Below, one piece after another: positions 1 through 40,790 of a stretch of DNA of 40,790 nucleotides. Positions within the stretch are counted from its first letter, which is position 1, and each line of letters begins with the position of its first letter. Source of the DNA: a virus. The notes beneath the pieces were generated by a model. The model made no database searches. It was not told the DNA's origin and saw only the letters and a program-made list of their open reading frames with translations. The translations under genes were made by a program, and so were the position numbers. The stretch lies in the UHGV virus genome UHGV-0115898, one strand, 5' to 3'.

Positions 1-52
1 TTATCAATTTGTTGCAACGAACAGGTCACTATCAGTCAAAATAAAATCATTA
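1..52. promoter_or_regulatory. Fragment of lambda-type attachment site P-prime arm with tandem Int arm-type binding motifs (aggtcactat / cagtcaaaat / aaaatcatta); core not in window
   Basis: Sequence immediately 3' of int carries three tandem copies of the arm-type consensus (C/A)AGTCACTAT; recognised as lambda attP P' arm from memory; the overlap-region core is not present. Confidence 0.5.
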
Positions 53-1120
53 TTTGATTTCAATTTTGTCCCACTCCCTGCCTCTGTCATCACGATACTG
101 TGATGCCATGGTGTCCGACTTATGCCCGAGAAGATGTTGAGCAAATTTATCGCTTATCTGCTTCTCATAGAGTCTTGCAGACAAACTGCGCAACTCGTGA
201 AAGGTAGGCGGATCCCCTTCGAAGGAAAGACCTGATGCTTTTCGTGCGCGCATAAAATACCTTGATACTGTGCCGGATGAAAGCGGTTCACGACGAGTAG
301 ATGCAATTATGGTTTCTCCGCCAAGAATCTCTTTGCATTTATCAAGTGTTTCCTTCATTGATATCCCAAGAGCATCAACATGCAATGTTGTTGGGATGGC
401 AATTTTTACGCCTGTTTTGCTTTGCTCGACATAAAGATATCCATCTACGATATCAGACCACTTCATTTCGCATAAATCACCAACTCGCTGCCCGGTAACA
501 ACAGCCAGTTCCATTGCAAGTCTGAGCCAACATGGTGATGATTCTGCTGCTTGATAAATTTTCAGGTATTCATCAGCCGTAAGTCTTGATCTCCTTACCT
601 CTGATTTTGCTGCGCGAGTGGCGGTGACCGGGTTTGTTGTTATATGGCCTTCAGCTATAGCCTCTCGGAATGCATCGCTCAGTGTTGATCTGATTAACTT
701 GGCTGACGCAGCCTTGCCCTCGTCTATGTATCCATTGAGCATTGCCGCAATTTCTTTTGTGGTGATGTCTTCAAGTGGAGCATCAGGCAGCCCCCTCCTT
801 ATTGCTTTAATTTTGCTCATGTAATTTATGAGTGTCTTTTGCTTGATTCCTCTGCTGGTGAGGATTTTTTCGTAGCGATCAAGCCATGAATGTAACGTAA
901 CTGAATTATCACTGTTAATCCTCGCTGTCAGAGGCTTGTGTTTGTGTCCTGAAAATAACTCAATGTTGGCCTGTATAGCTTCAGTGATTGCGATTCGCCT
1001 GTCTCGGCCTAATCCAAACTCTTTACCCGTCCTTGGGTCCCTGTAGCAGTAATATCCATTGTTTCTTATATAAAGGTTAGGGGGTAAATCCCGGCGCTCA
1101 TGACTTCGCCTTCTTCCCAT
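50..1120 (-). CDS. int: Tyrosine site-specific integrase, lambda Int type (356 aa)
   Basis: ORF translation MGRRRSHERRDLPPNLYIRNNGYYCYRDPRTGKEF... with C-terminal catalytic region (HELRSL...LLGH...Y) matches lambda Int along its length; ATG start confirmed at 1118-1120. Confidence 0.97.
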   Translation of the reverse strand: MGRRRSHERRDLPPNLYIRNNGYYCYRDPRTGKEFGLGRDRRIAITEAIQANIELFSGHKHKPLTARINSDNSVTLHSWLDRYEKILTSRGIKQKTLINYMSKIKAIRRGLPDAPLEDITTKEIAAMLNGYIDEGKAASAKLIRSTLSDAFREAIAEGHITTNPVTATRAAKSEVRRSRLTADEYLKIYQAAESSPCWLRLAMELAVVTGQRVGDLCEMKWSDIVDGYLYVEQSKTGVKIAIPTTLHVDALGISMKETLDKCKEILGGETIIASTRREPLSSGTVSRYFMRARKASGLSFEGDPPTFHELRSLSARLYEKQISDKFAQHLLGHKSDTMASQYRDDRGREWDKIEIK

Positions 1121-1316
1121 TTCTGATCCTCTTCAAAAGGCTACCTGTTACTGGTCGATTTAAGTCAACCTTTACCGCTGATTCGTGGAACAGATACTCT
1201 CTTCCATCCTTAACCGGAGGAGGGAATATCCTGCATTCGCGCACCCATCGACGAACTGTTTCAAGGCTTCTTGGGCGTCGCTGGCGTGCGTTCCACTCCT
1301 GAAGTGTCAAGTACAT
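1098..1316 (-). CDS. xis: Excisionase Xis (72 aa), overlapping int start as in lambda
   Basis: Translation MYLTLQEWNARQRRPRSLETVRRWVRECRIFPPPVKDGREYLFHESAVKVDLNRP... matches lambda Xis; 23-nt overlap with int. Confidence 0.95.
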   Translation of the reverse strand: MYLTLQEWNARQRRPRSLETVRRWVRECRIFPPPVKDGREYLFHESAVKVDLNRPVTGSLLKRIRNGKKAKS

Positions 1317-1340
1317 CGCAAAGTCTCCGCAATTACACGC

Positions 1341-1368
1341 AAGAAAAAAACCGCCATCAGGCGGCTTG
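1341..1368 (-). terminator. Putative intrinsic terminator on minus strand between the early-left accessory genes and xis
   Basis: Minus strand reads GCCGCC-TGAT-GGCGG hairpin followed by TTTTTTTT (plus strand aaaaaaaccgccatcaggcggc). Confidence 0.5.
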
Positions 1369-1624
1369 GTGTTCTTTCAGTTCTTCAATTCGAATATTGG
1401 TTACGTCTGCATGCGCTATCTGCGCCCATATCATCCAGTGGTTATAGCAGTCGTTGATGTCCTCTGCTTCGATAACTCTGTTGAATGGTTCTCCATTCCA
1501 TTCACCTGTGACTCGGAAGTGCATTTATCATCTCCATAAAACAAAACTCGCCGTAGCGAGTTCAGATAAAAGAAATCCCCGCGAGTGCGAGGATTGTTAT
1601 TCACCTTTGACGGCAAGTTGCAGG

Positions 1625-1927
1625 TTAGCCATGGTTAACCTCCTGCGGAGTAGCCTTTACAAGCACTGGTGTAAATCCATCTTCATTAAGGTTATGAATA
1701 TAGACTTCCGTTCTCCTGCGCTCTTCAGCGTTTAATATGGTTTCTGGATCATAAACCCATACTTTCATTCGACTATTCCATGAAGAAATCGCTTCAGATT
1801 TAGTTCGTTTTTCTGGTCCTTGGGCACCACATTTGCATGACACATAGCGCATTTTCCCTCTGATACTGAATGAGTATCCGATGTTAAGCACAGTGGAACC
1901 ACAGAATGGGCAGCGATATAGATTCAT
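1625..1927 (-). CDS. Lar-family zinc-ribbon restriction-alleviation protein (100 aa)
   Basis: CPFCG...CKCG cysteine pairs in a small basic protein; resembles Lar/restriction-alleviation family from memory; ATG at 1925-1927. Confidence 0.55.
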   Translation of the reverse strand: MNLYRCPFCGSTVLNIGYSFSIRGKMRYVSCKCGAQGPEKRTKSEAISSWNSRMKVWVYDPETILNAEERRRTEVYIHNLNEDGFTPVLVKATPQEVNHG

Positions 1928-2520
1928 AAATCATCCACCTTAGGCGCAGCTGAGACAGCAACATTCCAGAACTCAGAAAACATATTGTATGCACCAGATA
2001 GATTGGAAGTGGCATACCCTCCAAGCTCACTTCTAATCTGAACGGCTCTCATCATTTCCGGGGTTAACTCCTTCGGCACCATAACCCAACCATCCGGAAT
2101 TACCGGAGAGTTGCCGGGTTCTTTAATGTGCAAGCGAGGCTCACCATCTTTTGGCTCAGGCCACTGGCGCTCCATGTTGATCTTCAATTTATCTTCCATA
2201 GCAGCGGTAATTTCAGCATCGCTGATGCCAGCACGGCGCTGTGCATCCCACAACAGAAACTGCATATCAGCCCACTCGCTAAGATCGTCTGGTTCGGCTG
2301 CGGCTTCCAGTGCCTCTTTTGAGAGATGTTTCAGCGGACCAATGGGGCCAACGCAGCCAAATGTGGAGTCAGACCATTTGGCATGCTCGTGGCGAATCTG
2401 TTCGCGTTGCAGCGATGCCAGAGCAATTCGTGCCAGTTCCATTTGTTCGCCACGGGTAAGTCCGTTTTCAAGCGGATTTTTAATGAACAATTCAATACGT
2501 TCTTTGGTAATAGTGGTCAT
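1924..2520 (-). CDS. Phage DUF550/DUF551-type protein (putative dATP/dGTP pyrophosphohydrolase), 198 aa
   Basis: Motif block DLSEWADMQFLLWDAQRRAGISDAEI...KLKINMERQWPEPKDG resembles the MazG-like DUF550 fold; C-terminal VIPDGWVMVPKELTPEMM resembles DUF551; ATGA overlap with downstream gene. Confidence 0.5.
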   Translation of the reverse strand: MTTITKERIELFIKNPLENGLTRGEQMELARIALASLQREQIRHEHAKWSDSTFGCVGPIGPLKHLSKEALEAAAEPDDLSEWADMQFLLWDAQRRAGISDAEITAAMEDKLKINMERQWPEPKDGEPRLHIKEPGNSPVIPDGWVMVPKELTPEMMRAVQIRSELGGYATSNLSGAYNMFSEFWNVAVSAAPKVDDL

Positions 2521-2530
2521 GTGTTACTCC

Positions 2531-2794
2531 TTAACCCGCAGTGCTTTCAACTGATGAGGAGAACAAAATCTTTTCATCAAACCCTGCATTCATATCATGA
2601 ACAGCAACACACCAATCCATCGACGAACGATTATCAAGAGCCTCCATGATTTCATCCATGCGGCGCAGGTCATACAGGTAAATGCTTTTATCGCCAATGG
2701 TGTAAAAACCAATTTTTTTCGGTGACGGGCAGCGATCAAGAACGTTCTGTAATTCGCTCAACCATGCCTGTTCCTTTTTTGTCAAAGTTGCCAT
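2531..2794 (-). CDS. Hypothetical early-left protein (about 87 aa from ATG at 2794; ORF-track start at 2824 is TTG)
   Basis: ORF in operon orientation; ATG at 2792-2794 lies 1 nt after the upstream gene stop. Confidence 0.45.
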   Translation of the reverse strand: MATLTKKEQAWLSELQNVLDRCPSPKKIGFYTIGDKSIYLYDLRRMDEIMEALDNRSSMDWCVAVHDMNAGFDEKILFSSSVESTAG

Positions 2795-2795
2795 A

Positions 2796-3488
2796 TCACT
2801 CTCCTTTGATGCGAATGCCAGCAAGCCAGTTTCTTATGCCGATATATTCAGCGTTCCTGAAACCGCTTTTTACATATATAAATGGCAAGCGAAGATTGTG
2901 ACCATTGGCTGCCAGGTAGTATTTACAACCCTGTTCGGTGAAACAGCAGGTAACGAATTCATCAATATCTTTCACAGCAACGCGCCGCCATTTTTCTGGT
3001 GGCTCTCGAAAGTTTTCGTGAAGTAGTTCGAGACGACGACTTTGGCGTTTATTGGCTTCATTACCATCTTCATCAACCCAGACAATCCGGTCATAGTCAT
3101 AATCAGCATCAACAACGATTTCGCGCTTTTGATACACACAAAACATAGGGTCTGACGTTATTCGATTATCCTGTGTTCGAATATTTTCACCGATGATGCC
3201 AAACGAATCTGGTGCAGCTTTTTTCTCCAGCTCTGCAATGCGTTTGCTTTGAGCTTCCAGTTCATCAAGAAGCGCAAGCACGGTAGCCGGATTAGCCTTG
3301 GCAACAAAATCCCGGACTGACTTACAATCAATCTCCGCAATGGGTTGATACGATGTGTAGCCATGCTGTCTTGTATAACTACCGTGACGAATAACGAAAA
3401 AATCACCATTTATTTTTTTAGCCTGCCACTTATCTTCACCGGCTTTCTCTGCCGCTTCACGCAGTGCCTGATAATCAATCTTGCTCAC
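2796..3488 (-). CDS. Hypothetical phage protein, Ead/Ea22-like (230 aa), GTG start with AGGAGG Shine-Dalgarno
   Basis: Long ORF; start codon is GTG at 3486-3488 preceded by AGGAGGCAACCA on the minus strand; central coiled-coil-like AQSKRIAELEKKA. Confidence 0.55.
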   Translation of the reverse strand: MSKIDYQALREAAEKAGEDKWQAKKINGDFFVIRHGSYTRQHGYTSYQPIAEIDCKSVRDFVAKANPATVLALLDELEAQSKRIAELEKKAAPDSFGIIGENIRTQDNRITSDPMFCVYQKREIVVDADYDYDRIVWVDEDGNEANKRQSRRLELLHENFREPPEKWRRVAVKDIDEFVTCCFTEQGCKYYLAANGHNLRLPFIYVKSGFRNAEYIGIRNWLAGIRIKGE

Positions 3489-3729
3489 TGGTTGCCTCCT
3501 GCTTTTCTGCCTTCAACACCATGCGAGAACCATCATCCAGCTCCCACACTATCTCACCACCTTCAGCCATGACCAGTTGCCACACCAATTGAGCAGCCTC
3601 ATTGGTAACATCACGACCTGGATCATTGCCAACGCGCATACGTCCACCTTCAACATCGCGCATTTTTGCCAGCATGATAGTTTTTGATAGCGGTGAAAAA
3701 CCAAGCTGTAGTCGTGCTGAATTACTCAC
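3475..3729 (-). CDS. Hypothetical small protein (84 aa), GTG start with identical AGGAGGCAACCA leader
   Basis: ORF with GTGA overlap to upstream gene stop; the same 17-nt start module as the gene at 3488. Confidence 0.45.
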   Translation of the reverse strand: MSNSARLQLGFSPLSKTIMLAKMRDVEGGRMRVGNDPGRDVTNEAAQLVWQLVMAEGGEIVWELDDGSRMVLKAEKQEATSEQD

Positions 3730-4226
3730 TGGTTGCCTCCTTTGCGAAGCTGGTCGGCGAACAAACGTACACCAGACGCTTCACTGCGTAGTAACTTAAC
3801 GGCATCATCAAAACCACCTCGTTCTGCGTCGTCTGCTCCGTTGTCGAGGTTATCTGCGTACATCTCTACCCCCTGCGCCCGTACTTCAGCCAGGAAAGCA
3901 TCGGTGGCTGGGGTGTCTGATTGCAGAGACTTTGCGCGATAGTCATTCCACCCTCTTGCATACATGGGATTAACTTGCACTCCATCTTTTACGCAATATG
4001 CCTGCCCTCCACGGTTGATAACCTTGATTTCGCCCATAGCGCCAGACTTCAGCCCCGCATTCTCCGCTGCCAGCGCCGCGCACTTAGCCTCCGCTTCAGC
4101 AAATTTACGCACCAGATATTCAGCGTTTGTTTCGTTAACCTTTAAATCTCGGGGGATGCATTTACCTTTCAGGAATCCATCCATCTCAATTAGTGACATT
4201 TGTTTCATTTCTTCCCACTCCGCCAC
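3726..4226 (-). CDS. Hypothetical early-left protein (166 aa; start ambiguous between GTG at 4226 and ATG at 4208)
   Basis: ORF in operon orientation; acidic C-terminal half; no recognisable domain. Confidence 0.5.
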
Positions 4227-4365
4227 ATTGCATTCAGATATTTGTTGTCATTAACAGAGCCGAAACTATTTCTCTTAAGCAATTCCTCTCTCGATGGCAT
4301 TGGCTTTACGCGTTGGCGAATAATCATTTCTGCCGGAAGAATGCCGGGATTGTATGCAAGTCCTC

Positions 4366-4689
4366 TCATGATTTACTCTCAACGAACTGGTCAATAGCCA
4401 TGCTAAGTGACATACCTAAAGTTTCGATATGCTGCTGAATATCCTGTAGCGTCTGCGCCTGAGATAACAGGATTTCACGGTTGCATAATTCTTTAACCAG
4501 ATGCTCAAACTTGCTGTAATAACCGATACGGCTTAGTGTTTCTTTCCCTGCATTCTCGCCTTCTTTGATAATTCCTCTTTCACTAAGAATCAGATCGTGT
4601 TTGGTTCCGGTAATAACGTATTTTCCGAGGTCGATGTTTAGCTTCATTGTTTTCATGGTAAATTCCTCAGTCATTACTGATAGCGCCAT
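4366..4689 (-). CDS. Hypothetical protein (107 aa)
   Basis: ORF with ATG at 4687-4689, overlapping the upstream gene end by 23 nt. Confidence 0.5.
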
Positions 4690-4963
4690 AGCGTGAGCGG
4701 TAATTACGCAGGCGCGGGTCGATATATTCAGGGAAGTGGGTATATGTGGCTTTGCGGAATGGTCGGATTGATGTTTCGTTTATTCGGTCTTTTTCCTGTT
4801 TTTCTGCGAGTTGTATATCGCGTCGGCACTTCCGTTCTTCTTTTGTTTCTGGTGGCAGAGCAAGAAACGCGTCGAGATTATTCTTGATATTTTCCAGCAC
4901 CTCCGATACGGAATTGCCGGAACAGCGGCGCGGGTCATCCGCACCATACAGAGGCGCTGGCAT
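4667..4963 (-). CDS. Hypothetical basic protein (98 aa)
   Basis: ATG at 4961-4963 preceded by AGGAG at 6-nt spacing on the minus strand. Confidence 0.5.
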   Translation of the reverse strand: MPAPLYGADDPRRCSGNSVSEVLENIKNNLDAFLALPPETKEERKCRRDIQLAEKQEKDRINETSIRPFRKATYTHFPEYIDPRLRNYRSRYGAISND

Positions 4964-4979
4964 GGTTTTCTCCTGTTGA

Positions 4980-5528
4980 TTATTTAGCTAACTTTTTCCA
5001 GATCGCTGAAACGTATTTGGCTTGGTGAATGGCATCATCAAGCGCGTTGTGGCGAGTTCCTTTGAATGGCATATCTCGCTTAGGGTCGAATCCTATTACC
5101 TTCCCAAGTTCGACGATTGTTCTTACGTCGCGGTCATTCCACCACTGCCACGGAACTGGCTGCCCTGTCAGCGAATAACTGTTTCGGAGAATAACGCAGT
5201 CAAATGATGCTCCATTCCCCCAAACCTGAACGAATTTGTGGTTAGCGTTCTTTATGATGAATTCAGATAACCATGAAAGAGCCGTTGAAAGCTCCTGAGT
5301 GTTGCTGGTTAGCGATTTTCTGGCTTCTTCACTCTGTTCCAGCCACCATAAAATCGTTGAAGCGTCAGGACGCGCTCGATATCGCATTGATGATTCAAGC
5401 GAGATATTTACCGAGAACTCTTCTCCTGTTTCTCCGGTATTCGGGTCAAAGAATACCGACCCAATAGAAATAACTGGCGCGTATGGCCCGTTGCCCATTG
5501 TTTCAAGGTCAACCATCAAGTGATTCAT
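4980..5528 (-). CDS. DnaQ-like (DEDDh) 3'-5' exonuclease (182 aa)
   Basis: Exo I motif MVDLETMG near the N-terminus and Exo III motif HNALDDA near the C-terminus; size typical of phage stand-alone proofreading-type exonucleases. Confidence 0.8.
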   Translation of the reverse strand: MNHLMVDLETMGNGPYAPVISIGSVFFDPNTGETGEEFSVNISLESSMRYRARPDASTILWWLEQSEEARKSLTSNTQELSTALSWLSEFIIKNANHKFVQVWGNGASFDCVILRNSYSLTGQPVPWQWWNDRDVRTIVELGKVIGFDPKRDMPFKGTRHNALDDAIHQAKYVSAIWKKLAK

Positions 5529-5536
5529 GTAAGTCC

Positions 5537-6052
5537 TTAAATTGCGTGAATAGCGTGACGAGGGAAGGGGAGAGTTACTGGTGCAAAGGGGATATCGTCG
5601 TCAAAATCCATAGGTGGTTCGCTGTGATTTCCCTGCTGCTGAGGTTGCTGTCTTTGTTGCTGACCATTATTTCGCTGAGGTGAAGACTGTTCATTGCCTC
5701 CTTGCTTGCCACCAAGCATTTGCATGGTTCCACCAACGCCCACGATGACTTCGGTAGTGAACCGATCCTGTCCGCTTTGATCCTGCCATTTTCTTGTCCG
5801 CAATTTGCCTTCAAGATAAACCTCAGATCCTTTTCGCAGATATTCGCTGGCAATTTCTGCCAGTTTCCCGCTCATTACCACGCGGTGCCACTCCGTCTGC
5901 TCCTTTTGCTCTCCAGTTTTCTTATCACGCCATTGTTCTGACGTAGCAACGGTAAGGTTTGCAAATGCCGTTCCTGATGGTGAATATCTGATTTCTGGAT
6001 CATGCCCAAGGCGACCAATAATGATCACCTTATTTACGCCTCTGCTTGCCAT
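5537..6052 (-). CDS. ssb: Single-stranded DNA-binding protein (171 aa) with Gly/Gln-rich linker and DFDDDIPF acidic tip followed by a 15-aa extension
   Basis: OB-fold N-terminus [23 protein letters not shown]..., [10 protein letters not shown] linker, [11 protein letters not shown] motif; ORF continues [15 protein letters not shown] before the stop at 5537-5539. Confidence 0.9.
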
Positions 6053-6760
6053 TTATGCCGCCTGTTTTAGCTCGTTAACTCTGATGTTCATTACCTGAAC
6101 GCATTTAGCCTGCGCCTCCTCGTTTCCAGCCATTAATTGCCAGTCATGCTGATAACGCTCGATGAGTTTTTTCTTGTCAGTTTCTGTCGCTGCATAATCG
6201 CTGAAGTCTTTCAGGATTTGTTCGCAGTCAACCGATGGAGATTTCTGGTTGGTATTTTCTGGTGATGGTTTGTTATCTGATGCTGGGATTGCCCATCCCG
6301 GCAGCGATGGAGGGGACCAGTAAAATCCTGTTCCATCCTTCAGTTTTGCCCTGTGCCATCCCTGCTTTTTATCGAGAGATGTTTGTGCGAAACCTTCCTC
6401 AAGGTTATACAGATACCGACCGATTCCCCATTGAACGGCAGCGCGCTTCATTGCGCCGGAACGACCACCTTTGACTGCTTCTACCTGCGTGTTTTCAGCA
6501 GCATCCCATTTGGTTACCCATTCGGAATCAATCTTTATTGATATGCCGCATTCAACGCCGCCGTTGTTGGGAATATCGCGGTATTCATTGCGCCATCCTG
6601 CTTTGCCGCAAACATCGTCCAGGCGTTTCATGATTGCCCGGTTCGTGACATAAGCCAGCACCATAGCCCACACTTTGCCATCGCGTGTTTTACCGCTTTG
6701 CTGTATTCGCCATTCGATATCTTCAGGGCTGAATGGCTCATCGAATTTGTTCAAATCCAT
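6053..6760 (-). CDS. Single-strand annealing recombinase: Rad52-like N-terminal domain fused to a P22 Erf-like C-terminal tail (235 aa)
   Basis: C-terminus ...AATETDKKKLIERYQHDWQLMAGNEEAQAKCVQVMNIRVNELKQAA matches the P22 Erf C-terminus from memory; N-terminal ~150 aa (EWRIQQ...LAYVTNRAIMKRLDDVCGKAGW) looks Rad52/Sak-like, not Erf-like. Confidence 0.75.
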   Translation of the reverse strand: MDLNKFDEPFSPEDIEWRIQQSGKTRDGKVWAMVLAYVTNRAIMKRLDDVCGKAGWRNEYRDIPNNGGVECGISIKIDSEWVTKWDAAENTQVEAVKGGRSGAMKRAAVQWGIGRYLYNLEEGFAQTSLDKKQGWHRAKLKDGTGFYWSPPSLPGWAIPASDNKPSPENTNQKSPSVDCEQILKDFSDYAATETDKKKLIERYQHDWQLMAGNEEAQAKCVQVMNIRVNELKQAA

Positions 6761-6847
6761 AATTCACCTCAGAATGGACATGGCCCAAGGAAATAACGCT
6801 GATTTAATACTTCAGTCTTTGCCGCATTCAAAAATACGCGAACACCT

Positions 6848-7018
6848 TCACGATCTCCCTTCTGGCGATACATTAACGCCTGCTGCGTGTACATGCGCCT
6901 CTGTAACTTGCTCTCCTTCACTGTGGTTGCAAGTGACATGAATATCTCCTTCGTTACCGATTAATTCTTTCATCTGACGAATGAATTCTTCGTCTGACCA
7001 GTTATCTGTAAAACTCAT
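6848..7018 (-). CDS. Hypothetical small acidic protein (56 aa from ATG at 7018) in the position of kil
   Basis: ATG at 7016-7018 forms an ATGA overlap with the cIII stop; ORF-track start at 7048 is TTG. Confidence 0.4.
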   Translation of the reverse strand: MSFTDNWSDEEFIRQMKELIGNEGDIHVTCNHSEGEQVTEAHVHAAGVNVSPEGRS

Positions 7019-7185
7019 GGACGGCCTTGTTGTTTCAAAATATCCCAAAGCTTTTCGAGCAAACTTTTCATTCTTGGTTGTTTAAAGTCTGCTCCGGTTA
7101 AAATGTTTTTTCGTGAATGCTGTACCGATAAAATCGGGTTGAAAGGGCGAACCGATGCCGCCCCTGCAATAGCGAACTGTTGCAT
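7015..7185 (-). CDS. cIII: CIII-like protease (FtsH) inhibitor, 56 aa
   Basis: Internal ATG at 7183-7185 with AAGGAG at 7-nt spacing; MQQFAIAG...LLEKLWDILKQQG resembles lambda CIII; lies left of N as in lambda. Confidence 0.7.
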   Translation of the reverse strand: MQQFAIAGAASVRPFNPILSVQHSRKNILTGADFKQPRMKSLLEKLWDILKQQGRP

Positions 7186-7249
7186 AGGATGCTCCTTCTG
7201 TTTGATTGCACAACGAAAACGCCTCGAATGAAGCGTTATTGGTATGCAT

Positions 7250-7276
7250 ATAAAAAGGCCCTCACACTGGAGGGCA
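7250..7276 (-). terminator. Putative intrinsic terminator (tL-like) on minus strand
   Basis: Minus strand GCCCTC-cagtgt-GAGGGC hairpin followed by CTTTTTAT. Confidence 0.45.
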
Positions 7277-7391
7277 AAGAAGATTTCCAATAATCAGAAC
7301 AAGTCGGCTCCTGTTTAGTTACGAGCGACATTGCTCCGTGTATTCACTCGTTGGAATGAATACACAGTGCTGTGTTTATTCTGTTGTTTAT

Positions 7392-7419
7392 GCCAAAAAT
7401 AAAGGCCGACTATGCGGCC
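7392..7419 (-). terminator. Putative intrinsic terminator directly after the 60-aa gene (minus strand)
   Basis: Minus strand GGCCGCATAGTCGGCC hairpin followed by TTTATTTTTGG, beginning 1 nt after the stop at 7420. Confidence 0.45.
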
Positions 7420-7602
7420 TCAGAATGGTTTGTATCCATGTTTAAAGGCGAAATCGTATGCCTCATCCTTAGTGCTGAAGTATTCATAATCAGCAAATCC
7501 ATCACGATAAAACTTGCAGCACCAATGAGGCGGAATGCCATCCTCAGGACCATAGTCTTGATGGAACACATCCTCAACGATGATATTTTCATCTTTTCCC
7601 AT
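7420..7602 (-). CDS. Hypothetical small protein (60 aa) immediately downstream of N
   Basis: ATG at 7600-7602 preceded by GAGGTG on the minus strand; aromatic/acidic composition; in the sieB/ral position of lambdoid phages but no recognisable similarity. Confidence 0.5.
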   Translation of the reverse strand: MGKDENIIVEDVFHQDYGPEDGIPPHWCCKFYRDGFADYEYFSTKDEAYDFAFKHGYKPF

Positions 7603-7610
7603 ATATCACC

Positions 7611-7937
7611 TCAAATAAGTGGTTTGCTGCCTAATTTCATTTTCTGGCGACCAACACAAGTCACACCCATTTCACTGCGTGGCTTGCTGTACCATGTGCG
7701 CTGATTCTTGCGCTCAATACGTTGCAGGTTGCTTTCAATCTGTTCGTGGTATTCAGCCAGCACCGTAAGGTCTATCGGATTCAGTGCGCTTTCTACTCGT
7801 GATTTCGGTTTGCGATTCAGCGAGAGAATAGGGCGGTTAACTGGCTTTGCGCTTACCCCAACCAACAGGGGATTTGCTGCTTTCCATTGAGCCTGTTTCT
7901 CTGCGCGACGTTCGCGGCGGCGTGTTTGTGCATCCAT
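7611..7937 (-). CDS. N: Antiterminator N (108 aa)
   Basis: MDAQTRRRERRAEKQAQWKAANPLLVGVSAKPVNRPILSLNRKPKSRVESALNPIDLTVLAEYH... matches lambda N including the arginine-rich motif; ORF-track extension to 8027 uses an upstream TTG. Confidence 0.92.
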   Translation of the reverse strand: MDAQTRRRERRAEKQAQWKAANPLLVGVSAKPVNRPILSLNRKPKSRVESALNPIDLTVLAEYHEQIESNLQRIERKNQRTWYSKPRSEMGVTCVGRQKMKLGSKPLI

Positions 7938-8047
7938 CTGGATTCTCCTGTCAGTTAGCTTTGAGTAACGCGCCGTGATGCTTATCTCCACGGTTGCTGT
8001 CTTGCAGCTGCATTTCGCGCTACTCAAAGCCTTCTGCTTTGAATGCT

Positions 8048-8078
8048 GCCCTTCTTCAGGGCTTAATTTTTAAGAGCG
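8048..8078 (-). promoter_or_regulatory. nutL site (boxA CGCTCTTA and boxB GCCCTGAAGAAGGGC on minus strand)
   Basis: Reverse complement of 8071-8078 is CGCTCTTA; reverse complement of 8048-8062 is GCCCTGAAGAAGGGC; located between pL and N. Confidence 0.85.
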
Positions 8079-8109
8079 TCACCTTCATGGTGGTTAGTGC
8101 GTCCTGCTG

Positions 8110-8150
8110 ATGGCTAAATAGTACGATTTGTACTTTATCGAGTCAATACA
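8110..8150 (-). promoter_or_regulatory. pL-type early leftward promoter with overlapping operator palindrome AGTACgatttGTACT
   Basis: Minus strand TTGACT - 17 nt - TACTAT; 15-bp palindrome at 8120-8134 lies over the spacer and -10. Confidence 0.55.
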
Positions 8151-8207
8151 AAATGTTCTAAATATAATTAGTTTTTTATAACACTTTGTATTTAATGGGT
8201 TTATATT

Positions 8208-8240
8208 TTGGAAAAAGAAAACCCGACGCTAAGGTCGGGT
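8208..8240 (-). terminator. Putative intrinsic terminator downstream of cI
   Basis: Minus strand ACCCGACC-ttagc-GTCGGGT hairpin followed by TTTCTTTTTCC, about 30 bp after the cI stop; lambda has rexA/rexB here. Confidence 0.5.
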
Positions 8241-8271
8241 TATTGTTGTGTGTTTTAGAGTTGTGAGGCTG

Positions 8272-8931
8272 TTAACTAAATGTCTCTTCAGGCCACTGGC
8301 TGGCGATAACTTTCCCTACTACGGAACAGCTATCATTGCATGGAATCATTGGATATTGCGGGTTTAGTGGCTGTAGGAACACCTGACCGCTATCCCTGAT
8401 CAGTTTCTTGAAGGTAAACTCGTCACCACCAAGTCTGGCTATGCAGAAATCACCTGGCTCAACAGCCTGCTCAGGGTCAACGAGAATTAACATCCCGTCA
8501 GGAAAGCTTGGCTTGGATCCTGTTGGCGCGGTCATGGAATTACCTTCAACTTCAAGCCAAAAAGCACAATCACTGGCTTTTTTGGTTGTGCTGACCCATC
8601 TCTCCGCATCACCTTTGGTAAAGGTTCTAAGCTCAGGCGAGAACATCCCGGCCTGAACATGAGAAAAAACAGGGTACTCATATTGTTTTTTAACGGGGGC
8701 AGATGAGTATTCGCCAACAGGTGAAAATGTACCGTCGTGGTTGAATGAGACGTTATCAATACCAAGGTATTTAAACACCACACCAATCTCGTCAAGAGAT
8801 GGATGACGAGATCCGCGCAACCAGTGACCAATTCCACCCTGCGTCATACCAAGCTCTTCAGCTAACTTCTCTTGAGTTATGCCGAGCTCTTTCATTCTGG
8901 ATCTAGCCAGTTCATACCATTTCATTTTCAT
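8272..8931 (-). CDS. cI: CI-type immunity repressor: lambda-like LexA/S24 C-terminal domain, non-lambda N-terminal HTH domain (about 219 aa from ATG at 8931; alternative ATG at 8925)
   Basis: C-terminal ~140 aa ([38 protein letters not shown]...[14 protein letters not shown]...FTFKKL...) matches lambda CI including the Ala-Gly cleavage site and Ser/Lys dyad; N-terminal ~80 aa differ. Confidence 0.88.
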
Positions 8932-9043
8932 ACCCTTATTATTACGCTCTGTACTAAAACCATCCATGCACAAGATGTATTTTTTTGTTTGCATTCTAAA
9001 AGTACATATCGTATTATTGTTTCATGGTTACTATGGAGGGCAT
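8932..9043. promoter_or_regulatory. Divergent cI-cro control region (oR-type operators, pR candidate TTGCAT-17-TATTAT, pRM region)
   Basis: Operator-like half-site pairs at 8941-8955 (atTACgctctGTACT) and 9001-9015 (AGTACatatcGTAtt) resemble the oL palindrome; -35 at 8989-8994 and -10 at 9012-9017 upstream of cro. Confidence 0.5.
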
Positions 9044-9259
9044 ATGAGCAACCTACGAAAATATCGAGAGTCACTGAATATCTCTCAAACAACACTTGCT
9101 AAGGCAGTTGGATGCACACAGGGAGCTATCGGACATTGGGAATCTGGTCGTCGCTTCCCAGACCTTAAAACATGCCGTGCTCTTGTTGAGTGCCTAAACA
9201 AGTTAGGCGCAAAAGTCAGTCTTGATGACGTGTTCCCGCCGGAACACAAAGCCGCTTAA
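9044..9259 (+). CDS. cro: Cro-like HTH regulator (71 aa)
   Basis: ATG at 9044 preceded by GGAGGG; helix-turn-helix ISQTTLAKAVGCTQGAIGHWESG; divergent from cI. Confidence 0.8.
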   Translation: MSNLRKYRESLNISQTTLAKAVGCTQGAIGHWESGRRFPDLKTCRALVECLNKLGAKVSLDDVFPPEHKAA

Positions 9260-9267
9260 GACATTCC

Positions 9268-9299
9268 CGCTCTTACACATCCCAGCCCTGAAAAAGGGC
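9268..9299 (+). promoter_or_regulatory. nutR site (boxA CGCTCTTA, boxB GCCCTGAAAAAGGGC)
   Basis: Exact boxA at 9268-9275 and boxB hairpin at 9285-9299 between cro and cII. Confidence 0.85.
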
Positions 9300-9378
9300 A
9301 TCAAATTAAACCACACCTATGGTGTATGCATTTATTTGCATACATTCAATCAATTGTTATCTAAGGAAATACTTACAT

Positions 9379-9672
9379 ATGGTTCGTGCAAACAAACGCA
9401 ACGAGGCACTACGAATCGAGAGTGCGTTGCTTAACAAAATCGCAATGCTTGGAACTGAGAAGACAGCGGAAGCTGTGGGAGTTGATAAGTCGCAGATCAG
9501 CAGGTGGAAGAGAGACTGGATTCCCAAGTTCTCAATGCTGCTTGCTGTTCTTGAATGGGGTGTCGTTGACGACGACATGGCTCGATTGGCACGACAAGTT
9601 GCTTCGATTCTCACCAATAAAAAACGCCCGGCGGCAACCGAGCGTTCTGAACAAATCCAGATGGAATTCTGA
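9379..9672 (+). CDS. cII: Transcriptional activator CII (97 aa)
   Basis: [51 protein letters not shown]... matches lambda CII; ATG at 9379; ORF-track start at 9319 is an upstream extension. Confidence 0.95.
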
Positions 9673-9704
9673 GGTCATTACTGGATCAATCCACAGGAAT
9701 CATT

Positions 9705-9851
9705 ATGACAAAACAACTCAGTCCTTACCAGGACAAAATTCACAAACACATACTACGTGATCGCTTCCTGTCCAGCTTCAAGCAGCCTGGTCGATTCCGG
9801 GCTGAGTTGGAAAAAGTGAAGCTGATGCAGAAGGAGAAAGGTCATGAGTAA
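9705..9851 (+). CDS. Small ORF (48 aa) between cII and the replication initiator
   Basis: ATG at 9705 preceded by AGGAA; basic 48-aa product; stop overlaps the O-like start; below the ORF-track threshold, found by reading the DNA; P22 has an orf48 at this position (from memory). Confidence 0.45.
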
Positions 9852-10704
9852 TCTTGCAACCGTAACACATTTAAGGCCTTCACAACGGCCTGTGGAGCGT
9901 CGTGTGGCAGAAGTTGAAGATGGTTATACCCGTCTTGCAAATGCCCTGTATGAAGAGCTTATCGGCGCAGATTTAACGAAAAATCAGAGTAAGGTTGCCC
10001 ACGCCATATGCCGTAAAACATACGGCTACGGTAAAAAGATGGATCGCATCTCTGATAGTCAGTTAGCTCAAATTACCAGGCTGCCAAGACAGAAGGTAAA
10101 CAAGGCCAAGAATGAGCTTATCGCGATGAAGGTTATCCTTCGCGAAGGCCAGCAAATCGGGCCTAACAAGAACATCGAGGAATGGCAAATCGAAGGGTGT
10201 CACTACTCTGGTGATAATGTCACTGCATTGGTGACAAAAAGTGTCACCAAAACGGTGACAGCGCTGTCACCAAAACAGGGACACACAAAAGAAACTATTA
10301 CAAAAGAAAAAAGAAATAATAAAAACACTATGTCCGAAAGTGTTCGGACGGAGTGTGAAAAATCACCTGACCGTCACGAAGAAACCGACAAGGCATTCGA
10401 GGAAATATTCTGGTGTGCAGGCATGCGGAAAGCCGGGAAGAAAAACGCAGCTTCGGCATTCAGAACACAGTTCAGGGAATGGCGTAAAACTACCAGGGGT
10501 ACGGCAAGCGAGTTTGCCACGATGCTGGCAGAAGACATCGCATGCAGGAATGGTAAGCAGTTCGGATTCGACAGGTTGTTACCATCGAGCTACCTGAACG
10601 GTCAGCGCTGGAACGACGAGAAGCCAGAAACTATTCAACCACAATCCAAACCATCATCCGCAATCACCGTATCGAAAACTGGCTACGTGTTTTTCGACAG
10701 GTGA
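9844..10704 (+). CDS. Replication initiator, lambda O / P22 gp18-like (286 aa)
   Basis: N-terminal block [56 protein letters not shown]...GPNKNIEEW parallels the lambda O N-terminus; gene contains iterons. Confidence 0.85.
10211..10330. other. Putative origin of replication inside the initiator gene: inverted-repeat iterons followed by an A-rich tract
   Basis: tgtcactgcattggtgaca / tgtcaccaaaacggtgaca / tgtcaccaaaacaggga at 10218-10281, then acacaaaagaaactattacaaaagaaaaaagaaataataaaaac; same layout as lambda ori within O. Confidence 0.7.
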
Positions 10705-10811
10705 ACCATGAAATCAAAAATCAAATCGCTACTGGTCGCTGGTTATAACCACGGCTGGTTAAGTATTTCGTTTGTCGATTTCTGGTTTAAAAATCTCAAT
10801 CTGAGGGAATC

Positions 10812-12692
10812 ATGACTCCAAGTGAACTCAGTGACCTGCTTTGGGCGCAGGTTGACAGGGTGGCTCCGCACCTGTTGCCAAACGGCAAGAAAGAGGGGCA
10901 TGAGTGGGTTGCCGGTAACGTCAACGGTGACAAGGGAAACAGCCTTAAGGTCAACCTTAGCGGCAAGAAAAAATGGGCTGATTTCGCTGAGGGAGACGGC
11001 GGTGACATGCTTGATTTGTGGATGGCATGTCGTGGAATTAACCTGCATCAGGCTATGCAGGAAGCGAAAGCCTTTCTCGGAATCAAGGATGACGATCACC
11101 ATTTCGATGCCAAACGTGAGAAGAAATTCTCCAGACCTGACCGCAAGAAAATCGCCCGCTACGTTACCAGAACAGAATCCCATCTTGAGTACCTGCAATC
11201 GCGTGGCATATCGCCAGAAGTCGTAAAGCGCTACGAGGTTGTCAGCGGCAAGGTGTGGAATGGAGAACGAGAACTTGATGCACTGGTGCTTCCGTACAAA
11301 CGCGATGGTGAGTTGTTGCAGGTCAAGCGAATCAGCACTGAGCGCCCGGACGGGAAGAAAGTCATTATGGCAGAAGGTGATTGCGAACCTTGTCTGTTCG
11401 GATGGCAGGCTCTGGACGCTGGCGTGAGGGCGGTTGTACTTTGCGAAGGCGAAATTGATTGTATGAGCTATGCGCAATACGGCATCTCGGCGTTATCCGT
11501 GCCGTTTGGTGGCGGGAAAGGCGCTAAGCAACAGTGGATTGAGTTTGAGTATCACAACCTCGACAGGTTTGAGGAAATATTCATCTCGATGGACGTTGAT
11601 GATGTTGGTCGTGAAGCCGCAAGGGAAATCGCAAGCCGACTCGGTGAACATCGTTGCCGTCTTGTTACTCTGCCGTACAAAGACATCAACGAATGCCTGA
11701 TGAACGGTGTTACCGAGGATGAAATCTGGCAGTACATCGGCACGGCATCCTACTTCGATCCTGAAGAACTCTACAGCGCGCGAGAGTTTTACCAGGACAC
11801 TATCAACGCTTTCTACGGCAAGCAGCAGTATCTGTTTAATCCACCGTGGGAATCTCTGGCAGATAAATTCCAGTTCCGTGAGGCCGAGTTGACGCTGGTC
11901 AATGGTGTGAACGGTCACGGAAAAACGGAGGTTGTCGGGCATATGGCTCTTGAGGCAATGCGTCAGGGTGTGAAGACGTGCATCGCGTCACTTGAGCTGA
12001 AGCCTGGTATTCTCCTTAAGCGCCTTACCCGTCAGGCGACGTGCTGCAAGATGCCGCCAGTGCTGGAAATTGACTCTGCATTTAAATTTTATGACGAAAG
12101 ACTTTGGGTGTTTGGTCTGACCGGAACGGCGAAAGCCGACAGGCTGATCGAAATATTCGACTACGCTCGCCGCCGATACGGCATCCAGTTATTCATCATC
12201 GACAGCCTGATGAAATGCGGCATAGGTGACGATGACTATAACGGGCAGAAAGCATTTGTTGACTCGATTTGTGACTTCAAAAACAAAACAAACTCCCACG
12301 TCATTCTCGTTACTCACTCCAGAAAAGGAGATAGCGAAGAAAAACCAACCGGGAAAATGGACGTAAAAGGCTCTGGAGCGATAACAGACCTGACAGACAA
12401 CCTTTTCATCATCTGGCGTAACAAGGCTCGCGAGAGAGCGTTACAGAGAGTTCAGAGTGGTGAAAAGATGTCAGAGAAGGACGAACAGCTACTGGCATCT
12501 CCGGCATCTGTTTTGATGCTTGAAAAACAACGTAACGGCGAAGGTTGGGAAGGTGGTGTCCCGTTGTTCCTTGACGAGCAATCGCACCAGTTCCTGCAAC
12601 TTGAATCAGGATCGCCATATAGCTACATCGCCAATATGCCGAAATCGGAATATGACGAGGCGTGGAGACAGGAAAACGTGACGGAGTATTAA
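10812..12692 (+). CDS. Bifunctional DNA primase/helicase (TOPRIM-type primase N-terminal domain, DnaB/RepA-like P-loop ATPase C-terminal domain), 626 aa
   Basis: Walker A VNGVNGHGKTE, Walker B-like LFIIDSL; N-terminal region with acidic TOPRIM-like VLCEGEIDCMS; occupies the lambda P / P22 gene 12 position. Confidence 0.8.
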   Translation: MTPSELSDLLWAQVDRVAPHLLPNGKKEGHEWVAGNVNGDKGNSLKVNLSGKKKWADFAEGDGGDMLDLWMACRGINLHQAMQEAKAFLGIKDDDHHFDAKREKKFSRPDRKKIARYVTRTESHLEYLQSRGISPEVVKRYEVVSGKVWNGERELDALVLPYKRDGELLQVKRISTERPDGKKVIMAEGDCEPCLFGWQALDAGVRAVVLCEGEIDCMSYAQYGISALSVPFGGGKGAKQQWIEFEYHNLDRFEEIFISMDVDDVGREAAREIASRLGEHRCRLVTLPYKDINECLMNGVTEDEIWQYIGTASYFDPEELYSAREFYQDTINAFYGKQQYLFNPPWESLADKFQFREAELTLVNGVNGHGKTEVVGHMALEAMRQGVKTCIASLELKPGILLKRLTRQATCCKMPPVLEIDSAFKFYDERLWVFGLTGTAKADRLIEIFDYARRRYGIQLFIIDSLMKCGIGDDDYNGQKAFVDSICDFKNKTNSHVILVTHSRKGDSEEKPTGKMDVKGSGAITDLTDNLFIIWRNKARERALQRVQSGEKMSEKDEQLLASPASVLMLEKQRNGEGWEGGVPLFLDEQSHQFLQLESGSPYSYIANMPKSEYDEAWRQENVTEY

Positions 12693-12720
12693 ATGACCAT
12701 CTACATCACTGAGTTAATAA

Positions 12721-12753
12721 CAGGCCTGCTGGTAATCGCAGGCCTTTTTATTT
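12721..12753 (+). terminator. Putative intrinsic terminator (tR2-like) upstream of ninB
   Basis: AGGCCTGC-tggtaatc-GCAGGCCT hairpin followed by TTTTTATTT. Confidence 0.55.
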
Positions 12754-12769
12754 GGGGGAGAGGGAAGTC

Positions 12770-13210
12770 ATGAAAAAACTAACCTTTGAAATTCGATCTC
12801 CAGCACATCAGCAAAACGCTATTCACGCAGTACAGCAAATCCTTCCAGACCCAACCAAACCAATCGTAGTAACCATTCAGGAACGCAACCGCAGCATAGA
12901 CCAGAATCGAAAGCTTTGGGCTTGCCTTGGTGACGTCTCTCGTCAGGTTGAATGGCATGGGCGCTGGATGGATGCAGAAAGCTGGAAGTGTGTGTTTACC
13001 GCAGCATTAAAGCAGCAGGACGTTGTTCCTAACCTTGCCGGGAATGGCTTTGTGGTAATAGGCCAGTCAACCAGCAGGATGCGTGTAAGCGAATTTGCGG
13101 AGTTATTAGAGCTTATACAGGCATTTGGTACAGAGCGTGGCGTTAAGTGGTCAGACGAAGCGCGACTAGCTCTCGAATGGAAAGCGCGATGGGGAGATCG
13201 GGCTGCATGA
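12770..13210 (+). CDS. ninB: NinB recombination protein (146 aa)
   Basis: MKKLTFEIRSPAHQQNAIHAVQQILPDPTKPIVVTIQERNRS... matches lambda NinB; ATG at 12770. Confidence 0.95.
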   Translation: MKKLTFEIRSPAHQQNAIHAVQQILPDPTKPIVVTIQERNRSIDQNRKLWACLGDVSRQVEWHGRWMDAESWKCVFTAALKQQDVVPNLAGNGFVVIGQSTSRMRVSEFAELLELIQAFGTERGVKWSDEARLALEWKARWGDRAA

Positions 13211-13734
13211 CTATCAAATCAAATACGCCAGCACACGACAAGGACTGCTGGCAAACGCCGCTTTGGCTTTTTGATGCACTGGATATTGAGTTTGGATTCT
13301 GGCTGGATTCGGCAGCGAGCGACAAAAATGCTCTGTGCGCTCACTGGCTGACTGAGGCCGACGACGCGCTCAATTCTGAGTGGGTAAGCCACGGTGCAAT
13401 CTGGAATAACCCGCCGTACAGCAATATCAGGCCGTGGGTGGAAAAAGCCGCTGAGCAGTGCATACAACAGCGACAGACGGTAGTGATGCTTGTGCCAGAG
13501 GATATGTCAGTCGGATGGTTCAGCAAGGCTCTGGAGAGTGTTGACGAAGTTCGTATTATCACTGATGGACGGATTAATTTTATCGAACCATCGACAGGGC
13601 TGGAGAAGAAGGGAAACAGCAAAGGCTCCATGCTGCTGATTTGGCGACCGTTCATCAGTCCTCGACGGATGTTTACTACCGTATCAAAAGCGGCATTGAT
13701 GGCGATCGGGCAGGGCGTCAGGAGGGCGGCATGA
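13207..13734 (+). CDS. Phage orphan DNA N6-adenine methyltransferase (Dam-type), 175 aa
   Basis: Catalytic NPPY motif (IWNNPPYSN), conserved W-x-TP region; ATGA overlap with ninB; replaces lambda ninC/ninD. Confidence 0.8.
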
Positions 13735-13907
13735 GACGACAGCGACGAAGTATCACCGACATCATCTGCGAAAACTGCAAATACCTTCCAACGAAACGCT
13801 CCAGAAATAAACGCAAGCCAATCCCAAAAGAATCTGACGTAAAAACCTTCAACTACACGGCTCACCTGTGGGATATCCGGTGGCTAAGACATCGTGCGAG
13901 GAAATGA
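13731..13907 (+). CDS. ninE: NinE (58 aa)
   Basis: [52 protein letters not shown]... matches lambda NinE. Confidence 0.9.
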
Positions 13908-14278
13908 CAATGGATTATTCACAGTTAAGTGATTTTGAAATTAACAGAATGGTAGGAGACATAATTTTTAAGGGCCTTTGGGCATGTAAGCCTGAAACAT
14001 CAGGGAATAACACAAATAAATGGTATTACGGAAATGCTGATACAAGTCTTGAGCCATTAAACCCTTTACCTGACTACTGCAATGATCCGAGAGCTGCATG
14101 GCCTGTAATCGCAAAACATCAGATCAGCATATGTGCATACGAAAGAAATAATCCTGGAATGAAGAATGAATATTGGTGGGAGGCGGATAGATTTTGTGAA
14201 TTTATTACCATAGACAATAACCCACTCCGCGCCGCCATGATTGTATTTCTCATGATGCAGGACGCCAATAATGCTTAG
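13904..14278 (+). CDS. Hypothetical nin-region protein (about 124 aa)
   Basis: ORF with ATGA overlap to ninE and overlap with ninF start; no recognisable motif. Confidence 0.55.
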
Positions 14279-14447
14279 CCCATCCCAATCAATTCAATAC
14301 CAGAAAGAAAGCGTCGAGCTGGCTTTAACGTGCGCTAACTGCGGTCAGAAGCTGCATGTGCTGGAAGTTCACGTGTGTGAGCACTGCTGCGCAGAACTGA
14401 TGAGCGATCCGAATAGCTCAATGTACGAGGAAGAAGACGATGGCTAA
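14271..14447 (+). CDS. ninF: NinF (58 aa)
   Basis: Translated by eye: [58 protein letters not shown]; matches lambda NinF; below the ORF-track size cutoff. Confidence 0.85.
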
Positions 14448-15051
14448 ACCAGCGCGAAGACGATGTAAAAACGAAGAATGTCGGGAATGGTTTCACCCTG
14501 CATTCGCTAATCAGTGGTGGTGCTCTCCAGAGTGTGGAACAAAGATAGCACTCGAACGACGAAGCAAAGAACGCGAAAAAGCGGAAAAAGCAGCAGAGAA
14601 GAAACGACGACGAGAGGAGCAGAAACAGAAAGATAAACTTAAGATTCGAAAACTCGCCTTAAAGCCCCGCAGTTACTGGATTAAACAAGCCCAACAAGCC
14701 GTAAACGCCTTCATCAGAGAAAGAGACCGCGACTTACCATGTATCTCGTGCGGAACGCTCACGTCTGCTCAGTGGGATGCCGGACATTACCGGACAACTG
14801 CTGCGGCACCTCAACTCCGATTTGATGAACGCAATATTCACAAGCAATGCGTGGTGTGCAACCAGCACAAAAGCGGAAACCTCGTTCCGTATCGCGTCGA
14901 ACTGATTAATCGCATCGGGCAGGAAGCAGTAGACGAAATCGAATCAAACCATAACCGCCATCGCTGGACTGTCGAAGAGTGCAAGGCGATCAAGGCAGAG
15001 TACCAACAGAAACTCAAAGACCTGCGAAATAGCAGAAGTGAGGCCGCATGA
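14440..15051 (+). CDS. ninG: NinG / Rap recombination-associated structure-specific endonuclease (203 aa)
   Basis: [41 protein letters not shown]... matches lambda NinG. Confidence 0.95.
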
Positions 15052-15254
15052 CGTTCTCAGTAAAAACCATTCCAGACATGCTCGTTGAAGCATACGGAAA
15101 CCAGACAGAAGTAGCACGCAGACTGAAATGTAGTCGCGGTACGGTCAGAAAATACGTTGATGATAAAGACGGGAAAATGCACGCCATCGTCAACGACGTT
15201 CTTATGGTTCATCGCGGATGGAGTGAAAGAGATGCGCTATTACGAAAGAATTGA
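15048..15254 (+). CDS. ninH: NinH (68 aa)
   Basis: [68 protein letters not shown] matches lambda NinH. Confidence 0.9.
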
Positions 15255-15897
15255 TGGCAGCAAATACCGAAATATTTGGGTAGTTGGCGATCTGCACGGA
15301 TGCTACACGAACCTTATGAACAAACTGGATACGATAGGATTCGACACCAAAAAAGACCTGCTTATCTCGGTTGGTGATTTGGTCGATCGCGGTACAGAGA
15401 ACGTTGAATGCCTGGAATTAATCACATTCCCCTGGTTCAGAGCTGTACGTGGAAACCATGAGCAAATGATGATTGATGGCTTATCAGAGCGCGGAAACGT
15501 CAATCACTGGCTGCTTAATGGCGGTGGCTGGTTCTTTAATCTCGATTACGACAAAGAAATTCTGGCTAAAGCTCTTGCCCATAAAGCAGATGAACTTCCG
15601 TTAATCATCGAACTGGTGAGTAAAGATAAAAAATATGTCATCTGCCACGCCGATTATCCTTGTGACGAATACGAGTTTGGAAAGCCAGTTGATCATCATC
15701 AGGTAATCTGGAACCGCGAACGAATCAGCAACTCACAAGACGGGATCGTGAAAGAAATTAAAGGCGCGGACACGTTCATCTTTGGTCATACGCCAGCAGT
15801 GAAACCGCTCAAATTTGCCAACCAGATGTATATCGATACCGGCGCAGTGTTCTGCGGAAATCTCACATTGATTCAGGTACAGGGAGAAGGCGCATGA
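15232..15897 (+). CDS. ninI: Ser/Thr protein phosphatase (lambda PPase / NinI), 221 aa
   Basis: Metallophosphoesterase motifs GDLHG, GDLVDRG, GNHE; matches the lambda phosphatase; ATG at 15232 (ORF-track start at 15157 is an upstream extension). Confidence 0.95.
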
Positions 15898-16517
15898 GAC
15901 TCGAAAGCGTAGCTAAATTTCATTCGCCAAAAAGCCCGATGATGAGCGACTCACCACGGGCTACGGCTTCTGACTCTCTTTCCGGTACTGATGTGATGGC
16001 TGCTATGGGGATGGCGCAATCACAAGCCGGATTCGGAATGGCTGCATTCTGCGGTAAGCATGAACTCAGCCAGAACGACAAACAAAAGGCTATCAACTAT
16101 CTGATGCAATTTGCACACAAGGTATCGGGGAAATACCGTGGTGTGGCAAAGCTCGAAGGAAATACTAAGGCAAAGGTACTGCAAGTGCTCGCAACATTCG
16201 CTTATGCGGATTATTGCCGTAGTGCCGCGACGCCTGGCGCAAGATGCAGAGATTGTCACGGTACAGGCCGTGCGGTTGATATAGCCAAAACAGAGCAGTG
16301 GGGGAGAGTTGTCGAGAAAGAGTGCGGAAGATGCAAAGGCGTCGGCTATTCAAGGATGCCAGCAAGCGCAGCATATCGCGCTGTGACGATGCTAATCCCA
16401 AACCTTACCCAACCCACCTGGTCACGCACTGTTAAGCCGCTGTATGACGCTCTGGTGGTGCAATGCCACAAGGAAGAGTCAATCGCAGACAATATTTTGA
16501 ATGCGGTCACACGTTAG
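15894..16517 (+). CDS. Q: Late-gene antiterminator Q (207 aa)
   Basis: Full-length match to lambda Q from memory ([31 protein letters not shown]... zinc-binding CRDCHGTG...CGRCKG). Confidence 0.97.
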
Positions 16518-16559
16518 CGGCATGATTGCCACGGATGGCAACATCTTTACGGCATGATA

Positions 16560-16590
16560 TTGACTTTTTGAATAAAGTTGGGTAAATTTG
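16560..16590 (+). promoter_or_regulatory. Late promoter pR' with qut region (TTGACT - 17 nt - TAAATT)
   Basis: -35 at 16560-16565, -10 at 16583-16588; sequence context matches lambda pR' downstream of Q. Confidence 0.75.
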
Positions 16591-16594
16591 ACCC

Positions 16595-16789
16595 AACGAT
16601 GGGTTAATTCGCTCGTTGTGGTAGTGAGATAAAAAGAGGCGGCGCTTACTACCGATTCCACCTAGTTGGTCAATTCGACGTATCGTCTGGAACTCCAACC
16701 ATCGCAGGCTGAGAGGTCTGTAAAATGCAATCCCGAAACAGTTCGCAGGTAATAGTTAGAGCCTGCATAACGGTTTCTGGATTTTTTAT
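16595..16789 (+). ncRNA. Putative 6S-type short late leader transcript from pR' to tR'
   Basis: About 195 nt between the pR' start region and the tR' hairpin, as in lambda; inferred from architecture only. Confidence 0.45.
16732..16789 (+). terminator. tR'-type intrinsic terminator
   Basis: CCCGAAAC...GTTTCTGG outer stem with inner GCAGG...CCTGC stem, followed by ATTTTTTAT. Confidence 0.7.
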
Positions 16790-17300
16790 GTCTGTGCAAC
16801 AGGTAAGAGCATTCTCCCTTATGGGGCTTGGCTTAAATGCACCGAGTGCTCTTACCGTTGTGATGAATGCACAGGCTGATGTGCCGCAACTACAGTAGTG
16901 CGCGCTTTGCGGGGCTTGCTACAACCCTGAGTCGGAGTTCAGCACCGACCATCACAACGCAACGTTAAGAGTATTTGGCTAATTAAGCGAATGCCGGAAG
17001 CAGAACCGGATCACCAAATGCGTACAGGCGTCATCGCCGCCCAGCAACAGCACAACCCAAACTGAGCCGTAGCCACTGGCTATCCTGGATTCATCAGTGA
17101 TAGTTATGCTGCGGCCTTCTACACATGACCTTCGTGAAAGCGGGTGGCATGAGGTTGCGCTAACAACCTCCTGCCGTTTTGCCCGTGCATATCGGTCACG
17201 AACAAATCTGATTACTAAACACAGTAGCCTGGATTTGTTCTATCAGTAATCGACCTTATTCCTAATTAAATAGAGCAAATCCCCTTATTGGGGGTAAGAC

Positions 17301-17624
17301 ATGAAGATGCCAGAAAAACATGACCTGTTAGCCGCCATTCTCGCGGCAAAGGAACAAGGCATCGGGGCAATCCTTGCGTTTGCAATGGCGTACCTTCGCG
17401 GCAGATATAATGGCGGTGCGTTTACAAAAACAGTAATCGACGCAACGATGTGCGCCATTATCGCCTGGTTCATTCGTGACCTTCTCGACTTCGCCGGACT
17501 AAGTAGCAATCTCGCTTATATAACGAGCGTGTTCATCGGATACATCGGTACTGACTCGATTGGTTCGCTTATCAAACGCTTCGCTGCTAAAAAAGCCGGA
17601 GTAGAAGATGGTGGAAATCAATAA
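17301..17624 (+). CDS. S: Class I holin S (S107 antiholin / S105 holin dual-start motif MKM), 107 aa
   Basis: [64 protein letters not shown]... matches lambda S; three TM segments. Confidence 0.97.
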
Positions 17625-18084
17625 TCAACGTAAGGCGTTCCTCGATATGCTGGCGTGGTCAGAGGGGACTGATAATGGACGGCAGAAAACCAGAAATCAT
17701 GGTTATGACGTCATTGTTGGCGGAGAGCTATTCACTGATTACTCCGATCACCCTCGCAAACTTGTCACGCTAAACCCAAAACTCAAATCAACAGCAGCCG
17801 GGCGCTATCAGCTTCTTTCCCGTTGGTGGGATGCCTACCGCAAGCAGCTTGGCCTGAAAGACTTCTCTCCGAAAAGCCAGGACGCTGTGGCATTGCAACA
17901 GATTAAAGAGCGTGGCGCTTTACCGATGATTGATCGCGGTGATATCCGTCAGGCAATCGACCGTTGCAGCAATATCTGGGCTTCGTTGCCGGGGGCTGGT
18001 TATGGACAGTTCGAGCATAAGGCTGACAGCCTGATTGCAAAATTCAAAGAAGCAGGCGGAACGGTCAGAGAGATTGAGGTATGA
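17608..18084 (+). CDS. R: Endolysin R (lytic transglycosylase), 158 aa
   Basis: [53 protein letters not shown]... matches lambda R. Confidence 0.97.
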
Positions 18085-18518
18085 GCAGAGTCACCGCGAT
18101 TATCTCCGCTCTGGTTATCTGCATCATCGTTTGCCTGTCATGGGCTGTTAATCATTACCGTGATAACGCCATCTCCTACAAAGAGCAGCGCGATAAAGCC
18201 ACATCCACAATCGCTGACATGCAGAAGCGTCAACGTGATGTAGCAGAACTTGACGCCAGATACACAAAGGAGCTTGCTGATGCTAACGCGACTATCGAAA
18301 GTCTCCGTGCTGATGTTTCTGCTGGTCGTAAGCGCCTGCAAGTCGCCGCCACCTGTGCAAAGTCAACGACCGGATCCAGCAGCATGGGCGATGGAGAAAG
18401 CCCAAGACTTACAGCAGATGCTGAACTCAATTATTACCGTCTCCGAAGTGGAATCGACAGGATAACCGCGCAGGTTAACTACCTGCAGGAATACATCAGG
18501 ACGCAATGCCTTCGATGA
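18081..18518 (+). CDS. Rz: Spanin inner-membrane subunit Rz (145 aa)
   Basis: N-terminal TM segment [31 protein letters not shown] matches lambda Rz; remainder coiled-coil but diverged. Confidence 0.9.
18280..18465 (+). CDS. Rz1: Spanin outer-membrane lipoprotein Rz1 (61 aa) embedded in the +1 frame of Rz
   Basis: ATG at 18280 preceded by AAGGAG; signal peptide [19 protein letters not shown] with lipobox VSAC; proline-rich mature part [13 protein letters not shown]. Confidence 0.8.
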
Positions 18519-18965
18519 TAGCGATAATTTTACTCATCATCCTTCACATCTGGCTCTGTAGACAGGGTGATGATCACTTCTGGAGTGAATCCAGATTAAA
18601 CATCTCATTGCTGATGCTTGATATTGAGCATCTGGCGCGCAGTAAGGGGCTGCGTTGAGATAAGAGCCAGTTCATTACAAAGCCTATCTACGGGTGGGCT
18701 TGATAATGAAACCGGAATTTATTCTGGGCAACCAGTTACGGCAGTACCGCGGAACAACCCAAGCCAGTAAGTGGGGAAATAACACTGGCAGCCACTGAAA
18801 GATGAACCTCATGCCTTATGGCAAAAAAGATTCTTTGTGGTGGCGGACTGATGGAAAGACATCGGTTATTGCAGAGGCCATTCAATGAGTGGTCTCGATA
18901 ATGGCTTATACCCTACACGGGATAACTTAACTGATATCCCTTTTAACGGATAAACGGAGCCAACA

Positions 18966-19208
18966 ATGGCAGAGATTATTCCCATGACTGAAGAACAGAA
19001 ATTCCAGTTAGAGATTTACAAGCTGGTCATGAACCAGAACGCAGCCGCAGAGGAAGCATTTCAGTTCATTGGCACTGACGAACTGAAGCTTGAGCTATTC
19101 AAAATTCACTTCCAGTCAGGTGGCGCTAATTCAGATATCACGACCCGCACTATCGAAGCGGTGCGTAAATCGAAGGAAGCGTTAGACCTGTTCACTACCG
19201 GAGCATAA
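18966..19208 (+). CDS. Hypothetical protein (80 aa) upstream of terminase
   Basis: ORF with ATG at 18966, immediately precedes the small terminase gene. Confidence 0.5.
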   Translation: MAEIIPMTEEQKFQLEIYKLVMNQNAAAEEAFQFIGTDELKLELFKIHFQSGGANSDITTRTIEAVRKSKEALDLFTTGA

Positions 19209-19210
19209 AC

Positions 19211-19648
19211 ATGGCACGCCCAACAAAGTATCAAGAGGCGTATGCCGAACAGGCACGCAAACTGTGCTTGCTGGGCTACACCGATGCAGAACTTGCTGAT
19301 TTCTTTGAAGTCAGTGAGTCAACTATTAACAAGTGGAAGCTTGATTATCCTAAGTTTTCGGAGTCCATAAAAAAGGGTAAGGCCGTCGCTGATGCAGAAG
19401 TTAGTGATCGTCTTTATCAACGAGCTATGGGCTTCGTGGCTCCAGACATCGATATTCGTGTTATTGAAAACAGAATTGTGGAAACTCCGCTTGAGAAGTA
19501 TTACCCGCCTGATACAACCGCCGCCATCTTCTGGCTTAAGAACCGACAGAAGGATAAATGGCGCGATAAGCAAGAAGTTGAACACACCGGAGAGGTTAAC
19601 CTGATTCAGCGCATTCAGGAGGCCAGAAAACGCGCGAGAGGTGAGTAA
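19211..19648 (+). CDS. Terminase small subunit (145 aa) with N-terminal HTH
   Basis: HTH-like YTDAELADFFEVSESTINKWK; position directly upstream of and overlapping the large terminase start. Confidence 0.75.
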   Translation: MARPTKYQEAYAEQARKLCLLGYTDAELADFFEVSESTINKWKLDYPKFSESIKKGKAVADAEVSDRLYQRAMGFVAPDIDIRVIENRIVETPLEKYYPPDTTAAIFWLKNRQKDKWRDKQEVEHTGEVNLIQRIQEARKRARGE

Positions 19649-21108
19649 TGTCGTCAGAATTCGAGGCAATGCTTGCCGATGATATGGGGCGATTCTTTTA
19701 CGATCCGCTTGGCTTCGTTATGTATGCGTTTGATTGGGGAACTGGTGAGCTTGAGGGCTTTGACGGACCCGATGAATGGCAGAAAGAGTTTCTGACAGAT
19801 TGGGGAGACGCAATCAGGACTAATAACTTCGACGGTGTTAAACCTGTTGAAGCCTATCGTTGCGCTACCAGCTCTGGTCACGGTATCGGTAAAAGTGCTC
19901 TAACTGCCTGGGTCATTCTGTACATCCTCAGCACTCGTCCTTTCTGCAAGGGCGTCGTGACAGCCAATACCTCTGAACAGCTTCGCACCAAAACATGGGG
20001 CGAGCTGGGCAAGTGGAAGAAGCGGTGCATCACTGGTCACTGGTTTGAGTACAACAACGGCAAAGGCAACATGAACATCTACCATGTGGATCACATGGAA
20101 TCATGGCGCTGTGACGGCCAGACGTGTCGGGAAGAGAACAGCGAGTCATTTGCTGGCCTGCATGCAGCTAACTCAAGCCCGTTCTACATCTTCGATGAAG
20201 CCTCAGCGGTTCCTGACAAAATTTGGGAAGTAGCAGAGGGCGGCCTTACTGACGGCGAGCCTTTCTGGTTTGCATTTGGGAACCCGACCCGTAACACCGG
20301 TCGATTCCGAGAGTGCTTCCGCAAGTTCAAACACCGATGGCGTCGACGTCAAATTGATAGCCGCCTGGCAAAGATGACCAACAAAGAGCTCATCGAAGAG
20401 TGGCGCAAGGATTACGGTGAAGACAGCGACTTCTTTAAAGTACGTGTTCGCGGTCTATTCCCATCGACATCAGAAGTCCAGTTCATACCTCAGGCATATG
20501 TGGATGAGGCCATGTCTCGCACGCTTGAGCCCGGGTCTTACACATTCGCATCCAAAATAATCGGCGTTGACCCTGCTTACACAGGTAGTGATGAGGCATC
20601 AATTTACCTTCGCCAGGGTCTTCATGCGCGCCTGCTTGGCACCTACCCGAAAACAGATGACGACGTTAAGTTCGCGCAAATCGTCGCAGGATTTGAGGAT
20701 GAGCATAAGGCAGATGCAGTGTTCATAGACTTCGGGTATGGCACCGGAATTCACTCAATAGGTAGGTCGTGGGGAAGGAAGTGGCAGCTGGTTAACTTTG
20801 GGGGTGAATCCAAAGACCCCGGCATGCTGAACAAGCGCGGTGAGATGTGGAACTCAATGAAGTCATGGCTCAAAGAAGGGGGAAGTATCGATGATCAGCA
20901 AACAGCTGACGAAATCGTTGCTCCTGAGTACAGGGTTAAGCTCGATGGGCGCATCGTCCTTGAGGCCAAAGAGGACATGAAGCGCCGTGGGGTTCCTTCA
21001 CCAAACCGCGCTGATGCGTTAGCCCTGACGTTTGCATTCCCGGTAGTCAAAAACAAACCAACTAAGCCATTGCCGGCTCCAATTCGTCCAATTTCCAGAG
21101 GTAGATAA
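19648..21108 (+). CDS. Terminase large subunit (486 aa)
   Basis: ATPase Walker A-like SSGHGIGKS, Walker B-like FYIFDEAS, C-terminal nuclease region; size and position typical of P22-like TerL. Confidence 0.9.
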
Positions 21109-23276
21109 TGGCCGACCAAGACGACAAATTGCGAACCATTCTCCTTCGGTTTGACGCAGACTGGATGGCGAGCGATGAAGCCAGAACCGAGGCGACAAAT
21201 GACCTGTATTTTAGCCGAGTGTCGCAATGGGATGACTGGCTATCAAACTACACCACCCTGCAATATCGCGGACAATTCGATGTTGTTCGCCCGGTGGTCA
21301 GGAAACTGGTCGCAGAGATGCGCCGGAACCCTATCGACGTTCTCTTCCGACCCAAAGACGGCGCTAATCCTGATGCAGCCGATGTGTTGATGGGGATGTA
21401 TCGTACTGATATGCGCCATAACACGGCAAAGATTGCCGTTAACGTTGGCGTTCGTGAGCAGATAGAGTCCGGCGTTGGTGCATGGCGTCTGGTCACACAG
21501 TACGAAGACAACGACCCAACAAGCAACAATCAGGTAATCAGACGCCTGCCAATTCATGAAGCCTGCTCACACGTCATATGGGACGCCAACAGCAAGCAGA
21601 TGGATAAGAGCGACGCTAAGCACTGCACGGTGATTAACGCCTTGTCGCGCAATGGCTGGAAAGAGTTCGCAGAGGATTACGGTATTGATCCGGACACCTT
21701 GCCATCTTTCCAGAATCCGAACGATACATGGCTGTTTCCGTGGGTATCGAATGATGTCGTCTACGTCGCTGAGTATTACGAGGTCGAAGAGAAGAAAGAG
21801 AAGGTCTTCATCTACCGCGACCCGCTGACAGGTGAGCCGGTCAGCTATTACCAGCAGGATATCAAAGACGTCATCGACGACCTGGCTAATCGTGGATTCA
21901 TTAAGGTAGCAGAGCGTAAGGTCAAGCGTCGGCGTGTGTATAAGTCGATCATCACCTGCACGCAGATACTGAAAGACCGCGAGAAGATAGCCGGAGAGCA
22001 TATTCCAATCGTTCCAGTGTATGGCGAATGGTCATTCGCTGGTGACAAGGAGTGCTACGAAGGAGTGGTAAGGCTGACGAAAGACGGTCAGCGCCTTCGT
22101 AACATGATCATGTCGTTCAACGCCGATATCGTTGCTCGTTCACCGAAGAAGAAACCGACCTTCTTCCCTGAGCAAATCGAAGGCTACGAATACATGTACG
22201 GTGGAAATGATGACTATCCGTACTATCTGCAGAACAGGACCGATGAAAACGGTAACGACCTGCCGATTGGTCCAATCTCCTACATGGAAAACCCTGAAGT
22301 GCCGCAAGCCAACGCTTACATGCTTGAGGCTGCCACCAACGCAGTGAAAGAGGTGGCTAGTCTTGGCGTTGATGCGCAGGCGGCAAATGGTCAGGTCGCT
22401 TTCGATACCGTCAATCAACTGAACATGCGGGCAGACCTTGAGACATACGTGTTTCAGGATAACCTGGCTACCGCAATGCGACGTGATGGCGAGATTTATG
22501 CCTCAATGGTCAACGATATTTATGACGTTCCTCGCCATGTAACGCTGACTCTTGAAGACGGAAGCGAGAAAGACGTTCAACTCTATGCGCAAGTTGTCGA
22601 TTACCAGTCCGGCAATGTGGTCACACTCAACGACATTCGCGGTCGCTATGAGTGCTATACAGACGTAGGACCATCCTTCCAGAGTATGAAGGAACAGAAC
22701 CGCGCAGAGATTCAGGAGTTGCTCACCAAGGTTCCGCAAGGTACTCCAGAGTTCCAGATGCTGATGCTGCAATACTTCACGCTGCTTGACGGTAAAGGCG
22801 TCGAGATGATGCGAGAGTACGCGAACAAGCAACTGGTGATGATGGGGCTGAAGAAGCCAGAAACACCTGAAGAGATGGAGATGGTACAGCAGGCTCAACA
22901 GCAGCCGCAGCAGCCATCAGCAGAGCAAATTCAGGCGCAGGGTATCCTTCTGCAAGGTCAGGCTGAATTGCTCAAGGCAGAGAACCAACAGGCGCAGATT
23001 CAGGTTGAAGCCGCCAAGGTTGAAGCCCAAAACCAACTCAACGCCGCGAAGATTGCGGAAATCTTCAACAATATGGACCTCGACAAGCAGGCAGAACTGC
23101 GTGAGTACCTCAAGCTCGTAGGTCAATTCCAGCAACAGCGCAGCAAAGATGCTCGTGCTAACGCTGAGCTGCTTCTTAAAGATGCAGACCAGACTCATTC
23201 ACAACGCATGGATTTCGCGAATCTTATGCGTCAAGTTCAAATCCCCTCCGGCGGAGTAGCCGAGACACCTCAATAA
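21108..23276 (+). CDS. Portal protein, P22 gp1-like (722 aa)
   Basis: Extensive match to the P22 portal from memory ([14 protein letters not shown]...[12 protein letters not shown]...[31 protein letters not shown]...), glutamine-rich C-terminal barrel region. Confidence 0.95.
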
Positions 23277-23289
23277 GAGAGAGTTAACC

Positions 23290-24201
23290 ATGGACCAAAC
23301 CACCGACATTCAGGCTTCTGAAGAATTAACCCTGCCCGGCAATCATGCAGCGGCATCTGCTGATGGCTTAGTTGTCGATAATGCCAACGACATCGCAGGT
23401 CAGGAAGAAGGCTTCGAGATTGTCCTGAAAGACGATGAGAAACCAAAACAAGACCCGGCAACTAATGCTGAATTTGCCCGTCGCCGCATCGAACGCAAAC
23501 GCCAGCGTGAGCTTGAGCAACAGATGGAAGCGGTTAAGCGTGGAGAGTTGCCGGAGCACCTGCGGGTGAACCCTGAGTTACCAAAACAACCAGACCCTAA
23601 CGATTATCTTTCCGAAGATGCACTGGCTAAGTACGACTATGACCAGAGCCGCGCACTGGCTGCCTTCCAGCAGGCAAATAGTGAATGGCAGATCAAGGCT
23701 ATGGACGCACGAAGCCAGGCTGTCGCCGAGCAGGGTCGCAAAACTCAGGAGTTCACCCAGCAATCAGCGCAATACGTCGAGGCAGCCCGTAAGCACTACG
23801 ACGCAGCGGAAAAGCTCAATATCCCTGACTATCAGGAGAAAGAGGATGCATTCATGCAACTGGTGCCGCCAGCAGTCGGTGCCGACATCATGCGCCTCTT
23901 CCCGGAGAAATCCGCTGCTCTCATGTATCACCTTGGTGCTAATCCTGAGAAAACACGCCAGTTGCTGGCGATGGACGGGCAATCCGCGCTGATTGAACTC
24001 ACTCGACTGTCAGAACGTTTAACTCTCAAGCCTCGAGCCAAACCTGTTTCAGAAGCCCCGCTACCTGATGAACCCATTCAGGGACACGCTGTTGCTGCAA
24101 ATATATCTGCGATTGAAAAGCAGATGGAAGCGGCAGCAAACAAAGGGGATGTAGAGACATACCGCAAGCTCAAGGCGCAACTGAATAAAGGAATTCGATA
24201 A
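23290..24201 (+). CDS. Scaffolding protein, P22 gp8-like (303 aa)
   Basis: Acidic, helical 303-aa protein between portal and coat; same length and position as P22 gp8. Confidence 0.85.
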
Positions 24202-25496
24202 TGGCATTAAATGAAGGTCAACTGGTCACGTATGCTCTGGATGAAATCATCGAAACCGTCCAGAACCTGACGCCAATGGCGTCCAAAGTGACAAAATACA
24301 CCCCTCCGGCAGAATCCATGCAACGTTCAAGCAACACCGTGTGGATGCCTGTTGAGCAGGAAGCGCCAACTCAGACTGGCTGGGATTTAACTGGCAACGC
24401 TACCGGGATTCTGGAACTCTCCGTGAAATGCAACATGGGCGATCCGGATAACGATTTCTTCGAGCTTCGTGCAGATGACCTGCGTGATGAGCGTTCTTAC
24501 CGTCGCCGCATCCAGGCATCCGCCAAAAAACTGGCGAATAACATTGAGTCAGCAATTGCCAAACAGGCAACTGAAATGGGCTCGCTTGTTGTTCACGATA
24601 CCCGCGCAATTGGTCCATCTACTGGCCTGTCTGGCTGGGATTTTGTGTCTGATGCAGAGCGCCTGATGTTCTCCCGTGAGCTAAACCGCGATATGGGCAT
24701 CAGTTACTTCCTGAACCCTGACGATTACCGCAAAGCAGGCCGCAACCTGGTAGATGGTGACATCTTCGGTCGCGTTCCTGAAGAAGCGTATCGCAACGGT
24801 ACTATTCAGCGTCAGATTGCTGGCTTTGATGAAATTCTTCGCTCACCGAAACTTCCGGCAGTTACCAAGTCAACCGCTACTGGTGTAACTGTTTCTGGTG
24901 CGCAGAAGTTTAAGCCGCAGGCATACACTCTTGATACCGATGGTAACAAAGAGAACGTCGACAACCGTGTTGCAACGGTGACCGTATCCTCCACCACCGG
25001 GTTTAAGCGCGGCGACAAAATCAGCTTCACTGGTGTGAAATTCCTGTCTCAGATGGCGAAGAACGTGCTGACTGATGATGCTACTTTCTCAATCACCCGT
25101 GTGATCGATGGTACTCACATCGAAATCACGCCGAAGCCGATTGCACTGGATGACGCGTCACTGACAAAAGAAGAGAAGGCTTACGCTAACGTAAACACCT
25201 CTCTTGCTGATACCACTCCGGTAAACGTTCTGAACGTGGCAACAACCACCGCTAACGTGTTCTGGGCTGATGACTCAATCCGCCTGCTGTCTCAGCCGAT
25301 CCCGGTAACCCATGAACTGTTTGCTGGCATGAAAACGTCTTCCTTCAGCATTCCTGGTATTGGTGTTAACGGCATCTTCGCAACGCAGGGTGATATCAAC
25401 ACTCTGTCTGGTAAGTGCCGTATTGCTGTGTGGTATTCAGCATGTGCTGTACGACCAGAGGCAATTGGTGTTGGTCTGCCTAACCAGACCGCGTGA
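24201..25496 (+). CDS. Major capsid (coat) protein, P22 gp5-like (431 aa)
   Basis: Match to P22 coat from memory (MALNEGQ...DEIIET...[20 protein letters not shown]...[13 protein letters not shown]). Confidence 0.95.
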
Positions 25497-25502
25497 TAAC
25501 CA

Positions 25503-25529
25503 AAGGGAGCTTCGGCTCCCTTTTTTATC
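25503..25529 (+). terminator. Intrinsic terminator after coat gene
   Basis: AGGGAGC-ttcg-GCTCCCT hairpin followed by TTTTTTAT, beginning 7 nt after the coat stop. Confidence 0.8.
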
Positions 25530-25540
25530 TGGAGACAAGC

Positions 25541-25789
25541 ATGACACACATGATCTTTCGTCATGGCGACATGAAGAAATGGAAAGGCGTTGGATACGAC
25601 TTTGAAATCGTGAAAGCCGAAGAGCTTCAGGAATATCTGGATGCTGGCTGGTTTGCACATCCTGATGATCTTCTGAAGGATGTTGCAGAGCCAGAGCCAG
25701 AGCCAGAGCCAGAGCCAGAAGAAAAACAGCGTAAAAAGCCTGGTCGAAAACCTAAGGCGGCAGCAGATGAACCTGACAACGAAGGGTGA
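25541..25789 (+). CDS. Hypothetical small protein (82 aa) with an internal (EP)5 repeat and a basic C-terminus
   Basis: ATG at 25541 preceded by GGAGA; contains [11 protein letters not shown] encoded by a hexanucleotide tandem repeat; 3' end overlaps the gp4 start. Confidence 0.55.
25687..25716. repeat. Hexanucleotide tandem repeat (agagcc) x5
   Basis: Five perfect tandem units read directly in the sequence. Confidence 0.9.
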
Positions 25790-26267
25790 TTTAGTCCTTG
25801 CGGCATTACGTAAGCTCGGTGTGGCATCAAATGCCACGTTAACCGATGTCGAACCGCAGTCCATGGAAGACGGCGTCAATGACCTTGAAATGATGATGGC
25901 TGAATGGCTTGGCGGTGATGTGTCACCTGGTATCAACGTTGGCTACATTTTTGCTGATGCAGATGTCGCTCCGGATCCGGGCGATGAGCACGGTTTATCA
26001 AATAACGCTATCAATTCTGTCATTTTCAACCTTGCCTGCCGAATTGCTCCGGATTATGCGCTGGAAGCCTCTGCAAAACTTATAACCACTGCCAGATACG
26101 GGAAAGAGAGACTCGTCAAACTGTCTGCAATGGACAGAGCAAAAGCCGCTAAATGTAAGTCCGGTTATCCAAACCGTATGCCTGTTGGTAGCGGTAACCA
26201 GTTGGCGAAGTGGAACGGTTGGAATTACTTCCACCATAAGGAACCTTGCGATAACGGGAGCGAATAA
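25767..26267 (+). CDS. Head completion / tail adaptor protein, P22 gp4-like (166 aa)
   Basis: [42 protein letters not shown]...[13 protein letters not shown] matches P22 gp4; ATG at 25767 (ORF-track start at 25680 is an extension). Confidence 0.9.
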
Positions 26268-27686
26268 ATGCCAATTCAGCAACTTCCGCTTATGAAAGGT
26301 GTCGGAAAAGACTTCCGAAACGCCGACTATATCGACTATCTGCCAGTGAATATGCTGGCTACACCCAAAGAAATCCTGAACAGCAGCGGATATCTTCGCT
26401 CATTCCCGGGCATTGCCAAACGTTCTGATGTGAACGGTGTATCTCGCGGCGTTGAGTACAACATGGCGCAGAATGCTGTTTATCGCGTATGTGGTGGCAA
26501 GCTGTATAAGGGCGAAAGTGAAGTCGGTGATGTTGCCGGAAGTGGTCGTGTATCAATGGCGCATGGTCGCACATCTCAGGCGGTAGGCGTTAATGGTCAA
26601 CTGGTCGAGTATCGCTATGATGGCACGGTTAAAACCGTCTCAAACTGGCCTACAGACAGCGGATTCACGCAGTATGAGTTAGGCTCAGTCCGCGACATTA
26701 CACGCTTACGTGGGCGTTATGCGTGGTCAAAAGACGGCACTGATTCATGGTTTATCACTGACCTTGAAGACGAATCGCATCCTGACCGTTACAGCGCACA
26801 ATATCGCGCAGAATCGCAGCCGGACGGCATCATCGGTATCGGCACATGGCGAGACTTCATCGTCTGCTTTGGTTCATCGACGATTGAATATTTCTCCCTG
26901 ACTGGCGCAACCACAGTTGGTGCCGCTTTGTATGTCGCCCAGCCATCGTTAATGGTGCAGAAAGGCATTGCCGGGACTTACTGCAAAACGCCGTTTGCTG
27001 ATTCCTATGCGTTTATCAGCAATCCGGCAACGGGTGCGCCGTCTGTATACATTATCGGCTCCGGTCAGGTGTCACCAATCGCCAGCGCGAGCATTGAGAA
27101 AATTCTCCGCTCCTACACTGCTGATGAACTGGCTGATGGTGTGATGGAGTCTCTGCGATTTGATGCGCATGAGCTGCTGATTATCCACCTTCCGCGCCAT
27201 GTTCTCGTGTACGACGCATCTTCAAGCGCCAATGGTCCGCAATGGTGTGTGTTGAAAACTGGCTTGTATGACGATGTGTACCGCGCTATCGACTTCATTT
27301 ACGAAGGCAATCAGATAACGTGCGGCGATAAGCTGGAATCGGTTACCGGCAAATTGCAGTTCGATATCAGCAGCCAGTACGACAAGCAGCAGGAACACCT
27401 GCTGTTTACTCCGTTGTTCAAAGCGGATAACGCCAGATGCTTCGATCTGGAGGTGGAATCATCCACTGGCGTAGCTCAGTACGCCGACCGCCTGTTCCTC
27501 TCGTCAACCACTGATGGCATCAATTACGGGCGTGAGCAGATGATTGAGCAGAATGAACCGTTCGTTTATGACAAACGTGTTTTGTGGAAGCGAGTCGGGC
27601 GCATCAGGAAAAATGTCGGCTTCAAATTGCGCGTTATCACGAAGTCACCTGTCACTCTGTCTGGCTGCCAGATAAGGATTGAGTAA
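26268..27686 (+). CDS. Tail accessory protein, P22 gp10-like (472 aa)
   Basis: Same length and gene order as P22 gp10. Confidence 0.85.
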
Positions 27687-28534
27687 TGGCGGATTCAAAT
27701 CTCAATGTGCCGGTAATCATTCAGGCTACACGGCTCGACACATCAGTCCTTCCACGCAATATCTTCTCGCAGTCGTATCTGCTTTACGTTATCGCACAGG
27801 GTACTGATGTTGGTAACGTGGCGAACAAGGCCAACGAGGCCGGACAGGGCGCTTATGATGCACAAGTCAGGAACGATGAGCAGGATGTGATTCTCGCTGA
27901 CCATGAGCAGCGAATTTCTGCTGCGGAAGCAACGCTTGTTAATCATGAGGAGCGAATCAGCCAGGCAGAATCAACTCTTCAGGAACATGAAACACGAATA
28001 GCTCAGAATGAAAGCGATATTGCGTCGCTTGATACCAGAGTTCAGTCGCTGGAATCGCAGGTTTCAGACCATGAAACGCGCATCGATGCTCTGGAGTATG
28101 CCACTACTCGCAAGAAGTCAGAGGTTGTTTACTCTGGCGTATCTGTCACCATACCGACAGCGCCGACCAACCTTGTTAGCCTGCTGAAAACGCTCACGCC
28201 GTCATCCGGCTCGTTGGCACCATTCTTCGACACAGTTAACAACAAGATAGTTGTGTTCAACGAGAACAAAACCTTGTTCTTCAAGCTGTCTATCGTCGGG
28301 ACGTGGCCCAGCGGAACCGCCAACAGGTCAATGCAGCTAACCTTTTCAGGCTCTGTTCCTGACACACTGGTAAGCAGTCGTAATGCGGCGACAACAACCG
28401 ACAACATCCTGTTAGCTACGTTCTTCAGCGTGGATAAAGACGGATTTCTTGCCACAAATGGCAGTACGTTAACCATCCAGTCAAATGGTGCGGCGTTTAC
28501 TGCCACAACCATCAAGATAATCGCGGAGCAGTGA
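27686..28534 (+). CDS. Tail needle, P22 gp26-like N-terminus with a longer, different C-terminal region (282 aa)
   Basis: N-terminal 60 aa match P22 gp26 ([29 protein letters not shown]...[24 protein letters not shown]); heptad-repeat central coil; C-terminal ~120 aa beta-rich and unlike P22. Confidence 0.85.
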
Positions 28535-28989
28535 TGATTCAGTTCAAACCAACGCGAAACATCGACCTGATCGAAGCAGTCGGAAATCACCCTGACATTA
28601 TTGCCGGGAGCAACAACGGTGATGGATACGACTACAAACCTGATTGCCGTTACTTTGAGGTGAACGTGCACGGGCAGTTCGGCGGCATTGTTTACTATCA
28701 GGAGATTCAGCCGCTTACATTCGATTGCCACGCCATGTACCTGCCAGAGATTCGTGGATTCAGCAAGGAAATTGGGCTGGCGTTCTGGCGATACATTCTG
28801 ACTAACACCACCGTTCAGTGCGTAACATCGTTCGCTGCACGCAAATTCCGACACGGTCAGATGTACTGCGCAATGATTGGCCTTAAGCGTGTCGGAACCA
28901 TCAAGAAATACTTTAAAGGCGTGGATGACGTGACTTTTTACAGCGCCACACGCGAAGAACTAATCGACTTCCTGAATCACGGGAGATAG
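28534..28989 (+). CDS. Virion assembly protein in the P22 gene 14 position (about 151 aa)
   Basis: Gene order after the needle gene; ATG at 28534 overlaps the needle stop (TGATG); ORF-track start at 28531 is GTG. Confidence 0.6.
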   Translation: MIQFKPTRNIDLIEAVGNHPDIIAGSNNGDGYDYKPDCRYFEVNVHGQFGGIVYYQEIQPLTFDCHAMYLPEIRGFSKEIGLAFWRYILTNTTVQCVTSFAARKFRHGQMYCAMIGLKRVGTIKKYFKGVDDVTFYSATREELIDFLNHGR

Positions 28990-28991
28990 CC

Positions 28992-29684
28992 ATGTTATAT
29001 GCATTTAAGCTGGGCAGAAAACTGCGCGGCGAGGAACCTTGGTGCCATGAAAAAGGCGGGAAAGGTGGTAGCTCTGATAAAAGCGCAAAGTATGCAGCAG
29101 AAGCCCAGAAGTATGCAGCAGACCTGCAAAATCAGCAGTTCAACACCATCATGAACAACCTGAAGCCGTTTACTCCTCTGGCTGATAAGTATGTCGGCAG
29201 CCTCGAGAACTTATCGTCTCTGGAAGGGCAAGGTCAGGCACTTAACCAGTATTACAACTCTCAGCAGTACAAAGATCTTGCTGGTCAGGCTCGCTATCAG
29301 AGTCTGGCGGCAGCGGAAGCAACAGGTGGATTGGGTTCCACTGCAACCGGTAATCAGTTAGCAACAATCGCACCAACGCTTGGTCAGCAGTGGCTGTCTG
29401 GTCAGATGAACAACTACCAGAATCTGGCAAACGTTGGGCTTGGTGCTCTGCAAGGTCAGGCAAACGCAGGGCAGACATATGCCAACAACATGAGTCAGAT
29501 TTCGCAGCAAAGTGCGGCTCTTGCAGCGGCAAATGCCAACAGACCATCAGCAATGCAATCTGCTATTGGCGGAGGTGCGTCTGGTGCTATTGCTGGGGCT
29601 GGACTTGCGAAATTAATTGGTTCATCAACTCCGTGGGGGGCTGCGATCGGCGGCGGTCTTGGTCTGCTTGGCTCGTTGTTTTAA
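28992..29684 (+). CDS. Ejection (internal virion) protein, P22 gp7-like (230 aa)
   Basis: Gln/Ala/Gly-rich low-complexity protein with glycine-rich hydrophobic C-terminus; length and order match P22 gp7. Confidence 0.8.
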   Translation: MLYAFKLGRKLRGEEPWCHEKGGKGGSSDKSAKYAAEAQKYAADLQNQQFNTIMNNLKPFTPLADKYVGSLENLSSLEGQGQALNQYYNSQQYKDLAGQARYQSLAAAEATGGLGSTATGNQLATIAPTLGQQWLSGQMNNYQNLANVGLGALQGQANAGQTYANNMSQISQQSAALAAANANRPSAMQSAIGGGASGAIAGAGLAKLIGSSTPWGAAIGGGLGLLGSLF

Positions 29685-29694
29685 GGGGTAATCA

Positions 29695-31110
29695 ATGGCT
29701 ACGTGGCAACAGGGTATTAATTCTGGTGGTTTTCTGGCTGGCATCGGTACGCAAAATGAGAATGCGCCAAAGGCAAGCGACATTAACGCAACGCTTGGTC
29801 TGATCCGCGAAAACAATGAACTGGCTCGCTCAGGTGCAAATAACGTTGGTCTGACCGCGTTACGTGGTCTGGCTGGAGTTGCTGATATTTACAATCAGGA
29901 ACAGCAACAGAAAGCGATTAGTGCGTTCAATAAGGTTCACGCTGATGCATGGGCTTCTGGTGATCCATCGGGACTATTTAAGTTTGCCCAGGAAAATCCA
30001 GCGTTTGTTGCACAGGCACAACAGGCGTTTTCCGGTCTTAATGATCAGCAACGCAACGATATGGGCGATTTAGCCATGAGGGCTAACGTCGCTCTTTCTC
30101 AGGGACCGGAAGCCTACAGTAAATTCATTACTGACAACAAGGACAGGTTAAATCGCGTGGGGGCGAATGCTGACTGGATGATTCAGACAGGTATCCAGAA
30201 TCCAGAGCAGCTATCACACATGCTGACTACTATGTCTCTCGGTGCGCTTGGACCAGAAAAGGCGTTTGCTGTTCAGGACAAGATGGCTGGTCGTGAAATT
30301 GACCGAGGCAAACTTGCAGAGACAATCCGCAGCAATCAGGCTGGAGAAGCACTTCAGGCGAGAGGGCAAAACCTTTCCTATCAGTCAGCAATGACTGGAC
30401 ACAATATCGCAGCACAACGCTTGGCTCTGGATCAGCAAGAGTTCGGGTTTAAGATGCAGCAAGCACAGGAAAAGGCTCAGCAGTTGATTAGCGAAGCACC
30501 TAAGCTGTCAGTAAACATGGAAAAAGGCATCGAGACGGCTGTAAACAATGCTACAGCATCATCAAACTCAGCCAATTCTATGAGTGCGCTTGCTCAACAG
30601 TTCAGAGCAGAAAAACCAACGACAGGTTTGTTCGGTAACGCACAGAACATGTTCGCAAAACTTACCGGAAGCGATACAACATTGCGTGATTTGCGCATCC
30701 GCCAAAATGCCCTTGTTAACAGTCAGGTTCTTAAATTCCTACCTCCCGGCCCCGCAACGGATAAAGACGTTGAGATCGTTCGGCAGGGTGCACCAACTGA
30801 CATGGATAACCCTGAGACGGTCGCAAGATGGCTTGATGCGATGGCAAACCTTGAGCGACGAAACGCGCAGTTTAATGAGTTTAAAGCCGAGTGGATGAGC
30901 GCGAATGGCAATCCAGGACAATCGCGTAATGGCGGTCAGATATTGGGGTTGGATGTTAAAAAAGGTGAATCATTGGGGAGTGCCGTTAAGCGGTATATGT
31001 CAATGAATACTGACGCAGCGCCAGCACAAGATTCGACACCTTCAGGAGAACCACGGAATCAGGTTGGATCATATACCTCAAAATCAGGCATTCAATTTAC
31101 GGTGGAATGA
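29695..31110 (+). CDS. Ejection protein, P22 gp20-like (471 aa)
   Basis: Length and gene order match P22 gp20. Confidence 0.8.
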
Positions 31111-33113
31111 TGAAAGTAACTGCAAACGGTAAGACATTTACCTTTCCTGATGGTACGAGCACCGAAGATATTGGCACCGCCATTGATGAGTATTTTGCTG
31201 GTCAGTCAGCACCAACACAACAAGGTGTTCAGCAATCGCCAGCAGACAACTCACTTGCATCAGGATATGCACAGCTTGCCACTCAGCAGAAGGAAGGACT
31301 AGATCGCTCTGCTGAGCAAGGGGCTGTTTTAGGTGCTGCAATGCGCGATGCCGTTACCGGTGAAAGCCGAATGACACCAGAAATGGAGAGACTGCAAAAT
31401 GTTGGGTCTGCTCCAGAGCTTAATAGCTTAAGCACTGATGCGCTGCGTGCTGGATTGGGGCAGCTATTTGGTTCCGACGCTTCACAGGAGAAAATACTGC
31501 AAAGTATTGGCGGGAAAATCCGGAAGGATGAGAAGGGAAATTCCATAGTCACCCTTCCTTCAGGGGAATATGCACTTAACAAGCCTGGTTTGTCACCGCA
31601 GGATATAACGTCATTCTTGGCAAATGCTCTTGCATTCACTCCAGCAGGTAGAGCTGCGTCTGTTGTAGGTGCAACACTAAAATCAGGCGCTACTGATTTA
31701 GCTTTACAGGGTGCCACTAAGATCGCTGGCGGTGAGAATGTTAATCCAGTTCAAACTGCAATTTCTGCTGGTCTTGGTGGGGTACTGAAGGGTGTAGAAA
31801 ACACCGCAAGCGCAGTGTCTCGTTCTGCTATGGGTAAGATTGCTCCTGAAAAAAAAGCTCAGATTGACTTTGCCAAGCAGAACAACTTGCCACTGATGAC
31901 AACAGATCTTGTGGAACCGGGAACAAATATTGGTAAGCAAGCACGAGCTATGGCTGAGCGAATCCCAATAGCCGGAACAGGTGGGATAAGAAATGCACAG
32001 CAAAAGGCCAGGGAAGATTTAGTTAGAACATTTAGCGATAATGTTGGTGGAATATCTGACGCACAACTTTACCAATCAGCTACTCGTGGTCAGCAGCAAT
32101 TTATTCAGGCTGCTGGCAAGCGGTACGACAGGATCATCAGTTTGATGGGGGATACTCCTGTTGACATCACTGGAACAGTGAAAGCAATTGATGAGCAGAT
32201 TTCCAAGTTAACTCGCCCAGGAGTATCGCAAGATCGCTCAGCTGTTTCTGTCCTTCAACAGTTTAGAAATGACATCACCAGCGGTCCAAATAACCTGCAA
32301 TTAGCTAGAGAAAACCGTACAAACTTACGTAAGCGCTTTATGGCAGCACCTGACGAGGTCGATAGAGATACGCTGGAGAAAGCTGCGCAGTCTGTTTATA
32401 ACGCATACACAACAGACATGAAAAAAGCGGTTGGCGCAAAACTAGGTGCGAAGGAAGCGCAAAACATGTCGCGTGTTGATCGTTCTTGGGCAAAGTTCAA
32501 CGACATGATGAGCAATACACGTGTCCAAAAAGCTATTCAGAGTGGTAAAACAACGCCAGAAGATGTCACTAAACTAGTATTCAGCCAAAGCCCAGCGGAA
32601 AGGGCGCAACTTTATCGATTGCTTGATGATAGTGGGCGTCAAAATGCTAGAGCAGCACTTGTTCAGCGTGCAATGGATAAGGCGACAAGCGATTCAGGAA
32701 AGCTTAGCGTTGAGAAGTTTATTAATGAAATGAAAAGGAATCGGAAGCAGGCTGAGACGTTCTTCAGAGGAGAGCATGGGAAACAGCTTGATGGGATAAT
32801 GAAATATCTTGATTCCACTAGACAGGCAGCTACTGCTGCCGCAAGCCCACTAACAGGGCAAATGGTAGCTGGTCCAGCAGCGCTGATAACAGCTCTTGCG
32901 TCTGTTACAAATCCAATGTTTGCAAAAGTTGCGGCAGTTGGAGCTGGTATCGGTATGGCTGGCAGGGGCTATGAGTCACGCGCGATGAGGAACGCATTAC
33001 TAAAGTTAGCAAACACGCCAAAAGGAAGTACTGCTTATGATAGAGCGATCAGACGGGTATCTGAAACTCTTACACCTCTAATTCAGGCTTCAAGTGAGAA
33101 AGCCCAGCAGTAA
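31107..33113 (+). CDS. Ejection protein, P22 gp16-like (668 aa)
   Basis: Gene order; large Ala/Gln-rich protein; overlapping start with the previous gene. Confidence 0.8.
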
Positions 33114-33121
33114 AAAGTTGG

Positions 33122-33514
33122 TTAGCGGTTGATGGTTGCTTTTTTCGGGTCATACCATCTCGGCCATTCTTTCAGGAATGGGAATGAGTCGGGAGCGTGG
33201 TTCTTTTTGTACGATTTAAGCAGCCTTAACCGCTCTATCGCACACTCATAAACCTCTTGTTGCCCTGTAGTCATCTCGGTCCATGAAAGGTGATCCATTG
33301 ATAAGACAACGTTTTCAGCTTCTTTTATGAGGGCGTTTTTATTTCTCACCGCAGCAGCATGGCTGACAGAGCAATCCTGCCATATTCTTAAAAGCCAAAT
33401 AGCTAAGCAGATAAAAAAAATGGTAGATAGCGATATATACACACCAACCTCTTTAGTTTTTCTAGTTACTTTGTCACGATAGGATATGCGAAATGATAAA
33501 ACTAAATTGCGCAC
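33122..33514 (-). CDS. Hypothetical membrane protein (130 aa, GTG start, one N-terminal TM helix) in AT-rich insertion; positional analogue of P22 sieA
   Basis: TM segment VGVYISLSTIFFICLAIWLLRIW after a basic N-terminus; AT-rich codon usage by eye; start is GTG with weak Shine-Dalgarno. Confidence 0.45.
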   Translation of the reverse strand: MRNLVLSFRISYRDKVTRKTKEVGVYISLSTIFFICLAIWLLRIWQDCSVSHAAAVRNKNALIKEAENVVLSMDHLSWTEMTTGQQEVYECAIERLRLLKSYKKNHAPDSFPFLKEWPRWYDPKKATINR

Positions 33515-33702
33515 ATGATAACTCAGTAATAATTGTTAATGAAAACATGATCACCTATATTGCACAAGGCGAAACAGGAAGCATAATCTGGTTTCATGAG
33601 TGTGATCACGTTTGGGTAAATCAAAGTCAAGAGGAAATACTTGAAATTATCAAAAATAACTATCTAAACGTTGCACACGACTCATCTATCCATTTTTCAT
33701 AA
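33493..33702 (+). CDS. Possible small ORF (69 aa) overlapping both flanking minus-strand genes
   Basis: ATG with AGGA 8 nt upstream; overlaps the 130-aa gene start by 22 nt and the 193-aa gene end by 43 nt, so at most one of the overlapping models is likely to be fully correct. Confidence 0.25.
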   Translation: MIKLNCAHDNSVIIVNENMITYIAQGETGSIIWFHECDHVWVNQSQEEILEIIKNNYLNVAHDSSIHFS

Positions 33703-34241
33703 AATTGTATACCGAGATAGGCAAGAACAGATGGATGTATATCAACAAGCTTTTCGCCAAGATGTTCTGTTGGAGGTGGATAATCTTTGCCTTGGTTTCT
33801 TACGGTTATAGGCATAGTTGTTGCTGGATGAAACTCAACTATCATAGGGTCGCCTTCGTATTTTGCTATTTTCCCTGTTGAATCAATGATTAACTCTTTA
33901 ATATAATGGCTTCTTGCTCCCGGAAATGCCCCAAGAGTAGTATAAGGAGGTTCAAGTTTTGAGATTTCCATAGTGGAATGATGATCAGCATTTCTTGCTT
34001 GGTGAAGGTAAGCAAGTGTTTTGTCTGTTTTTCTAAGCATGAACTTTTGGTTGAAGTGGCTGCTAAATTTTCCACTAACCGGCTTTGTTGCACAGAGCAA
34101 CTTACTGAAAGACTTTTCTATATGCCCAAGACATTCTCGCCAGTGCATTTCAAAATCATCATGGTTTGTAGATGATTTCATCTGCTCTAGGCACTTTTTA
34201 GCTGCGATGATTTCTTTTTTTGCTGGGTTGTAATCGATCAT
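33660..34241 (-). CDS. Hypothetical protein (193 aa) translationally coupled to mnt
   Basis: ATG at 34239-34241 overlaps the mnt stop (ATGA) with AAGGA 6 nt upstream; AT-rich; no recognisable domain. Confidence 0.6.
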   Translation of the reverse strand: MIDYNPAKKEIIAAKKCLEQMKSSTNHDDFEMHWRECLGHIEKSFSKLLCATKPVSGKFSSHFNQKFMLRKTDKTLAYLHQARNADHHSTMEISKLEPPYTTLGAFPGARSHYIKELIIDSTGKIAKYEGDPMIVEFHPATTMPITVRNQGKDYPPPTEHLGEKLVDIHPSVLAYLGIQFYEKWIDESCATFR

Positions 34242-34492
34242 TTTGCATCCTTGCCATACATGTTTTTAAGTGTCTCAAATACCACAGACTTGAACTGTTC
34301 AGCCTGCATCTCGGCTAATCGTTCAGCTTCATTGCGATAACCTTTTACAGGAGATGGTCTCGATAGAGCATCTTGGACGATTTGCAACAATTCTGAGTTC
34401 ATTGATCTACCATTTGACTCTGCTCTGTATTTTAATTTTTCTCTTACTTCCAAAGGCATGCGGAAGTTAAAGTGCGGATCATCTCTAGCCAT
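34238..34492 (-). CDS. mnt: Mnt repressor (ribbon-helix-helix), 84 aa
   Basis: MARDDPHFNFRMPLEVREKLKYRAESNGRSMNSELLQIVQDAL... matches P22 Mnt. Confidence 0.93.
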   Translation of the reverse strand: MARDDPHFNFRMPLEVREKLKYRAESNGRSMNSELLQIVQDALSRPSPVKGYRNEAERLAEMQAEQFKSVVFETLKNMYGKDAK

Positions 34493-34514
34493 GCCATCAC
34501 TCCAAGTTAGTGTA

Positions 34515-34566
34515 TTGACATGATAGAAGCACTCTACTATATTCTCAATAGGTCCACCGTGGACCT
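34515..34566. promoter_or_regulatory. immI control region: Pant (TTGACA - 17 nt - TATATT), Arc operator (atgatagaagcactctactat) and Mnt operator palindrome (AGGTCCACCGTGGACCT)
   Basis: Perfect 17-bp palindrome at 34550-34566; Arc operator-like sequence at 34520-34540; consensus -35 at 34515-34520. Confidence 0.8.
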
Positions 34567-34582
34567 ATATTGTGAGGTGAAC

Positions 34583-34744
34583 ATGAAAGGAATGAGCAAA
34601 ATGCCGCAGTTCAATTTGCGGTGGCCTAAAGAAGTATTGGATTTGGTACGCAAGGTGGCGGAAGAGAATGGTCGGTCTGTTAACTCTGAGATTTATCAGA
34701 GAGTAATGGACAGCTTTAAGAAGGAAGGGCGTATTGGCGCGTAA
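34583..34744 (+). CDS. arc: Arc repressor (53 aa)
   Basis: [53 protein letters not shown] matches P22 Arc with two or three conservative differences. Confidence 0.95.
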
Positions 34745-34812
34745 AGTTGAAGCCCCAACTGCGGGAACAGTCAGGGCTTCTGTTGTCAGTAAATTCGTGG
34801 AGAAAAACCAAC

Positions 34813-35715
34813 ATGAATAGTATAGCAATTTTAGAAGCAGTGAACACCTCTTACGTACCTTTCAATGGTCAGCAGATTATCACCGCCATGACTGCCGGAG
34901 TTGCATATGTTGCGATGAAGCCAATCGTTGAAAACCTTGGAATGAGCTGGTCAACGCAGCAAACAAAACTCATGAAGCAGATTAGCAAATTCAACTGTGT
35001 TCATATGAACATGGTTGCCGCTGATGGTAAGCTTCGTAGGCTACTCTGCCTTCCTTTGAAGAAGTTAAATGGATGGCTGTTCAGCATCAACCCTGAGAAA
35101 GTTCGTGCTGACATCCGCGATAAACTGATTCAGTACCAGGAAGAATGCTTTACTGTGCTGCATGACTACTGGACGAAGGGAAAGGCAGAAAATGCACGTA
35201 AGAAAACATCTGTTGATGACAGGACTCCGCTTCGTGATGCTGTAAATATGCTAGTCAGCAAAAAGCATCTAATGTACCCAGAAGCTTATGCAATGATTCA
35301 TCAGCGTTTCAACGTGGAAAGTATTGAAGAGCTTGATTCATCTCAGATACCGCAAGCAGTAGAGTACATCCACAGGGTAGTGCTTGAAGGCGAGTTCATC
35401 GGCAAACAAGAGAAGAAAACCAACGAGCTTTCTGCAAAAGAAGCAAACAGCCTTGTATGGTTATGGGATTATGCCAACCGCTCACAGGCATTATTCCGCG
35501 AACTGTATCCGGCGCTAAAACAAATTCAATCGAACTATTCCGGCAGATGCTACGACTACGGTCATGAGTTCTCGTATGTTATCGGAATGGCGAGAGACGT
35601 TTTAATAAACCACACGCGAGATGTTGATATTAATGAGCCAGACGGACCAACGAATCTTTCCGCATGGATGAGACTTAAGAATAAAGAATTACCTCCTTCA
35701 GTACATAACTACTGA
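34813..35715 (+). CDS. ant: Antirepressor Ant (300 aa): P22 Ant-like N-terminal domain, different C-terminal domain
   Basis: [40 protein letters not shown]... and [28 protein letters not shown] matches P22 Ant; the C-terminal half does not. Confidence 0.85.
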
Positions 35716-35733
35716 CAGATAACCAACGCAACG

Positions 35734-35758
35734 ACCCAGCTTCGGCTGGGTTTTTTTA
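35734..35758 (+). terminator. Intrinsic terminator after ant
   Basis: CCCAGC-ttcg-GCTGGG hairpin followed by TTTTTTTAT. Confidence 0.8.
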
Positions 35759-35815
35759 TGCCCAAAATTCACCGTAGCCATGCTGCGGCGATTCCTTGTA
35801 TCTGGAGCAAATTAA

Positions 35816-37972
35816 ATGACAGACATTACAGCCAATGTGATCGTATCGATGCCTTCGCAACTCTTCACTATGGCTCGTTCTTTTAAAGCCGTAGCCAATG
35901 GCAAAATTTATATCGGTAAAATTGACACTGACCCGGTAAACCCTGAAAACCAGATTCAGGTTTATGTGGAGAACGAAGACGGCTCTCACGTTCCTGTTTC
36001 GCAACCAATCATCATTAACGCTGCTGGTTACCCGGTATATAACGGACAGATTGCCAAGTTCGTAACTGTGCAAGGCCATTCTATGGCTGTTTATGATGCA
36101 TACGGTGTGCAGCAGTTCTATTTTCCTAATGTGCTGAAGTATGACCCGGATCAGTTTTCTGCAGAATGGCTTGCCAAGATGTCTGCGCCTGATTCTTATG
36201 CATTATTTGGTACATTCTCATCAATAGCAGATCTACGAGCATTTACTGCATACTCATCAGTTAAGGAAAATGGAAGAGTCTATGTTGATTCTTATCACCT
36301 TGGAGCTGGTTATGGCGGAGGATATTTCCGCTGGAATTCAACTAGCACTGATACTGATGACGGTGGCTATACCATTAACCCAACTGGCAATACTGGAACA
36401 GGACGCTGGAAGCGAGAGATATCCTCTGCGTATGTCGCAAGGACGGTGAGTCCGTTGGAGTTTGGGGCAAAAATTAACGATAGTACTTTCGACTGCGCGC
36501 CAGCTATCAATGCGGCTATTTTATATTTGAATCCTTATCTTGATTCCTCATATGATTCTCATCAGGGTGGAGATATTGTGTTGCCAGCAGGGCAGTTTTA
36601 TATTAATGACACTATATACGGCTCTCCCAATGTCAGGGTGCTGGGAACTGGCGGCACTCCAGGGTTCAGATATTCTAGGTCTGGGTGTTCTGTTATTGTC
36701 GCAATGCCCACAATGGATCTCATGAAAATTATGTATGATACCGCCCCGTGGTTGACAGACGGCACATCCAGATACACTAATACAAACGAGATGGTTTACG
36801 GCAGAACGGAAAGTCAGGGATACTATGGGACCTACATTGAGAACATAGTTTTTGTTGGAAATGCAGATCAACAGTGCGGAGTACGTATCTGGCGAGTTCC
36901 ATGCTCCACTCTCAAAGGTGTTGCAGTCTACTCCTGTAAAGTAAGTTTCTGGGTAAATGGTTCGTGGGATGTGATGCTTGATAATTGCTTCTCATATGGC
37001 GCGAAGTACGCCACAATTTTGCCTTATCAAATTACATCGCTTCGCATAGTAGGCGGCTATTATACAGGAAATACTGCACAACTTTATTCTATGGGGACTG
37101 AACAGTGGTTTCATCGAGCGATAGATGAAACTAACAAGCCAAACATTGCTTATGTAACTACTTTCATGTATGCATATAACAGTTTTGATATAAATCTGTA
37201 TGGCGTAACAATAGAAGGGTACAACAGAGAGTTTGCTCTTTTTTATTGCGGCAATGTTAATATGTTTGGTGGGTATACAGAATGGATTGGAGTACCTGCA
37301 AGCGAGACAGGGCATCGTGTTTTTGTGCATGGTGTTGCCTCAGAGTTTTATTCAACAGGGACATACTTTAATCACGACATTAAAGATCTGGCGGTGCAGT
37401 CAGGGAATGTTTTTGACACTACTTCAGGAGAATACCTCCCATCTGAAAGATCACGAGTGATAATTGAAAATCCAAGAGTGGTAACAAAATTCCAGAATCT
37501 TACTAAAGATTTAGGATATGGCTCCTACAATATTGTCATAAAAAACCAACACCCTATCACAGATAGCTTATCGACTACACTTTCAGCGCAGAGGCTTTTT
37601 ACAGTTCAATTTGTTGGATTGCTAGACCAGTATACAATGCGAACTCCTGCTGTAACTGCAAATGGTACAGTGAGCTTTAGTATCCAGATTGGAAATATTG
37701 CAGATGGAGGTGAGTATAGCGTTAGGCTTTTGATGAGAAACACCGCATCCACTGTACAGCAGGATTTAAGATTTACAGTGTTGGTAGGAACAACAACAAC
37801 TGTTACTGGCTACCAGGGACGCTCGAAGGCTGGGACCACATTAATACCAGCACCCACAGCAACATTCACTGGTAGCACATTAACTCTTACTTTCACAGGT
37901 AATTCAGGTTATTATTCATTCTTCAGAATGAAGTGCGTGCCTGTAGAAGATCAACATATTTATACCTATTGA
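35816..37972 (+). CDS. Tailspike protein: conserved P22-family N-terminal head-binding domain, distinct beta-helix receptor-binding domain (718 aa)
   Basis: First ~115 aa ([11 protein letters not shown]...[34 protein letters not shown]...[13 protein letters not shown]...NVLKYDPDQ) match the P22/Sf6/HK620 tailspike N-termini; rest is Gly/Tyr/Thr-rich. Confidence 0.9.
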
Positions 37973-37993
37973 TGGATTTTAGGCCGGGCAACC

Positions 37994-38027
37994 CCTGCCA
38001 ATAGACTTTATTGGCAGGATTTTTTAT
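37994..38027 (+). terminator. Intrinsic terminator after tailspike, overlapping the 3' end of convergent gtrC
   Basis: CCTGCCAATA-gactt-TATTGGCAGG hairpin followed by ATTTTTTAT. Confidence 0.75.
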
Positions 38028-39462
38028 CAAAATCAACAATCAAAATGCTATCCTTGATATAGGAATTTAGCCATTGCCCCTGAAAGGATAGGTTACCTTC
38101 ACATTTATGTGAAATGTAATTTTTAGCCTTGTTTGCTGGCATGTATGTATTCTTTATCCCATTAAATGACATGTACGCACTTCCCCAATACCAGTTCCAG
38201 AAGTAATCTGTGACTGAATAGTTTATCAAAGGAAAGTTTAATGCTGCATTTTTTACAGCTTCGGATCTTGGTGCTGTGCCGGTAAACACAATGCTAACAT
38301 TATCACTACCAGCGTCGCGAATGGATTGCATAATTTCAGAAAGAACTACTTTATTTATCCTTTCCTGAGCCTTCAAAGCATTTCCGTATACATACATTAA
38401 AATCATAGAATACAATACGGGTATTAATGTAATTGATGTTACGTATCTATGTTCTTTAAAGCAATAATATAGCAATGTACTCATGAGGACATAAAAAACT
38501 CCAACCGACATGTATAAGTGAACTCCTCCCAATGGGTTGGCGAGAACCAGCAATGCCCCCATAGTCATTGGCATAGCGATTGCTGTTGCGAGTATCGCTC
38601 CAGTTATAACGTTAAATACTTTCCAGTTTAGGCCTTTACATTTAACGTATTTGTAACTCAGAAACGCCGTCATAATAATGCAAGCTAAAGCTGACAGGAG
38701 TAATAATTCACCACCGACAACCCTGTAAAAATTTGTAGAAGCAAAATCGTAATACTTTAAGCTGTTATTCTTTAGTGCCCCTAATATATCATTTGATATT
38801 CTTGGGTGATTAGATGAATAATGCCCGCTAAAAGTTATGGGTAATATGAATTTCACGTATATCATACCACCTACTAAAACCTGCATTATACGTAATGCAA
38901 CCCTTTTAAGTATTAACTGCGGGTCAGTAAATCTGGCCATGTTAACTATTACTTCACATATTAATAAAATCGCAACGACATTAATGACTGCCTGATAAGT
39001 GCCAAGCACTATCACTACAAATGCGGTGCCTATTATTAATTCATGAACCAGTCTTTTGCACTTAATTGCAAAGAGAGCAAATGCAGATGCAATGGAGAAA
39101 CTGAAAGTTAAAACATCAAACCGATAAGAGAACATTGATATAATAGCTGGATTCGCCATGAATGCCAGAGGTATAATAAAGCTCCATTTTCCCCCATCAA
39201 GAAACCTCTTTCTGTAACATGCAAAAGATATTGCAAGCAGCACAGAAGCAAGAATGATTGGTAGAGGTGCAAGATCGACGATTCTGGAGCTAAGATTGAG
39301 AACTGACATTACTATATCAGCTACAGGCCTCCCGTCCACACCCCATTTAGTATAACCAACAGTCGTTCGCCCAATATCATCAACATAAAATTGGTTTGCT
39401 AGGATAATTGGCAATATAAATATAAAAATAACATACGAGTAACGTTTTGAGTTGTTAATCAT
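38008..39462 (-). CDS. gtrC: GtrC-type serotype-specific O-antigen glucosyltransferase, polytopic membrane protein (484 aa)
   Basis: Multiple hydrophobic TM segments, AT-rich, located 3' of gtrA/gtrB with overlapping start. Confidence 0.8.
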
Positions 39463-40381
39463 TTTTATTCTTACCCTTTAAAATATATCTTGGACGCTGT
39501 TTAACCTCGATATAAATCCTTCCGATGTATTCACCAAGTACCCCTATACCGATCAACTGAATCCCGCCCAAGAAAAGTATCGATACCAGCAAAGATGGAT
39601 AACCACGAACAGCATTCCCAAATACAAGCGTGTCGATAATCATCCACGTTCCGTACAGGAATGCCACTCCGGCAACAAACAGGCCGATATAGGTCCACAT
39701 ACGCAGGGGTAATGTTGAGAAACTTGTGATTCCTTCAAGTGCTAAATTCCACAACTTCCACCCATTGAATTTTGAATCACCTGCAACCCGTTCTGCGCGT
39801 GCGTATTCCACGACATCTGTCTTTCCGCCAACCCAACTAAGAATGCCTTTCATGAAAAGATTGCGTTCTGGCAGGAGCTTAATATTCTCCACTACCTCGC
39901 GAGACATTAGCCTGAAATCTCCAACATTTTCCTCGATCTGCGGGTTGCTGATTTTGTTATGCAGCTTATAGAACCACTCGGCGGTTTTCCTCTTCAGTCT
40001 GCCATCAGTTGAGCGGTCAGATCGTTTAGCAAGCACCATGTCAGCACCTGCTAGCCATTTCTCAATCAGGTGAGGAATAACTTCTATTGGATCCTGTAAG
40101 TCAACGTCAATCGGGATAATCGCCTCACCAGTTGCGTGATCAAGACCAGCGAACAGCGCAGGTTCTTTACCAAAGTTTCTGGTGAATGACAAAGGAACAA
40201 CAAGCGGATCGGAAACAGCCAGCGCGTTTATAATTGATTCAGTAGCGTCTATGCTACCGTCATTAATAAAGACTATCTCGATTTCATGTTGCTGAAGCCC
40301 TTCAAATTCCCGAGCCGTTTTATAAAAAATCGGTATTGTGTCTTCTTCGTTGAAGACGGGAACGACCAGAGAAATTTTCAT
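39455..40381 (-). CDS. gtrB: GtrB bactoprenol glucosyltransferase (GT2 family), 308 aa
   Basis: GT2 motifs ([22 protein letters not shown]) with two C-terminal TM helices. Confidence 0.92.
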
Positions 40382-40740
40382 CTCGCATCCCTAAATACAA
40401 TTAACTTTGAATAGACGAAACCGCACACCAGGCTGATGGCGGAGAAAGTGATAAGGGTGACCATTGGGGGAAGTGCACATCTATCAGCAGCCCACCCGAC
40501 GACAACACTCAGGGTTCCCATGAATCCCACGTATAACATGTAGCGCATCGTTGTAGTCGATGCTTTGAATGTGAATCTTGCATTCGCGAAGAAGCTAAAG
40601 CTCACAGCTACTATGAAACCTGCGAAGTTTGCCAGAGCCTGATTGGTATGCGCTGCATAGATACATACACCAAAAACCACCCAGTGTATAAGTGTGTTTA
40701 GCACACCAATCGAGGTGTACTTTGCAAATAGCTTTAACAT
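40378..40740 (-). CDS. gtrA: GtrA flippase-like small membrane protein (120 aa)
   Basis: Four predicted TM segments, 120 aa, immediately upstream of and overlapping gtrB. Confidence 0.88.
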
Positions 40741-40790
40741 TTCTTCTATCAGCTAATAATCAAAGGCATGAAGTCTATCATCCAAGTCTC

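Follow-up and report, generated by a model that had tools for sequence, protein, structure and literature searches.

Adjacent eaA-type (DUF550) and Lar-family genes in the early-left operon of a P22/Sf6-like Escherichia coli prophage

The locus and its place in the leftward operon

The window considered here, which is the whole stretch of 40,790 nucleotides analysed (UHGV virus genome UHGV-0115898), is a P22/Sf6-like (Lederbergvirus-type) prophage of Escherichia coli with an immunity region of the lambda type. Positions 1625–2520 correspond exactly to two open reading frames on the minus strand, as the first-pass annotation had them. The upstream frame is an eaA-type gene (1924–2520, minus strand), which encodes a protein of 198 aa with a match to PF04447, and the downstream frame is a Lar-family gene (1625–1927, minus strand), which encodes a protein of 100 aa recognized by both PF14354 and TIGR03655. 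The stop codon of the first and the start codon of the second overlap as ATGA. As read from the sequence, both frames have strong Shine-Dalgarno sites: AAGGAG (2527–2532, minus strand) precedes the eaA-type ATG by 6 nt, and AAGGTGG (1935–1941, minus strand) precedes the Lar-like ATG by 7 nt and falls within the 3′ end of the eaA-type gene.

The placement of both genes in the early-left operon is borne out by the orientation of the region, in which every gene from N to int lies on the minus strand. This strand carries the lambda-N-like antiterminator gene (7611–8027) and the cI-like repressor gene (8272–8994), as well as the genes for a Rad52-like protein, SSB and the anti-RecBCD protein Abc2, which belong to the same operon as the two frames. 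The leftward transcription unit ends with xis (1098–1316, minus strand, PF07825) and the lambda-type integrase gene int (50–1120, minus strand), which together occupy 50..1316. The pair would thus represent tightly packed, translationally coupled accessory genes of the ‘ea region’, situated late in the N-antiterminated leftward operon, before xis and int.

The Lar-like gene had been described as lying just upstream of a terminator and xis. The terminator part of this description agrees with a scan and folding of the region, which revealed two tandem terminator-like hairpins with U-rich tails (1595–1574 and 1563–1544, minus strand), the first of them starting 30 nt past the Lar-like stop codon. 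The tandem fold has a minimum free energy of −31.2 kcal/mol with a z-score of −3.9, and its centroid structure keeps both hairpins. The xis part has to be amended, as xis is not the next gene: the hairpins and a 55-aa open reading frame (1357–1524, minus strand, phrog_676) intervene between the Lar-like gene and xis. A third terminator-like hairpin, GCCGCC-UGAU-GGCGG followed by U7 (1367–1348, minus strand), was found by the same scan and folding; it overlaps the 3′ end of the 55-aa frame and lies upstream of xis.

The DUF550 core and its predicted active site

The family assignments of both proteins stand, since the profile searches proposed as a check were positive. For the 198-aa protein, PF04447 scored 143.1 bits against a cut-off of 23 (E 3.3e-42, residues 42–137), and the alignment covers profile positions 1–96 of 97. 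This profile is DUF550, which now carries the name dATP/dGTP pyrophosphohydrolase (dATP-dGTP_PPHyd). A database entry named ‘eaa protein [E. coli E1520]’ has exactly the same sequence (100% identity). Identity to P22 EaA, the gene of which likewise lies in the ea region of the PL operon, is 80% for the core.

Three parts can be distinguished in the protein, with boundaries defined by phmmer comparison with 150 representatives and by the joints of the DNA mosaic at about 2088–2115. The N-terminal module spans aa 1–37 (nt 2410–2520, minus strand). It is followed by the core, a predicted all-alpha NTP pyrophosphohydrolase of the DUF550/MazZ-like type (aa 38–137, nt 2110–2409, minus strand), and by a C-terminal module (about aa 138–198, nt 1927–2109, minus strand), which starts with a ‘SPVIPDGW’ hinge. 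Among the enterobacterial ‘Eaa’/DUF550 proteins, the N- and C-terminal modules vary between alleles. The additional DUF551 likeness that had been suggested for this protein found no support, as PF04448 is absent both from the whole protein (E<=0.01) and from its C-terminal 65 aa (E<=10); DUF551 is carried by 16 of the 73 other DUF550 representatives. The AlphaFold2 model was built from a shallow alignment of near-identical homologues and reached a pLDDT of 45, which makes it unusable, and the fold assignment depends entirely on the sequence. Predicted helices would fit the four-helix MazG-HisE fold.

The only solved relative found by sequence is MazZ of cyanophage S-2L (PDB 7ODY), a (d)GTP-specific enzyme of the MazG-HisE fold. 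It was the single relative that the DUF550 core profile detected in the PDB, and the sequence match is weak both for the profile (E 9e-4) and for the 198-aa protein as a single sequence (E 0.32). A second relative is the DUF5664-DUF550 enzyme of the Acinetobacter phage SH-Ab 15497, which was aligned by hhalign with a probability of 94% (E 1e-7) and has the motifs E..E / E..AD / D / K..N..R.W in common with the core of the window protein. Conversion of (d)NTPs to (d)NMPs and pyrophosphate is demonstrated for both S-2L MazZ (PMC8342488) and the SH-Ab 15497 fusion protein (PMC12884076). The three proteins differ in their architecture. MazZ is a single domain on the scale of 105 aa encoded beside purZ and datZ, and the SH-Ab 15497 enzyme, which functions beside purZ, has an added N-terminal DUF5664 domain (PF18909), a domain that in a related phage is itself active on dATP, dGTP and dUTP (PMC12884076). 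In the window protein, by contrast, the core has an additional module on either side, and the window carries no Z-cluster.

The residues of MazZ, whose individual functions are described in PMC8342488, were mapped onto the 198-aa protein by phmmer and profile alignments to 7ODY. The predicted metal motif K68-E69-x-x-E72...E82-x-x-D85 (codons within 2264–2316, minus strand) aligns to MazZ E34/E35/E38/E50/D53. Four of the five metal ligands are thus kept; in place of the fifth, MazZ E34, there is K68, at a position that shows no strict conservation in MazZ-1. The Asp that reads the guanine N2 in MazZ (D60) corresponds to D92 (codon 2245–2247, minus strand). Of the second-chain residues with which MazZ contacts the nucleotide and its phosphates, K76/N80/R83/W85 correspond to K111, N115, R118 and W120 (codons within 2161–2190, minus strand), and R94/H95 correspond to R129/H131. 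The ligands E69, E72, E82 and D85 are invariant in all 139 sequences, while D92, K111, N115, R118, W120, R129 and H131 are conserved in at least 98% of the representatives. Across 138 representative cores, the active-site residues are invariant or nearly so, within surrounding architectures that range from 140 to 460 aa.

The protein is likely an active enzyme that converts purine (d)NTPs to (d)NMPs and pyrophosphate, because the metal ligands, the K/N/R/W contacts and the guanine-reading Asp of MazZ are retained. Judged from these conserved residues, it would most likely act as an oligomer and use Mg2+ or Mn2+ for the cleavage. Guanine nucleotides may be favoured, because the residue by which MazZ recognises the guanine 2-amino group, an Asp, is present. 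The most plausible candidate roles in the lytic growth of a phage with ordinary, A-containing DNA would be the trimming of the guanine-nucleotide or alarmone pool, or the sanitising of the nucleotide pool.

Another role could be read from the relatives themselves, namely that the enzyme supplies dGMP and removes dATP for the synthesis of 2-aminoadenine (Z) DNA. PF04447 takes its present name from the SH-Ab 15497 enzyme, MazZ acts ahead of PurZ, and homology to both pyrophosphohydrolases was confirmed here. The window is, however, a standard lambdoid, P22-like genome, and tblastn searches of it with PurZ, DatZ and DpoZ of SH-Ab 15497 gave no match at E<=1. With purZ, datZ and dpoZ absent from the window, the enzyme does not serve Z-DNA synthesis, and the probability left to this role is negligible. 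The role of a MazZ-like pyrophosphohydrolase in phages that do not make Z-DNA becomes directly testable with the intact predicted active site and its guanine-reading Asp.

The Lar-family protein

For the 100-aa protein, the Lar assignment is given by PF14354 Lar_restr_allev (36.1 bits against a cut-off of 28.6, E 7.8e-9), by TIGR03655 anti_R_Lar (59.5 bits against a cut-off of 39.6, E 3e-16) and by PHROG 599, ‘Lar-like restriction alleviation protein’ (E 1.6e-18). Residues 1–53 (nt 1769–1927, minus strand) form a four-Cys zinc ribbon with a helix (C6, C9, C31 and C33, then E45-A46...W50-N51-x-R53). The ribbon cysteines and the EA..WN.R residues are conserved in alignments of the Lar family, and most of them are common to Rac Lar. 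The remaining part, aa 54–100 (nt 1628–1768, minus strand), is a conserved extension of 47 aa that gave no match in a Pfam search. At 100 aa, the protein therefore differs from the small single-domain Lar type of about 55–65 aa. The AlphaFold2 model (pLDDT 76) displays a pair of beta-hairpins and a helix. Its top structural matches in BFVD are other Lar-family proteins, and a fold search against the PDB returned nothing significant, with all matches at E>0.3.

The closest counterpart is gp20 of Shigella phage Sf6, named ‘Lar-like restriction alleviation protein’ in RefSeq, which is 99% identical over all 100 aa. Its gene occupies the same place, overlapping an upstream gene of the Eaa/Ea22 type and followed by a small open reading frame, xis and int. 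A more distant counterpart is Lar of the Rac prophage of E. coli K-12 (64 aa, also known as RalR), which belongs to the same Pfam and TIGR family and has the CPFCG...C-x(1-2)-C ribbon and the EA..WN.R helix. In a BLASTP comparison, Rac Lar is 34% identical over 53 aa (E 1e-5), and it is devoid of the 47-aa C-terminal extension.

As far as the account of King and Murray (1995) given in PMC3177214 goes, restriction alleviation and modification enhancement (EcoKI-type, type IA) are demonstrated only for Rac Lar. It is homology, with the identity of about one third to this protein, that points to a putative anti-restriction activity of the window protein. Its most likely function, by this homology, would be to dampen restriction and enhance modification by type I restriction-modification enzymes. 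The DNA protected in this way would be replicating or co-infecting phage DNA, and the mechanism would operate at the protein level. In phage Bas63, the importance of a Lar-like gene depends on the strain and does not track intact type I systems (PMC11482910). The conserved extension of the present variant offers a way into the mechanism of Lar/Ral, which has been a question since the 1990s.

Under the name RalR, Rac Lar has since been described as a toxin with non-specific DNase activity, which the sRNA RalA keeps under control (PMC4041452), and the K-12 annotation now follows this description. The window protein could accordingly be seen as the toxin of a type I toxin–antitoxin pair and not as an anti-restriction protein, the more so as, in the Rac order int–xis–small ORF–lar–recT, ralR stands to xis and int as the Lar-like gene does here. 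No counterpart of the antitoxin side was found, however. Its DNA has no similarity to the Rac xis-rcbA-ralA-ralR segment, no homologue of the RcbA protein was found, the 55-aa frame at 1357–1524, which takes the position of RcbA in Rac, included, an Rfam search detected no sRNA in the region, and a scan of the plus strand at 1357–1624 detected no promoter-like site. Moreover, identity to RalR is low, and the gene is translationally coupled within a lytic operon that is repressed in the lysogen. A RalR-type toxin is consequently regarded as very unlikely.

Some prophages carry Lar-like genes that PGAP calls ‘partial’, which hinted at pseudogenisation of the gene in many prophages. This possibility was rejected: the DNA is colinear and in frame, so the calls reflect inconsistent annotation. 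In one prophage with such a call, the DNA is identical to that of the window.

Mosaic linkage and the counter-defence question

The eaA-type and Lar-like genes are neighbours through mosaic recombination and do not form a dedicated two-part system. In other prophages, the same Lar allele follows genes for Ea22-like, DUF551-containing or DUF550 proteins, and the DNA mosaic block that holds the Lar-like gene extends over about 1329–2115. The DNA of the surrounding segment is matched by about 3,400 of the 5,426 complete E. coli genomes, and the EaA/DUF550 core is represented by about 4,000 representative protein clusters.

A different arrangement can be considered, in which the C-terminal module (about aa 136–198) and the Lar-like protein constitute the obligate pair and the DUF550 core is an exchangeable passenger. 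The junction at 1808–2047 is indeed retained at an identity of at least 99% in 153 of the 154 E. coli genomes with the Lar allele. Sf6 gp21, which has an Ea22-like N-terminal part where the window protein has its DUF550 core, matches it only over the last 63 aa, at 98% identity. Enterobacter prophages, however, separate the two: their Lar-like homologues (67% identity) follow proteins that end in DUF551 and share at most the ‘GNSPVIPDGW’ hinge with the window protein, not its C-terminal module. Recent common descent of one DNA block is hence the best explanation for the linkage seen in E. coli and Shigella, and an obligate pair is highly improbable. Two DUF550 representatives carry a Lar-like ribbon N-terminal to the core; as a ‘Rosetta-stone’ fusion of DUF550 and Lar, they were rejected as too weak, with scores of 27.5 and 23.6 bits, below the Pfam cut-off of 28.6.

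Probably, then, the locus is best explained as a whole by a coupled pair of the ea region, a predicted MazZ-like purine pyrophosphohydrolase and a putative anti-restriction protein of the Lar family, set beside each other as mosaic neighbours. Both genes belong to well-known and routinely annotated families, which makes the observation correct but ordinary and already known. The two genes carry these family names in the RefSeq/PGAP annotation of hundreds of prophages of E. coli, and the databases already contain proteins with an identity of 99% or 100%.

The first-pass annotation went further and combined the two genes with a Dam-type methyltransferase into a multi-layered counter-defence repertoire. 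The methyltransferase is present (13147–13734, plus strand, PF05869, E 9e-65) and lies about 11 kb from the pair, within the rightward operon (nin region). With Dam in a different operon and the pair composed of two independent mosaic modules, such a repertoire overstates the linkage. The proposal that the nucleotide-pool enzyme counters dNTP depletion is mechanistically implausible, since a dNTP pyrophosphohydrolase consumes dNTPs and cannot relieve defences of this kind.

The enzyme might still be a dedicated counter-defence factor directed at a guanine alarmone or an immune nucleotide and layered with the Lar-like protein, Abc2 and Dam. The substrates envisaged are (p)ppGpp or antiviral analogues such as ddhGTP and dITP. 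The one precedent is Atd1 of the Pectobacterium phage PcCB7V, a MazG-like all-alpha NTP pyrophosphohydrolase that acts on guanine nucleotides, depletes (p)ppGpp and confers protection from TIR-STING toxicity (bioRxiv 10.1101/2022.06.09.495361). Atd1, however, has a canonical MazG catalytic domain and represents a family different from DUF550, so it may serve as a possible functional analogue and a lead only. The intact active site with its guanine-reading Asp fits this idea, as does the presence of Abc2 in the same operon and of Dam elsewhere in the phage. The very strong conservation of the core between shuffled flanks argues for selection on catalysis. On the other hand, the Lar-like gene is not a constant neighbour, and the literature yielded no functional study of any EaA/DUF550 protein of lambdoid phages, nor an experiment that ties these proteins to defence evasion. 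A dedicated counter-defence role is thus unlikely.

The counter-defence idea can also be extended to both proteins at once, so that the EaA/DUF550 core would act on an alarmone or on an immune or antiviral nucleotide such as (p)ppGpp, ddhGTP or dITP and the extension of the Lar-like protein would target something other than type I restriction-modification. This combination is a little more doubtful still. If it were true, the very widespread EaA/DUF550 module would be a general enzyme of counter-defence or host takeover.

Position at the distal end of the leftward operon

The EaA-type (DUF550) gene (1924-2520, minus strand; 198 aa) and the Lar-like gene (1625-1927, minus strand; 100 aa) were called as open reading frames (ORFs) that together match exactly the span of the first-pass annotation (1625-2520). 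Both are already known and routinely annotated. In the sequence, a strong ribosome-binding site precedes each ATG, AAGGAG by 6 nt for the EaA-type gene and AAGGTGG by 7 nt for the Lar-like gene. The stop codon of the former and the start codon of the latter overlap in ATGA, and such tight packing suggests that the two genes are probably translationally coupled. Upstream, on the same strand, lie genes for Ead/Ea22-like, DUF7446, DUF5405, Abc2 anti-RecBCD, Rv2179c-like exonuclease, SSB and Rad52-like recombinase proteins, up to a lambda-N-like antiterminator (7611-8027, minus strand) and a cI-type repressor (8272-8994, minus strand); the same-strand genes continue down to a lambda-type integrase (50-1120, minus strand). 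This places the pair at the distal end of the leftward, N-antiterminated operon, where the first pass had put it.

The proposed placement just upstream of a terminator and xis holds in part. The Lar-like gene is followed by two tandem terminator-like hairpins (1595-1574 and 1563-1544, minus strand), but an extra 55-aa ORF (phrog_676; 1357-1524, minus strand) and, in all, two hairpins beyond the single one claimed precede xis (1098-1316, minus strand; PF07825), the last of them carrying a U7 tail (1367-1348, minus strand). This small ORF is conserved, is bordered by terminator-like hairpins on both sides (1544-1595 and 1348-1367) and has no match in Pfam or NCBIfam. It occupies the position of rcbA/ralA in the Rac prophage, yet is unrelated to them.

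Two further observations concern the upstream genes. The ORF at 2531-2824 (minus strand) has a mechanical TTG start at 2824, and its PHROG 1714 match begins only at residue 11; the true start is probably the ATG at 2794 (87 aa), 1 nt past the stop of the Ead/Ea22-like gene (2796-3488). The protein with the Rv2179c-like 3′-5′ exoribonuclease domain (182 aa; 4980-5528, minus strand; PF16473, E 2e-72) is encoded between the SSB and Abc2 genes of the PL operon, within a lambdoid cluster for recombination and anti-RecBCD functions.

Modules and predicted active site of the EaA-type enzyme

The 198-aa protein covers the full profile of PF04447, once called DUF550 and today "dATP/dGTP pyrophosphohydrolase", with a score of 143 bits. 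The first-pass label, DUF550/DUF551-like, is retained for its first half only, as DUF551 gave no hit in the full protein and none when the last 65 residues were searched by themselves at E<=10. The identical sequence has database entries named "eaa protein" and "DUF550 domain-containing protein", and EaA of phage P22 shares 80% identity with its core. An exhaustive search of cluster representatives yielded 3,954 clusters at E<=1e-3, and the modules were dissected in the best 150, which range from 132 to 461 aa. Around the DUF550 core (approximately aa 38-137), the N-terminal module (aa 1-37) occurs in 28 of these 150 and the C-module (aa 138-198), in diverged forms, in 66. The end modules exist around a different center as well, since six 166-aa proteins (P0231, P0236, P0237, P0245, P0247 and P0257) combine both of them without the core. 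The joints of the DNA mosaic among phage genomes, at approximately 2088-2115, fall exactly on the hinge SPVIPDGW between the core and the C-module, and other representatives continue after the same hinge with DUF551 (16/73) or Cys-rich modules. The SPV(T/I)PDG hinge looks like a general point of exchange for modules at the C-terminus. In the representatives P0179, P0200, P0204 and P0255, it is followed by a Cys/His-rich C-module, CPCCGRK...C.V.GC..KHVAHGLC..HY, with no match in Pfam. In P0184 and P0226, the core is preceded within one polypeptide by a weak zinc ribbon of the Lar-like kind (27.5 and 23.6 bits, below the Pfam cut-off of 28.6).

The Pfam name derives in part from a DUF5664-DUF550 fusion of SH-Ab 15497 that yields dAMP and dGMP from dATP and dGTP (PMC12884076), and in part from kinship to cyanophage S-2L MazZ, an enzyme of the MazG-HisE fold with specificity for (d)GTP (PMC8342488). 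The core aligned with the SH-Ab 15497 protein, whose domains were confirmed, at 94% hhalign probability (E 1e-7). A profile of diverse cores had MazZ (7ODY) as its sole match in the PDB (E 9e-4); the 198-aa protein as a single sequence matched it at E 0.32. MazZ residues are numbered as in its paper, with an offset of 6 from the PDB chain that was consistent over 18/18 residues checked. The metal ligands E35, E38, E50 and D53 of MazZ correspond to E69, E72, E82 and D85. Its residues K76, N80, R83 and W85, which contact the transition state and phosphates, align with K111, N115, R118 and W120, and R94 and H95 align with R129 and H131. D60, which reads the 2-amino group of guanine, corresponds to D92. 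The only replaced ligand is E34 (K68 here), also the sole one not strictly conserved among MazZ-1 proteins. All matched positions are invariant or nearly so across 138 representative cores. These correspondences predict a catalytically competent (d)NTP pyrophosphohydrolase, probably with a guanine or purine preference. A structural model of the whole protein, built on near-identical sequences only, was poor (pLDDT 45).

The literature search found no study of any DUF550/EaA protein from a lambdoid phage. A role in 2-aminoadenine DNA (Z-DNA) is excluded, because PurZ, DatZ and DpoZ are absent from the window. The earlier idea that the enzyme may counter dNTP-depletion immunity is implausible and runs against the chemistry, since the enzyme would lower dNTPs still further. 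Alternatively, it may remove a nucleotide signal or an alarmone, for which there is a precedent in Atd1, a phage MazG-like enzyme of another family, which depletes (p)ppGpp and protects from TIR-STING toxicity (bioRxiv 10.1101/2022.06.09.495361). Pool sanitizing and modulation of the stringent response in lytic growth fit the data equally well. The one useful result is a prediction at the level of single residues, which can be tested on the never-characterized EaA/DUF550 enzymes of phages with ordinary DNA.

The Lar-like protein and its upstream neighbor

The Lar assignment stands, with PF14354 (36.1 bits) and TIGR03655 (59.5 bits) above their curated cut-offs of 28.6 and 39.6, and with a match to PHROG 599, "Lar-like restriction alleviation protein". 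Sf6 gp20, Lar-like in RefSeq, is 99% identical, and this allele is present in 154 of 5,426 complete E. coli genomes. The founding member of the family, Rac Lar of K-12 (now RalR, 64 aa), is 34% identical across 53 residues (E 1e-5), and both proteins have the CPFCG...C-x-C zinc ribbon (C6, C9, C31, C33) and the EA..WN.R helix. The extension at aa 54-100 is missing from Rac Lar; it is conserved in approximately 15 enterobacterial clusters, with no or almost no variation at E69, R70, R71, T73, Y76, I77, L80, G84, F85 and P87. In an AF2 model with moderate confidence (pLDDT 76), the ribbon is followed by a beta-alpha-beta unit. The fold search of the PDB with this model gave nothing significant, and its top matches in BFVD were other Lar-family ribbons aligned on the N-terminal half. 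Evidence on the function of Lar is genetic and comes from Rac, where the protein alleviates EcoKI restriction and enhances modification (PMC3177214). An anti-restriction role of the Lar-like protein is a reasonable expectation from this homology.

Rac Lar was later reported as the DNase toxin RalR under control of the sRNA RalA (PMC4041452), and the Rac gene order, int-xis-rcbA/ralA-ralR-recT, parallels that of the window. A RalRA toxin-antitoxin system was rejected here, because neither DNA nor protein comparison found a ralA/rcbA counterpart in the window and Rfam gave no match at the xis/Lar-like region. Decay of the gene was likewise rejected. For the same 303-nt ORF, PGAP uses two labels, a 100-aa Lar-family protein in some records and a "partial" Lar with a separate 47-aa hypothetical protein in others, although the ORF is intact in the window (1625-1927) and in two other loci compared (L003, 3295-3597; L006, 2501-2803). 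As the DNA alignment contains no frameshift or stop codon, the annotation is inconsistent, and many "pseudogene" calls are artefacts of a ribbon-only model.

The two genes do not constitute a unit, since Lar-like genes follow differing upstream genes elsewhere. The window's Lar allele comes after an Ea22-like protein in Sf6, and after DUF550 proteins in the window and a few E. coli strains; in Enterobacter prophages, diverged homologues (67% identity) come after DUF551 proteins, and the 4-nt overlap recurs there. In E. coli/Shigella, the Lar-like gene is always accompanied by the last approximately 60 codons of its upstream gene (153/154 genomes, at least 99% identity), and the last 63 aa of Sf6 gp21 are common with the EaA-type protein (98%). 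This linkage to the C-module is gone in the Enterobacter relatives and is therefore best explained by recent descent of one DNA block (approximately 1329-2115) rather than a conserved partnership. The conserved feature is the location. Shortly ahead of xis and int, as in Rac too, the end of a modular Eaa-type gene is coupled to a Lar-like gene.

Composition of the phage genome

The Dam-type methyltransferase is present (PF05869; 13147-13734, plus strand), but in another operon, the nin region, and the suggested multi-layered counter-defence repertoire is, in effect, what lambdoid phages usually carry as accessory genes. The first-pass observation is confirmed with three corrections, and its interpretation is partly supported. 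Overall, the window is an E. coli phage or prophage, P22/Sf6-like and mosaic, and the best single phage record covers at most 48% of its first 25 kb. The sar antisense RNA of P22 immI (34745-34812, minus strand; RF00262, 91 bits vs 43) marks a P22-type immI (ant) region, which is joined here to lambda-type N, cI and cII immunity. At the far end lies an O-antigen glucosylation (serotype-conversion) cluster, gtrA/gtrB/GtrII-like (38008-40740, minus strand), which would lie beside att and int on a circular or prophage map.

Follow-up and report, generated by a model that had tools for sequence, protein, structure and literature searches.

The segment of the left early operon that separates a DUF550 gene from an exonuclease gene in the virus genome UHGV-0115898 consists of small, densely packed open reading frames. 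It raises two questions, namely whether these frames are genes at all and, if so, what they contribute to the phage. The whole stretch of 40,790 nucleotides was analyzed and is referred to as the window; the segment itself, positions 2531-4963 on the minus strand, is called the block.

Gene content and conservation of the block

According to the ORF list of the window, positions 2531-4963 are filled by a gap-free run of minus-strand ORFs. The left neighbor of the block is a DUF550/dATP-dGTP pyrophosphohydrolase gene (1924-2520; PF04447, 3e-42) and the right one a DnaQ-like 3'-5' exonuclease gene (4980-5528, minus strand; PF16473, 2.4e-72), which bears out the location on the pL strand between these two genes given in an earlier note made from the sequence alone. 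That note had listed six packed ORFs of 87 to 230 aa. The packing is real, with overlaps of 4-14 nt; the number is seven (A-G, all on the minus strand), as a DUF2737 gene of 54 aa had been overlooked. Two of the genes, B and C, start with GTG. For D, the ATG overlapping the stop codon of E was taken as the start, which gives 160 aa (mechanical ORF, 166 aa), and F was taken as 96 aa (mechanical ORF, 107 aa); the starts chosen for A-G are consistent with the RBS positions in the sequence and with the lengths of database homologues. They also agree with an independent gene call for the same block on a public contig, where six genes have identical boundaries and only the 54-aa E is missing.

The shortness of the ORFs, the two GTG starts and the missing Pfam matches of A and D might suggest that some or all of them are spurious. 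Against this reading stand the profile searches per ORF, which the earlier note had proposed as a check: all seven proteins match PHROG families (1e-32 to 1e-56), and five of them, all except A and D, match Pfam families above the gathering score. Homologues are spread over Enterobacterales genera and virulent phages, so that the ORFs are not spurious through lack of conservation, and exact or near-exact copies of the proteins occur in thousands of assemblies. Moreover, pN/pS was below 1 in every computable pair (no value for A or D; the value of 0.64 for B rests on only 10 differences), and the independent gene call agrees for six of the seven. The ORFs A-G are real conserved genes and no chance ORFs; the opposite reading retains next to no probability and is effectively refuted already. 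Public data already contain this block, as well as proteins identical or nearly identical to those it encodes.

With respect to function, the general searches gave little. A scan of the seven proteins against NCBIfam returned nothing for A-G, PADLOC no component family at E<=0.01, and PDB searches with the single sequences of A-F chance-level matches only. Rfam contains no RNA family matching inside the block, and a literature search turned up no functional studies of DUF5405, DUF2737 or DUF7446. The statement that no family could be named does not hold, however: G is Abc2, and the other proteins belong to DUF5405, DUF2737, DUF7446, and the PHROGs 614, 1714, and 3205.

Abc2, the recombination module and the operon

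The gene at the right border, G (4667..4963, minus strand, 98 aa), is assigned to abc2, which codes for anti-RecBCD protein 2. It matches PF11043 over its full length (6e-44; residues 1-98 align to profile positions 1-97 of 97) as well as phrog_656 (5.5e-50), and it aligns with the PDB chain 8b1t_A over residues 1-98 (5.3e-40). Its identity is 75% to HK446 gp30 and about 71% to P22 Abc2 (PDB 8B1T/8B1U), with which it shares the full-length match, P68 in the IRPF motif, and the position next to an annealing-protein module; residues 1-23 are identical to 8b1t_A, and the N-terminal RecC-binding helices are conserved. [quoted passage not shown] By homology to this solved protein, G would likewise bind the RecC Chi-recognition domains and redirect RecBCD. 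There are no Chi sites in the window, which is consistent with Abc2-encoding phages.

Abc2 is counted within the lambdoid Rec module (PMC12315714). The remainder of the module (4980..6760, minus strand) lies upstream of the block in the operon and comprises, directly upstream of G, the exonuclease, an SSB (5537-6052, minus strand; PF00436, 3.7e-38), and a Rad52/22-type annealing protein (SAP; 6053-6760, minus strand; PF04098, 5e-26), a composition that fits the class C modules (PMC12315714). In contrast, the partners of Abc2 in P22 are Erf, Arf, and Abc1. Judged from its sequence and position, G thus belongs functionally to the adjacent exonuclease-SSB-Rad52 module. It follows that the block is not wholly uncharacterized, as had been assumed, since G represents a well characterized anti-RecBCD protein, and that not all seven genes lie outside the recombination module, as its right border is part of it.

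Next to G lie the two genes F and E, which have close counterparts in HK446. F (4366..4656, minus strand, 96 aa) is a DUF5405 protein (PF17399, 25.3 bits with a cut-off of 21.6) and is 99% identical to HK446 gp29; the top BFVD matches of its predicted fold are DUF5405 proteins (TM 0.75-0.82). E (4205..4369, minus strand, 54 aa) is a DUF2737 protein and a homologue of P22 orf56 (PF10930, 4.2e-30, 103.8 bits with a cut-off of 25; phrog_1117, 2e-38); it is 100% identical to HK446 gp28 and 74% to P22 orf56, and has ATGA overlaps at both ends. The tight synteny of F, E, and D with abc2 and the Rec module, the precedent of the poorly understood P22 proteins Abc1 and Arf, and the label "replication initiation protein" attached by PHROG and GenBank to phrog_154 could mean that these three are auxiliary replication or recombination factors cooperating with Abc2 and the module. 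We regard this as improbable.

At the distal end, C (3475..3729, minus strand, 84 aa, GTG start) is a DUF7446 protein (PF24233, 6.4e-19, 68 bits with a cut-off of 24.1; phrog_1578, 8.6e-34); phages of Klebsiella, Yersinia, Proteus, and Enterobacter are among the 21 phage records in which it has homologues. A (2531..2794, minus strand, 87 aa) is a homologue of ST64T orf-87 (phrog_1714, 3.3e-49) and has homologues in 79 phage records, among them 59-kb Salmonella phages and phages of Klebsiella, Serratia, and Yersinia. The five proteins A, B, C, E, and F count as conserved early accessory proteins that plausibly serve in host takeover or counter-defense.

The genes overlap by ATGA, GTGA or 14 nt, with RBSs lying inside the upstream genes, and the minus strand of 2531-4963 shows neither a sigma-70-like promoter nor a terminator-like hairpin; such hairpins were found only at about 7.2-7.4 kb and at 1.35-1.6 kb. 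Because the ORFs are contiguous and coupled and internal promoters and terminators are missing, the block is assigned to the promoter-distal end of the pL operon. The window further carries lambda-type N (PF11438), CI, int, and xis, a Lar gene near the block besides the DUF550 neighbor, and gtrABC at its other end. Prophage ends often bear defense cargo, and with gtrABC at the opposite end and Lar and DUF550 as accessory neighbors the genes might be regarded as morons, which are expressed from the prophage and protect the lysogen by superinfection exclusion or defense. However, A-G are without PADLOC match, the coding strand of the block offers no promoter-like site, the genes are translationally coupled to the pL operon and oriented like early lytic genes, and A and C have homologues in virulent phages, which form no lysogens. 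Such a role is therefore very improbable.

The explanation that we propose instead is the following. The phage would be a P22-like temperate one, integrated via lambda-type int/xis, and the block would be a dispensable stretch of its N-antiterminated pL early operon, equivalent to the "ea" or exo-xis region. Its seven small genes would be translationally coupled, each of them forming an exchangeable cassette. Hijacking or inhibition of RecBCD, as by Abc2, presumably triggers guard systems such as P2 OLD; since interference with RecBCD may set off guards, phages would place guard inhibitors beside the Rec module. We consider it fairly probable that this account, a distal pL segment of exchangeable cassettes with counter-defense genes beside the Rec module, is correct as a whole. 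The earlier description of a variable accessory zone holding anti-defense genes proved accurate, as the block corresponds to the exo-xis/"ea" zone and counter-defense genes are present.

Cassette exchange and the modular proteins D and B

The exchange of cassettes has left a signature at the gene borders. An exact 17-mer, AGGAGGCAACCAGTGAG, occurs twice in the window and flanks C, while none was expected from shuffled sequences. The RBS and the GTG start of C lie within copy 1 (3725..3741, minus strand), which also overlaps the stop codon (TGA) of D and specifies the C-terminal KGGNQ of D; copy 2 (3484..3500, minus strand) lies inside the 3' end of C and provides B with its RBS and GTG start. 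Phage 720R6 has the same 17-mer where EaE and Ea22 meet, and E. coli PM4-5 has it at the junction of a D-like and a DUF7446 gene. Mosaic breakpoints were located at 2535, 2770-2783, 3244-3255, 3487-3500, 3722-3746, 3872-3917, 4076-4095, 4221-4227, 4370, and 4651-4653. They coincide with the borders of genes and with brief conserved motifs, which indicates that each gene of the block assorts independently. The diversity would thus arise by recombination at conserved junctions (RBS, start-stop overlaps) and at short conserved motifs within genes.

D (3726..4208, minus strand, 160 aa) is a modular protein that is placed in the EaE/Oad2 family (phrog_614, 8.6e-56). HK446 gp27 was named Oad2 and described as directly inhibiting P2 OLD, an abortive-infection tRNase; it has P22 EaE as a relative and in some cases forms fusions with HNH or EaD/Ea22 proteins (bioRxiv 10.64898/2026.07.10.737580, a single unreviewed preprint of July 2026 from which all Oad2 data stem). 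BLASTP aligned D with Oad2 at about 42% identity (39-42%; 1e-37); to P22 EaE, D is about 38% identical over 82 residues (4e-8), and it occupies the slot of gp27 in the order abc2 - DUF5405 - DUF2737 - D. Common to D and Oad2 are the N-terminal 38 residues, which are about 95% identical, and short motifs. In contrast, the coiled-coil segment formed by Oad2 residues ~39-60 is absent from D, the Oad2-specific middle and C-terminal segments were looked for and are not present, and residues 99-160 of D are about 95% identical to HK75_28 (61% overall). An exact 160-aa copy of D exists in public data (P0209), and all relatives among the 120 matches listed are at least 86% identical.

The comparison with HK75 is instructive. 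Its homologue is 97% identical to the first 60 residues of Oad2, yet it gives no OLD protection and HK75 is OLD-sensitive (bioRxiv 10.64898/2026.07.10.737580); consequently, membership in the family does not predict OLD inhibition. Since D lacks the middle and C-terminal parts of Oad2 and has the HK75-type C-terminal module, its assignment as a P2 OLD inhibitor was rejected: D probably does not neutralize P2 OLD itself, and another allele or another system is the more likely target. Most likely, D is a stoichiometric binder and inhibitor of a defense protein encoded by the host or a prophage.

The window would also encode the reported trigger of P2 OLD, Gp33 of HK75 and HK446 (bioRxiv 10.64898/2026.07.10.737580), as a homologue of 56 aa lies at 6851..7018 on the minus strand (tblastn, 94.6% identity over 56 aa to HK446 gp33). 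Among the 80 best IMG/VR matches, 67 are loci in which the sequence upstream of the EaE/Oad2-family gene extends for 4 kb or more. A DUF2737 gene lies immediately upstream of that gene in 54 of the 67, Abc2 is found upstream in 43, Gp33 in 48, either of the two in 54, and lambda Gam in none; note that these loci are redundant and were counted without a matched background, such that shared lambdoid ancestry accounts for the numbers as well as functional linkage does.

The second modular protein is B (2796..3488, minus strand, 230 aa). The earlier note had called it Ead/Ea22-like, which is correct for the N-terminal domain and the adjoining helix (residues ~1-90, DNA 3219-3488, minus strand; PF13935, 4.8e-19 on residues 2-90). 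The rest of the protein (residues 92-230, DNA 2799-3215, minus strand) is a phrog_3205 domain (2.8e-50; profile match on residues 78-229) that has neither a Pfam nor a PDB match; a 42-sequence profile of it found nothing below E 0.1 in the PDB. At 50% identity, at least 1451 clusters contain this domain, either on its own or joined to Ead/Ea22, Oad2-N, Lar or DUF550 modules; the HK022 "Ea22-like" protein, for example, joins the N-terminus of D to the C-terminal domain of B. Near-invariant are the motifs Q-x-N-R-x-T..P.F, FVTxCFTExG, HN, and RNxE; in B, the invariant positions include Q106, N108, R109, T111, E185, H197, N198, R211, N212, and E214. Its profile matches mark phrog_3205 as a widespread, strongly conserved orphan domain. 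The AF2 model of B is poor (pLDDT 62.8); within it, one long helix is predicted at residues 67-89 (block pLDDT 68-84).

In lambda and Stx phages, ea22 of the exo-xis region is pro-lysogenic, and orf60a, orf61, orf63, and ea8.5 are pro-lytic (PMC7093339, PMC3824215, PMC10834534); for the lambda genes, an influence on lysis-lysogeny rather than on defense is documented (PMC7093339, PMC10834534). Given these published effects, the equivalent position of the block between the recombination genes and xis/int, and the Ead/Ea22 N-terminal domain of B, the block might mainly tune the lysis-lysogeny decision and prophage induction. However, this N-terminal domain is the only homologue of lambda exo-xis in the block, and for two of the seven genes the family is one with a counter-defense role against RecBCD or OLD. 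Furthermore, BLASTP aligned B with lambda Ea22 only at the first ~21 and the last 8 residues, B has no lambda-type C-terminal domain, and PDB sequence and profile searches found no Ea22 chain, so that the solved lambda Ea22 C-terminal structure was not recovered as a relative. As the resemblance is confined to the two ends, the transfer of the pro-lysogenic function of lambda Ea22 to B was rejected, and we consider it unlikely that lysogeny control is the main task of the block.

Within the counter-defense explanation, D and the phrog_3205 domain may both encode new activities. D might act as a binder of the Oad2 family that its swapped middle and C-terminal modules retarget to another OLD-family (ABC-ATPase/TOPRIM) or guard protein, and the phrog_3205 domain of B might represent a new anti-defense domain, either enzymatic or ligand-sequestering. 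That both hold together is a tentative proposal, which we rate as possible rather than probable. If true, the retargeting of D would make the Oad2 family a modular, re-addressable inhibitor scaffold. The natural module swaps (HK446 vs HK75 vs the D allele) could map the part of Oad2-family proteins that determines target specificity. The phrog_3205 domain, widespread but unclassified, merits consideration for curation as a family and for functional screens.

Comparison with known phage regions

The block by itself changes little, being a textbook lambdoid/P22-like accessory region and a typical counter-defense hotspot. Its value is that of a well-annotated example of a "recombination-linked counter-defense hotspot", in which Abc2, Gp33, and an Oad2-family gene are united in one operon. 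Two leads of modest weight emerge from it, namely ORF D and the orphan phrog_3205 domain.

The exo-xis region of lambda (orf60a, orf63, orf61, ea22, ea8.5) is the equivalent non-essential pL segment between the recombination genes and xis/int. In both regions, gene ends are conserved and an N-terminus of the Ea22 type is present; beyond this N-terminal segment they share no gene content. Where lambda has Gam, the window has Abc2, and lambda Ea22, a tetramer through its central coiled coil, has an NMR-solved C-terminal domain that is unrelated to that of B.

P22 is closer. Its ea region has the order abc2 - orf56 - eaE - orf45 - eaF - eaD - eaI - eaA - eaG - eaC, and in P22 as in the window abc2, a DUF2737 gene, an EaE-family gene, and variable "ea" genes extend up to xis/int; the virion genes, the sar RNA, and gtrABC of the window are P22-like as well. 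P22 differs in having abc1 and Erf upstream and no counterparts of F, C, A or the C-terminal domain of B.

HK446 and HK75 differ from the window in their Rec genes, which are gp31 and Erf in place of the DnaQ-like exonuclease, SSB, and Rad52-type SAP. In HK446, gp27 is directly followed by xis/int, whereas the window inserts C, B, A, DUF550, and Lar, and Oad2 departs from D in its coiled coil and in its other middle and C-terminal modules. Nevertheless, Oad2 and D have AKCxxLAAENAG, a 14-letter motif, and QLRKGGNQ in common, and a Gp33 homologue lies upstream. HK446 gp30-gp27 (abc2 - DUF5405 - DUF2737 - Oad2) and HK75 gp30-gp28 follow downstream of the Rec module in the same order and orientation as the genes of the window, to which HK446 contributes the counterparts of E (gp28), F (gp29), and Abc2 (gp30) at the identities of 100%, 99%, and 75% given above.

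Gene content of the early-left block

In the ORF listing of the window, positions 2531-4963 are wholly occupied by ORFs of the minus strand, which carries the early-left (pL) operon. On this strand, likely starts were set by ribosome binding sites (RBSs) and stop-start overlaps; the resulting genes are named G to A, with G nearest to the recombination (Rec) module. G (4963-4667, minus strand as for all others; 98 aa) and F (4656-4366; 96 aa) are preceded by the RBSs AGGAGA and GAGGAA, respectively; in many homologues of F, the start lies three codons downstream. E (4369-4205; 54 aa) and D (4208-3726; 160 aa) start at ATGA overlaps with the stops of F and E, C (3729-3475; 84 aa) at a GTGA overlap with the stop of D, and B (3488-2796; 230 aa) at a GTG 14 nt within C; A (87 aa) occupies 2794-2531. 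Promoter-like or terminator-like sites were not found on the coding strand inside the block. The lengths equal those of database homologues, and an independent gene call of a public contig with an identical block gave 98, 96, 160, 84, 230, and 87 aa for G, F, D, C, B, and A; the 54-aa gene E is not among the genes listed there. The six ORFs of the earlier note are real but were miscounted: starts and overlaps yield seven genes, E having been overlooked.

The view that no ORF matches a nameable family fails for G, which is Abc2 (6e-44 against PF11043, 5e-40 against PDB entry 8b1t; 71% identity to P22 Abc2, with Pro68 kept). E is DUF2737, a homologue of P22 orf56, C is DUF7446, and A is phrog_1714, a homologue of ST64T orf-87; homologues of A and C were found in virulent phages, too. 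B is Ead/Ea22-like as proposed, carrying this N-domain on residues 2-90; its C-domain (2799-3215, minus strand; representatives elsewhere P0329-P0472) matches phrog_3205. An exhaustive phmmer search gave at least 1451 clusters of the latter domain at 50% identity, 801 of these 1451 at E ≤1e-10. It stands alone (~141-147 aa) or lies anywhere within proteins of up to 640 aa, with fusion partners including Lar (P0362) and dATP/dGTP pyrophosphohydrolase (P0338) modules. This widespread domain has near-invariant polar motifs and no Pfam model; a PDB relative was not found.

Recombination module and phage context

As Abc2 is counted as the anti-RecBCD component of lambdoid Rec modules in a 2025 survey (PMC12315714), G belongs to the Rec module, leaving 2531-4656 as the accessory block proper. 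Together with Abc2, the Rec module (4980-6760, minus strand) comprises four functions, the others being a DnaQ-like 3'-5' exonuclease (Rv2179c-like), an SSB, and a Rad52/22 annealing protein, all of which precede the block in the pL operon. The order is in effect that of HK75 (abc2-SSB-SAP), with the exonuclease inserted between abc2 and ssb. Just upstream of the annealing gene, also on the minus strand, lies a 56-aa ORF (6851-7018), 95% identical to Gp33 of HK446 and HK75, which the mechanical ORF list contains as a 66-aa TTG ORF at 6848-7048. The Chi octamer GCTGGTGG is absent from both strands of the window (1-40790, 40.8 kb), in line with reports that Chi is scarce in those lambdoid phages which encode an anti-RecBCD protein.

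Downstream of the block follow a DUF550/dATP-dGTP pyrophosphohydrolase gene, a Lar-like gene, xis, and int. Between the Lar-like gene and xis, the pL strand has three terminator-like hairpins (1544-1595 and 1348-1367, minus strand); these may be where the early-left accessory transcript ends, or else elements of the sib/tI type.

By its gene content, the window is a P22-like temperate phage. The portal and the tailspike head-binding domain are those of P22, gtrABC and sar RNA are present, and N, CI, int, and xis are of the lambda type. The sar antisense RNA (34745-34812, minus strand; Rfam match of 91 bits against a gathering score of 43) indicates a P22-type immI (ant/arc/mnt) region adjoining the tailspike gene. 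Since lambda-type int/xis lie at the left end (50-1316, minus strand) and the gtrCBA O-antigen modification operon at the right end (38008-40740, minus strand), the window appears to be a complete prophage. A public E. coli-type contig (L089, 9294-10483) has a pectinesterase-family gene right beside the int end, as expected around lambda attB in E. coli.

Mosaicism of the block

In a comparison with six related loci, the breakpoints fell on gene borders and on short motifs conserved within genes. C is flanked by an exact 17-bp direct repeat, AGGAGGCAACCAGTGAG (3484-3500 and 3725-3741, minus strand), which contains an RBS, a GTG start, and a stop codon; 0 copies are expected by chance. The same 17-mer also occurs at the equivalent gene junctions of E. 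coli PM4-5 (L005) and phage vB_EcoP-720R6 (L001). It is likely a recombination linker through which cassettes are gained and lost. In one E. coli prophage, from which D is precisely missing, A-B-C and E-F are present at 94-98% identity; the HK022 "Ea22-like" protein is the N-terminus of D fused to the C-domain of B, and lambda Ea22 resembles B only in the first 21 and last 8 residues. Because the conserved ends carry translational-coupling signals, independent assortment extends to every gene and even to single domains.

Public data already contain this block, as well as proteins identical or nearly identical to those encoded here. The exact gene combination was not found at ≥80% coverage in the phage and complete-E. 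coli-genome collections, as expected from mosaicism. The block is a new combination of known cassettes. Its reading as an accessory zone prone to counter-defence genes stands; the label "uncharacterised" does not hold throughout, as Abc2 is well known, and all other genes belong to catalogued families.

Gene D and the OLD inhibitor Oad2

According to a July 2026 preprint (bioRxiv 10.64898/2026.07.10.737580), P2 OLD is an abortive-infection tRNase set off by compromised RecBCD, for example by lambda Gam, T7 gp5.9, or Gp33 of HK75 and HK446, the last being sufficient as a trigger. The preprint gives HK446 gp27 the name Oad2 and reports that it binds OLD and inhibits it; Oad2 is described there as a relative of P22 EaE that in some cases is fused to HNH or EaD/Ea22 proteins. 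HK75 is still OLD-sensitive despite a homologue 54% identical to Oad2 (same preprint), which our sequence comparison identified as HK75_28.

D matches Oad2 at 1e-37 with only 42% identity; its residues 1-38 are ~95% identical to Oad2, and AKCxxLAAENAG, one 14-residue motif, and QLRKGGNQ are common to both proteins. Residues 99-160 of D are ~95% identical to HK75_28. The first 60 residues of HK75_28 are 97% identical to Oad2; given the sensitivity of HK75, the N-terminal module alone evidently does not suffice to inhibit OLD. D has the HK75-type C-module; we infer, from a single preprint, that this member of the Oad2 family probably leaves P2 OLD active and may have a different target.

For the neighbourhood of EaE/Oad2-family genes, the 80 best IMG/VR matches were sampled, 67 of which extend 4 kb or more upstream of the gene. 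DUF2737 lies directly upstream in 54 of the 67 loci; Abc2 is found upstream in 43, Gp33 in 48, either of the two in 54, DUF5405 in 14, and lambda Gam in none of these 67, counts which are descriptive only, as the sample is redundant and lacks a matched background.

What remains of interest is the orphan phrog_3205 domain, and D as a specificity variant that arose naturally within the Oad2 family. In HK446, the order abc2(gp30)-gp29-gp28-gp27 is that of G-F-E-D, with gp28 100% identical to E and gp29 99% identical to F.

Follow-up and report, generated by a model that had tools for sequence, protein, structure and literature searches.

The window analysed here, a stretch of 40,790 nucleotides from the virus genome UHGV-0115898, carries the early-left (exo-xis) operon of a lambdoid or P22-like enterobacterial prophage. 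Three minus-strand genes follow one another at the locus. The upstream ORF (3726-4226, 166 aa when read from a GTG) encodes an HK620 hkaH-like protein, and its start is probably the ATG at 4208, which yields 160 aa and overlaps the stop of the DUF2737 gene as ATGA. It is followed by an 84-aa gene for a DUF7446 protein (3475-3729; PF24233, E=6e-19) and by a 230-aa Ead/Ea22-like gene (2796-3488), whose product joins the N-terminal Ead_Ea22 domain (PF13935, E=5e-19) to a different C-terminal domain, phrog_3205. The same operon also codes for SSB, Abc2 and, as part of the wider context, a Rad52/22-family single-strand annealing protein (6053-6760, minus strand; PF04098, E=5e-26). ATGA or GTGA overlaps are found at the neighbouring junctions 4366-4369, 4205-4208, 3726-3729 and 1924-1927.

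Both boundaries of the DUF7446 gene are marked by the same short sequence. An exact search of the window returned a 17-nt direct repeat, CTCACTGGTTGCCTCCT on the plus strand, at 3484-3500 and 3725-3741. The initial annotation had correctly seen the 17-mer twice, and its positions (3483-3499 and 3724-3740) were both one base too low. Read on the minus strand, the copy at 3725-3741 (copy A) and the copy at 3484-3500 (copy B) are both AGGAGGCAACCAGTGAG, which is composed of AGGAGG, the spacer CAACCA, a GTG and a final AG. A repeat search extended the match to 20 nt with 19/20 identity (3481-3500 versus 3722-3741, spacing 241 nt), and neither strand of the window holds a further match when up to 3 mismatches are allowed. 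A Shine-Dalgarno sequence and a start codon account for about 9 of the 17 positions, and one might think of two strong ribosome-binding sites that are alike by chance. This is next to impossible, because with 3 mismatches allowed the chance expectation is 0.08 matches and none of 100 shuffles held two or more, which rules out a chance origin of the repeat, and hundreds of related phages have the same 17-mer.

In both copies AGGAGG, a Shine-Dalgarno sequence complementary to the 3' end of 16S rRNA, is separated by 6 nt from the GTG and lies within the usual 5-9 nt before a start, so that the module reads as a strong ribosome-binding unit. As had been annotated, the GTG at 3729-3727 in copy A opens the 84-aa ORF and the GTG at 3488-3486 in copy B opens the 230-aa ORF. 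Between the preceding in-frame stop and either GTG there is no other start codon, no alternative start is available, and the Pfam profile alignments begin at residue 2 (Ead_Ea22) and residue 7 (DUF7446). In 118 of 127 complete occurrences of the module, an ORF of 60 aa or more begins at its GTG. PGAP and depositors annotate the DUF7446 start at the module GTG with the 4-nt overlap, and the annotated start of lambda ea22 is GTG AGC at the homologous position. Judged by these reading frames and alignments, both module GTGs open genuine protein-coding genes. The initial annotation had also placed the stop of the upstream gene inside each copy. This holds for copy A, where the TGA at 3728-3726 terminates the 166-aa ORF in a 4-nt GTGA overlap. 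It does not hold for copy B, in which the TGA triplet is out of frame and the 84-aa ORF continues as ..KQEATSEQD to a stop at 3477-3475, 10 nt beyond the next start, giving a gene overlap of 14 nt.

At both copies, stop and start lie as close together as in a coupled junction. The upstream ORF terminates either on the module (GTGA) or shortly beyond it, and from this arrangement we infer that, in this series of closely packed genes, translation of the downstream gene probably proceeds by coupling or re-initiation. The lambda ninR region, as reportedly described by Kroger and Hobom in 1982, is said to consist of interlinked, translationally coupled genes with stop/start overlaps of the ATGA or GTGA form. 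The present locus resembles such chains in the Shine-Dalgarno sequence within the end of the upstream gene and in the 4-nt start/stop overlap, and several other junctions of the operon have the ninR-like form as well. However, unrelated gene pairs do not share the sequence of an ordinary coupled junction, and copy B has its 14-nt overlap in place of GTGA.

When the module was looked for at the junctions of related phages, as the initial annotation had suggested, it was found in large numbers. At least 120 IMG/VR contigs have the exact 17-mer at a gene junction, and a 64-nt consensus junction block, composed from the flanks of database occurrences and not from window sequence, matches 277 deposited phage genomes; because the IMG/VR and phage databases are rich in near-clonal prophages, such locus counts are not independent events. 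In HK620 the module lies between hkaH and hkaG with 1 mismatch. All occurrences inspected sit at stop/start junctions. When one genome per species was scanned, 65 matches were obtained, which equals the chance expectation of about 69 (2 x 596e9 / 4^17), and only 2 of them were in Escherichia; a broader taxonomic spread was rejected on this basis. In unbiased samples, the module stands at the 5' end of 56 of 80 DUF7446 genes and at the 3' end in 56 of 80, and it precedes only 21 of 80 Ead genes. Since DUF7446 and about nine other types also follow it, the module is not a mere 5' leader of Ead/Ea22 genes. In these samples, no gene always carries the module and none has it exclusively.

Direct repeats 241 nt apart that flank one small gene could also be the trace of a local event, either a target-site or junction duplication made by a mobile DUF7446 element or a slipped-strand tandem duplication. 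However, the DNA between the copies is not duplicated, and 17 nt exceeds the typical length of a target-site duplication. DUF7446 is the sole gene between the copies. Terminal inverted repeats are absent from the ends of the cassette and neither a transposase nor an endonuclease is encoded there, and a transposon or target-site duplication was rejected on these grounds. The arrangement is also not peculiar to this locus, as two copies are present in 32 of 80 DUF7446 loci and single copies are widespread at junctions without DUF7446. A local origin is therefore hardly credible.

The upstream reading of the module was determined by translating both frames. One upstream frame reads it as KGGNQ-stop, another as QEATSE. 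Many upstream proteins end in [FILW]A[AED][QE][LI]RKGGNQ-stop with codons that vary synonymously, and the DUF7446 tail switches between QEATSEQD-stop and QEAAQ-stop with a 1-nt difference in the spacer. Because of the two reading frames and this shift of the tail, the peptide coded by the 17-mer is not the conserved item. A conserved C-terminal peptide of one protein family was thus rejected as an explanation of the 17-mer itself, and conservation appears to act at the nucleotide rather than the peptide level. It is a possibility that the conserved C-terminal peptide of the upstream proteins is itself functional, and the synonymous variation in the codons of their common tail speaks for this. 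Alternatively, the module might be an operator for a trans-acting repressor or a small RNA that co-regulates early genes, and a RegA-like operator would fit with the identical ribosome-binding regions of successive genes. Against the peptide stand the use of two frames and the alteration of the DUF7446 tail by a single nucleotide. Against the operator, a search of the window with up to 3 mismatches found no complementary sequence elsewhere, so that a trans-acting antisense partner within the window was discarded. Positions 1-9000 gave no Rfam match at E<=1 and RNA folding was not significant (z = -0.23 and -0.62), which also led us to reject a structured RNA or riboswitch-like element. We regard an operator or a functional upstream peptide as a very improbable account of the module. 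Relative to the upstream gene, Ead is read in the -1 frame, which remains open across the module; a fusion of the upstream protein with Ead by programmed -1 frameshifting was rejected, as inspection by eye found no X XXY YYZ slippery heptamer at CGC AAA GGA.

The diversity of the genes joined by the module is considerable. About 31 upstream and 23 downstream sequence clusters meet at it in 72 combinations, although the tally of 'unrelated' upstream contexts is inflated because many share the C-terminal peptide and may be distant homologues. Every possible pairing of two upstream with two downstream genes is realized in 39 sets. In the cleanest of these sets the common sequence is only CGCAAAGGAGGCAACCAGTGAGT, 23 nt exact, and the flanks are 25-26% identical, which is the random level. 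Four combinations with an identical 23-nt block imply either exchange inside the block or four independent identical joints. At copy A, the upstream extension (3742-3758, minus strand, GCCGACCAGCTTCGCAA), which codes for the tail ..ADQLRK of the 166-aa ORF, contributes its proximal CGCAA to this 23-nt block, and beyond CGCAA it fits a graded consensus out to about -17. Copy B together with the head of the Ead/Ea22 gene (about the first 14 codons, 3442-3483, minus strand, SKIDYQALREAAEK..) forms a block of about 59 nt that is common to many loci with flanks differing on both sides.

The edges of similarity fall on the same positions. The ends of local BLAST alignments are concentrated at 3500 (71 ends), at 3746 (44) and at 3442-3457 (about 125). 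In the best-listed E. coli genomes and in phage 683R2 the match to the window ends at 3746, and in phage 611R6 it begins at 3722. Relatives with an 'empty site' (L040, L060, L084 and HK620 at hkaH/hkaG) have a 166-aa-type gene, one module and then the Ead gene. Ead junctions of the module type have 11 upstream contexts in 21 loci; two other types of Ead junction have 1 and 2 upstream contexts in 22 loci each. Dissimilar flanks on both sides, a position at gene boundaries, coinciding breakpoints and reassortment of partners are thus combined here, as in a boundary or linker sequence. The suggestion that breakpoints map to the module is borne out, in that homology breakpoints fall on its edges, by the alignment ends, by the genome matches reaching 3746 and by the combinations that share only 23 nt. 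With the distribution in related phages, this breakpoint mapping supports the initial proposal of linker-like junction cassettes with a possible role in modular exchange or in the coordination of translation.

Taken together, we consider it likely that the 17-mer is the conserved core of an early-left junction that serves both as a translational-coupling junction and as a short-homology crossover site. The 17-mer is often lengthened to 23 to about 60 nt by the upstream tail and the Ead N-terminus, both of which are conserved, and since the same sequence separates many different gene pairs, the junction block may act as a homology patch between co-infecting phages and resident prophages. Exchange at this patch, carried out by phage single-strand annealing proteins such as the Rad52-like one encoded here or by RecA, would swap, insert or delete whole genes with their reading frames and expression kept. 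The DUF7446 cassette between two copies would be the expected product of such exchanges. Both the causal role of the module in exchange and the nature of the recombination enzyme are what we infer from the genome sequences, and the Rad52-like protein (6053-6760) is a candidate catalyst.

Recombination between copies A and B could also delete the DUF7446 cassette. For efficient pairing, Red-beta needs a segment of at least 23-27 bp and RecA one of at least 31-34 bp (PMC3945230). The repeat in the window (17 nt exact; 19/20 over 20 nt) is shorter than these segments and hence direct recombination between the two copies is expected to be inefficient. This shortness also favours another view, according to which the module is only a portable ribosome-binding site that travels with downstream genes. 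New joints would then come from illegitimate recombination, with intact genes kept by later selection (reportedly the Hendrix model), and the module would have no causal part in exchange. In line with this, the alleles of the junction follow the clades of the downstream gene, CGCAAAGGAGCCGTGCTATGAGC being paired with a diverged clade of DUF7446, and the module must therefore in part be inherited as that gene's ribosome-binding site. The left homology edge is usually right at AGGAGG or CAA-AGGAGG, as would be expected of a selected functional unit, and in a comparison of close relatives of DUF7446, conservation of the module does not exceed that of the adjacent gene. However, Ead/Ea22 and about 10 other downstream sequence types follow the module, so that it cannot belong to one gene. 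Furthermore, the 23-nt block is identical in each of the four pairings between two upstream and two downstream genes, and the non-functional spacer CAACCA is identical throughout. A portable ribosome-binding site without any part in exchange is thus rather unlikely, though it deserves more weight than the other alternatives.

The crossover-site explanation can be taken further. The junction of 23-60 nt might be a maintained portable exchange site, at which annealing proteins move single accessory cassettes in and out of the exo-xis operon at a useful frequency, possibly via circles (here a DUF7446 circle of 241 bp). We regard this extended version as doubtful. If it were true, the exchange sites would constitute a recombinase-independent, integron-like cassette array.

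Sequences of this kind have a long history. Susskind and Botstein in 1978 and Botstein in 1980 are said to have written of 'linker' sequences in the modular theory of phage evolution, and the study of Clark and colleagues from 2001 reportedly lists seven sequences at the boundaries of multi-gene functional modules. These are the 'short conserved boundary sequences' of lambdoid phages (Clark et al. 2001, HK620, as cited in PMC3029335). The junction resembles linker and boundary sequences in being short, in being conserved between phages with otherwise unrelated flanks, in lying at a gene boundary of the metabolic (early) domain and in the coincidence of mosaic breakpoints with it; HK620, the phage of the Clark study, itself has the junction between hkaH and hkaG. 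In contrast to the Clark boundaries, the exchanged unit here is a single small accessory gene inside one operon, and the sequence doubles as ribosome-binding site and start. We therefore see in it a real and fairly ordinary case of a linker or boundary sequence in the sense of Botstein and Clark; the kind is known and the idea is classical, not new, while the present instance is well documented by these data.

Cassettes bounded by repeats are also known from T4-type phages, where PeSL elements with conserved expression signals lie on both sides of ORFans that are non-essential and located in a hyperplastic region (Arbiol et al. 2010, PMC2839356). Genes lie between two PeSL copies in one phage and a relative has a single copy; recombination between copies was proposed to insert or delete cassettes, and excised circles were shown (PMC2839356). 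The gene between two copies and the single-copy 'empty-site' relatives described above are a clear likeness. However, the PeSL unit is an intergenic sequence of about 100 bp with a sigma-70 promoter and a terminator stem-loop that makes the cassette transcriptionally autonomous (PMC2839356), whereas the element described here has 17-60 nt, overlaps coding sequence on both sides and would act at the translational level. No promoter-like and no terminator-like site was found in 2700-4400, a stem-loop is likewise lacking, and a PeSL-like promoter/terminator cassette was rejected for this reason. The published work on mosaic ea22 genes of lambda and Stx phages deals with mosaicism within the protein, and not with the gene's upstream junction (PMC10834534). 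The 230-aa protein of the window is similarly built from a conserved N-terminal segment, a coiled coil and a swapped C-terminal domain, and lambda's own ea22 has a different upstream sequence. Integron attC cassettes share with our locus the single promoterless genes bounded by recombination sites in an operon-like array. Unlike attC, the junction has no integrase-specific site, imperfect inverted repeat or hairpin, and exchange is presumed to be homologous and not site-specific.

Since Botstein's modular theory it has been debated whether mosaicism stems from homologous exchange at short boundary sequences or from illegitimate recombination and selection. To our knowledge, most phage mosaic joints carry no shared sequence. 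The junction provides a concrete, abundant and tractable case, in which 17-23 nt are common to otherwise unrelated gene pairs in all four combinations, in an operon with a Rad52-like protein, and it is a defined substrate on which short-homology exchange in lambdoid phages can be measured. As a crossover site, it would explain why DUF7446, the Ea22 variants and other small accessory genes can be shuffled and still be expressed. For annotation, GTG starts are supported for DUF7446 and Ead/Ea22-like genes, and one PGAP pseudogene call is probably an artefact.

The repeat lies in the leftward early operon of a lambdoid or P22-like prophage, in which genes are packed tightly head to tail on the minus strand. 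They encode an integrase (50-1120), an xis-like protein (1098-1316), a Lar-like protein (1625-1927), a dATP/dGTP pyrophosphohydrolase-domain protein (1924-2520), an Ead/Ea22-like protein (PF13935, 2796-3488), DUF7446 (PF24233, 3475-3729), an HK620 hkaH-like protein (3726-4226), DUF2737 (4205-4369), the anti-RecBCD protein Abc2 (4667-4963), an exonuclease-like protein (4980-5528), SSB (5537-6052) and a Rad52/22-family annealing protein (6053-6760). Overlaps of 4 nt (ATGA or GTGA) are found at 4366-4369, 4205-4208, 3726-3729 and 1924-1927. The 166-aa hkaH-like ORF is listed from GTG 4226; its more likely start is ATG 4208, giving 160 aa and overlapping the DUF2737 stop as ATGA. In many relatives DUF2737 ends on the module instead, with AMWRKGGNQ before the stop.

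The 17-mer CTCACTGGTTGCCTCCT (plus strand) occurs exactly twice in the window, at 3725-3741 (copy A) and 3484-3500 (copy B), and no third match with up to three mismatches was found on either strand. Dinucleotide-preserving shuffles give 0.08 expected matches, and two matches arose in none of 100 shuffles. A repeat search extends the pair to 20 nt with 19/20 identity at a spacing of 241 nt. On the minus strand the module reads AGGAGG-CAACCA-GTG-AG. GTG 3729-3727 in copy A starts the 84-aa DUF7446 ORF (3475-3729), and GTG 3488-3486 in copy B starts the 230-aa Ead/Ea22-like ORF (2796-3488). The repeat described in the initial annotation is real, with two small corrections: its coordinates were one base too low for each copy, and the upstream stop that it placed in both is present in copy A only. 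There, TGA 3728-3726 ends the hkaH-like ORF after LRKGGNQ and creates a GTGA overlap. Copy B is read through by the 84-aa ORF in another frame (KQEATSEQD), which stops at 3477-3475, 14 nt into the next gene.

Both GTGs are the first possible start past the preceding in-frame stop. The Ead_Ea22 Pfam profile aligns from residue 2 (profile position 1) and the DUF7446 profile from residue 7 (profile position 2), so that a downstream start is incompatible with either gene. Related loci vary codon by codon right after the GTG (SKIDYQ, SEINYQ, SEVNYQ), and in 118 of 127 complete occurrences the ORF that begins at the module GTG is 60 aa or longer. DUF7446 is annotated from this GTG by depositors and by PGAP, with a 4-nt overlap onto DUF2737, and lambda ea22 is annotated with a GTG AGC start at the homologous position behind a different upstream sequence. 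Taken together, the predicted initiation at both GTGs is well supported on comparative grounds. In the database locus L205 (801-1514; E. coli EC19, NZ_CP182182.1) PGAP labels the Ead/Ea22-like gene after DUF7446 a pseudogene ('missing N-terminus') and extends it 21 nt beyond the GTG; both the window and phage 683R2 have an intact homologous ORF that begins at the GTG. Since PHROG profiles 14548 (378 aa) and 368 (239 aa) cover the hkaH-like and Ead-like parts together, this call is probably caused by fused reference proteins.

The module recurs in related phages, where the initial annotation would have it sought: at least 120 IMG/VR contigs contain the exact 17-mer, and HK620 carries it with one mismatch between hkaH and hkaG, two genes that have no DUF7446 between them. 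A 64-nt consensus junction block, composed from the flanks of module loci and not identical to the window sequence, has matches in 277 deposited phage genomes, with Escherichia phages, Stx1- and Stx2-converting phages, Salmonella P22-like phages and Shigella phages among the records. A collection of one genome per bacterial species yields 65 matches to the 17-mer versus about 69 by chance, only two of them in Escherichia, which argues that the module is specific to the lambdoid/P22-like phage group. About 10 of the 65 chance-level matches (within L286-L350) are from Paraburkholderia or Burkholderia and probably reflect a single conserved gene of these bacteria that has nothing to do with the phage junction.

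Full flanks are available for 128 occurrences of the module. At 70% identity their upstream 68 nt (-80 to -13) fall into 31 clusters, and the first 60 nt downstream form 23. They are paired in 72 distinct combinations, with 39 sets in which two upstream and two downstream partners occur in all four pairings. Most downstream partners are Ead/Ea22 N-termini; the remainder are DUF7446, about eight more sequence types and a homologue of the window's pyrophosphohydrolase-domain gene. Across clusters, upstream conservation stops at about -17 (consensus GCcGCcCAGCTTCGCAA), and beyond -20 only background remains. Most upstream proteins, otherwise very different, share in translation the C-terminal tail [FILW]A[AED][QE][LI]RKGGNQ, while others, DUF7446 included, read the module in a second frame as (K/Q)EATSE. 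The 17-mer, being read in two frames, is thus conserved as nucleotide sequence. The tail codons just upstream (window 3742-3758, minus strand; L005-L124) vary synonymously and look partly protein-constrained; the shared tail may reflect a motif of the protein or a diverged portion of the linker that is older. Distant homology is possible among some upstream partners, so that truly unrelated upstream contexts number fewer than 31; inspection of the tails gives at least about a dozen.

In the cleanest four-combination set, the hkaH-like gene or DUF2737 upstream is combined with DUF7446 or a gene starting SVTVEKIDVL downstream (window copy A and loci L062, L052 and L088). Only the 23 nt CGCAAAGGAGGCAACCAGTGAGT are common to all four, and flank identity is 25-26% for discordant and 97-100% for concordant pairs. 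When window 1900-5600 was compared by local BLAST with all fetched loci, alignment ends piled up at 3500 (71 ends, the upstream edge of copy B) and 3746 (44 ends, copy A plus CGCAA), in line with the proposal that breakpoints map to the module. About 125 further ends fall at 3442-3457, some 14 codons into the Ead gene. In phage 683R2 and the 12 best-listed complete E. coli genomes, matching to the window starts at 2796 and goes no further than 3746; the annotation in most of these records runs Ead, DUF7446, DUF2737, with DUF2737 preceding the module. The match of phage 611R6 spans 3722 to 4226. No single site in 5,426 complete E. coli genomes or 50,697 phage records covers 80% or more of 2796-4226. 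These matches argue that the window is a recombinant with its joint within 3722-3746. The hkaH-like, DUF7446 and Ead230 (230-aa Ead) variant is a rare recombinant arrangement. In 'empty-site' relatives (L040, L060, L084 and HK620) a single module joins the hkaH-like gene directly to an Ead gene.

A sample based on the module guarantees the 17-mer by construction, and loci were therefore refetched by protein: 80 with DUF7446 and 80 with close relatives of the window's Ead N-domain. The module (at most one mismatch) is at the 5' end of DUF7446 in 56 of 80 loci and at its 3' end likewise in 56; in 32 the exact 17-mer flanks the gene on both sides. The remainder have diverged junction alleles. In close relatives of DUF7446, conservation of the module does not exceed that of the gene. 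Allele CGCAAAGGAGCCGTGCTATGAGC accompanies a diverged DUF7446 clade, and the 3' allele CAGGAGGCCGCCCAATGAGC has one additional spacer base that puts the DUF7446 stop (after QEAAQ) in an ATGA overlap. The main rival explanation holds that the module is solely a portable ribosome-binding site and that joints arose by illegitimate recombination. Co-variation of junction alleles with the DUF7446 clade supports this rival; the identity of the 23-nt block across all four combinations speaks against it. Just 21 of the 80 Ead loci have the module, the others using different junctions, the lambda type included. The 21 show 11 upstream contexts and two other junction types one and two in 22 loci each, a suggestive difference in partner diversity from counts uncorrected for clonality.

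The module joins many gene pairs and its partners reassort; it thus behaves as a short homology patch, at which whole genes may be exchanged, inserted or lost. It is also a strong signal for ribosome binding and translation start, and its position within a chain of overlapping genes suits translational coupling. The linker-like role in gene exchange suggested initially is supported by the reassortment and by breakpoints at the module edges; coupling, the enzymes involved and a causal role of the module in exchange we infer. Published minimal efficient pairing segments are 23-27 bp for Red-beta and 31-34 bp for RecA (PMC3945230). The 17-nt repeat within the window is shorter, the 23-nt block is at the lower limit, and the common block formed by module and Ead head, at about 59 nt, is longer. 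The same prophage encodes the Rad52-like annealing protein, SSB and Abc2.

The concept is that of the 'linker' of Susskind and Botstein. As cited in PMC3029335, Clark et al. (2001) described 'short conserved boundary sequences' in HK620 and other lambdoid phages. The module is of the same kind, and HK620 itself carries it. Clark et al. reportedly list seven such sequences, located where functional modules adjoin. Among experimentally supported systems, PeSL cassettes of T4-type phages (PMC2839356) are the nearest in function. PeSLs carry a promoter and a terminator stem-loop, whereas neither was found at the window junctions: no site in 2700-4400 resembles a promoter or terminator, and folding of the 101 nt around each copy gave no significant RNA structure (z = -0.23 and -0.62). 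An Rfam search of 1-9000 gave no match, and no inverted repeats bracket the DUF7446 cassette. The ea22 genes are themselves mosaic (PMC10834534). The junction sequence belongs to an already known kind and is well documented in this instance; the mechanism is ordinary for phage biology, and the example is clean and testable.

Further junctions were observed. DUF2737 (window 4221-4370) behaves as another sharply bounded cassette, with 61 BLAST alignment ends at 4221 and 63 at 4370. The pyrophosphohydrolase-domain gene (1924-2520) has its own junction TAAGGAGTAACACATG at 2518-2535 (minus strand) in the window; in L016 the 17-mer precedes its homologue, which begins VSAITKERIEL. In L018, L046, L071, L080 and L108 the module is directly followed by a 16-codon stub of the Ead N-terminus (VSEINYQELRQVKEKA) and a stop, an arrangement that resembles a recombination scar or the remnant of a decayed Ead gene.

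Follow-up and report, generated by a model that had tools for sequence, protein, structure and literature searches.

A probable single-strand annealing protein with a Rad52/Sak-type core and an Erf-type C-terminal tail in the recombination module of a P22-like phage

How a protein that ends like P22 Erf comes to begin like another kind of annealing protein, and what its tail may do there, are the questions raised by a gene on the minus strand of the virus genome UHGV-0115898, whose whole stretch of 40,790 nucleotides was analysed and is called the window below. The gene occupies positions 6053-6760 including the stop codon and encodes 235 aa according to the list of open reading frames. Read directly from the sequence, its ATG is at 6760 and its TAA at 6055-6053, and a Shine-Dalgarno-like GAGGTG is found on the same strand at 6765-6770, 5 nt upstream of the ATG. 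The stop codon directly abuts the ATG of the ssb gene at 6052, so that the junction reads TAAATG. PHROG 1097 ('Erf-like ssDNA annealing protein') matched the product from end to end (E 1.2e-129; aa 1-235, profile positions 2-251 of 251). The gene product is very probably a single-strand annealing protein (SSAP) from the recombination module of P22-like/lambdoid E. coli phages, built of a Rad52/Sak-type core and an exchangeable Erf-type tail. The structural genes of the window, with portal, terminase, coat and scaffolding genes among the matches, are about 96% identical to those of the E. coli phages APC_JM3.2, IME10 and HZ41, which makes the window a lambdoid phage or prophage of the P22-like kind. 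The G+C content of positions 32001-40790 is 0.39-0.43, lower than the 0.47-0.52 found elsewhere in the window.

The N-terminal annealing domain (aa 1-160; positions 6281-6760, minus strand) was assigned to the Rad52/Sak type by Pfam, BLASTP, AF2 and Foldseek. The Pfam model Rad52_Rad22 (PF04098), whose curated gathering cut-off is 20.3 bits, matched aa 4-136 with 91.9 bits (E 5e-26; profile positions 7-153 of 153), and BLASTP aligned aa 6-159 with Sak (ORF252) of Lactococcus phage ul36 at 59% identity (155 aa; E 3e-67). The ERF model (PF04404) was found neither in the whole protein at E<=1 nor in the separately searched halves at E<=10, and P22 Erf scored 157 bits against ERF in the same Pfam search. 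The preliminary description had held that the N-terminal ~150 residues are not an Erf annealing domain and resemble Rad52/Sak proteins, and had suggested searching the two halves separately; this search bore it out, with Rad52_Rad22 in the N-terminal half and ERF in neither. The core of the SSAP is outside the ERF family PF04404, and the 'Erf-like' label in PHROG and GenBank owes to the tail only. Annotation as 'Erf' or 'Erf-like' is misleading, since the core is of the Rad52/Sak type and the resemblance to Erf is confined to the tail.

The structure predictions, which are of monomers and cover the full-length SSAP and the tail alone, point the same way. The full-length AF2 model (mean pLDDT 83; MSA of 79 homologues) has a predicted beta-beta-alpha-beta-beta-beta-alpha topology in aa 1-160 with pLDDT of about 85-95. 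When the full model was compared with the PDB by Foldseek, each of the top 16 matches was to human RAD52 or to Mgm101 of yeast (probability 0.97-1.00; E 2e-4 to 9e-3); a full-length family profile gave no significant match to PDB sequences. From its homology with ul36 Sak and RAD52, the core is predicted to form ssDNA-binding rings that anneal complementary strands and, in phage recombination, to work together with Abc2-modified RecBCD, the SSB of the module and an optional 3'-5' exonuclease. The ul36 Sak has the same Pfam domain, and ssb lies directly downstream in both phages, but its C-terminal region is unrelated to the tail of the SSAP and the alignment stops at aa 159. At the nucleotide level, positions 6404-6551 (minus strand; codons ~70-119) are 75% identical to ul36 sak over 148 nt, an unusually high conservation of this core for phages of Enterobacterales and Firmicutes.

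Behind the core lies a low-complexity flexible linker (aa 161-178; positions 6227-6280, minus strand), with AF2 pLDDT below 50 at aa 162-175, and then a C-terminal three-helix domain (aa 179-235; positions 6056-6226, minus strand), which BLASTP, nucleotide identity and AF2 identify as a homologue of the P22 Erf C-terminus. BLASTP aligned P22 Erf aa 134-205 with SSAP aa 157-235 (79 aa) at 66% identity (E 4e-32), and the helical part of the tail (58 aa) is 75% identical to P22 Erf. The match that had been recognised earlier between the last ~60 residues and the P22 Erf C-terminus is thus real, and it extends to the DNA, where the last 171 nt (aa 180-235) are 80% identical; the lengths given beforehand for the two parts were accurate, and the similarities of core and tail alike far exceed what chance would give. 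The ERF domain of P22 Erf (aa 5-146) overlaps just the low-complexity start of this match, and the conserved helical part (P22 Erf aa ~149-205) falls outside it. The tail helices were placed at aa 179-192, 196-209 and 214-234 with pLDDT 82-95, in the full-length and the tail-only models. Structure prediction, another check proposed beforehand, agreed with a Rad52-type core, a disordered linker and a three-helix tail, and the tail is predicted to be a separate small folded domain after a flexible hinge. A two-domain organisation of Erf is credited to Poteete et al. 1983 in two phage genome papers (PMC2629481; PMC8022706). P22 Erf has the C-terminal domain, the two-domain layout with a flexible hinge and the genomic position in common with the SSAP, whereas its core is of the ERF family and that of the SSAP is Rad52_Rad22.

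The 78-aa tail matched no model of Pfam or NCBIfam, and NCBIfam gave no model for the SSAP or P22 Erf either; the tail is in effect a well-defined 57-residue domain without a database model. In an alignment of eight diverse tails, L, W, Q, R and E-L positions were invariant. As a whole, the tails vary fast (23-95% identity), compared with 69-99% for the cores. A single 62-aa tail sequence, which is a weak query, returned 15 short fragments, and 13 proteins at E<=1e-3 in the representative database.

The distribution of this tail suggests that it has had a history apart from that of the cores. Among ten reference proteins, it was present on three kinds of core, i.e., on Rad52_Rad22 cores in the window, Sf6 and Yersinia phage 06.16-1, on ERF cores of the P22 subtype in P22, HK97 and S9-5, and on ERF cores of a second subtype in Klebsiella RCIP0034, Morganella IME1369_01 and Erwinia Ehr49; no similarity between the Rad52-type and ERF-type cores was found by BLASTP. 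Similar cores carry dissimilar tails: P22 and HK97 are 92% identical in the core and 40% in the tail, the window and Yersinia proteins 73% and 34%, and the window protein and the E. coli prophage protein P0046 (locus L090) 99-100% and 36%. Conversely, the Rad52-type P0046 and the ERF-type HK97 protein have tails that are 100% identical on cores of different families, and the tail of the Rad52-type Salmonella protein P0032 (locus L091) is 93% identical to that of the ERF-type P22 protein, again with cores of different families. When 78 Rad52-type homologues were compared, their nearest tail was of the P22, HK97/S9-5, Klebsiella/Erwinia, Yersinia or Morganella type, and the reference tails of these five types, Yersinia excepted, are all on ERF cores. 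At least five lineages of the tail each occur on cores of both the Rad52 and the ERF type. The tail lineage tends to go with the host genus, not with the type of core.

The limits of DNA homology locate the joints. Between the window and P22, 80% nucleotide identity is confined to those last 171 nt; it ends at the stop codon and returns at abc2. The 95.7% identity of the window and L090 sets in upstream of the gene and lasts until codon ~167, within the linker; no homology follows until abc2 (98%). L090 and HK97 become homologous at codon ~164 and stay so for 1,052 bp, through tail B, a gp40-type SSB-like gene and abc2, and the homology of L091 to P22, which sets in at codon 181, takes in the tail, abc1 and abc2 and is 1,237 bp long. 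As these boundaries fall at codons ~164, ~167 and 181, the joints lie either within the linker or where the tail begins. Judged from these alignments, the tail is an independently exchangeable module with the linker or the tail start as a recurrent joint, and in the recent exchanges it appears to have moved with the downstream genes, not with the core. The preliminary description had spoken of domain shuffling between recombinase superfamilies; the shuffling is supported by the incongruence of core and tail and by the DNA joints, but not the level at which it was placed, because Sak, Erf and Redβ are now seen as families within one Rad52-like superfamily (PMC2896510).

All genes of the module are on the minus strand, in the order small ORF, SSAP, SSB, 3'-5' exonuclease and Abc2. 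The phage SSB gene (positions 5537-6052; Pfam SSB, E 3.7e-38) is followed by the gene of a DnaQ-like (Rv2179c-like) 3'-5' exonuclease (4980-5528; Pfam Rv2179c-like, E 2.4e-72), by that of the anti-RecBCD protein Abc2 (4667-4963; Pfam Anti-RecBCD_p2, E 6e-44) and by a DUF5405 protein gene recognised by its family match (4366-4689). The content of the module was counted in the 80 closest tail-bearing IMG/VR loci, collected with a single tail sequence as query, and all 80 tails, which are near-identical, sit on the same Rad52-type core at identities of at least 95%. SSB is directly downstream of the SSAP gene in 79 of the 80, Abc2 is present in 78, and the Rv2179c-like exonuclease, found in 24, is an optional member. 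The earlier view that the adjacent SSB and exonuclease complete a recombination module therefore holds for SSB, and needs amendment in that the exonuclease is DnaQ-type and optional and that Abc2 also belongs to the module. The exonuclease is of the DnaQ 3'-5' type, not a 5'-3' resection nuclease of the λ Exo/RecE type, and DnaQ-like nucleases within lambdoid Rec modules are reported in a 2025 survey (PMC12315714). A gene for an HNH endonuclease of the Sf6 type occurs in 15 of the 80 loci and a divergent one (47% identical) in three more; the downstream cassette of the window is the exonuclease-plus, HNH-minus variant.

Upstream of the SSAP gene, a small ORF of 56 aa (positions 6769-6939, minus strand) belongs to phrog_1723 (E 4.5e-34), a family that includes Sf6p29, annotated as similar to the HK97 gene 42 protein, and it is found in this place in most related loci. 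Despite having the position of P22 arf, it showed no BLASTP similarity to P22 Arf. Thus P22 has arf upstream and abc1 downstream of erf, whereas the window has the phrog_1723 ORF upstream and ssb and the exonuclease gene downstream of the SSAP gene. Positions 6769-7048 (minus strand) contain two overlapping small ORFs (56 aa, phrog_1723; 66 aa, phrog_2123) in the arf position, both unrelated to arf, and we saw no evidence supporting the 'recombinase' label that PHROG gives to these two. The Abc2 allele of the window is 97% identical to that of L090 and just 71% to P22 Abc2, and most close relatives of the SSAP have a P22-like Abc2 allele (~91% to P22, ~75% to the window); this difference marks a further mosaic joint inside the module.

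As to its role, the tail would most likely sit at the edge of the annealing ring and serve as an adaptor that ties the ring to a partner. Our tentative candidate for this partner is SSB, bound at its acidic C-terminal tip, be it the host SSB or that of the phage, whose gene is just downstream; it is favoured because of the analogy to the C-terminal domain (CTD) of Redβ, the interaction of a staphylococcal Sak with SSB and the SSB-like genes downstream. The Redβ CTD (PDB 6M9K) is, like the tail, a three-helix bundle tethered behind an annealing core of the Rad52 superfamily, and it binds λ Exo and the C-terminal peptide of SSB (PMC6393309). No sequence relationship between the two was detected (hhalign probability 0.2%), and comparison of the tail fold gave generic helical-bundle matches only, with the Redβ CTD not among the matches listed; the Redβ CTD is plausible as a functional analogue of the Erf-type tail. 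The staphylococcal Sak and the SSB of the same system have been found to interact (PMC5499656), and in 7 of the 11 diverse contexts compared, the gene with the tail has an SSB-like gene with a DDDIPF-type tip directly downstream. Gp77, an Erf-like protein, has a three-helix C-terminal domain peripheral to its ring (PMC13017515), and the position of the tail on a flexible tether fits such an arrangement. On the other hand, P22, Klebsiella RCIP0034 and Erwinia Ehr49 have the tail without an adjacent phage SSB, and the SSB of the window buries its DDDIPF tip beneath a 15-residue extension. A linkage of tail lineage to the type of downstream SSB was tested and is not strict, tail B being found with gp40-type and E. 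coli-type SSB and gp40-type SSB with tails B and D. More broadly, the Erf-type tail is possibly a portable partner-binding cassette, most plausibly a binder of the SSB tip, that enterobacterial phages swap among unrelated-looking cores, often together with a downstream SSB-like gene; if so, core and adaptor evolve as separate units. Naming the partner would account for the need of Erf for its C-terminal domain and could help to make annealing proteins portable for recombineering, where the compatibility of the annealing protein with SSB is plausibly a limiting factor.

An alternative partner is RecBCD modified by Abc2. Abc2 has been described as hijacking RecBCD to make DNA ends ready for recombination (PMC5928155). 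In this reading, Abc2, which binds RecC, would have RecBCD resect the ends and pass ssDNA to the SSAP via the tail. Abc2 does lie downstream in the 78 of 80 close loci mentioned above and also in P22, HK97, Sf6, L090 and L091, but no Abc2 was detectable within 4 kb in the tail-bearing loci of Klebsiella RCIP0034, Morganella, Yersinia and Erwinia, and S9-5 shows just a weak partial match. Moreover, HK620 combines a 94%-identical Abc2 with Sak4, another type of recombinase, and the Abc2 proteins of the window and L090 are 97% identical, yet their tails only 36%. We regard this coupling as unlikely, and Abc2/RecBCD as a less likely partner than SSB. The proposal that the tail is always accompanied by Abc2 was considered separately and rejected on account of the four tail-bearing loci without detectable Abc2.

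The tail may also have no external partner and act in cis, either on how rings assemble or stack or by covering the groove that binds DNA. Such a role would suit a small, flexibly tethered helical bundle at the edge of the ring, as in Gp77 (PMC13017515), and also the quick divergence of tails behind conserved cores. However, the same tail is carried by Rad52-type and ERF-type cores that have no BLASTP similarity to each other, which argues against a specific intramolecular interface, and the L, W, Q, R and E-L positions are conserved in all tail lineages; we give a role in cis a low probability. Recruitment of a host factor other than SSB, such as RecA or a component of the replisome, is quite improbable. 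It would agree with the reported interaction of a lactococcal Sak-type recombinase with RecA and SSB (PMC5499656) and with the phages that have the tail without an adjacent phage-encoded partner, but the tail is not related to the C-terminal region of ul36 Sak, which in the tail columns is 4-23% identical to the ten-protein set.

The SSAP with its putative SSB-binding tail is by no means rare. Proteins of N7, mEpX2, IME10 (annotated 'ORF252') and HK75 are 98-99% identical to it over their full length and those of ES18, epsilon34, L, ST160 and SE1 91-94%, and Sf6 gp28 is the same 235-aa protein. Sf6 gp28, ES18 gp49, epsilon34 gp36, L Erf and the proteins of mEpX2, HK75, IME10 and N7 can all be considered the same protein (91-99% over 235 aa), and the 'Erf' of the Sf6/ES18/epsilon34/L type has the same position in the module, upstream of ssb and abc2, with allelic differences only. 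A search of the protein database (E<=1e-3) found 5,573 homologues. Near-identical SSAP sequences form clusters of 1,495 and 3,531, and the architecture is kept over the full length at identities as low as 56%, in Cronobacter, Citrobacter, Klebsiella, Hafnia, Pantoea, Erwinia and Providencia. It is very improbable that the SSAP is no chimera but a single family from end to end with ordinary divergence from P22, as the cover of aa 1-235 by PHROG 1097 and the architecture kept throughout the Enterobacterales might suggest, and this reading is refuted by the tail-only BLASTP match to P22 Erf, with the cores in different Pfam families, by the incongruent identities of core and tail, and by the sharp limits of DNA homology in the linker, at the tail start and at the stop codon. 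The preliminary description had named alignment of the whole protein with one known family as evidence against a chimera; PHROG 1097 formally provides such an alignment, and the chimerism stands nevertheless, because PHROG 1097 is a family of the same two-part architecture.

The chimera is real but already known, in a common and abundant protein. The epsilon34 genome paper of 2008 describes the Erf domain swap and cites earlier discussions (PMC2629481), and the phage L genome paper of 2020 reports the same swap and explains it by one of the domains having been exchanged horizontally (PMC8022706). In sorting annealing proteins, the 2025 survey of lambdoid Rec modules goes by the annealing domain, and it regards shuffling of partner-interaction domains as likely but 'beyond the scope' (PMC12315714). 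The locus has little value as a discovery, since the protein is common and its chimerism with P22 Erf has been published.

Some minor observations concern the SSB genes of these modules. The SSB of the window (3' end at 5537-5584, minus strand) has the DDDIPF tip followed by 15 extra residues, an extension common to about 60 of 82 related loci. In loci with an HNH endonuclease gene of the Sf6 gp26 type, the SSB ends with ...DSDIPF followed by the stop codon, and the HNH ORF ends in the same 14 residues as the SSB extension; the HNH gene therefore lies inside the 3' end of ssb, in the same reading frame. HK97 gp40 (locus L004, 4186-4575) is SSB-like (phrog_44, E 2.7e-25) and ends with ...VYDDSNPILI, and a 94%-identical prophage homologue (L090, 4678-5061) has the SSB-type tip ...EYDDSIPF. 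The C-terminus of HK97 gp40 may have been altered.

Follow-up and report, generated by a model that had tools for sequence, protein, structure and literature searches.

A probable VT2-Sakai/Stx2-II-type immunity switch in a P22-like temperate coliphage

The closest described switches

The phages VT2-Sakai, Stx2-II and Stx1 (Morioka) carry a described lambdoid immunity type in which the CI repressor is a hybrid. The type was sequenced between 1999 and 2003, and putative operators were annotated with it. Smith et al. 2012 (PMC3430580) named the VT2-Sakai-type variant cI2c/cro4 and noted that lambda CI and this cI variant have a common carboxy terminus, whereas the amino terminus of lambda CI is unique. 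The hybrid CI and its putative operators are also found in GenBank annotations, in PMC4587872 and in PMC10742460. In the record of the Stx1-converting phage (AP005153), the putative operators, three in OR and three in OL, are annotated together with a “putative maintenance promoter” (PRM) and pR.

Two other groups have parts of the same design. Phage lambda has the layout N, pL/OL1–3, terminator, cI, PRM/OR3-2-1/pR, cro, nutR and cII. In the immC switches of 434 and P22, the head of the repressor is an all-helical HTH_3 domain, and Cro is its paralogue of the same kind, reading the same operators.

The virus genome UHGV-0115898 (40,790 nucleotides; “the window” refers to this whole stretch) has an immunity region at positions 8110–9259. 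This region is, with a probability of about 90%, the immC lysis–lysogeny switch of a P22-like temperate coliphage with the VT2-Sakai/Stx2-II immunity type. Its CI is identical to that of the Stx1-converting phage (Morioka) at 212 of 218 residues (97%), with the helix-turn-helix (HTH) unchanged, and its Cro at 70 of 71 (99%). The same levels, 97% for CI and 99% for Cro, hold for the Stx1/Stx2-II (Morioka), VT2-Sakai, Nil2, 2851 and 1717 phages, and the DNA of the segment 8680–9259 is 94% identical to VT2-Sakai, Stx2-II and 1717. Both the DNA-binding domain of CI and Cro are therefore those of the cI2c/cro4 type, and the six putative 17-mer operators of the type are present site by site. Homoimmunity with VT2-Sakai-type phages would be expected from these sequences. 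The same repressor–operator set controls induction of the Sakai-type Stx2a prophage and, with it, Stx2 production in O157:H7 Sakai-type strains.

The switch as a whole has the tripartite architecture of lambda, with a putative PRM diverging from pR and three operators, pL and three more, cro after pR and N after pL. VT2-Sakai (Sp5), Stx2-II, Stx1 Morioka V526, Nil2, 2851 and 1717 have the same half-sites, with operators, pR, PRM and pL at homologous positions, and the VT2-Sakai-type phages have the same lambda-like CI C-terminal domain. Nucleotide divergence between them and the window is about 7% overall, and the OL region is 77–81% identical.

The repressor and Cro

The cI gene (8272–8931, minus strand, with an alternative start at 8925) encodes a protein of 219 residues that matches the Pfam families HTH_3 (E 8.3e-11, residues 12–59) and Peptidase_S24 (E 9e-29, full-length). 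The N-terminal HTH_3 domain comprises residues ~1–83, with the recognition helix TQGGIGHW. It is followed by a linker with a predicted Ala94–Gly95 cleavage site and by a domain of the S24 peptidase/oligomerisation type, which contains Ser132 and Lys175. These residues align with Ala111–Gly112, Ser149 and Lys192 of lambda CI. The sequence has the HTH, the S24 Ser/Lys dyad and the Ala–Gly linker of the LexA/CI-type self-cleaving repressors.

From residue 84 on, through the linker and the C-terminal domain, the protein is nearly identical to lambda CI (about 98% in the C-terminal domain), and the DNA at 8278–8682 is 93.6% identical to lambda cI. The first ~83 residues are only weakly similar. This head gives weak matches to the structures of the lambda repressor N-terminal domain (1lli, 1lmb) and marginal ones to the P22 C2 and 434 heads (E 0.006–0.4), and its HTH aligns with that of lambda CI, with a conserved Gln opening the recognition helix. 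Since the C-terminal domain is so close to that of lambda, lambda-like behavior is expected of it: it would mediate dimerisation and both pairwise and long-range cooperativity (between OL and OR, 0.8 kb apart), and RecA-stimulated self-cleavage would occur at Ala94–Gly95 through the Ser132/Lys175 dyad.

The cro gene (9044–9259, plus strand) encodes an all-helical protein of 71 residues with a Pfam HTH_3 match (1.4e-12) and the recognition helix TQGAIGHW. Cro is 35% identical to the N-terminal domain of CI (E 5e-13), and the two share TQG(G/A)IGHW; they are paralogues, as are the repressor heads and Cro proteins of 434 and P22. Its closest solved chain is 28tn_A, followed by P22 C2. No alignment with lambda Cro was found at E values up to 100, and this HTH_3 protein differs from the lambda Cro fold. 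The region thus has neither the lambda-type CI N-terminal domain nor the lambda-fold Cro of imm-lambda. The preliminary description of the locus had proposed a lambda-type C-terminal domain combined with a different N-terminal ~80 residues and a different Cro, and the comparisons agree with it on all three. The C-terminal domain, being that of lambda, also sets this CI apart from the repressors of P22 and 434. The operators differ in sequence from those of 434 and P22 as well.

Six putative operators

The putative operators form two groups, OL1–OL3 (8119–8193) and OR3–OR1 (8940–9016), whose half-sites follow the consensus A(G/A)TAC on either side of a 5-bp spacer. The preliminary description had listed three related palindromes flanking pL and pR. 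All three are in the sequence, as OL1, OR3 and OR1, but they belong to a set of six; the promoters are there as well, but OL1 and OR1 do not flank them, since they extend over the spacer and −10 of pL and pR, and the site at 8941–8955 is the equivalent of OR3, lying over PRM.

OL1 (8119–8135, TAGTACGATTTGTACTT) is a perfect AGTAC/GTACT palindrome with the core AGTACgatttGTACT at 8120–8134. It overlaps the pL spacer and −10, and its homologue is the published VT2-Sa OL1, TAGTACGATATGTACTT. At 20.5 bits, it is the top match to the operator matrix described below. OL2 (8144–8160, CAATACAAAATGTTCTA, 16.2 bits), not previously noticed, overlaps the pL −35 and matches ARTAC-N5-GTAYT with one mismatch. 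It is homologous to VT2-Sa OL2, and its center is 25 bp from that of OL1. OL3 (8177–8193, TATAACACTTTGTATTT, 16.2 bits), also not noticed before, is homologous to VT2-Sa OL3, lies 33 bp from OL2 from center to center, and is its inverted-repeat partner.

On the right, OR3 (8940–8956, TATTACGCTCTGTACTA, 15.0 bits) extends across the proposed PRM at its spacer and −10. It was first reported as (AT)TACgctctGTACT at 8941–8955, and its core is identical to that of VT2-Sa OR3. OR2 (8966–8982, ATGCACAAGATGTATTT), the third site that had gone unnoticed, abuts the PRM −35. The cI ATG is 43 bp downstream of its center, and the centers of OR3 and OR1 are 26 and 34 bp away. At 11.0 bits (rank 8) it is the weakest of the six, and AP005153 lists it among the putative operators. 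Relatives retain its half-sites, TGCAC/GTATT, but have another spacer (AAGAT vs. AATGT). OR1 (9000–9016, AAGTACATATCGTATTA), reported as AGTACatatcGTAtt at 9001–9015, is the second-best matrix match at 18.2 bits and overlaps the pR spacer and −10. An order of affinity among the six sites may be predicted from their sequences.

The number of sites says little by itself. With at most one mismatch, ARTAC-N5-GTAYT occurs four times in the 40.8-kb window against 2.5 expected, a count that is not above chance and was discarded as a test, although all four matches fall in the two control regions (8120–8159 and 8941–9015). The case for the operators therefore relies on where the sites lie, on a weight matrix of independent origin and on conservation. 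The matrix was built from the six published operators of another phage, VT2-Sakai, and scored over the window. Its five best matches are OL1, OR1, OL2, OL3 and OR3. Further matches at 2738–2754 and 2488–2504 were rejected as operators because shuffled sequence reaches similar scores (13.3 bits as the mean of the shuffle maxima); both outscore OR2. An unbiased repeat search recovers the pairs OL1/OR1 (20 nt, 90%, inverted), OL2/OL3, OR3/OR1 and OL1/OR3. Between them, the matrix and the repeat search return the three sites of the preliminary description and add OL2, OL3 and OR2.

Conservation points the same way. Across seven variant phages, only 4 of 60 half-site columns are variable; among the remaining columns of the control regions, 43 of 140 are (Fisher p ~1e-4). 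The operator differences among relatives are mostly in the 5-bp spacers, and the DNA between operators varies as well. The published list of VOR1–3 and VOL1–3 matches the six sites one for one, and the annotations in AP005153 are at homologous positions. The annotated putative sites of the named type do not differ from the three first reported; they are these three plus three more. A loss between OL2 and the 5' end of cI has removed this gene from the Klebsiella phage phiKp_30, which also has base changes in the OR3 and OR2 half-sites, as expected of a virulent derivative.

In the accessible literature, the operators are called “putative” in every source, and we came across neither a biochemical nor a genetic demonstration of binding to the six sites by the cognate CI or Cro; for the Sp5/VT2-Sa repressor, that literature consists of typing studies, predicted operators and mobility shift assays (EMSAs) with lambda CI. 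It is conceivable that only OL1, OR1 and perhaps OR3 are real and that the others are fortuitous A/T-rich near-matches, making the switch simpler than that of lambda. Phage 933W, which has only two OL sites (PMC8065619), offers a precedent. OR2, at 11 bits, scores below the chance-level match at 2738–2754, OL3 and OR2 each have one half-site with two mismatches, and the variable OR1–OR2 spacing speaks against a tight cooperative pair. However, the half-sites of OL2, OL3 and OR2 are kept across diverged phages in which neighboring bases and spacers change, OL2 and OL3 are among the five best matrix matches in 40.8 kb, and OR2 has precisely the position beside the PRM −35 that an activating repressor requires and is altered in a half-site in phiKp_30. 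We consider a smaller set improbable, and a switch with six operators is the preferred reading.

Promoters and operation of the switch

The pL promoter (8118–8146, minus strand), found by a promoter scan, has a −35 of TTGACT (8146→8141), a 17-bp spacer and a −10 of TACTAT (8123→8118), with the lambda-homologous transcript start 6–7 nt downstream. The pR promoter (8990–9018, plus strand) has a −35 of TTGCAT (8990–8995), a 17-bp spacer and a −10 of TATTAT (9013–9018); the scan returned the same −10 with a shifted −35 (TTTGCA, 18-bp spacer). The geometry of pR and OR1 equals that of pL and OL1. A candidate PRM (8931–8966, minus strand) was identified by eye, with a −35 of TGGATG (8966→8961), a 17-bp spacer and a −10 of AATAAT (8943→8938), and coincides with the maintenance promoter annotated in AP005153. 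Its weak −35, a feature to be expected if the promoter depends on an activator, explains why the generic promoter scan missed it. Transcription from PRM would start at the A of the cI ATG (A8931) or close to it and produce a leaderless cI mRNA, as in lambda.

An intrinsic terminator follows cI (8214–8249, minus strand), consisting of a stem (8241→8220; 8 bp with 5 GC pairs) followed by the T-run TTTTCTTTTT. It was found by a terminator scan and is terminator-like on both strands. The element is 89% identical to lambda 35799–35834, just downstream of rexB (tImm). The rexAB genes are absent, and the stem-loop and T-run come after the cI stop codon, as had been described. Because rexAB is missing, OL and OR are only 0.8 kb apart, in contrast to 2.3 kb in lambda. 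Rfam and tRNA scans added nothing within 8110–9259.

The switch would operate as follows. CI dimers would bind the six 17-bp pseudo-palindromic operators through the HTH_3 domain and repress transcription. At pL, OL1 would cover the −10 and OL2 the −35; at pR, OR1 would cover the spacer and −10. CI at OR2, adjoining the weak −35 of PRM, would activate synthesis of the cI mRNA, and occupation of OR3 would shut PRM off at high CI concentration. In lytic growth, Cro would bind the operators of CI and turn down PRM and the early promoters. Lysogeny would be established via the lambda-type cII/PRE on the right.

The spacing of the operators differs from that in lambda, at 25/33 and 26/34 bp in the window compared to 24/20 and 23/24 bp. 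Unlike its lambda counterpart, OR2 does not overlap the pR −35. The 34 bp between the OR1 and OR2 centers compares with 32–33 bp in relatives (32 bp in VT2-Sakai-type phages). Lambda-style cooperativity between OR1 and OR2 is therefore not guaranteed, and with a spacing that varies from 32 to 34 bp, the switch might conceivably use cooperativity differently from lambda.

Relationship to lambda immunity

The half-sites A(G/A)TAC-N5-GTA(C/T)T are unlike the TATCACCGC-type operators of lambda. Scored with a lambda-operator matrix, the six sites reach −12 to +0.2 bits, compared to 13.7–22.6 for true lambda operators. No hidden lambda-type 17-mers (TATCACCGC...) were found in the control regions, where the maximum is at most 3 bits, and the region is outside imm-lambda by its operators as well. 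Together with the breaks in homology described below, these scores suggest a distinct specificity on a lambda-like chassis, as had been proposed.

An effective lambda immunity or cross-immunity, in which a few shared recognition-helix residues let the repressors swap operators, is very improbable. Sedhom and Solomon 2023 (PMC10742460) credit this suggestion, and a report that VT2-Sa is cross-immune with lambda, to Fattah et al. 2000; the second-hand report, if right, would mean that the specificity is not fully distinct from that of lambda. The HTH regions do align, including the conserved Gln with which the recognition helix begins, and the identical C-terminal domains could allow mixed oligomers. 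Lambda CI also shifts VT2-SA operator oligonucleotides in EMSA with apparent Kd values of 3.7–6.4 uM (PMC10742460, Table 1). However, in that assay lambda OL1/OR1 are bound 10–30 times more tightly than these micromolar values indicate, and the unrelated Stx2-I sites give similar values, resembling non-specific binding (PMC10742460). The weak similarity of the N-terminal domains and the lambda-matrix scores on the six sites argue against it too, and Smith et al. 2012 (PMC3430580) concluded that lambda CI and the VT2-Sakai-type cI variant differ in how they bind DNA.

With C-terminal domains ~98% identical, this CI and a lambda-type CI might assemble into mixed dimers or higher oligomers where a cell carries both prophage types, although we think this unlikely. 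If it were so, the stability or induction of two formally heteroimmune prophages would be coupled, and the old VT2-Sa/lambda “cross-immunity” report could be accounted for.

Prevalence and mosaic structure

The immunity type is ordinary and common: of 5426 complete E. coli genomes, 786 (about 14%, ~1 in 7) carry its specific segment. The novelty implied by the preliminary description does not hold. An undescribed specificity, created when lambda recently recombined with some unknown phage, would suit flanks (N/nutL, the 3' half of cI, nutR/cII) that are 93–99% identical to lambda around a core without lambda homology, which could not be named without databases, but it is rejected as extremely improbable, since the same core is in VT2-Sakai, Stx2-II, Stx1 (Morioka), Nil2, 2851, 1717, many other records and those 786 genomes, relatives at 97% (CI) and 99% (Cro) identity have identical HTH regions, and the operators and the hybrid CI had both been described. 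As a lambdoid switch in textbook style with a known immunity type, the region has little discovery value in itself.

The switch is a clean natural example of modular exchange, in which two specificity patches, the OL region and the segment from the cI head through OR to cro, lie in otherwise lambda-identical control DNA in a P22-like phage. The non-lambda DNA is confined to 8113–8213 and 8683–9265. Homology to lambda stops at 8112, exactly at the pL transcription start, returns at 8214–8249 and 8278–8682, and resumes at 9266 (nutR/cII); nutL, the tImm-like terminator, nutR and the cII/PRE DNA are 89–99% identical to lambda. On the left, the pL leader with nutL (8025–8112, minus strand) is 98.9% identical to lambda 35496–35583, and N (7611–7940, minus strand) has a Pfam N36 match. 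On the right, nutR, the tR1 region and cII (9266–9712, plus strand) are 97.3% identical to lambda 38247–38693. The cII gene itself (9379–9672, plus strand) matches Pfam Phage_CII (1.7e-48), and a TTGC-N6-TTGC motif read from the sequence inside its 5' end is presumably PRE, as in lambda.

The surroundings distinguish the window from the VT2-Sakai-type phages. Where the window has lambda N/nutL and lambda cII, they have an HK97-like N and an HK022-like cII, and the slot between OL and cI, which holds only the terminator here, contains a 173-aa gene in them. The genome is that of a P22-like podophage, with P22-like virion genes and a P22-type immI (mnt-arc-ant-sar) region, and it lacks stx, unlike its Stx-phage relatives. 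The repeat search also paired the arms of the nutL boxB hairpin (~8048–8062) with those of the nutR boxB (9284–9297).

Immunity Type and Mosaic Structure

The stretch at 7600–9900, with its ORFs, is a lambdoid early control region comprising N (7611–7940, minus strand; Pfam N36), a 219-aa cI repressor gene (8272–8931, minus strand; Pfam HTH_3 and Peptidase_S24), a 71-aa cro-like gene (9044–9259, plus strand; HTH_3) and cII (9379–9672; Phage_CII). Judged by sequence, its immunity region belongs to a very common type that has been described before, that of VT2-Sakai (Stx2-II). A 1271-bp region is 99.2–99.4% identical to four E. coli phages (vB_EcoP-720R6, vB_EcoP-683R2, Dewey and Louie), and the cI–cro part is ~93% identical to many Shiga-toxin phages, among them the Stx1-converting phage and Stx2-II of strain Morioka, Nil2, 2851 and the PA series; a more sensitive search adds VT2-Sakai, 1717 and others. 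The variant was named cI2c/cro4 by Smith et al. (2012; PMC3430580), who described a carboxy terminus common to it and lambda CI and a unique lambda amino terminus, and OR1–3 and OL1–3 were predicted in Sakai-type Stx2a phages by Yin et al. (2015; PMC4587872). The immunity-specific segment (8683–9265) is present in 786 of 5426 complete E. coli genomes. Given this frequency and the published record, the preliminary description read a known, common type correctly; its interpretation is supported but incomplete, because it found only three of the six operators.

BLASTN matches to lambda cover N (7636–7963), the pL leader and nutL (8025–8112, 98.9% identity; homology ends where pL transcription starts), the terminator region immediately after rexB (8214–8249, 89%), the 3′ half of cI (8278–8682, 93.6%) and nutR to cII (9266–9712, 97.3%). 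These boundaries limit the non-lambda DNA to two patches, one holding the left operators (8113–8213) and the other the repressor head, right operators and cro (8683–9265). As had been stated, rexAB is absent from the immunity region and a terminator (a stem-loop and T-run ~30 bp past the stop codon) directly follows cI.

Between OL3 and the cI end (8194–8271) lies a slot that is empty except for a terminator resembling tImm of lambda. In lambda, this slot between OL and the cI end is occupied by rexAB, whereas it holds a 173-aa unknown protein in Stx phages of the same immunity type (locus L001, 478–999), a 285-aa NYN-domain protein in 2B8 and E212 (L006, 1108–1965) and a 348-aa unknown protein in phi458 (L007, 1703–2749). 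The slot looks like a hot spot for morons or defence genes.

Operators and Specificity

The three palindromes of the AGTAC-N5-GTACT type originally described are present at 8120–8134, 8941–8955 and 9001–9015, but they are half of a set of six putative operators: OL1 (8119–8135, TAGTACGATTTGTACTT), OL2 (8144–8160, CAATACAAAATGTTCTA), OL3 (8177–8193, TATAACACTTTGTATTT), OR3 (8940–8956, TATTACGCTCTGTACTA), OR2 (8966–8982, ATGCACAAGATGTATTT) and OR1 (9000–9016, AAGTACATATCGTATTA). The GenBank record of the Stx1-converting phage of strain Morioka annotates three putative operators per side, pR and a maintenance promoter, and Sedhom & Solomon (2023; PMC10742460, Table S1) list six VT2-Sakai operator 17-mers, each of which has a homologue in the window.

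Several observations provide evidence that the six predicted sites are more than chance. A symmetric weight matrix derived solely from published VT2-Sakai sites gave, over the whole 40.8-kb window, its five best matches at OL1, OR1, OL2, OL3 and OR3, with OR2 ranking eighth (11 bits). Operator pairs were also recovered by an unbiased repeat search. With one mismatch allowed, ARTAC-N5-GTAYT has 4 matches against 2.5 expected, a number that is not over-represented; all four fall in the control regions. When seven phages with this immunity region are aligned, variation affects 4 of 60 columns in the half-sites, compared to 43 of 140 others (Fisher p about 1e-4). OR2 keeps its half-sites, TGCAC/GTATT, while its spacer is AAGAT in the window and AATGT in Stx phages. 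In a literature search, no study turned up that directly assayed VT2-Sakai-type operators with their cognate repressor. Two further matrix matches, 250 bp apart within the early-left genes (2488–2504, 11.2 bits; 2738–2754, 13.3 bits), score as expected for shuffled sequence and were dismissed as chance.

The distinct immunity specificity predicted earlier is borne out at the sequence level with respect to lambda: with a lambda-operator matrix, the six sites score between −12 and +0.2 bits and no position in the control regions exceeds 3 bits, versus 13.7–22.6 bits for lambda's own operators. Two published items cloud this distinctness. One is a suggestion of VT2-Sa/lambda cross-immunity, which Sedhom & Solomon attribute to Fattah et al. 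(PMC10742460). The other is a gel shift of VT2-SA operator oligos by lambda CI, with an apparent Kd of 3.7–6.4 µM, 10–30 times weaker than for lambda OL1/OR1; this binding appears non-specific, since values for unrelated Stx2-I sites are similar (PMC10742460).

Repressor and Cro

CI is nearly identical to lambda CI from residue 84 to the C-terminal end, with Ala94-Gly95, Ser132 and Lys175 aligning with the lambda cleavage site and catalytic dyad, while the alignment over the first ~83 residues is weak and no similarity is detectable between Cro and its lambda counterpart; the proposed lambda-type C-terminal domain, divergent N-terminal ~80 aa and different Cro thus all hold. Cro is 35% identical to CI's own N-terminal domain and the two have a common recognition-helix motif, TQG(G/A)IGHW, so the CI head and Cro are paralogues, as in 434 and P22, and both should read the same sites. 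The closest solved structures by sequence are distant (the lambda, P22 C2 and 434 heads), and for Cro include an uncharacterised "lambda repressor-like protein". Identity to the Stx1-phage proteins is 97% for CI and 99% for Cro, with the helix-turn-helix unchanged.

Two ATGs of cI are in frame, one at 8931 and one at 8925 (8925–8937). A Shine-Dalgarno-like AAGGG lies 1 nt upstream of the former and 7 nt upstream of the latter, the second start being the one annotated in the Nil2 record. From this placement, PRM and PRE transcripts might use different starts; speculatively, the first may serve leaderless PRM transcripts and the second PRE transcripts.

Promoters and Operator Geometry

A promoter scan placed pL (TTGACT-17-TACTAT) at 8146→8118 on the minus strand and pR (TTTGCA-18-TATTAT) at 8988–9017 on the plus strand; the latter can be re-read from the sequence as TTGCAT-17-TATTAT (8990–9018). 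OL1 in pL and OR1 in pR are equally placed, each running from position 7 of the spacer into the −10. OL2 overlaps the −35 of pL; OR2, unlike its lambda counterpart, stays clear of the pR −35. On the minus strand upstream of cI, the order is OR2, TGGATG, 17 bp containing OR3, AATAAT, 6 bp and ATG, in agreement with the "putative maintenance promoter" of the homologous record. A cI mRNA made from the inferred PRM would be leaderless, and the centre of OR2 would lie 43 bp upstream of the start, as in lambda.

Centre-to-centre distances are 25 bp (OL1–OL2), 33 bp (OL2–OL3), 26 bp (OR3–OR2) and 34 bp (OR2–OR1), and OL and OR are 0.8 kb apart. Among relatives, the OR1–OR2 distance is 32, 33 or 34 bp, due to a T-run of varying length between OR2 and the pR −35 (8982–8990; homologous positions in loci L001, L006, L007 and L008). 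Such variation would be unexpected if OR1–OR2 cooperativity depended strictly on helical phase.

Genome Context and a Probably Virulent Relative

Overall, the window is the genome of a P22-like (Lederbergvirus-type) phage whose early genes resemble those of lambda. It encodes a lambda-type integrase (50–1120), a Rad52-family annealing protein and an SSB, and its replication module (10812–12692) consists of a lambda O-like initiator and a Toprim/DnaB-like primase-helicase in place of lambda P. A 48-aa DUF2740 ORF lies between cII and the O-like gene (9705–9851). A second, P22-type immunity region, immI (34238–35715), encodes Mnt (34238–34492, minus strand), Arc (34583–34744, plus strand), the sar antisense RNA (34745–34812, minus strand; Rfam, 91 bits) and the antirepressor Ant (34810–35715, plus strand; Pfam P22_AR_N/C), so CI is probably also under antirepressor control.

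The Klebsiella phage phiKp_30, a sewage isolate, looks like a naturally virulent derivative of the VT2-Sakai-type immunity. OL1 and part of OL2 are fused to the cI 5′ end, OR and cro (L009, 2392–2888), so that the greater part of cI is deleted. Base changes are also found in the half-sites of OR3 (ATTAC to ATTGC) and OR2 (TGCAC to TGCAA) and in the OR1 spacer.

Follow-up and report, generated by a model that had tools for sequence, protein, structure and literature searches.

The closest described relatives of the gene analyzed here are small phage-encoded DNA adenine methyltransferases. M.EcoVT2Dam of phage VT2-Sa is referred to in PMC6602927, which cites Radlinska & Bujnicki 2001 (PMID 11720311) for this, as an orphan methyltransferase known to target GATC. 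The same sequence is methylated by M.EcoT1Dam (gp ST20) of phage T1 as well as by its 35%-identical relative M.Btr190III, which additionally exhibits significant off-target activity besides GATC (PMC4996451), while the HP1/HP2 Dam of Haemophilus phages is placed in the same family by annotation. PamA of the S. aureus prophage mPhi11, a 141-aa protein with an NPPY motif at residues 64-67, also methylates GATC (PMC12435837) and resembles the enzyme described below in being a small prophage-encoded orphan with NPPY. The alpha-class enzymes E. coli Dam, T4 Dam and DpnM, on the other hand, belong to a different family (PF02086), and the canonical Dam proteins (about 260-280 aa) include a DNA-recognition domain. 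Phage lambda, whose nin region provides the reference for the genomic position of our gene, has the order ninB-ninC-ninD-ninE with a PAPS-reductase-like NinC.

We compared these systems with a dam gene found in a 40,790-nt stretch of viral DNA (UHGV virus genome UHGV-0115898; hereafter the window, meaning the whole stretch that was analyzed). The gene spans 13207 to 13734 on the plus strand (528 nt, 175 aa), an assignment resting on matches to PF05869 and TIGR01712 and on identity to NP_050531.1. Its upstream neighbour is ninB, encoding the Orf recombination mediator (12752-13210, +; PF05772, E 2e-53; phrog_72), the true start of which is probably the ATG at 12770, and its downstream neighbour is ninE (13731-13907, +; PF05322, E 7e-44). 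Both junctions are ATGA overlaps: the dam ATG (13207-13209) shares bases with the ninB stop TGA (13208-13210), and the dam stop TGA (13732-13734) with the ninE start ATG (13731-13733). A GGAG precedes the dam ATG by 10 nt. ninB and ninE are the translationally coupled neighbours of dam, and translation of dam would be coupled to that of ninB. The initial annotation had described a 175-aa ORF with an NPPY motif between ninB and ninE, and its coordinates, length, motif and neighbours are all correct. Judged by its profile matches (PF05869, E 6e-65; TIGR01712, E 1e-79; phrog_111, E 9e-88), the ORF is far beyond chance.

Two other readings of this segment were considered and rejected. An antisense ORF (13341-13865, -; 174 aa) overlapping dam is a shadow ORF, since the Pfam and NCBIfam matches as well as the third-position pattern of the differences between phages all fall in the plus frame. 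An in-frame GTG further upstream at 13147, which would extend the product to 195 aa, lies inside ninB, whereas the ATG at 13207 yields the 175 aa common to homologues and annotations.

With regard to family, the protein matched Pfam PF05869, "DNA N-6-adenine-methyltransferase (Dam)", with 218 bits (cut-off 28.1) over profile positions 1-167 of 169, the NCBIfam equivalog TIGR01712, "phage N-6-adenine-methyltransferase", with 266 bits (cut-off 97), and PHROG 111, "DNA methyltransferase". Its best PADLOC models were those named "oMTase" for orphan methyltransferase (E 4e-19). The catalytic motif IV of amino-methyltransferases is present as NPPY (N68-P69-P70-Y71; 13408-13419, +; aac ccg ccg tac) and is unchanged throughout 39 homologues of 59-100% identity. 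T17-P18, D34 and A36 are likewise invariant in these homologues and align, together with NPPY, with the corresponding motifs of T1 Dam. D34 and A36 form part of W32-L33-D34-S35-A36-A37 (13300-13317, +), a conserved D-x-A-A loop following the first strand, which, as in M.TaqI-type enzymes, would correspond to motif I and bind AdoMet. The order of the motifs, with motif I preceding motif IV, also resembles M.TaqI. Possession of WxTP, D-x-A-A and a motif IV of the form (D/N)PP(Y/F) places the protein in the T1/HP1/VT2 Dam family.

T1 Dam itself is homologous to the window's protein (33% identity over 158 aa, E 2e-26), shares PF05869 membership, the N-terminal WxTP, D-x-A-A and NPPY and has GATC as its target. 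It differs in having 237 aa, with an extended N-terminus and extra residues inserted ahead of the final conserved block, and in originating from a virulent phage and not from a nin-region cassette. A staphylococcal phage protein (H129) was 36% identical over residues 15-125. In contrast, no match to PF02086 was obtained in the Pfam scan, and identity to E. coli Dam, T4 Dam and DpnM amounted to only 7-13%. The earlier designation of the enzyme as "Dam-type" therefore holds for target and name and fails for family, where PF05869 takes the place of PF02086; because PF02086 does not match, the protein is a functional analogue of host Dam outside its family.

Consistent with this assignment, an AlphaFold2 model built from the 39 homologues (pLDDT 82.9, pTM 0.83) predicts a compact class I methyltransferase core. 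The predicted class I AdoMet-methyltransferase fold is closest to N6-adenine methyltransferases, the top Foldseek match, and the nearest solved fold, being PCIF1, the eukaryotic cap m6A enzyme. No solved structure was detectable for the protein by sequence. In the model NPPY follows the strand at residues 64-68 and D34-x-A36-A37 follows the first strand at residues 31-36. The claim that the gene encodes an N6-adenine methyltransferase with an NPPY motif is hence borne out concordantly by profile matches, motif invariance and fold. The protein falls short of canonical Dam by about 100 aa, and the model of its 175 residues contains no separate target-recognition domain. A conserved hairpin region at residues 121-140 (G121, R122, F125, K139, G140) may be considered a candidate DNA-contact element.

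The most informative comparison was with the Stx2 phage VT2-Sakai, whose orf32 product (NP_050531.1) is identical to the window's protein at 175 of 175 residues. The two genes differ by 8 nucleotides, and since 8/8 of these differences are at third positions and synonymous, the dam reading frame is under purifying selection. As orf32 is the sole methyltransferase annotated in VT2-Sakai, it can be equated with M.EcoVT2Dam, and on the basis of this protein identity the window's enzyme is M.EcoVT2Dam. A second VT2-Sakai methyltransferase as the real M.EcoVT2Dam found no candidate: none is annotated, and the one long unannotated ORF of that phage, orf4 (299 aa), which was scanned with Pfam, matched DUF551 only. 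Methylation of the GATC adenine by the window's protein is accordingly a specificity reported in the literature for an identical protein, and is adopted here on that ground. Like the window's gene, the VT2-Sakai copy is an orphan arranged in the order ninB-dam-ninE with overlapping start and stop codons, and equivalent dam genes are present in 933W-type and Phi24B Stx phages. Unlike VT2-Sakai, the carrier in the window is not an Stx phage but a P22-like (Lederbergvirus-type) prophage with a lambda int and a gtr operon.

This carrier is represented essentially as one whole prophage. Over bases 1-1600 it matches lambda 27763-29361 (int, xis) at 97.7% identity, base 1 lying 25 nt rightward of the lambda-type attP core, and the right end of the window stops 50 nt upstream of gtrA (40378-40740, -). 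The early region is of lambda/P22 type and encodes Lar, dATP/dGTP pyrophosphohydrolase, Ea22, Abc2, an exonuclease, SSB, a Rad52-family annealing protein, CIII, N and an S24-type repressor; it is followed by an O-type initiator, a primase-helicase, the nin region and P22-like lysis and morphogenesis genes, while antirepressor, tailspike and gtrABC come last. The element is a mosaic in which lambda int and nin genes are combined with P22-like (Lederbergvirus) virion genes, and none of the complete E. coli genomes covers more than 64% of the window's first 25 kb. Its replication module (10812-12692, +) consists of the O-type initiator and a 626-aa fused Toprim primase/DnaB-like helicase in place of lambda P, and homology to lambda resumes 1 nt past the primase-helicase stop, just upstream of a tR2-like terminator.

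Because the window comprises nearly the whole prophage, almost no room is left inside the element for a cognate endonuclease beyond the window. When non-structural ORFs of 90 aa or more, including those of the early-left, immI and nin regions, were scanned against Pfam, PHROGs or PADLOC, neither a restriction endonuclease nor a known defence partner was detected, three of the ORFs (3726-4226, 33122-33514 and 33660-34241) being of unknown function. The late region matches P22-like structural genes. The type II restriction-modification arrangement of a methyltransferase paired with an endonuclease gene was thus not found. The description of the gene as an orphan is upheld by its nin-gene neighbours with their ATGA overlaps, by the lack of any endonuclease family in the scanned ORFs and by the orphan methyltransferase models that score best in PADLOC.

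Several other genes of the prophage deserve mention in their own right. A Lar-type restriction-alleviation protein (1625-1927, -; PF14354) and the adjoining dATP/dGTP pyrophosphohydrolase (1924-2520, -; PF04447) near int represent further anti-restriction or nucleotide-pool functions. ORF 33660-34241 (-), situated in the immI region (the location of sieA in P22), encodes a soluble 193-aa protein (phrog_23516) to which neither Pfam nor PADLOC gave a match; the sequence of this protein includes "ARNADHH", an Rx4H pattern that recalls HEPN nucleases, and the gene is a candidate moron for exclusion or abortive infection. Next to it, ORF 33122-33514 (-) encodes 130 aa with a hydrophobic segment (phrog_10450).

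In lambda the slot between ninB and ninE is occupied by NinC and NinD, proteins unrelated to dam. The initial annotation had proposed that dam takes the place of both, which is confirmed by the way in which homology to lambda breaks exactly at the gene junctions. Window positions 12693-13210, covering the last few bases of ren, the ren-ninB spacer and ninB, are 95.4% identical to lambda; the homology stops at 13210, the ninB stop, and resumes at 13738 inside ninE. Further downstream ninX (13905-14304) is an insertion relative to lambda, and positions 14305-16600 (ninF to Q) are again lambda-like (97.5%). The replacement of ninC and ninD by dam is a cassette exchange and not an obligatory alternative, since the order ninB-dam-ninC-ninE in E. 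coli HNSQ2209 demonstrates that the dam and ninC cassettes can coexist. The HNSQ2209 locus (L006, 3064-5043) belongs to a degraded prophage, ninB(pseudo)-dam-ninC-ninE(pseudo), in which dam is intact and both flanking nin genes contain internal stops.

The distribution of this cassette is wide. DNA at least 95% identical to dam was present in 1566 of 5426 complete E. coli genomes (about 29%), with up to five copies per genome, usually annotated as "phage N-6-adenine-methyltransferase" and located between NinB and NinE. The ninB-dam-ninE-ninX segment matched 432 phage records, among them lambda-like, Stx-converting, Shigella Sf101 and other P22-like phages, and near-identical dam DNA, in E. coli genomes as in phages, was nearly always arranged as ninB-dam-ninE. 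By tblastn a dam homologue was detected in 2030 of 50,697 phage records, 244 of them at 95% identity or more, and a search of 5.8 billion proteins recovered full-length homologues across the Enterobacterales (Pectobacterium, Serratia, Edwardsiella, Yersinia, Providencia, Photorhabdus and others). The special standing that had been implied for this gene finds no support in these numbers: as a lambdoid nin-region cassette dam is already known and very common, indeed one of the commonest of its kind, and its product is identical to a characterised and published enzyme. As a discovery it carries little weight, the NCBI pipeline annotating it automatically in thousands of genomes.

The position of dam also bears on when it may be expressed. 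Just upstream of ninB lies a strong tR2-like intrinsic terminator (12722-12745, +) with an 8-bp stem, six of whose pairs are GC, followed by a T run; this hairpin occupies the position of lambda tR2 within 95% lambda-identical sequence. In lambda the nin genes downstream of tR2 need N antitermination, according to Cheng et al. 1995 as cited in PMC8022706, and an N gene is present in the window (7611-8027). A promoter of its own was considered for dam and rejected, promoter-like sites being at chance level, with 8 of them in 8800-17400 vs 9.8 expected and no signal above chance for dam. Taken together, the tR2-like terminator, the N dependence and the lack of a promoter signal above chance make delayed-early expression in the lytic phase most likely. 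dam would be transcribed in the early-right (pR) operon, downstream of the tR2-type terminator, and its product would be made only under N antitermination, i.e. after infection or induction. For phage Phi24B, whose dam CDS is identical in length, the gene product has been detected in lysogen cultures (PMC3342100), so that expression may not be strictly lytic; spontaneous induction could explain this detection.

Based on these comparisons we consider it highly probable that dam encodes a minimal orphan AdoMet-dependent GATC N6-adenine methyltransferase of PF05869 that acts in the lytic phase and tops up the methylation of phage DNA. Host Dam methylates the virion DNA of lambda and P22-like phages incompletely (PMC8022706), and topping up GATC methylation is for this reason the most economical role for the enzyme; it is the most likely one, and is not proven in the literature. 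The phage enzyme would raise GATC methylation of fast-replicating phage DNA that host Dam leaves under-methylated. Fully methylated progeny genomes would then be guarded from endonucleases cutting unmethylated GATC (MboI/DpnII type) as well as from MutH-directed nicking in replication and recombination, and the phage could grow in Dam-poor hosts. Besides the Phi24B detection, two points are awkward for this picture. The usual enterobacterial hosts already have Dam, so that it is not apparent what a second GATC enzyme would add. Moreover, GATC is about two-fold under-represented in the window, with 100 occurrences vs 158 expected from base composition and 202 from a Markov model (observed/expected 0.49), a depletion equalled among 4-bp palindromes only by CTAG and GGCC and not to be expected if GATC methylation did no harm or brought a benefit.

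One could suppose instead that dam acts in the lysogen, where leaky expression would raise Dam activity and alter Dam-sensitive switches, including that of the prophage's own gtr, or stabilise lysogeny. The Phi24B product found in lysogen cultures fits this view, as does the requirement of stable 933W lysogeny for host Dam (Murphy et al. 2008, as cited in PMC3342100), and PamA reprograms host gene expression and virulence in S. aureus (PMC12435837). S. aureus, however, is Dam-less, whereas the usual enterobacterial hosts of window-type prophages already methylate about 99.9% of GATC (PMC6602927), and the same dam gene is carried by hundreds of phages without a gtr operon. Located behind the tR2-like terminator in a repressed, N-dependent pR operon with promoter signals not above chance, dam should be silent in the lysogenic state. 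A role as epigenetic regulator of the lysogen is thus unlikely. The gtr connection, which had been raised in the initial annotation and is speculative, draws on P22. Phase variation of gtr in that phage requires both Dam and OxyR and is lost when Dam is over-expressed; it involves four GATC sites placed inside OxyR half-sites, at distances of 58 to about 140 nt ahead of the gtrA start codon (PMC2909390). gtrABC is present in the window, but the gtr regulatory region lies outside it, so that the GATC/OxyR architecture is not visible within the window, and the 50 nt upstream of gtrA that it contains (40741-40790) include no GATC. In the closest E. coli relative, which is only 86% identical (L003, 2042-2150), a GATC within AATCGATCGATA is situated 55-58 nt upstream of the gtrA ATG, where P22 has GATC4, and 5-8 nt beyond the point corresponding to the window end; it was the one GATC seen in the first 150 nt or so. 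By analogy a P22-type gtr switch may exist just beyond the window end. Nevertheless, the phage dam is probably silent in lysogens, the state in which gtr is active, and the enterobacteria that usually harbour such prophages produce a Dam of their own. That low-level or induction-linked phage Dam biases the Dam/OxyR switch of the prophage's own gtr is accordingly highly improbable; if true, the phage would tune the surface-antigen heterogeneity of the lysogen and hence superinfection by related phages.

Other accounts retain the lytic setting or deny the gene a function. Absence of a separate target-recognition domain from the 175-aa protein, the off-target activity of the family member M.Btr190III (PMC4996451) and the investment of this prophage in anti-restriction through Lar (1625-1927) would all be compatible with relaxed specificity, in which GATC and related sites are methylated, providing a broader anti-restriction shield than a strict Dam. 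M.EcoVT2Dam is nonetheless reported as GATC-specific, and STEC 95NR1, which carries two copies encoding proteins 99% identical to the window's, exhibited only three m6A motifs, GATC, CTGCAG and CRARCAG, the latter two attributed to other enzymes, although the phage gene may have been silent there (PMC6602927). We therefore regard relaxed specificity as very unlikely. The view that dam is an inactive or decaying passenger without current function could appeal to the dispensability of nin-region genes in lambda and to the frequent swapping of this cassette. It is scarcely credible in light of a protein sequence identical to that of a distant Stx phage despite 8 DNA differences, all synonymous, the full complement of catalytic and family-invariant residues and a full-length frame with coupled start and stop.

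Two points of general interest attach to the whole family and not to this locus: the role of the very common phage Dam genes in hosts that possess Dam, and a 175-aa enzyme with no solved structure that would recognise its target with no recognisable DNA-recognition domain. Topping up the GATC methylation of phage DNA stays our preferred role for this enzyme.

Follow-up and report, generated by a model that had tools for sequence, protein, structure and literature searches.

A length-variable Glu-Pro spacer in the small gene between coat and gp4 of a P22-like Escherichia coli prophage

Results

The coat-gp4 region

The window, i.e. the whole stretch of 40,790 nucleotides that was analysed, is a complete P22-like (Lederbergvirus-type) E. 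coli prophage. Its late operon runs in the order portal, scaffold, coat, small ORF, gp4/Ad3, gp10 and Sf6-type needle, and strong Pfam or PHROG matches were obtained throughout. The features of the region are as follows.

21108-23276, portal gene (Pfam/PHROG match)
23290-24201, scaffold gene (Pfam/PHROG match)
24201-25496, coat gene (Pfam/PHROG match)
25502-25530, plus strand, terminator-like hairpin of the coat gene (hairpin 25502-25523, GC-rich 9-bp stem, loop TTCG, then a T-run), directly 3' of the coat stop
25531-25534, plus strand, Shine-Dalgarno of the small ORF as read from the sequence (GGAG, 6 nt 5' of the ATG)
25541-25789, plus strand, small ORF (ATG 25541, TGA 25787-25789; 82 aa, 9.5 kDa, pI 4.8; phrog_1175)
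25541-25684, plus strand, N-domain of the small ORF (residues 1-48; long beta-hairpin, alpha-helix and GW..HP turn; G36, W37, H40, P41 and L44 invariant)
25688-25717, plus strand, hexanucleotide VNTR (GAG CCA)x5 encoding (EP)5 (residues E50-P59); acidic spacer and right-hand junction of a cassette swap
25724-25762, plus strand, basic AT-hook-like tail (13 residues including KKPGRKPKA, net charge +7), residues conserved between genera while the codons vary synonymously
25754-25757, plus strand, likely Shine-Dalgarno of gp4 (AAGG within the K72-A73 codons AAG GCG of the small ORF, 9 nt 5' of the gp4 ATG)
25767-26267, plus strand, gp4, homologue of the head-tail adaptor Ad3 (166 aa; PF11650 at E 8e-58; phrog_637)
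26268-27686, gp10 gene (Pfam/PHROG match)
27686-28534, Sf6-type needle gene (Pfam/PHROG match)

A first-pass annotation of this DNA had placed an 82-aa ORF with a hexamer repeat between the coat terminator and gp4. The ORF indeed follows the hairpin at 25502-25523, and its 3' end shares 23 nt with gp4 (ATG 25767), as had been stated. At the position equivalent to this hairpin, a stem-loop is annotated in P22 and 't coat' in Sf6. No promoter-like site was found in 24900-26400. Therefore, the small ORF, a conserved late-operon accessory gene, would be expressed by read-through of the coat terminator. An Rfam scan of 25300-25900 gave no match near the gathering score.

The small ORF encodes a protein

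The substitution pattern of the N-domain against other genera supports the protein-coding frame, and the small gene is genuine. Over the first 44 codons, 25-36 substitutions separate the ORF from its Citrobacter, Kluyvera, Buttiauxella and Rahnella homologues, and 19-22 of these are at codon position 3. In the same four-genus comparison, synonymous codon changes numbered 11-14 in the frame of the ORF and 0-3 in either other frame. Judged from these substitutions, the encoded N-domain is under strong purifying selection.

A different frame assignment was also considered, in which the repeat belongs to an N-terminally extended gp4 that starts at ATG 25680 and reads (SQ)5 into the head-tail adaptor. 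From this ATG, the window and its close E. coli relatives have an uninterrupted gp4 frame (a 195-aa ORF), and the record of phage Dewey annotates the Ad3 gene at 594 nt, running 5' through the repeat. However, the gp4 frame of P22, Citrobacter, Kluyvera and Buttiauxella has a stop one codon 5' of the canonical ATG, and that of Erwinia is interrupted between the repeat and the gp4 ATG. The PF11650 and phrog_637 profiles both begin at the canonical ATG, proteins with different upstream domains keep the EP frame, and the AAGG that immediately abuts ATG 25680 leaves zero spacer for initiation. Since the upstream extension is not conserved in frame in P22, Citrobacter, Kluyvera and Buttiauxella, the extended gp4 was rejected as highly improbable.

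The annotation of the coat-gp4 slot is inconsistent, and in several records the small ORF is missed, truncated or merged into gp4; the slot is a recurrent annotation trap. In phage Dewey (L001; 1472-1609, 1684-2277), the small ORF is absent from the annotation and Ad3/gp4 is extended 5' through the repeat. A RefSeq 'WDGH domain-containing protein' (L004 1491-1898) begins at an internal Met, and the real ORF reaches the upstream N-domain and has 201 aa. In the IME10 records (H4-H6), no gene is annotated in the slot.

A homologue of P22 orf69

The small ORF matched phrog_1175 at E 3.8e-37 (protein 1-80; profile 1-72/72), and P22 orf69 (NP_059631) matched the same profile at E 4.5e-31. By this profile comparison, the window ORF is the E. 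coli homologue of P22 orf69. P22 orf69 (6135-6344) is located 3' of the annotated coat stem-loop and overlaps gene 4 by 17 nt. A 186-aa relative, named Orf186, ORF54 or gene 6 (phrog_3769), is found in the same slot of phages L, ST64T, ST104, SE1, epsilon34, g341c and BTP1. In the window, P22, BTP1 and ST104 alike, the gene lies between the coat terminator or stem-loop and gene 4, and its 3' end overlaps or abuts gene 4. The alignments showed that the window protein carries the family residues G9, G36, W37, H40 and P41 and the C-terminal basic R/K-K-x-K-A. The window protein thus shares with the P22 orf69/Orf186 family its slot, the N-domain (GW..HP) and the basic tail, (K/R)KxG(R/P)KPKA.

The common plan is an N-domain of about 45 aa, a variable middle, a basic (K/R)KxG(R/P)KPK(A/G) motif and usually a short acidic end over gp4. 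The acidic end is absent from the Citrobacter and Kluyvera ORFs, and the Kluyvera ORF stops 3 nt before the gp4 ATG. The middle is (EP)n in the window protein and in relatives from E. coli, Citrobacter, Kluyvera, Buttiauxella and Rahnella; the Rahnella homologue has (EP)6 followed by KKKPGPKPKK. The Erwinia homologue has (EQ)5 and an acidic stretch before KKRGRKPKAA. The E. coli loci L004 and L005 have WDGH plus (EP)n as the middle, and dozens of N-domain plus WDGH proteins carry an EP/PE spacer and the basic motif. In contrast to the pure (EP)5 VNTR of the window protein, the spacer of P22 orf69 is 7 residues long and non-repetitive, and the length of this repeat-free type is essentially fixed, at 69 aa almost uniformly. 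Salmonella Orf186 has an inserted WDGH domain (PF25311) and no EP repeat. In another N-domain plus WDGH protein (P0216, 208 aa), a (GT)n run, GAGAGPKTGTGTGTGTETEP, is found at the position of the EP spacer and is followed by the canonical AT-hook KKRGRPAKV. Dipeptide repeats seem to arise readily at the linker position in general.

Sf6 gene 6, recorded as similar to HK620 hkbT (phrog_3251), occupies the same slot after 't coat'. It also has a small N-terminal domain and a basic tail, KRGRKAAD; its stop overlaps the gp4 homologue, and the downstream Shine-Dalgarno AAGG lies inside K-A codons, as in the window. Unlike the window ORF, it has no repeat. Its homology with the small-ORF family was rejected (hhalign probability 1.2%).

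A PDB sequence search with the 203-aa sister protein gave no meaningful match. One archaeal match, on a Methanomassiliicoccales MAG contig (L097), covers residues 53-77 only. The translated contig showed no evident homologue of the small ORF, and low complexity probably accounts for the match.

The repeat array and its copy number

The five perfect AGAGCC units that had been noticed earlier are present at 25687-25716, and none of 100 dinucleotide-preserving shuffles gave such a match. TRF reported 25686-25719 with period 6, 5.7 copies, 100% matches and a score of 68. The array is a perfect head-to-tail run of a short unit beyond chance, i.e. a simple-sequence VNTR. The lysine-rich tail described behind the EP linker is also there, with 7 basic residues among 13.

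Searches of Pfam and NCBIfam with the 82-aa protein gave nothing beyond a sub-threshold match to trypanosome procyclin (PF05887 Trypan_PARP). This match reached 16.9 bits against a Pfam gathering cut-off of 100 and reflects EP composition only, and procyclin was rejected.

It had been proposed that the linker length may vary between isolates and that invariant copy number among relatives would speak against this. The copy number does vary, from 1 to 16 units, with all observed differences in whole 6-nt steps, and it differs even between loci with identical flanks. In the first search, 2-13 dipeptide units were counted between 'KDVA' and 'EEKQRKK' in 120 protein clusters. The range was widened by RefSeq complete genomes with 15 and 16 units (L006 and L007) and with 1 unit (L103). 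Protein lengths run from 74 to 104 aa in 2-aa steps. Among sequenced phages, Bas106 has 2 units, Dewey 6 and APC_JM3.2 8; from matched spans, Louie and HZ41 have 5 each and IME10 has 8. An odd span was checked in one case (L007) and was accounted for by a 1-nt intergenic indel (304 + 66 - 1 = 369). Expansion and contraction without frameshift had likewise been predicted, and every ORF from the loci examined is intact with the same tail. The locus was matched in 217 of 5,426 complete E. coli genomes (about 4%).

The differences could in principle be assembly or sequencing artefacts, since simple repeats can mis-assemble and many loci come from metagenome-derived or draft contigs. However, the arrays are 6-96 nt long and thus below typical read length, the variation is present in RefSeq complete genomes and isolated phage genomes, and the differences are whole 6-nt units with interior variant units in structured patterns. 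An artefactual origin is therefore hardly credible.

In 83 loci with usable flanks, GAGCCA makes up 89% of the units. The variant units are single-nucleotide derivatives, namely GAGCAA (EQ), GAGACA (ET), GATCCA (DP), GAGTCA (ES) and GAGCTA (EL), and some of them are themselves amplified, as in ESESES, EQEQEQ and (ESEPELEP)2. GAGCCA is dominant across genera with N-domains that have diverged at most of their synonymous positions; this points to continual turnover and homogenisation of the array. Ten locus pairs had 0 differences in 2,947 nt of flank, and five of them differ in copy number, by up to 5 units. On this estimate of tempo, which comes from few near-identical pairs in public assemblies, change in the array outpaces the accumulation of point substitutions.

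The DNA fold of the repeat showed no hairpin potential. Therefore, slipped-strand mispairing is the likely mechanism, as simple misalignment of direct repeats, and a hairpin-mediated expansion is not indicated. The pure (GAGCCA)n array would gain or lose whole 6-nt units, so that the reading frame is never lost. Spacer length may drift in this manner between 1 and 16 units among close relatives, while turnover would keep the array homogeneous.

Two other functions of the array or its surroundings were rejected. A phase-variable ON/OFF contingency locus does not fit a 6-nt unit, the intact ORFs with the same tail at all loci examined and an array outside promoters. Sequence inspection also excluded a programmed -1 frameshift at CGT-AAA-AAG: gp4 is read in the +1 frame with respect to the ORF, and a -1 shift does not lead there.

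Besides the hexamer array, a larger in-frame duplication was seen in this gene: the E. coli protein P0003 (93 aa) has an 11-aa tandem duplication at the end of the N-domain.

Cassette exchange at the repeat

About 44 of the 217 matching E. coli genomes align to the window from the repeat onward only. In two loci (L004 and L005), the coat gene is 97.6-98.7% identical to the window and the tail, gp4 and gp10 are 95-97% identical; solely the segment 25536/25560-25683/25692 is replaced, by a divergent N-domain plus WDGH. This alignment pattern is that of a cassette exchange with the EP array as its right-hand boundary, so the repeat is, as read from the aligned loci, a recombination joint.

WDGH is widespread in Listeria, Bacillus, Klebsiella and Erwinia phages, and its fold has no PDB match. 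Fusions of WDGH (PF25311) with a Tad2-like Thoeris anti-defence domain (PF11195) and with crAss001_48 (PF21825) occur in P0270, P0252 and P0277 (Serratia and others). The fusion with the Tad2-like domain hints weakly at counter-defence cargo in the slot.

The N-domain resembles a homing-endonuclease module

In the AlphaFold2 model, the N-domain was predicted with a pLDDT of about 90 as a beta-hairpin (2-25), a helix (26-34), the GW turn and a short helix (42-48). The EP tract and the tail had a pLDDT of about 50, and the spacer had no secondary structure, which is consistent with a disordered or extended spacer. The model of the sister protein showed the same N-domain fold with a pLDDT of 95-97. 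Comparison with solved structures found nothing resembling either AlphaFold2 model, and the BFVD matches to the model of the window protein are small phage proteins that have not been characterised.

When 1.84 billion representatives were searched with the N-domain, short relatives were returned together with homing endonucleases of the GIY-YIG and HNH types, whose C-terminal regions contain 3-8 copies of a module 'hYxxxG..V...ELQxYLDxGWxxG'. The alignment of the N-domain matched the alignment of this module over the strand-helix-GW core with an hhalign probability of 96.4% (E 1.3e-9), and reciprocally the endonuclease P0158 matched phrog_1175 at E 2e-14. The GW module has no Pfam name and no solved structure. 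The window N-domain and the endonuclease repeat module (phrog_314 and others) thus have the beta-strand/helix/GW core in common. However, the window protein has one copy of the module, a longer hairpin and no nuclease domain, whereas the free-standing GIY-YIG/HNH endonucleases carry the module repeatedly. The window protein was not taken as a homing endonuclease, since its 82 aa hold no GIY-YIG, HNH or other nuclease domain and only the accessory module is in common. The match to the module hints at DNA binding by the N-domain.

HNH homing-endonuclease genes also occur close to the locus. One splits gp10 in an E. coli genome (19451123; L005 2385-3110), and phage Dewey has another immediately 5' of its coat gene (L001 1-137). 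These insertions in the cluster are notable given the resemblance of the small-ORF N-domain to the accessory module of such enzymes.

The basic tail and the start of gp4

The R-K-K-P-G codons of the tail vary synonymously between lineages (CGT/CGC, AAA/AAG, CCT/CCG/CCA and GGT/GGG/GGA). This indicates that the basic motif is selected at the protein level. On the other hand, 'CCT AAG G' is nucleotide-invariant in P22, BTP1, Citrobacter and Sf6-type loci, and it coincides with the AAGG 5' of gp4. That part of the tail is therefore dual-coded, and the conservation of K-A would be due to the embedded putative gp4 Shine-Dalgarno and not to protein function.

The tail resembles an AT-hook in being short and basic and in containing Gly and Pro. 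It does not have the canonical Gly-Arg-Pro core, and a canonical AT-hook was rejected: the window reads K-K-P-G-R-K-P-K, with a Lys between R and P (PGRKP). Canonical RGRP cores are found at the tail position in relatives, namely KRRGRPPKA (P0161), KKRGRPTKV (P0204) and KKRGRPAKV (P0216), and many other relatives read PGPKP, without Arg. The whole window protein is acidic (net charge -8, pI 4.8), and with 16 units the net charge would be -19. This overall charge is unusual for a DNA binder and argues for caution. Nevertheless, the GW module and the tail together suggest nucleic acid (DNA) binding as the most likely molecular activity, as far as sequence comparison can tell.

The arrangement at the gp4 start raises the question of a translational leader. 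The ORF would then carry ribosomes past the coat terminator to gp4 by termination-reinitiation, with a largely irrelevant peptide and the repeat as neutral filler. The stop of the ORF overlaps or abuts the gp4 start in every lineage (overlaps of 23 nt in the window and 17 nt in P22, and a gap of 3 nt in Kluyvera), the likely gp4 Shine-Dalgarno lies inside invariant K-A codons of the ORF, and non-homologous small ORFs such as Sf6 gene 6 (record: similar to HK620 hkbT) take the same slot with the same overlap. However, the amino acids of the N-domain and, through synonymous changes, the R-K-K-P-G codons are under strong purifying selection, and the N-domain is confidently folded and occurs elsewhere. 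Furthermore, the gp4 start has its own AAGG and is unsequestered: the RNA fold of the gp4 start region gave z = +0.99, and its structure is not unusual. With the same value, a structure-gated coupling is unsupported. Selection on the protein and the unstructured gp4 start together mean that coupling cannot be the main role, and a mere leader is unlikely. As a further property, the ORF could plausibly be coupled to gp4 in translation.

Discussion

P22 is among the best-studied phages, yet no function has been assigned to its small gene between coat and gene 4. Annotation of this gene family goes back to the P22 genome record. The genome paper of phage L labels orf186 'detailed function unknown' (PMC8022706), and a literature search for orf69/orf186, WDGH, hkbT/Sf6 gp6 and the GAGCCA VNTR found no functional studies; in the literature searched, the product was likewise not reported as a structural or decoration protein of virions. 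We consider the window ORF an accessory homologue of P22 orf69 that encodes a three-part protein with a slippage-prone and length-tolerant EP spacer, DNA binding being its most likely activity. We give this overall reading a probability of about 0.7. The protein consists of a folded 'GW' module of about 45 aa with a beta-hairpin and a helix, an acidic Glu-Pro spacer and a short basic AT-hook-like motif. The spacer may act as an extended acidic tether of about 0.6-10 nm. The conserved feature is the scheme of module, acidic low-complexity spacer and basic motif.

Spacer length is probably tolerated over a wide range and near-neutral rather than tuned or adaptive, because P22 orf69 is nearly spacer-free and the spacer of one E. 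coli allele is reduced to a single EP. The contrary would be adaptive tuning, in which the EP number is a mutational 'dial' for reach (about 0.6 to 10 nm if extended) or net charge and hosts differ in the length that they select; for instance, the acidic tract could act as an auto-inhibitor of the putative DNA-binding tail beside it, which is basic. Several observations fit this. The tract mutates faster than its flanks, an acidic spacer beside a basic motif is conserved across genera, and net charge runs from -4 to -19 across the observed alleles. The same linker also carries other dipeptide repeats: Erwinia has (EQ)5, P0216 has (GT)n, and both (ES)n and (ET)n are found in E. coli. However, besides the two nearly spacer-free examples, the copy-number distribution is broad and no preferred classes were seen, and a hexamer unit preserves the frame by itself, so that in-frame variation is explained without selection. 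Adaptive tuning is thus rather doubtful.

A further reading of the coat-gp4 slot is that it encodes DNA-tethered cargo. An interchangeable head (GW module, WDGH or both) would be joined through the acidic spacer to an AT-hook-like clamp, and the protein would be made late, co-packaged and delivered with the genome, e.g. as an early counter-defence factor. Such cargo would follow a logic analogous to that of the internal proteins of T4 and the Dar proteins of P1. If this were true, the EP VNTR would set tether length and charge and serve as the recombination joint for swaps of the head module. We regard the cargo reading as speculative and quite improbable.

Two known systems offer comparisons. 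First, the proline-rich spacer of TonB, (Glu-Pro)n-(Lys-Pro)m, has an acidic run and then a basic Lys/Pro stretch and joins functional parts. As in TonB, an acidic Glu-Pro run stands directly before a basic Lys/Pro-rich stretch in the window protein; the resemblance is compositional and not homologous, and the basic part is a KP repeat in TonB and a single KKPGRKPK motif here. TonB itself was rejected: there was no TonB match in Pfam or NCBIfam, the protein has no membrane anchor or C-terminal domain, and its N-domain is a soluble beta-hairpin/helix module. Second, orf232 of phages L and ST64T contains a 15-bp coding repeat whose copy number differs (PMC8022706, Table 1). Both the orf232 repeat and the EP array are coding tandem repeats that vary between nearly identical P22-like phages. 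However, the gene, unit length and position are different, and the EP hexamer array is much purer and more polymorphic.

In-frame VNTRs are already known, also in P22-like phages, and this is a fairly ordinary case of a hypervariable protein linker, sound and modest rather than surprising. Against the literature searched, the EP VNTR and its range, the modular reading of orf69/Orf186, the link between the N-domain and the homing-endonuclease module, and the AT-hook-like dual-coded tail appear to be new. The study provides a three-part architecture, a testable putative activity, DNA binding through the module and the tail, and a natural allelic series of 1-16 EP units for probing the spacer. 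As a clean 6-bp VNTR in about 4% of complete E. coli genomes, the array could serve as a prophage typing marker.

Two other repeats were seen in the window. An imperfect 12-nt repeat of 2.4 copies lies at 22886-22914, in the Gln-rich C-terminal part of the portal gene. A 21-nt unit is present twice with a 90% match at 29081-29122, within a 230-aa ORF (28992-29684) that, from its position after the needle and gp14-like genes, is probably a gp7-type ejection protein.

Follow-up and report, generated by a model that had tools for sequence, protein, structure and literature searches.

Two exchangeable cargo genes between gene 16 and mnt of a P22-like prophage: a candidate HEPN-type protein coupled to mnt and a small membrane protein in the sieA slot

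In phage P22, the interval between gene 16 and the repressor gene mnt is annotated with sieA, which encodes a superinfection-exclusion protein of ~164 aa (mBio 2024, PMC10883804), and with orf59a. In the window analysed here, the whole 40,790-nucleotide stretch of virus genome UHGV-0115898, the corresponding interval holds two minus-strand genes, and the locus raises the question of what their products do and whether they belong together, as an earlier note had proposed when it described them as one AT-rich, two-gene insertion at the sieA position, coupled to mnt and encoding a candidate exclusion or defence module. The location given there agrees with the P22 layout, and both genes lie in the variable stretch, predicted to be expressed from the prophage, that separates gene 16 from mnt (Table 1).

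Table 1. Features of the gene 16-mnt interval and of the adjoining immI region (positions in the window).
Feature	Position	Strand	Basis or remarks
193-aa cytoplasmic protein of PHROG 23516, predicted to form a HEPN-like bundle of four helices interrupted by a beta domain; may be a latent RNase acting alone in defence	33660..34241	-	
R83-N-A-D-H-H88 codons (Rx4H motif, C-terminal end of helix 3)	33978..33995	-	Alignment of 127 members; model
Beta-rich insert, residues 89-169, between helix 3 and last helix	33735..33977	-	Includes invariant P157 and near-invariant H160 (YxPPxxHLG motif)
106-aa single-pass inner-membrane protein, PHROG 10450, in sieA slot	33122..33442	-	Homologue lengths, Kyte-Doolittle, slot recurrence
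217-bp AT-rich spacer (GC 0.327), travels with the 193-aa gene; holds 5' leader of downstream slot	33443..33659	-	Identical in sieA-carrying sibling prophages
Shine-Dalgarno AAAGAGG (33454-33448) and GTG start (33442-33440); recombination joint	33440..33454	-	Alignment with sibling prophages
ATGA overlap of 193-aa gene start codon and mnt stop codon	34238..34241	-	Sequence, ORF table
Shine-Dalgarno AAGGA, 6 nt 5' of the 193-aa ATG, within the end of mnt	34248..34252	-	Read from sequence
mnt repressor gene, 84 aa; upstream in the operon carrying the 193-aa cargo gene	34238..34492	-	Pfam, P22 identity, P22 layout
Pant/Pmnt-like promoters, overlapping and divergent	34515..34548	.	Consensus scan; positions parallel annotated P22 Pant/Pmnt and operators
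sar antisense RNA; marks complete immI region	34745..34812	-	Rfam RF00262, 91 bits (gathering score 43)

The immI region alongside is genuine and comprises mnt, arc, ant, the sar RNA and Pant/Pmnt-like promoters. The mnt product has Pfam matches to Arc (2.8e-27) and Repressor_Mnt (3.4e-11), the DNA of the mnt/arc region is 89% identical to that of P22, and a consensus scan places Pant at 34515-34543 on the plus strand (11/12) and Pmnt at 34548-34520 on the minus strand (10/12). The N- and C-terminal domains of ant and the head-binding domain of the tailspike were also found.

Regarding base composition, the reported AT-richness applies to the region as a whole, since positions 33122-34241 have a GC content of 0.388 compared with a window-wide value of 0.472 (equal-sized windows have an sd of 0.037, and the region falls in the lowest 4.2% of them). 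This dip is due to the 193-aa gene (0.387) and the spacer, whereas the AT bias of the small gene is slight (GC 0.43). A plus-strand ORF of 69 aa (33493-33702) was not accepted as genuine: no protein family supports it, it runs into the 3' end of the 193-aa gene, and it falls within the leader region.

The minus-strand ORF of 193 aa stands as listed in the ORF table, and its product belongs to a large family without annotation, which counts at least 1,772 clusters when grouped at 50% identity and is conserved along its full length. The predicted structure (pLDDT 96.6) is an up-down bundle of four helices, in which DSSP assigns residues 74-88 to a helix ending at H88, the next element being the insert that leads to the last helix. 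Among 127 diverse members with a mean column identity of 28%, W34, Y78, R83, H88 and P157 are the only invariant positions, R83 and H88 being retained in 127/127. Position 84 is N in 69, D in 30, H in 14 and G in 13 members, and E42 of helix 2 is mostly acidic or polar (E in 73, N in 21, D in 11); an R-x4-H near the R83-H88 position recurs in nearly all of the 150 matches listed. The opposite-strand moron positions occupied by relatives include a tailspike end, the end of a P2-like prophage, a lambdoid tail-fibre region and a site next to a tape-measure gene, and others adjoin NERD-NACHT or HigBA/transposase genes. Some family members are found in ordinary chromosomal neighbourhoods. The longer members (P0084, P0090, P0126 and others) carry no informative fused domains, and a tblastn search of 50,697 phage records with the 193-aa protein returned no match.

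Several of the structural features are those by which HEPN proteins are recognised, the rule for the motif being an Rx4-6H motif at the end of helix 3 (PMC3710099). [quoted passage not shown] These likenesses extend to the HEPN RNases HepT of HepT/MntA (7ae2, 5yep), Csm6, DARNA/PD-T7-3, ApeA and AbiV, from which the 193-aa protein differs in having no MNT, antitoxin or CARF partner, in its additional invariant or conserved positions W34, Y78, P157 and H160, and in the sizeable beta domain that separates helix 3 from helix 4. Inserts directly after the HEPN motif are documented for Csx1 (PMC3710099), and the insert of the 193-aa protein is possibly a sensor or regulatory domain.

Profile and structure searches, which the earlier note had suggested, gave a mixed outcome. 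Neither of the two proteins, nor the 69-aa plus-strand ORF, matched anything in Pfam, NCBIfam or PADLOC, and neither protein is covered by a PADLOC 2.0 model; searching the 127 relatives member by member against Pfam and NCBIfam yielded scattered chance matches and no match to the HEPN clan. Foldseek with the 193-aa model found nothing in the PDB below E = 1, and no literature was found under the RefSeq accessions and PHROG numbers. The only recurrent PADLOC match is to the RT-associated HEPN model RTasHEPN, which is weak and local (6/127 members, best E 0.0019, 16 bits) and in member P0049 covers the Rx4H motif itself. The statement that the proteins resemble nothing recognisable is too negative for the 193-aa protein, with its HEPN-like predicted fold and invariant Rx4H.

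A solo protein of this kind has a parallel in HepS, the abortive-infection HEPN protein of Salmonella prophage Gifsy-1 (Nature 2026, PMC13043305). Each is a single protein of ~200 aa that has no partner and comes from an accessory locus in a temperate phage. The 193-aa protein would share with HepS a HEPN-type helical core with an Rx4H motif (R83-H88 in the 193-aa model, R100-H105 in HepS), as well as the expected constitutive production in lysogens and a latent state. They have no detectable sequence relationship, however, the family profile giving only chance matches against all PDB sequences and finding no PDB chain (the presence of HepS entries there is unconfirmed), and the ~80-residue beta domain that follows the motif sets the 193-aa protein apart. 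A search for hepS in the LT2 Gifsy-1 record found no ORF with R100/H105. A latent solo HEPN-type RNase that acts in defence, analogous to HepS and made in lysogens, would be the best reading of the 193-aa protein. It is possible, if on balance doubtful, that PHROG 23516 as a whole represents an unrecognised, widespread group of solo HEPN-type abortive-infection nucleases, with a beta-domain sensor after the Rx4H motif and, through Mnt/Arc, lysogen-only production.

The alternative that survives best is that the helical bundle benefits the prophage in some other way. It might be regulatory, contribute to lysogenic conversion, act in counter-defence or be a metal-binding enzyme, and binding or a different catalysis would then be what the conserved R/H/D/Y/H residues serve. 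The residues conserved beyond the HEPN signature (W34, Y78, R70, D73, P157 and H160) could mean non-HEPN chemistry, and with the exception of W34 they are among the points in favour of this alternative, together with the lack of any match to a curated HEPN or defence profile and the members in ordinary chromosomal neighbourhoods. Two of the five invariant residues nevertheless make up the Rx4H motif with which helix 3 ends, N/D/H follows the Arg, the local match to a HEPN model recurs over this very motif, and moron and defence-island contexts are frequent, all of which make another role somewhat unlikely.

Regarding expression, the coupling to mnt that the earlier note had described, through an ATGA overlap with a good Shine-Dalgarno sequence, could be read directly in the DNA: the ATG of the 193-aa gene (34241-34239) overlaps the TGA of mnt (34240-34238) and is preceded by AAGGA (34252-34248). 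The 193-aa gene is present in 21 of 5,426 complete E. coli genomes, and the identical overlap with mnt is annotated in 21/21. Through this translational coupling, the 193-aa protein would be made from Pmnt in lysogens, in which Mnt is active. The arrangement resembles the mnt-orf59a unit of P22, where the cargo likewise lies directly downstream of mnt on the Pmnt transcript and upstream of a separately promoted sieA slot, although orf59a encodes an unrelated protein of 59 aa, and it is the 193-aa gene that overlaps the mnt stop and is followed by no canonical terminator that could be found.

The same overlap invites the interpretation that the 193-aa protein is paired with Mnt, or with an Mnt-like RHH protein, in a toxin-antitoxin-like or addiction arrangement, in which the RHH protein neutralises or tightly autoregulates a toxic nuclease and the prophage is stabilised. 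A leading RHH gene that overlaps the next gene by 4 nt is the textbook type II order, the Mnt of the window also matches a FitA-like RHH antitoxin model, and P0002, a homologue with 62% identity, has a gene for an 83-aa RHH protein ahead of its own, again overlapping by 4 nt. That RHH protein is 23% identical to the Mnt of the window, and its context looks different. Conserved pairing is not seen, however: an RHH gene lies upstream only in the type represented by the window and in P0002, whereas no same-strand RHH protein was called directly upstream in the seven contexts of P0003, P0004, P0183, P0184, P0005, P0172 and P0182 (neighbours not individually typed). Moreover, mnt occurs without the 193-aa gene in P22 and 49 phage records, and unrelated cargo genes are likewise spliced onto the mnt stop codon, so the overlap is a property of the slot and not of the 193-aa/mnt pair. 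A toxin-antitoxin-like pair is therefore improbable.

The second gene required redefinition. It had been drawn as a 130-aa ORF starting at GTG 33514, a mechanical start that includes non-coding leader and was rejected; homologues are 103-106 aa long and begin with M/V-YISLS, the PHROG match of the 130-aa ORF begins at residue 25, and a separate annotation gives the gene 321 nt, from which it follows that the gene spans 33122-33442 and encodes 106 aa from GTG 33442. The product has, as stated previously, a single transmembrane segment, the 19-residue Kyte-Doolittle maximum of 2.05 at residue 3 marking the sole hydrophobic segment. This N-terminal helix (residues 2-21, 33380-33439) is followed by a conserved, basic C-terminal domain of ~85 aa, and homologues down to 64% identity share 25 invariant columns.

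The spacer upstream of this gene contains a promoter-like site, TTATCA-17-TATCAT, at 33521-33493, no canonical minus-strand terminator was found in it, and its predicted RNA fold is unremarkable (z = -0.56). Its final Shine-Dalgarno sequence and GTG are common to the small gene and to sieA of sibling prophages, which have an annotated SieA of 188 aa in place of the small protein; the aligned sequences are identical through GTG+1 and divergent beyond, with the homology boundary at window position 33439. P22 SieA and the small protein share the slot beside gene 16, exchanged in siblings at the same start codon and leader, as well as an inner-membrane location and a minus-strand gene convergent with gene 16. 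They differ in sequence and build. BLASTP of the small protein against the 188-aa SieA of one sibling prophage gave no alignment at E <= 100, and where SieA is polytopic and of ~160-200 aa (~164 aa in P22), the small protein has 106 aa and one transmembrane helix. By eye, the translated sibling SieA has several hydrophobic stretches. The gene position between genes 16 and 9 of a P22-like prophage is that of sieA, and prophage expression is predicted. By its position, which is circumstantial evidence, the small protein is probably an exclusion-type membrane factor of the SieA slot and a candidate non-homologous replacement of SieA. SieA is, to our knowledge, the only known injection blocker for short-tailed phages.

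The distribution of the two genes bears on the proposal that the 193-aa protein and the small membrane protein constitute a single exclusion or abortive-infection system, acquired as one AT-rich insertion. The genes are adjacent on the same strand, no canonical terminator between them was found, the GC content of both is below the window mean, and they occur together, at 98% identity, in two E. coli prophages. These two, in CP082824 and CP200274, are the only genomes with both, that is 2/21 of those with the 193-aa gene and 2/57 of those with the small gene, the latter being present in 57 of 5,426 complete E. coli genomes. The other 19 prophages combine the 193-aa gene with something else in the small-gene slot, which is sieA in those inspected, while in N7, GB089 and L026 the sieA slot has the small gene and the position behind mnt is filled by different cargo (three cargo sets); at least four different sets are found in the region. 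Relatives of either gene are found without the other in other phage types, and the recombination joint lies between the genes, at the start codon of the small gene. Since the two genes assort independently, describing them as a single two-gene insertion is mistaken, and a cooperating cytoplasmic and membrane pair fares no better. By its distribution the single-system version is largely refuted, and we give it even less credence than the toxin-antitoxin-like pair. The genes are two independent cargo cassettes in adjacent variable slots close to immI, and do not make up one module.

A defence or exclusion role is still the most plausible reading of the locus. The reading that we favour, tentatively and at somewhat less than an even chance for the whole of it, places in the first slot a latent HEPN-type RNase wired to mnt and in the second an exclusion factor that replaces sieA. 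In the lysogen, the RNase would be constitutively present yet latent, and it would probably form oligomers, as other HEPN enzymes do. Some component of the incoming phage would activate it, perhaps via the beta insert, whereupon it would cut tRNA or mRNA and the infection would be aborted, as with HepS of Gifsy-1. In P22, Arc shuts down Pmnt during fresh infection. The same shut-off may be expected here. The small protein would be anchored in the inner membrane via its one N-terminal helix, with the C-terminal domain probably cytoplasmic, and would act at the membrane level as an alternative superinfection-exclusion factor, having replaced sieA with the same leader, ribosome-binding site and start codon.

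If the HEPN reading is true, a family of at least 1,772 clusters of 'hypothetical' proteins would turn out to be a new family of single-gene phage defence, unusual in the architecture of its insert, the Mnt/Arc wiring would provide a ready-made avoidance of self-targeting, and the prophage would be a convenient E. coli model, since it offers native single-copy expression from a well-understood Mnt/Arc circuit. The exchange of lysogen-expressed cargo in P22-like prophages is here resolved to the nucleotide, with joints at the mnt stop and sieA start codons, and the two-slot hotspot so defined is a place to look for additional genes of exclusion and defence.

That either ORF, or both, should be a functionless remnant or have arisen by chance in AT-rich filler DNA is a most remote prospect, for although neither has an annotated function and the 130-aa ORF as drawn includes leader, the 193-aa family is broad, conserved along its full length and confidently modelled, and the small protein has its 25 invariant columns and a 31%-identical homologue in phage mEp043. 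This homologue, mEp043_049 (98 aa; hhalign probability 98.2%, E 3.6e-14), shares with the small protein an N-terminal transmembrane helix followed by a conserved domain; it differs in sequence (31-35% identity) and in belonging to a different phage type and operon, and is uncharacterised. In the lambdoid mEp043 its gene lies directly downstream of cI, the position of rexAB in lambda, which is a lysogen-expressed position.

The window is a complete, P22-like genome of prophage size, and the earlier note's observation at this locus was largely right: mnt is genuine, matching both Pfam Arc and Repressor_Mnt, and the whole immI region is intact, with both P22_AR domains in ant and the head-binding domain in the tailspike. 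The claimed overlap of the 193-aa gene start with the mnt stop, with a good Shine-Dalgarno, was found as ATGA with AAGGA 6 nt upstream of the ATG, and windowed calculation bore out the AT-richness (GC 0.388 over the finding vs 0.472 over the window; lowest 4.2% among equal-sized windows). This is also the interval where P22 carries sieA, as had been claimed; in the P22 annotation sieA has a promoter to itself there, orf59a belongs to the mnt transcript, and the mnt terminator lies in the interval as well.

Features of the locus and genomic settings of relatives of the 193-aa protein
Feature	Coordinates	Strand	Basis or setting
gp20-like and gp16-like ejection genes	end 33113	+	ORF table
Small gene (106 aa)	33122-33442	-	ORF table (small ORF between ejection genes and 193-aa ORF); homologues, PHROG 10450, 321-nt annotations
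193-aa ORF	33660-34241	-	ORF table
mnt	34238-34492	-	Pfam Arc 2.8e-27, Repressor_Mnt 3.4e-11
Pant-like and Pmnt-like promoters	34515-34548		divergent, overlapping
sar RNA	34745-34812		Rfam, 91 bits
arc, ant, tailspike gene	beyond mnt	+	ORF table
484-aa ORF	38008-39462	-	followed by 308-aa and 120-aa ORFs
P0004		opposite	tailspike end of another prophage, beside host genes
P0184			end of P2-like prophage
P0183			beside lambdoid tail-fibre genes
P0003			beside tape-measure gene
P0182 (JGI 3300047160)	genes 1437-2027 and 2255-5599		directly upstream of 1,114-aa NERD-NACHT (STAND-type) protein

The two genes had been described as one insertion, but they assort separately: a survey of 5,426 complete E. 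coli genomes detected the 193-aa gene in 21 (at least 99% identity, overlapping an Arc-family gene in 21 of 21) and the small gene in 57, with only two genomes carrying both. Among the remaining prophages, those inspected have an annotated 188-aa SieA after the 193-aa gene. Alignment showed the window and these sieA prophages to be the same across the 193-aa gene, the 217-bp spacer, the Shine-Dalgarno and the GTG (homology boundary at window 33439); because identity extends through the GTG and divergence begins at codon two, the small gene is swapped for sieA precisely at a shared start codon and inherits the sieA expression signals. The DNA of the small gene's non-coding leader (window 33439-33514; 4001-4076 in the sibling locus L003) is the same as codons 1-24 of the siblings' 188-aa RefSeq SieA, and counted from the shared GTG the sibling gene would be 495 nt, the same length as P22 sieA; since both hold, the N-terminal extension in RefSeq may be an annotation artefact.

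Different cargo is found behind mnt in other genomes with the small gene, comprising proteins of 115 and 169 aa in phage N7 (L018 4024-4864) and E. coli GB089 (L019 3524-4364) and of 121 and 110 aa in another P22-like contig (L026 2196-2886). The two sets are unrelated, each opens with a gene that overlaps the mnt stop, and no protein of either set was matched in Pfam or PADLOC; the 115- and 121-aa proteins have only a CPxC zinc-ribbon-like patch in common (E 8e-4). Both sets are candidates for further lysogen-expressed defence or exclusion genes. Because cargo assorts independently and is joined at the mnt stop (slot 1) and the sieA start (slot 2), the region is a two-slot cargo hotspot. Between ant and the tailspike gene, the GB089 prophage also has an opposite-strand HNH endonuclease gene (L019 5973-6431) that is absent from the window.

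Regarding the small gene, the 130-aa frame drawn earlier from GTG 33514 (33122-33514) is too long, since homologues are 103-106 aa and start M/V-YISLS, the PHROG 10450 match begins only at residue 25, 321 nt are annotated in phage N7 and RefSeq, and the apparently conserved upstream 'KTKEVG' is not coding and corresponds to the ribosome-binding site AAAGAGG (33454-33448). The single transmembrane segment ascribed to the protein was recovered at residues 2-21, followed by a basic 85-residue C-terminal domain with many invariant positions; the uncharged N-terminal side and the Arg/Lys after the helix suggest that this domain is cytoplasmic. A 69-aa plus-strand ORF (33493-33702), which runs antisense across the spacer and into the 3' end of the 193-aa gene, is probably spurious, having weak chance matches only and no family support.

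The small protein was not homologous to SieA in a comparison with one sibling-prophage SieA, and has one transmembrane helix rather than the several hydrophobic stretches seen by eye in that SieA. The small gene repeatedly occupies the SieA slot (N7, GB089 and L026). It uses the sieA leader and start codon. In the lambdoid phage mEp043 a true homologue, mEp043_049 (98 aa, L020 2989-3285; hhalign probability 98.2%), follows the cI repressor gene on the same strand after a gap of 15 bp. The position directly after cI is that of rexAB in lambda. That the gene turns up at two distinct lysogen-expressed positions, in two types of phage, speaks for a role at the inner membrane in the prophage state, for which superinfection exclusion is, tentatively, the leading candidate.

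Word-indexed searching gave only seven relatives of the 193-aa protein, and an exhaustive profile search gave 1,772 cluster representatives (E <= 0.001), the best 150 of which are almost all stand-alone proteins of about 170-220 aa. All 127 aligned members match PHROG 23516 ('unknown function'); no Pfam or NCBIfam model matches among them, nor did the profile search match any PDB sequence. Only W34, Y78, R83, H88 and P157 are invariant in this alignment (mean column identity 28%), with R70, D73, A82 and H160 near-invariant, N/D/H/G at position 84, D/E at 86 and mostly E/N/D at E42. The AlphaFold2 model built with the family alignment (pLDDT 96.6, pTM 0.89) has helices at 5-23, 27-51 and 60-72/74-88, a beta-rich part at 94-154 and a final helix at 170-191. 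In HEPN proteins helix 2 holds a conserved acidic residue, and inserts are known, such as the Csx1 beta-hairpin right after the motif (PMC3710099); in the model, R83-x4-H88 falls exactly at the HEPN motif position, at the end of helix 3 (PMC3710099). PADLOC matches among the 127 members were weak, the RT-associated HEPN model being most recurrent (six members, best E 0.0019) and 'Effector/Endonuclease' occurring in three; the stretch of the relative P0049 aligned to the former (residues 76-101, IYLTQARNAFHHGLG...) is the motif itself, an independent hint of HEPN. The 193-aa protein is probably a HEPN member.

The relatives' settings are varied: the NERD-NACHT neighbour of P0182 suggests a defence island, one relative adjoins HigBA and a transposase, one lies near a DDE transposase and some are in ordinary chromosomal settings. 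None of the contexts listed contains the small membrane gene. Such a distribution is as expected for an autonomous moron or defence gene. A complication is the relative P0002 (62% identical; L025 1328-2157): its start overlaps by 4 nt the gene of an 83-aa RHH protein that is Mnt-like, with a C-terminal coiled coil, and only 23% identical to the window Mnt, which lends some weight to a toxin-antitoxin-like pairing of RHH protein and 193-aa protein; such pairing is unlikely, because most contexts lack an RHH-type partner and the mnt stop codon is also spliced to unrelated cargo. L025 does not look P22-like: by eye, one neighbour resembles a UmuC-type polymerase C-terminus, and another is a 210-aa protein with hydrophobic stretches.

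For the HEPN-like protein, the mnt coupling, fold, motif and contexts are observed links, and we infer the remaining steps of a mechanism. In P22, whose annotation shows these promoters and their operators, Mnt represses Pant and sustains Pmnt in the lysogen, and during infection Arc shuts both; given this control, the 193-aa protein would be made in lysogens only. HepS, a constitutive, partner-less prophage HEPN protein, does not act until it is bound by a phage tail-tip protein, whereupon it cuts tRNA anticodon loops (PMC13043305). On this precedent the 193-aa protein may stay latent until activated by a component of the infecting phage, and the natural candidate for a sensor or gate is the beta insert, which carries P157 and H160 and lies right behind the putative catalytic motif. 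Solo HEPN defences encoded by prophages are an already-known kind, as is SieA-type exclusion; both sequence families are unannotated, a literature search finding no paper on either, and the insert architecture of the HEPN-like protein is unusual. The main value lies in a concrete family of candidates open to testing and in a cargo hotspot with clean boundaries.

Elsewhere in the window, comparable AT-richness occurs only at 37000-39500 (GC 0.34-0.40), covering the 3' end of the tailspike gene, which encodes its C-terminal part, and the next gene, the 484-aa ORF; from size and order, this and the 308-aa and 120-aa ORFs look like a gtrCBA O-antigen modification operon.
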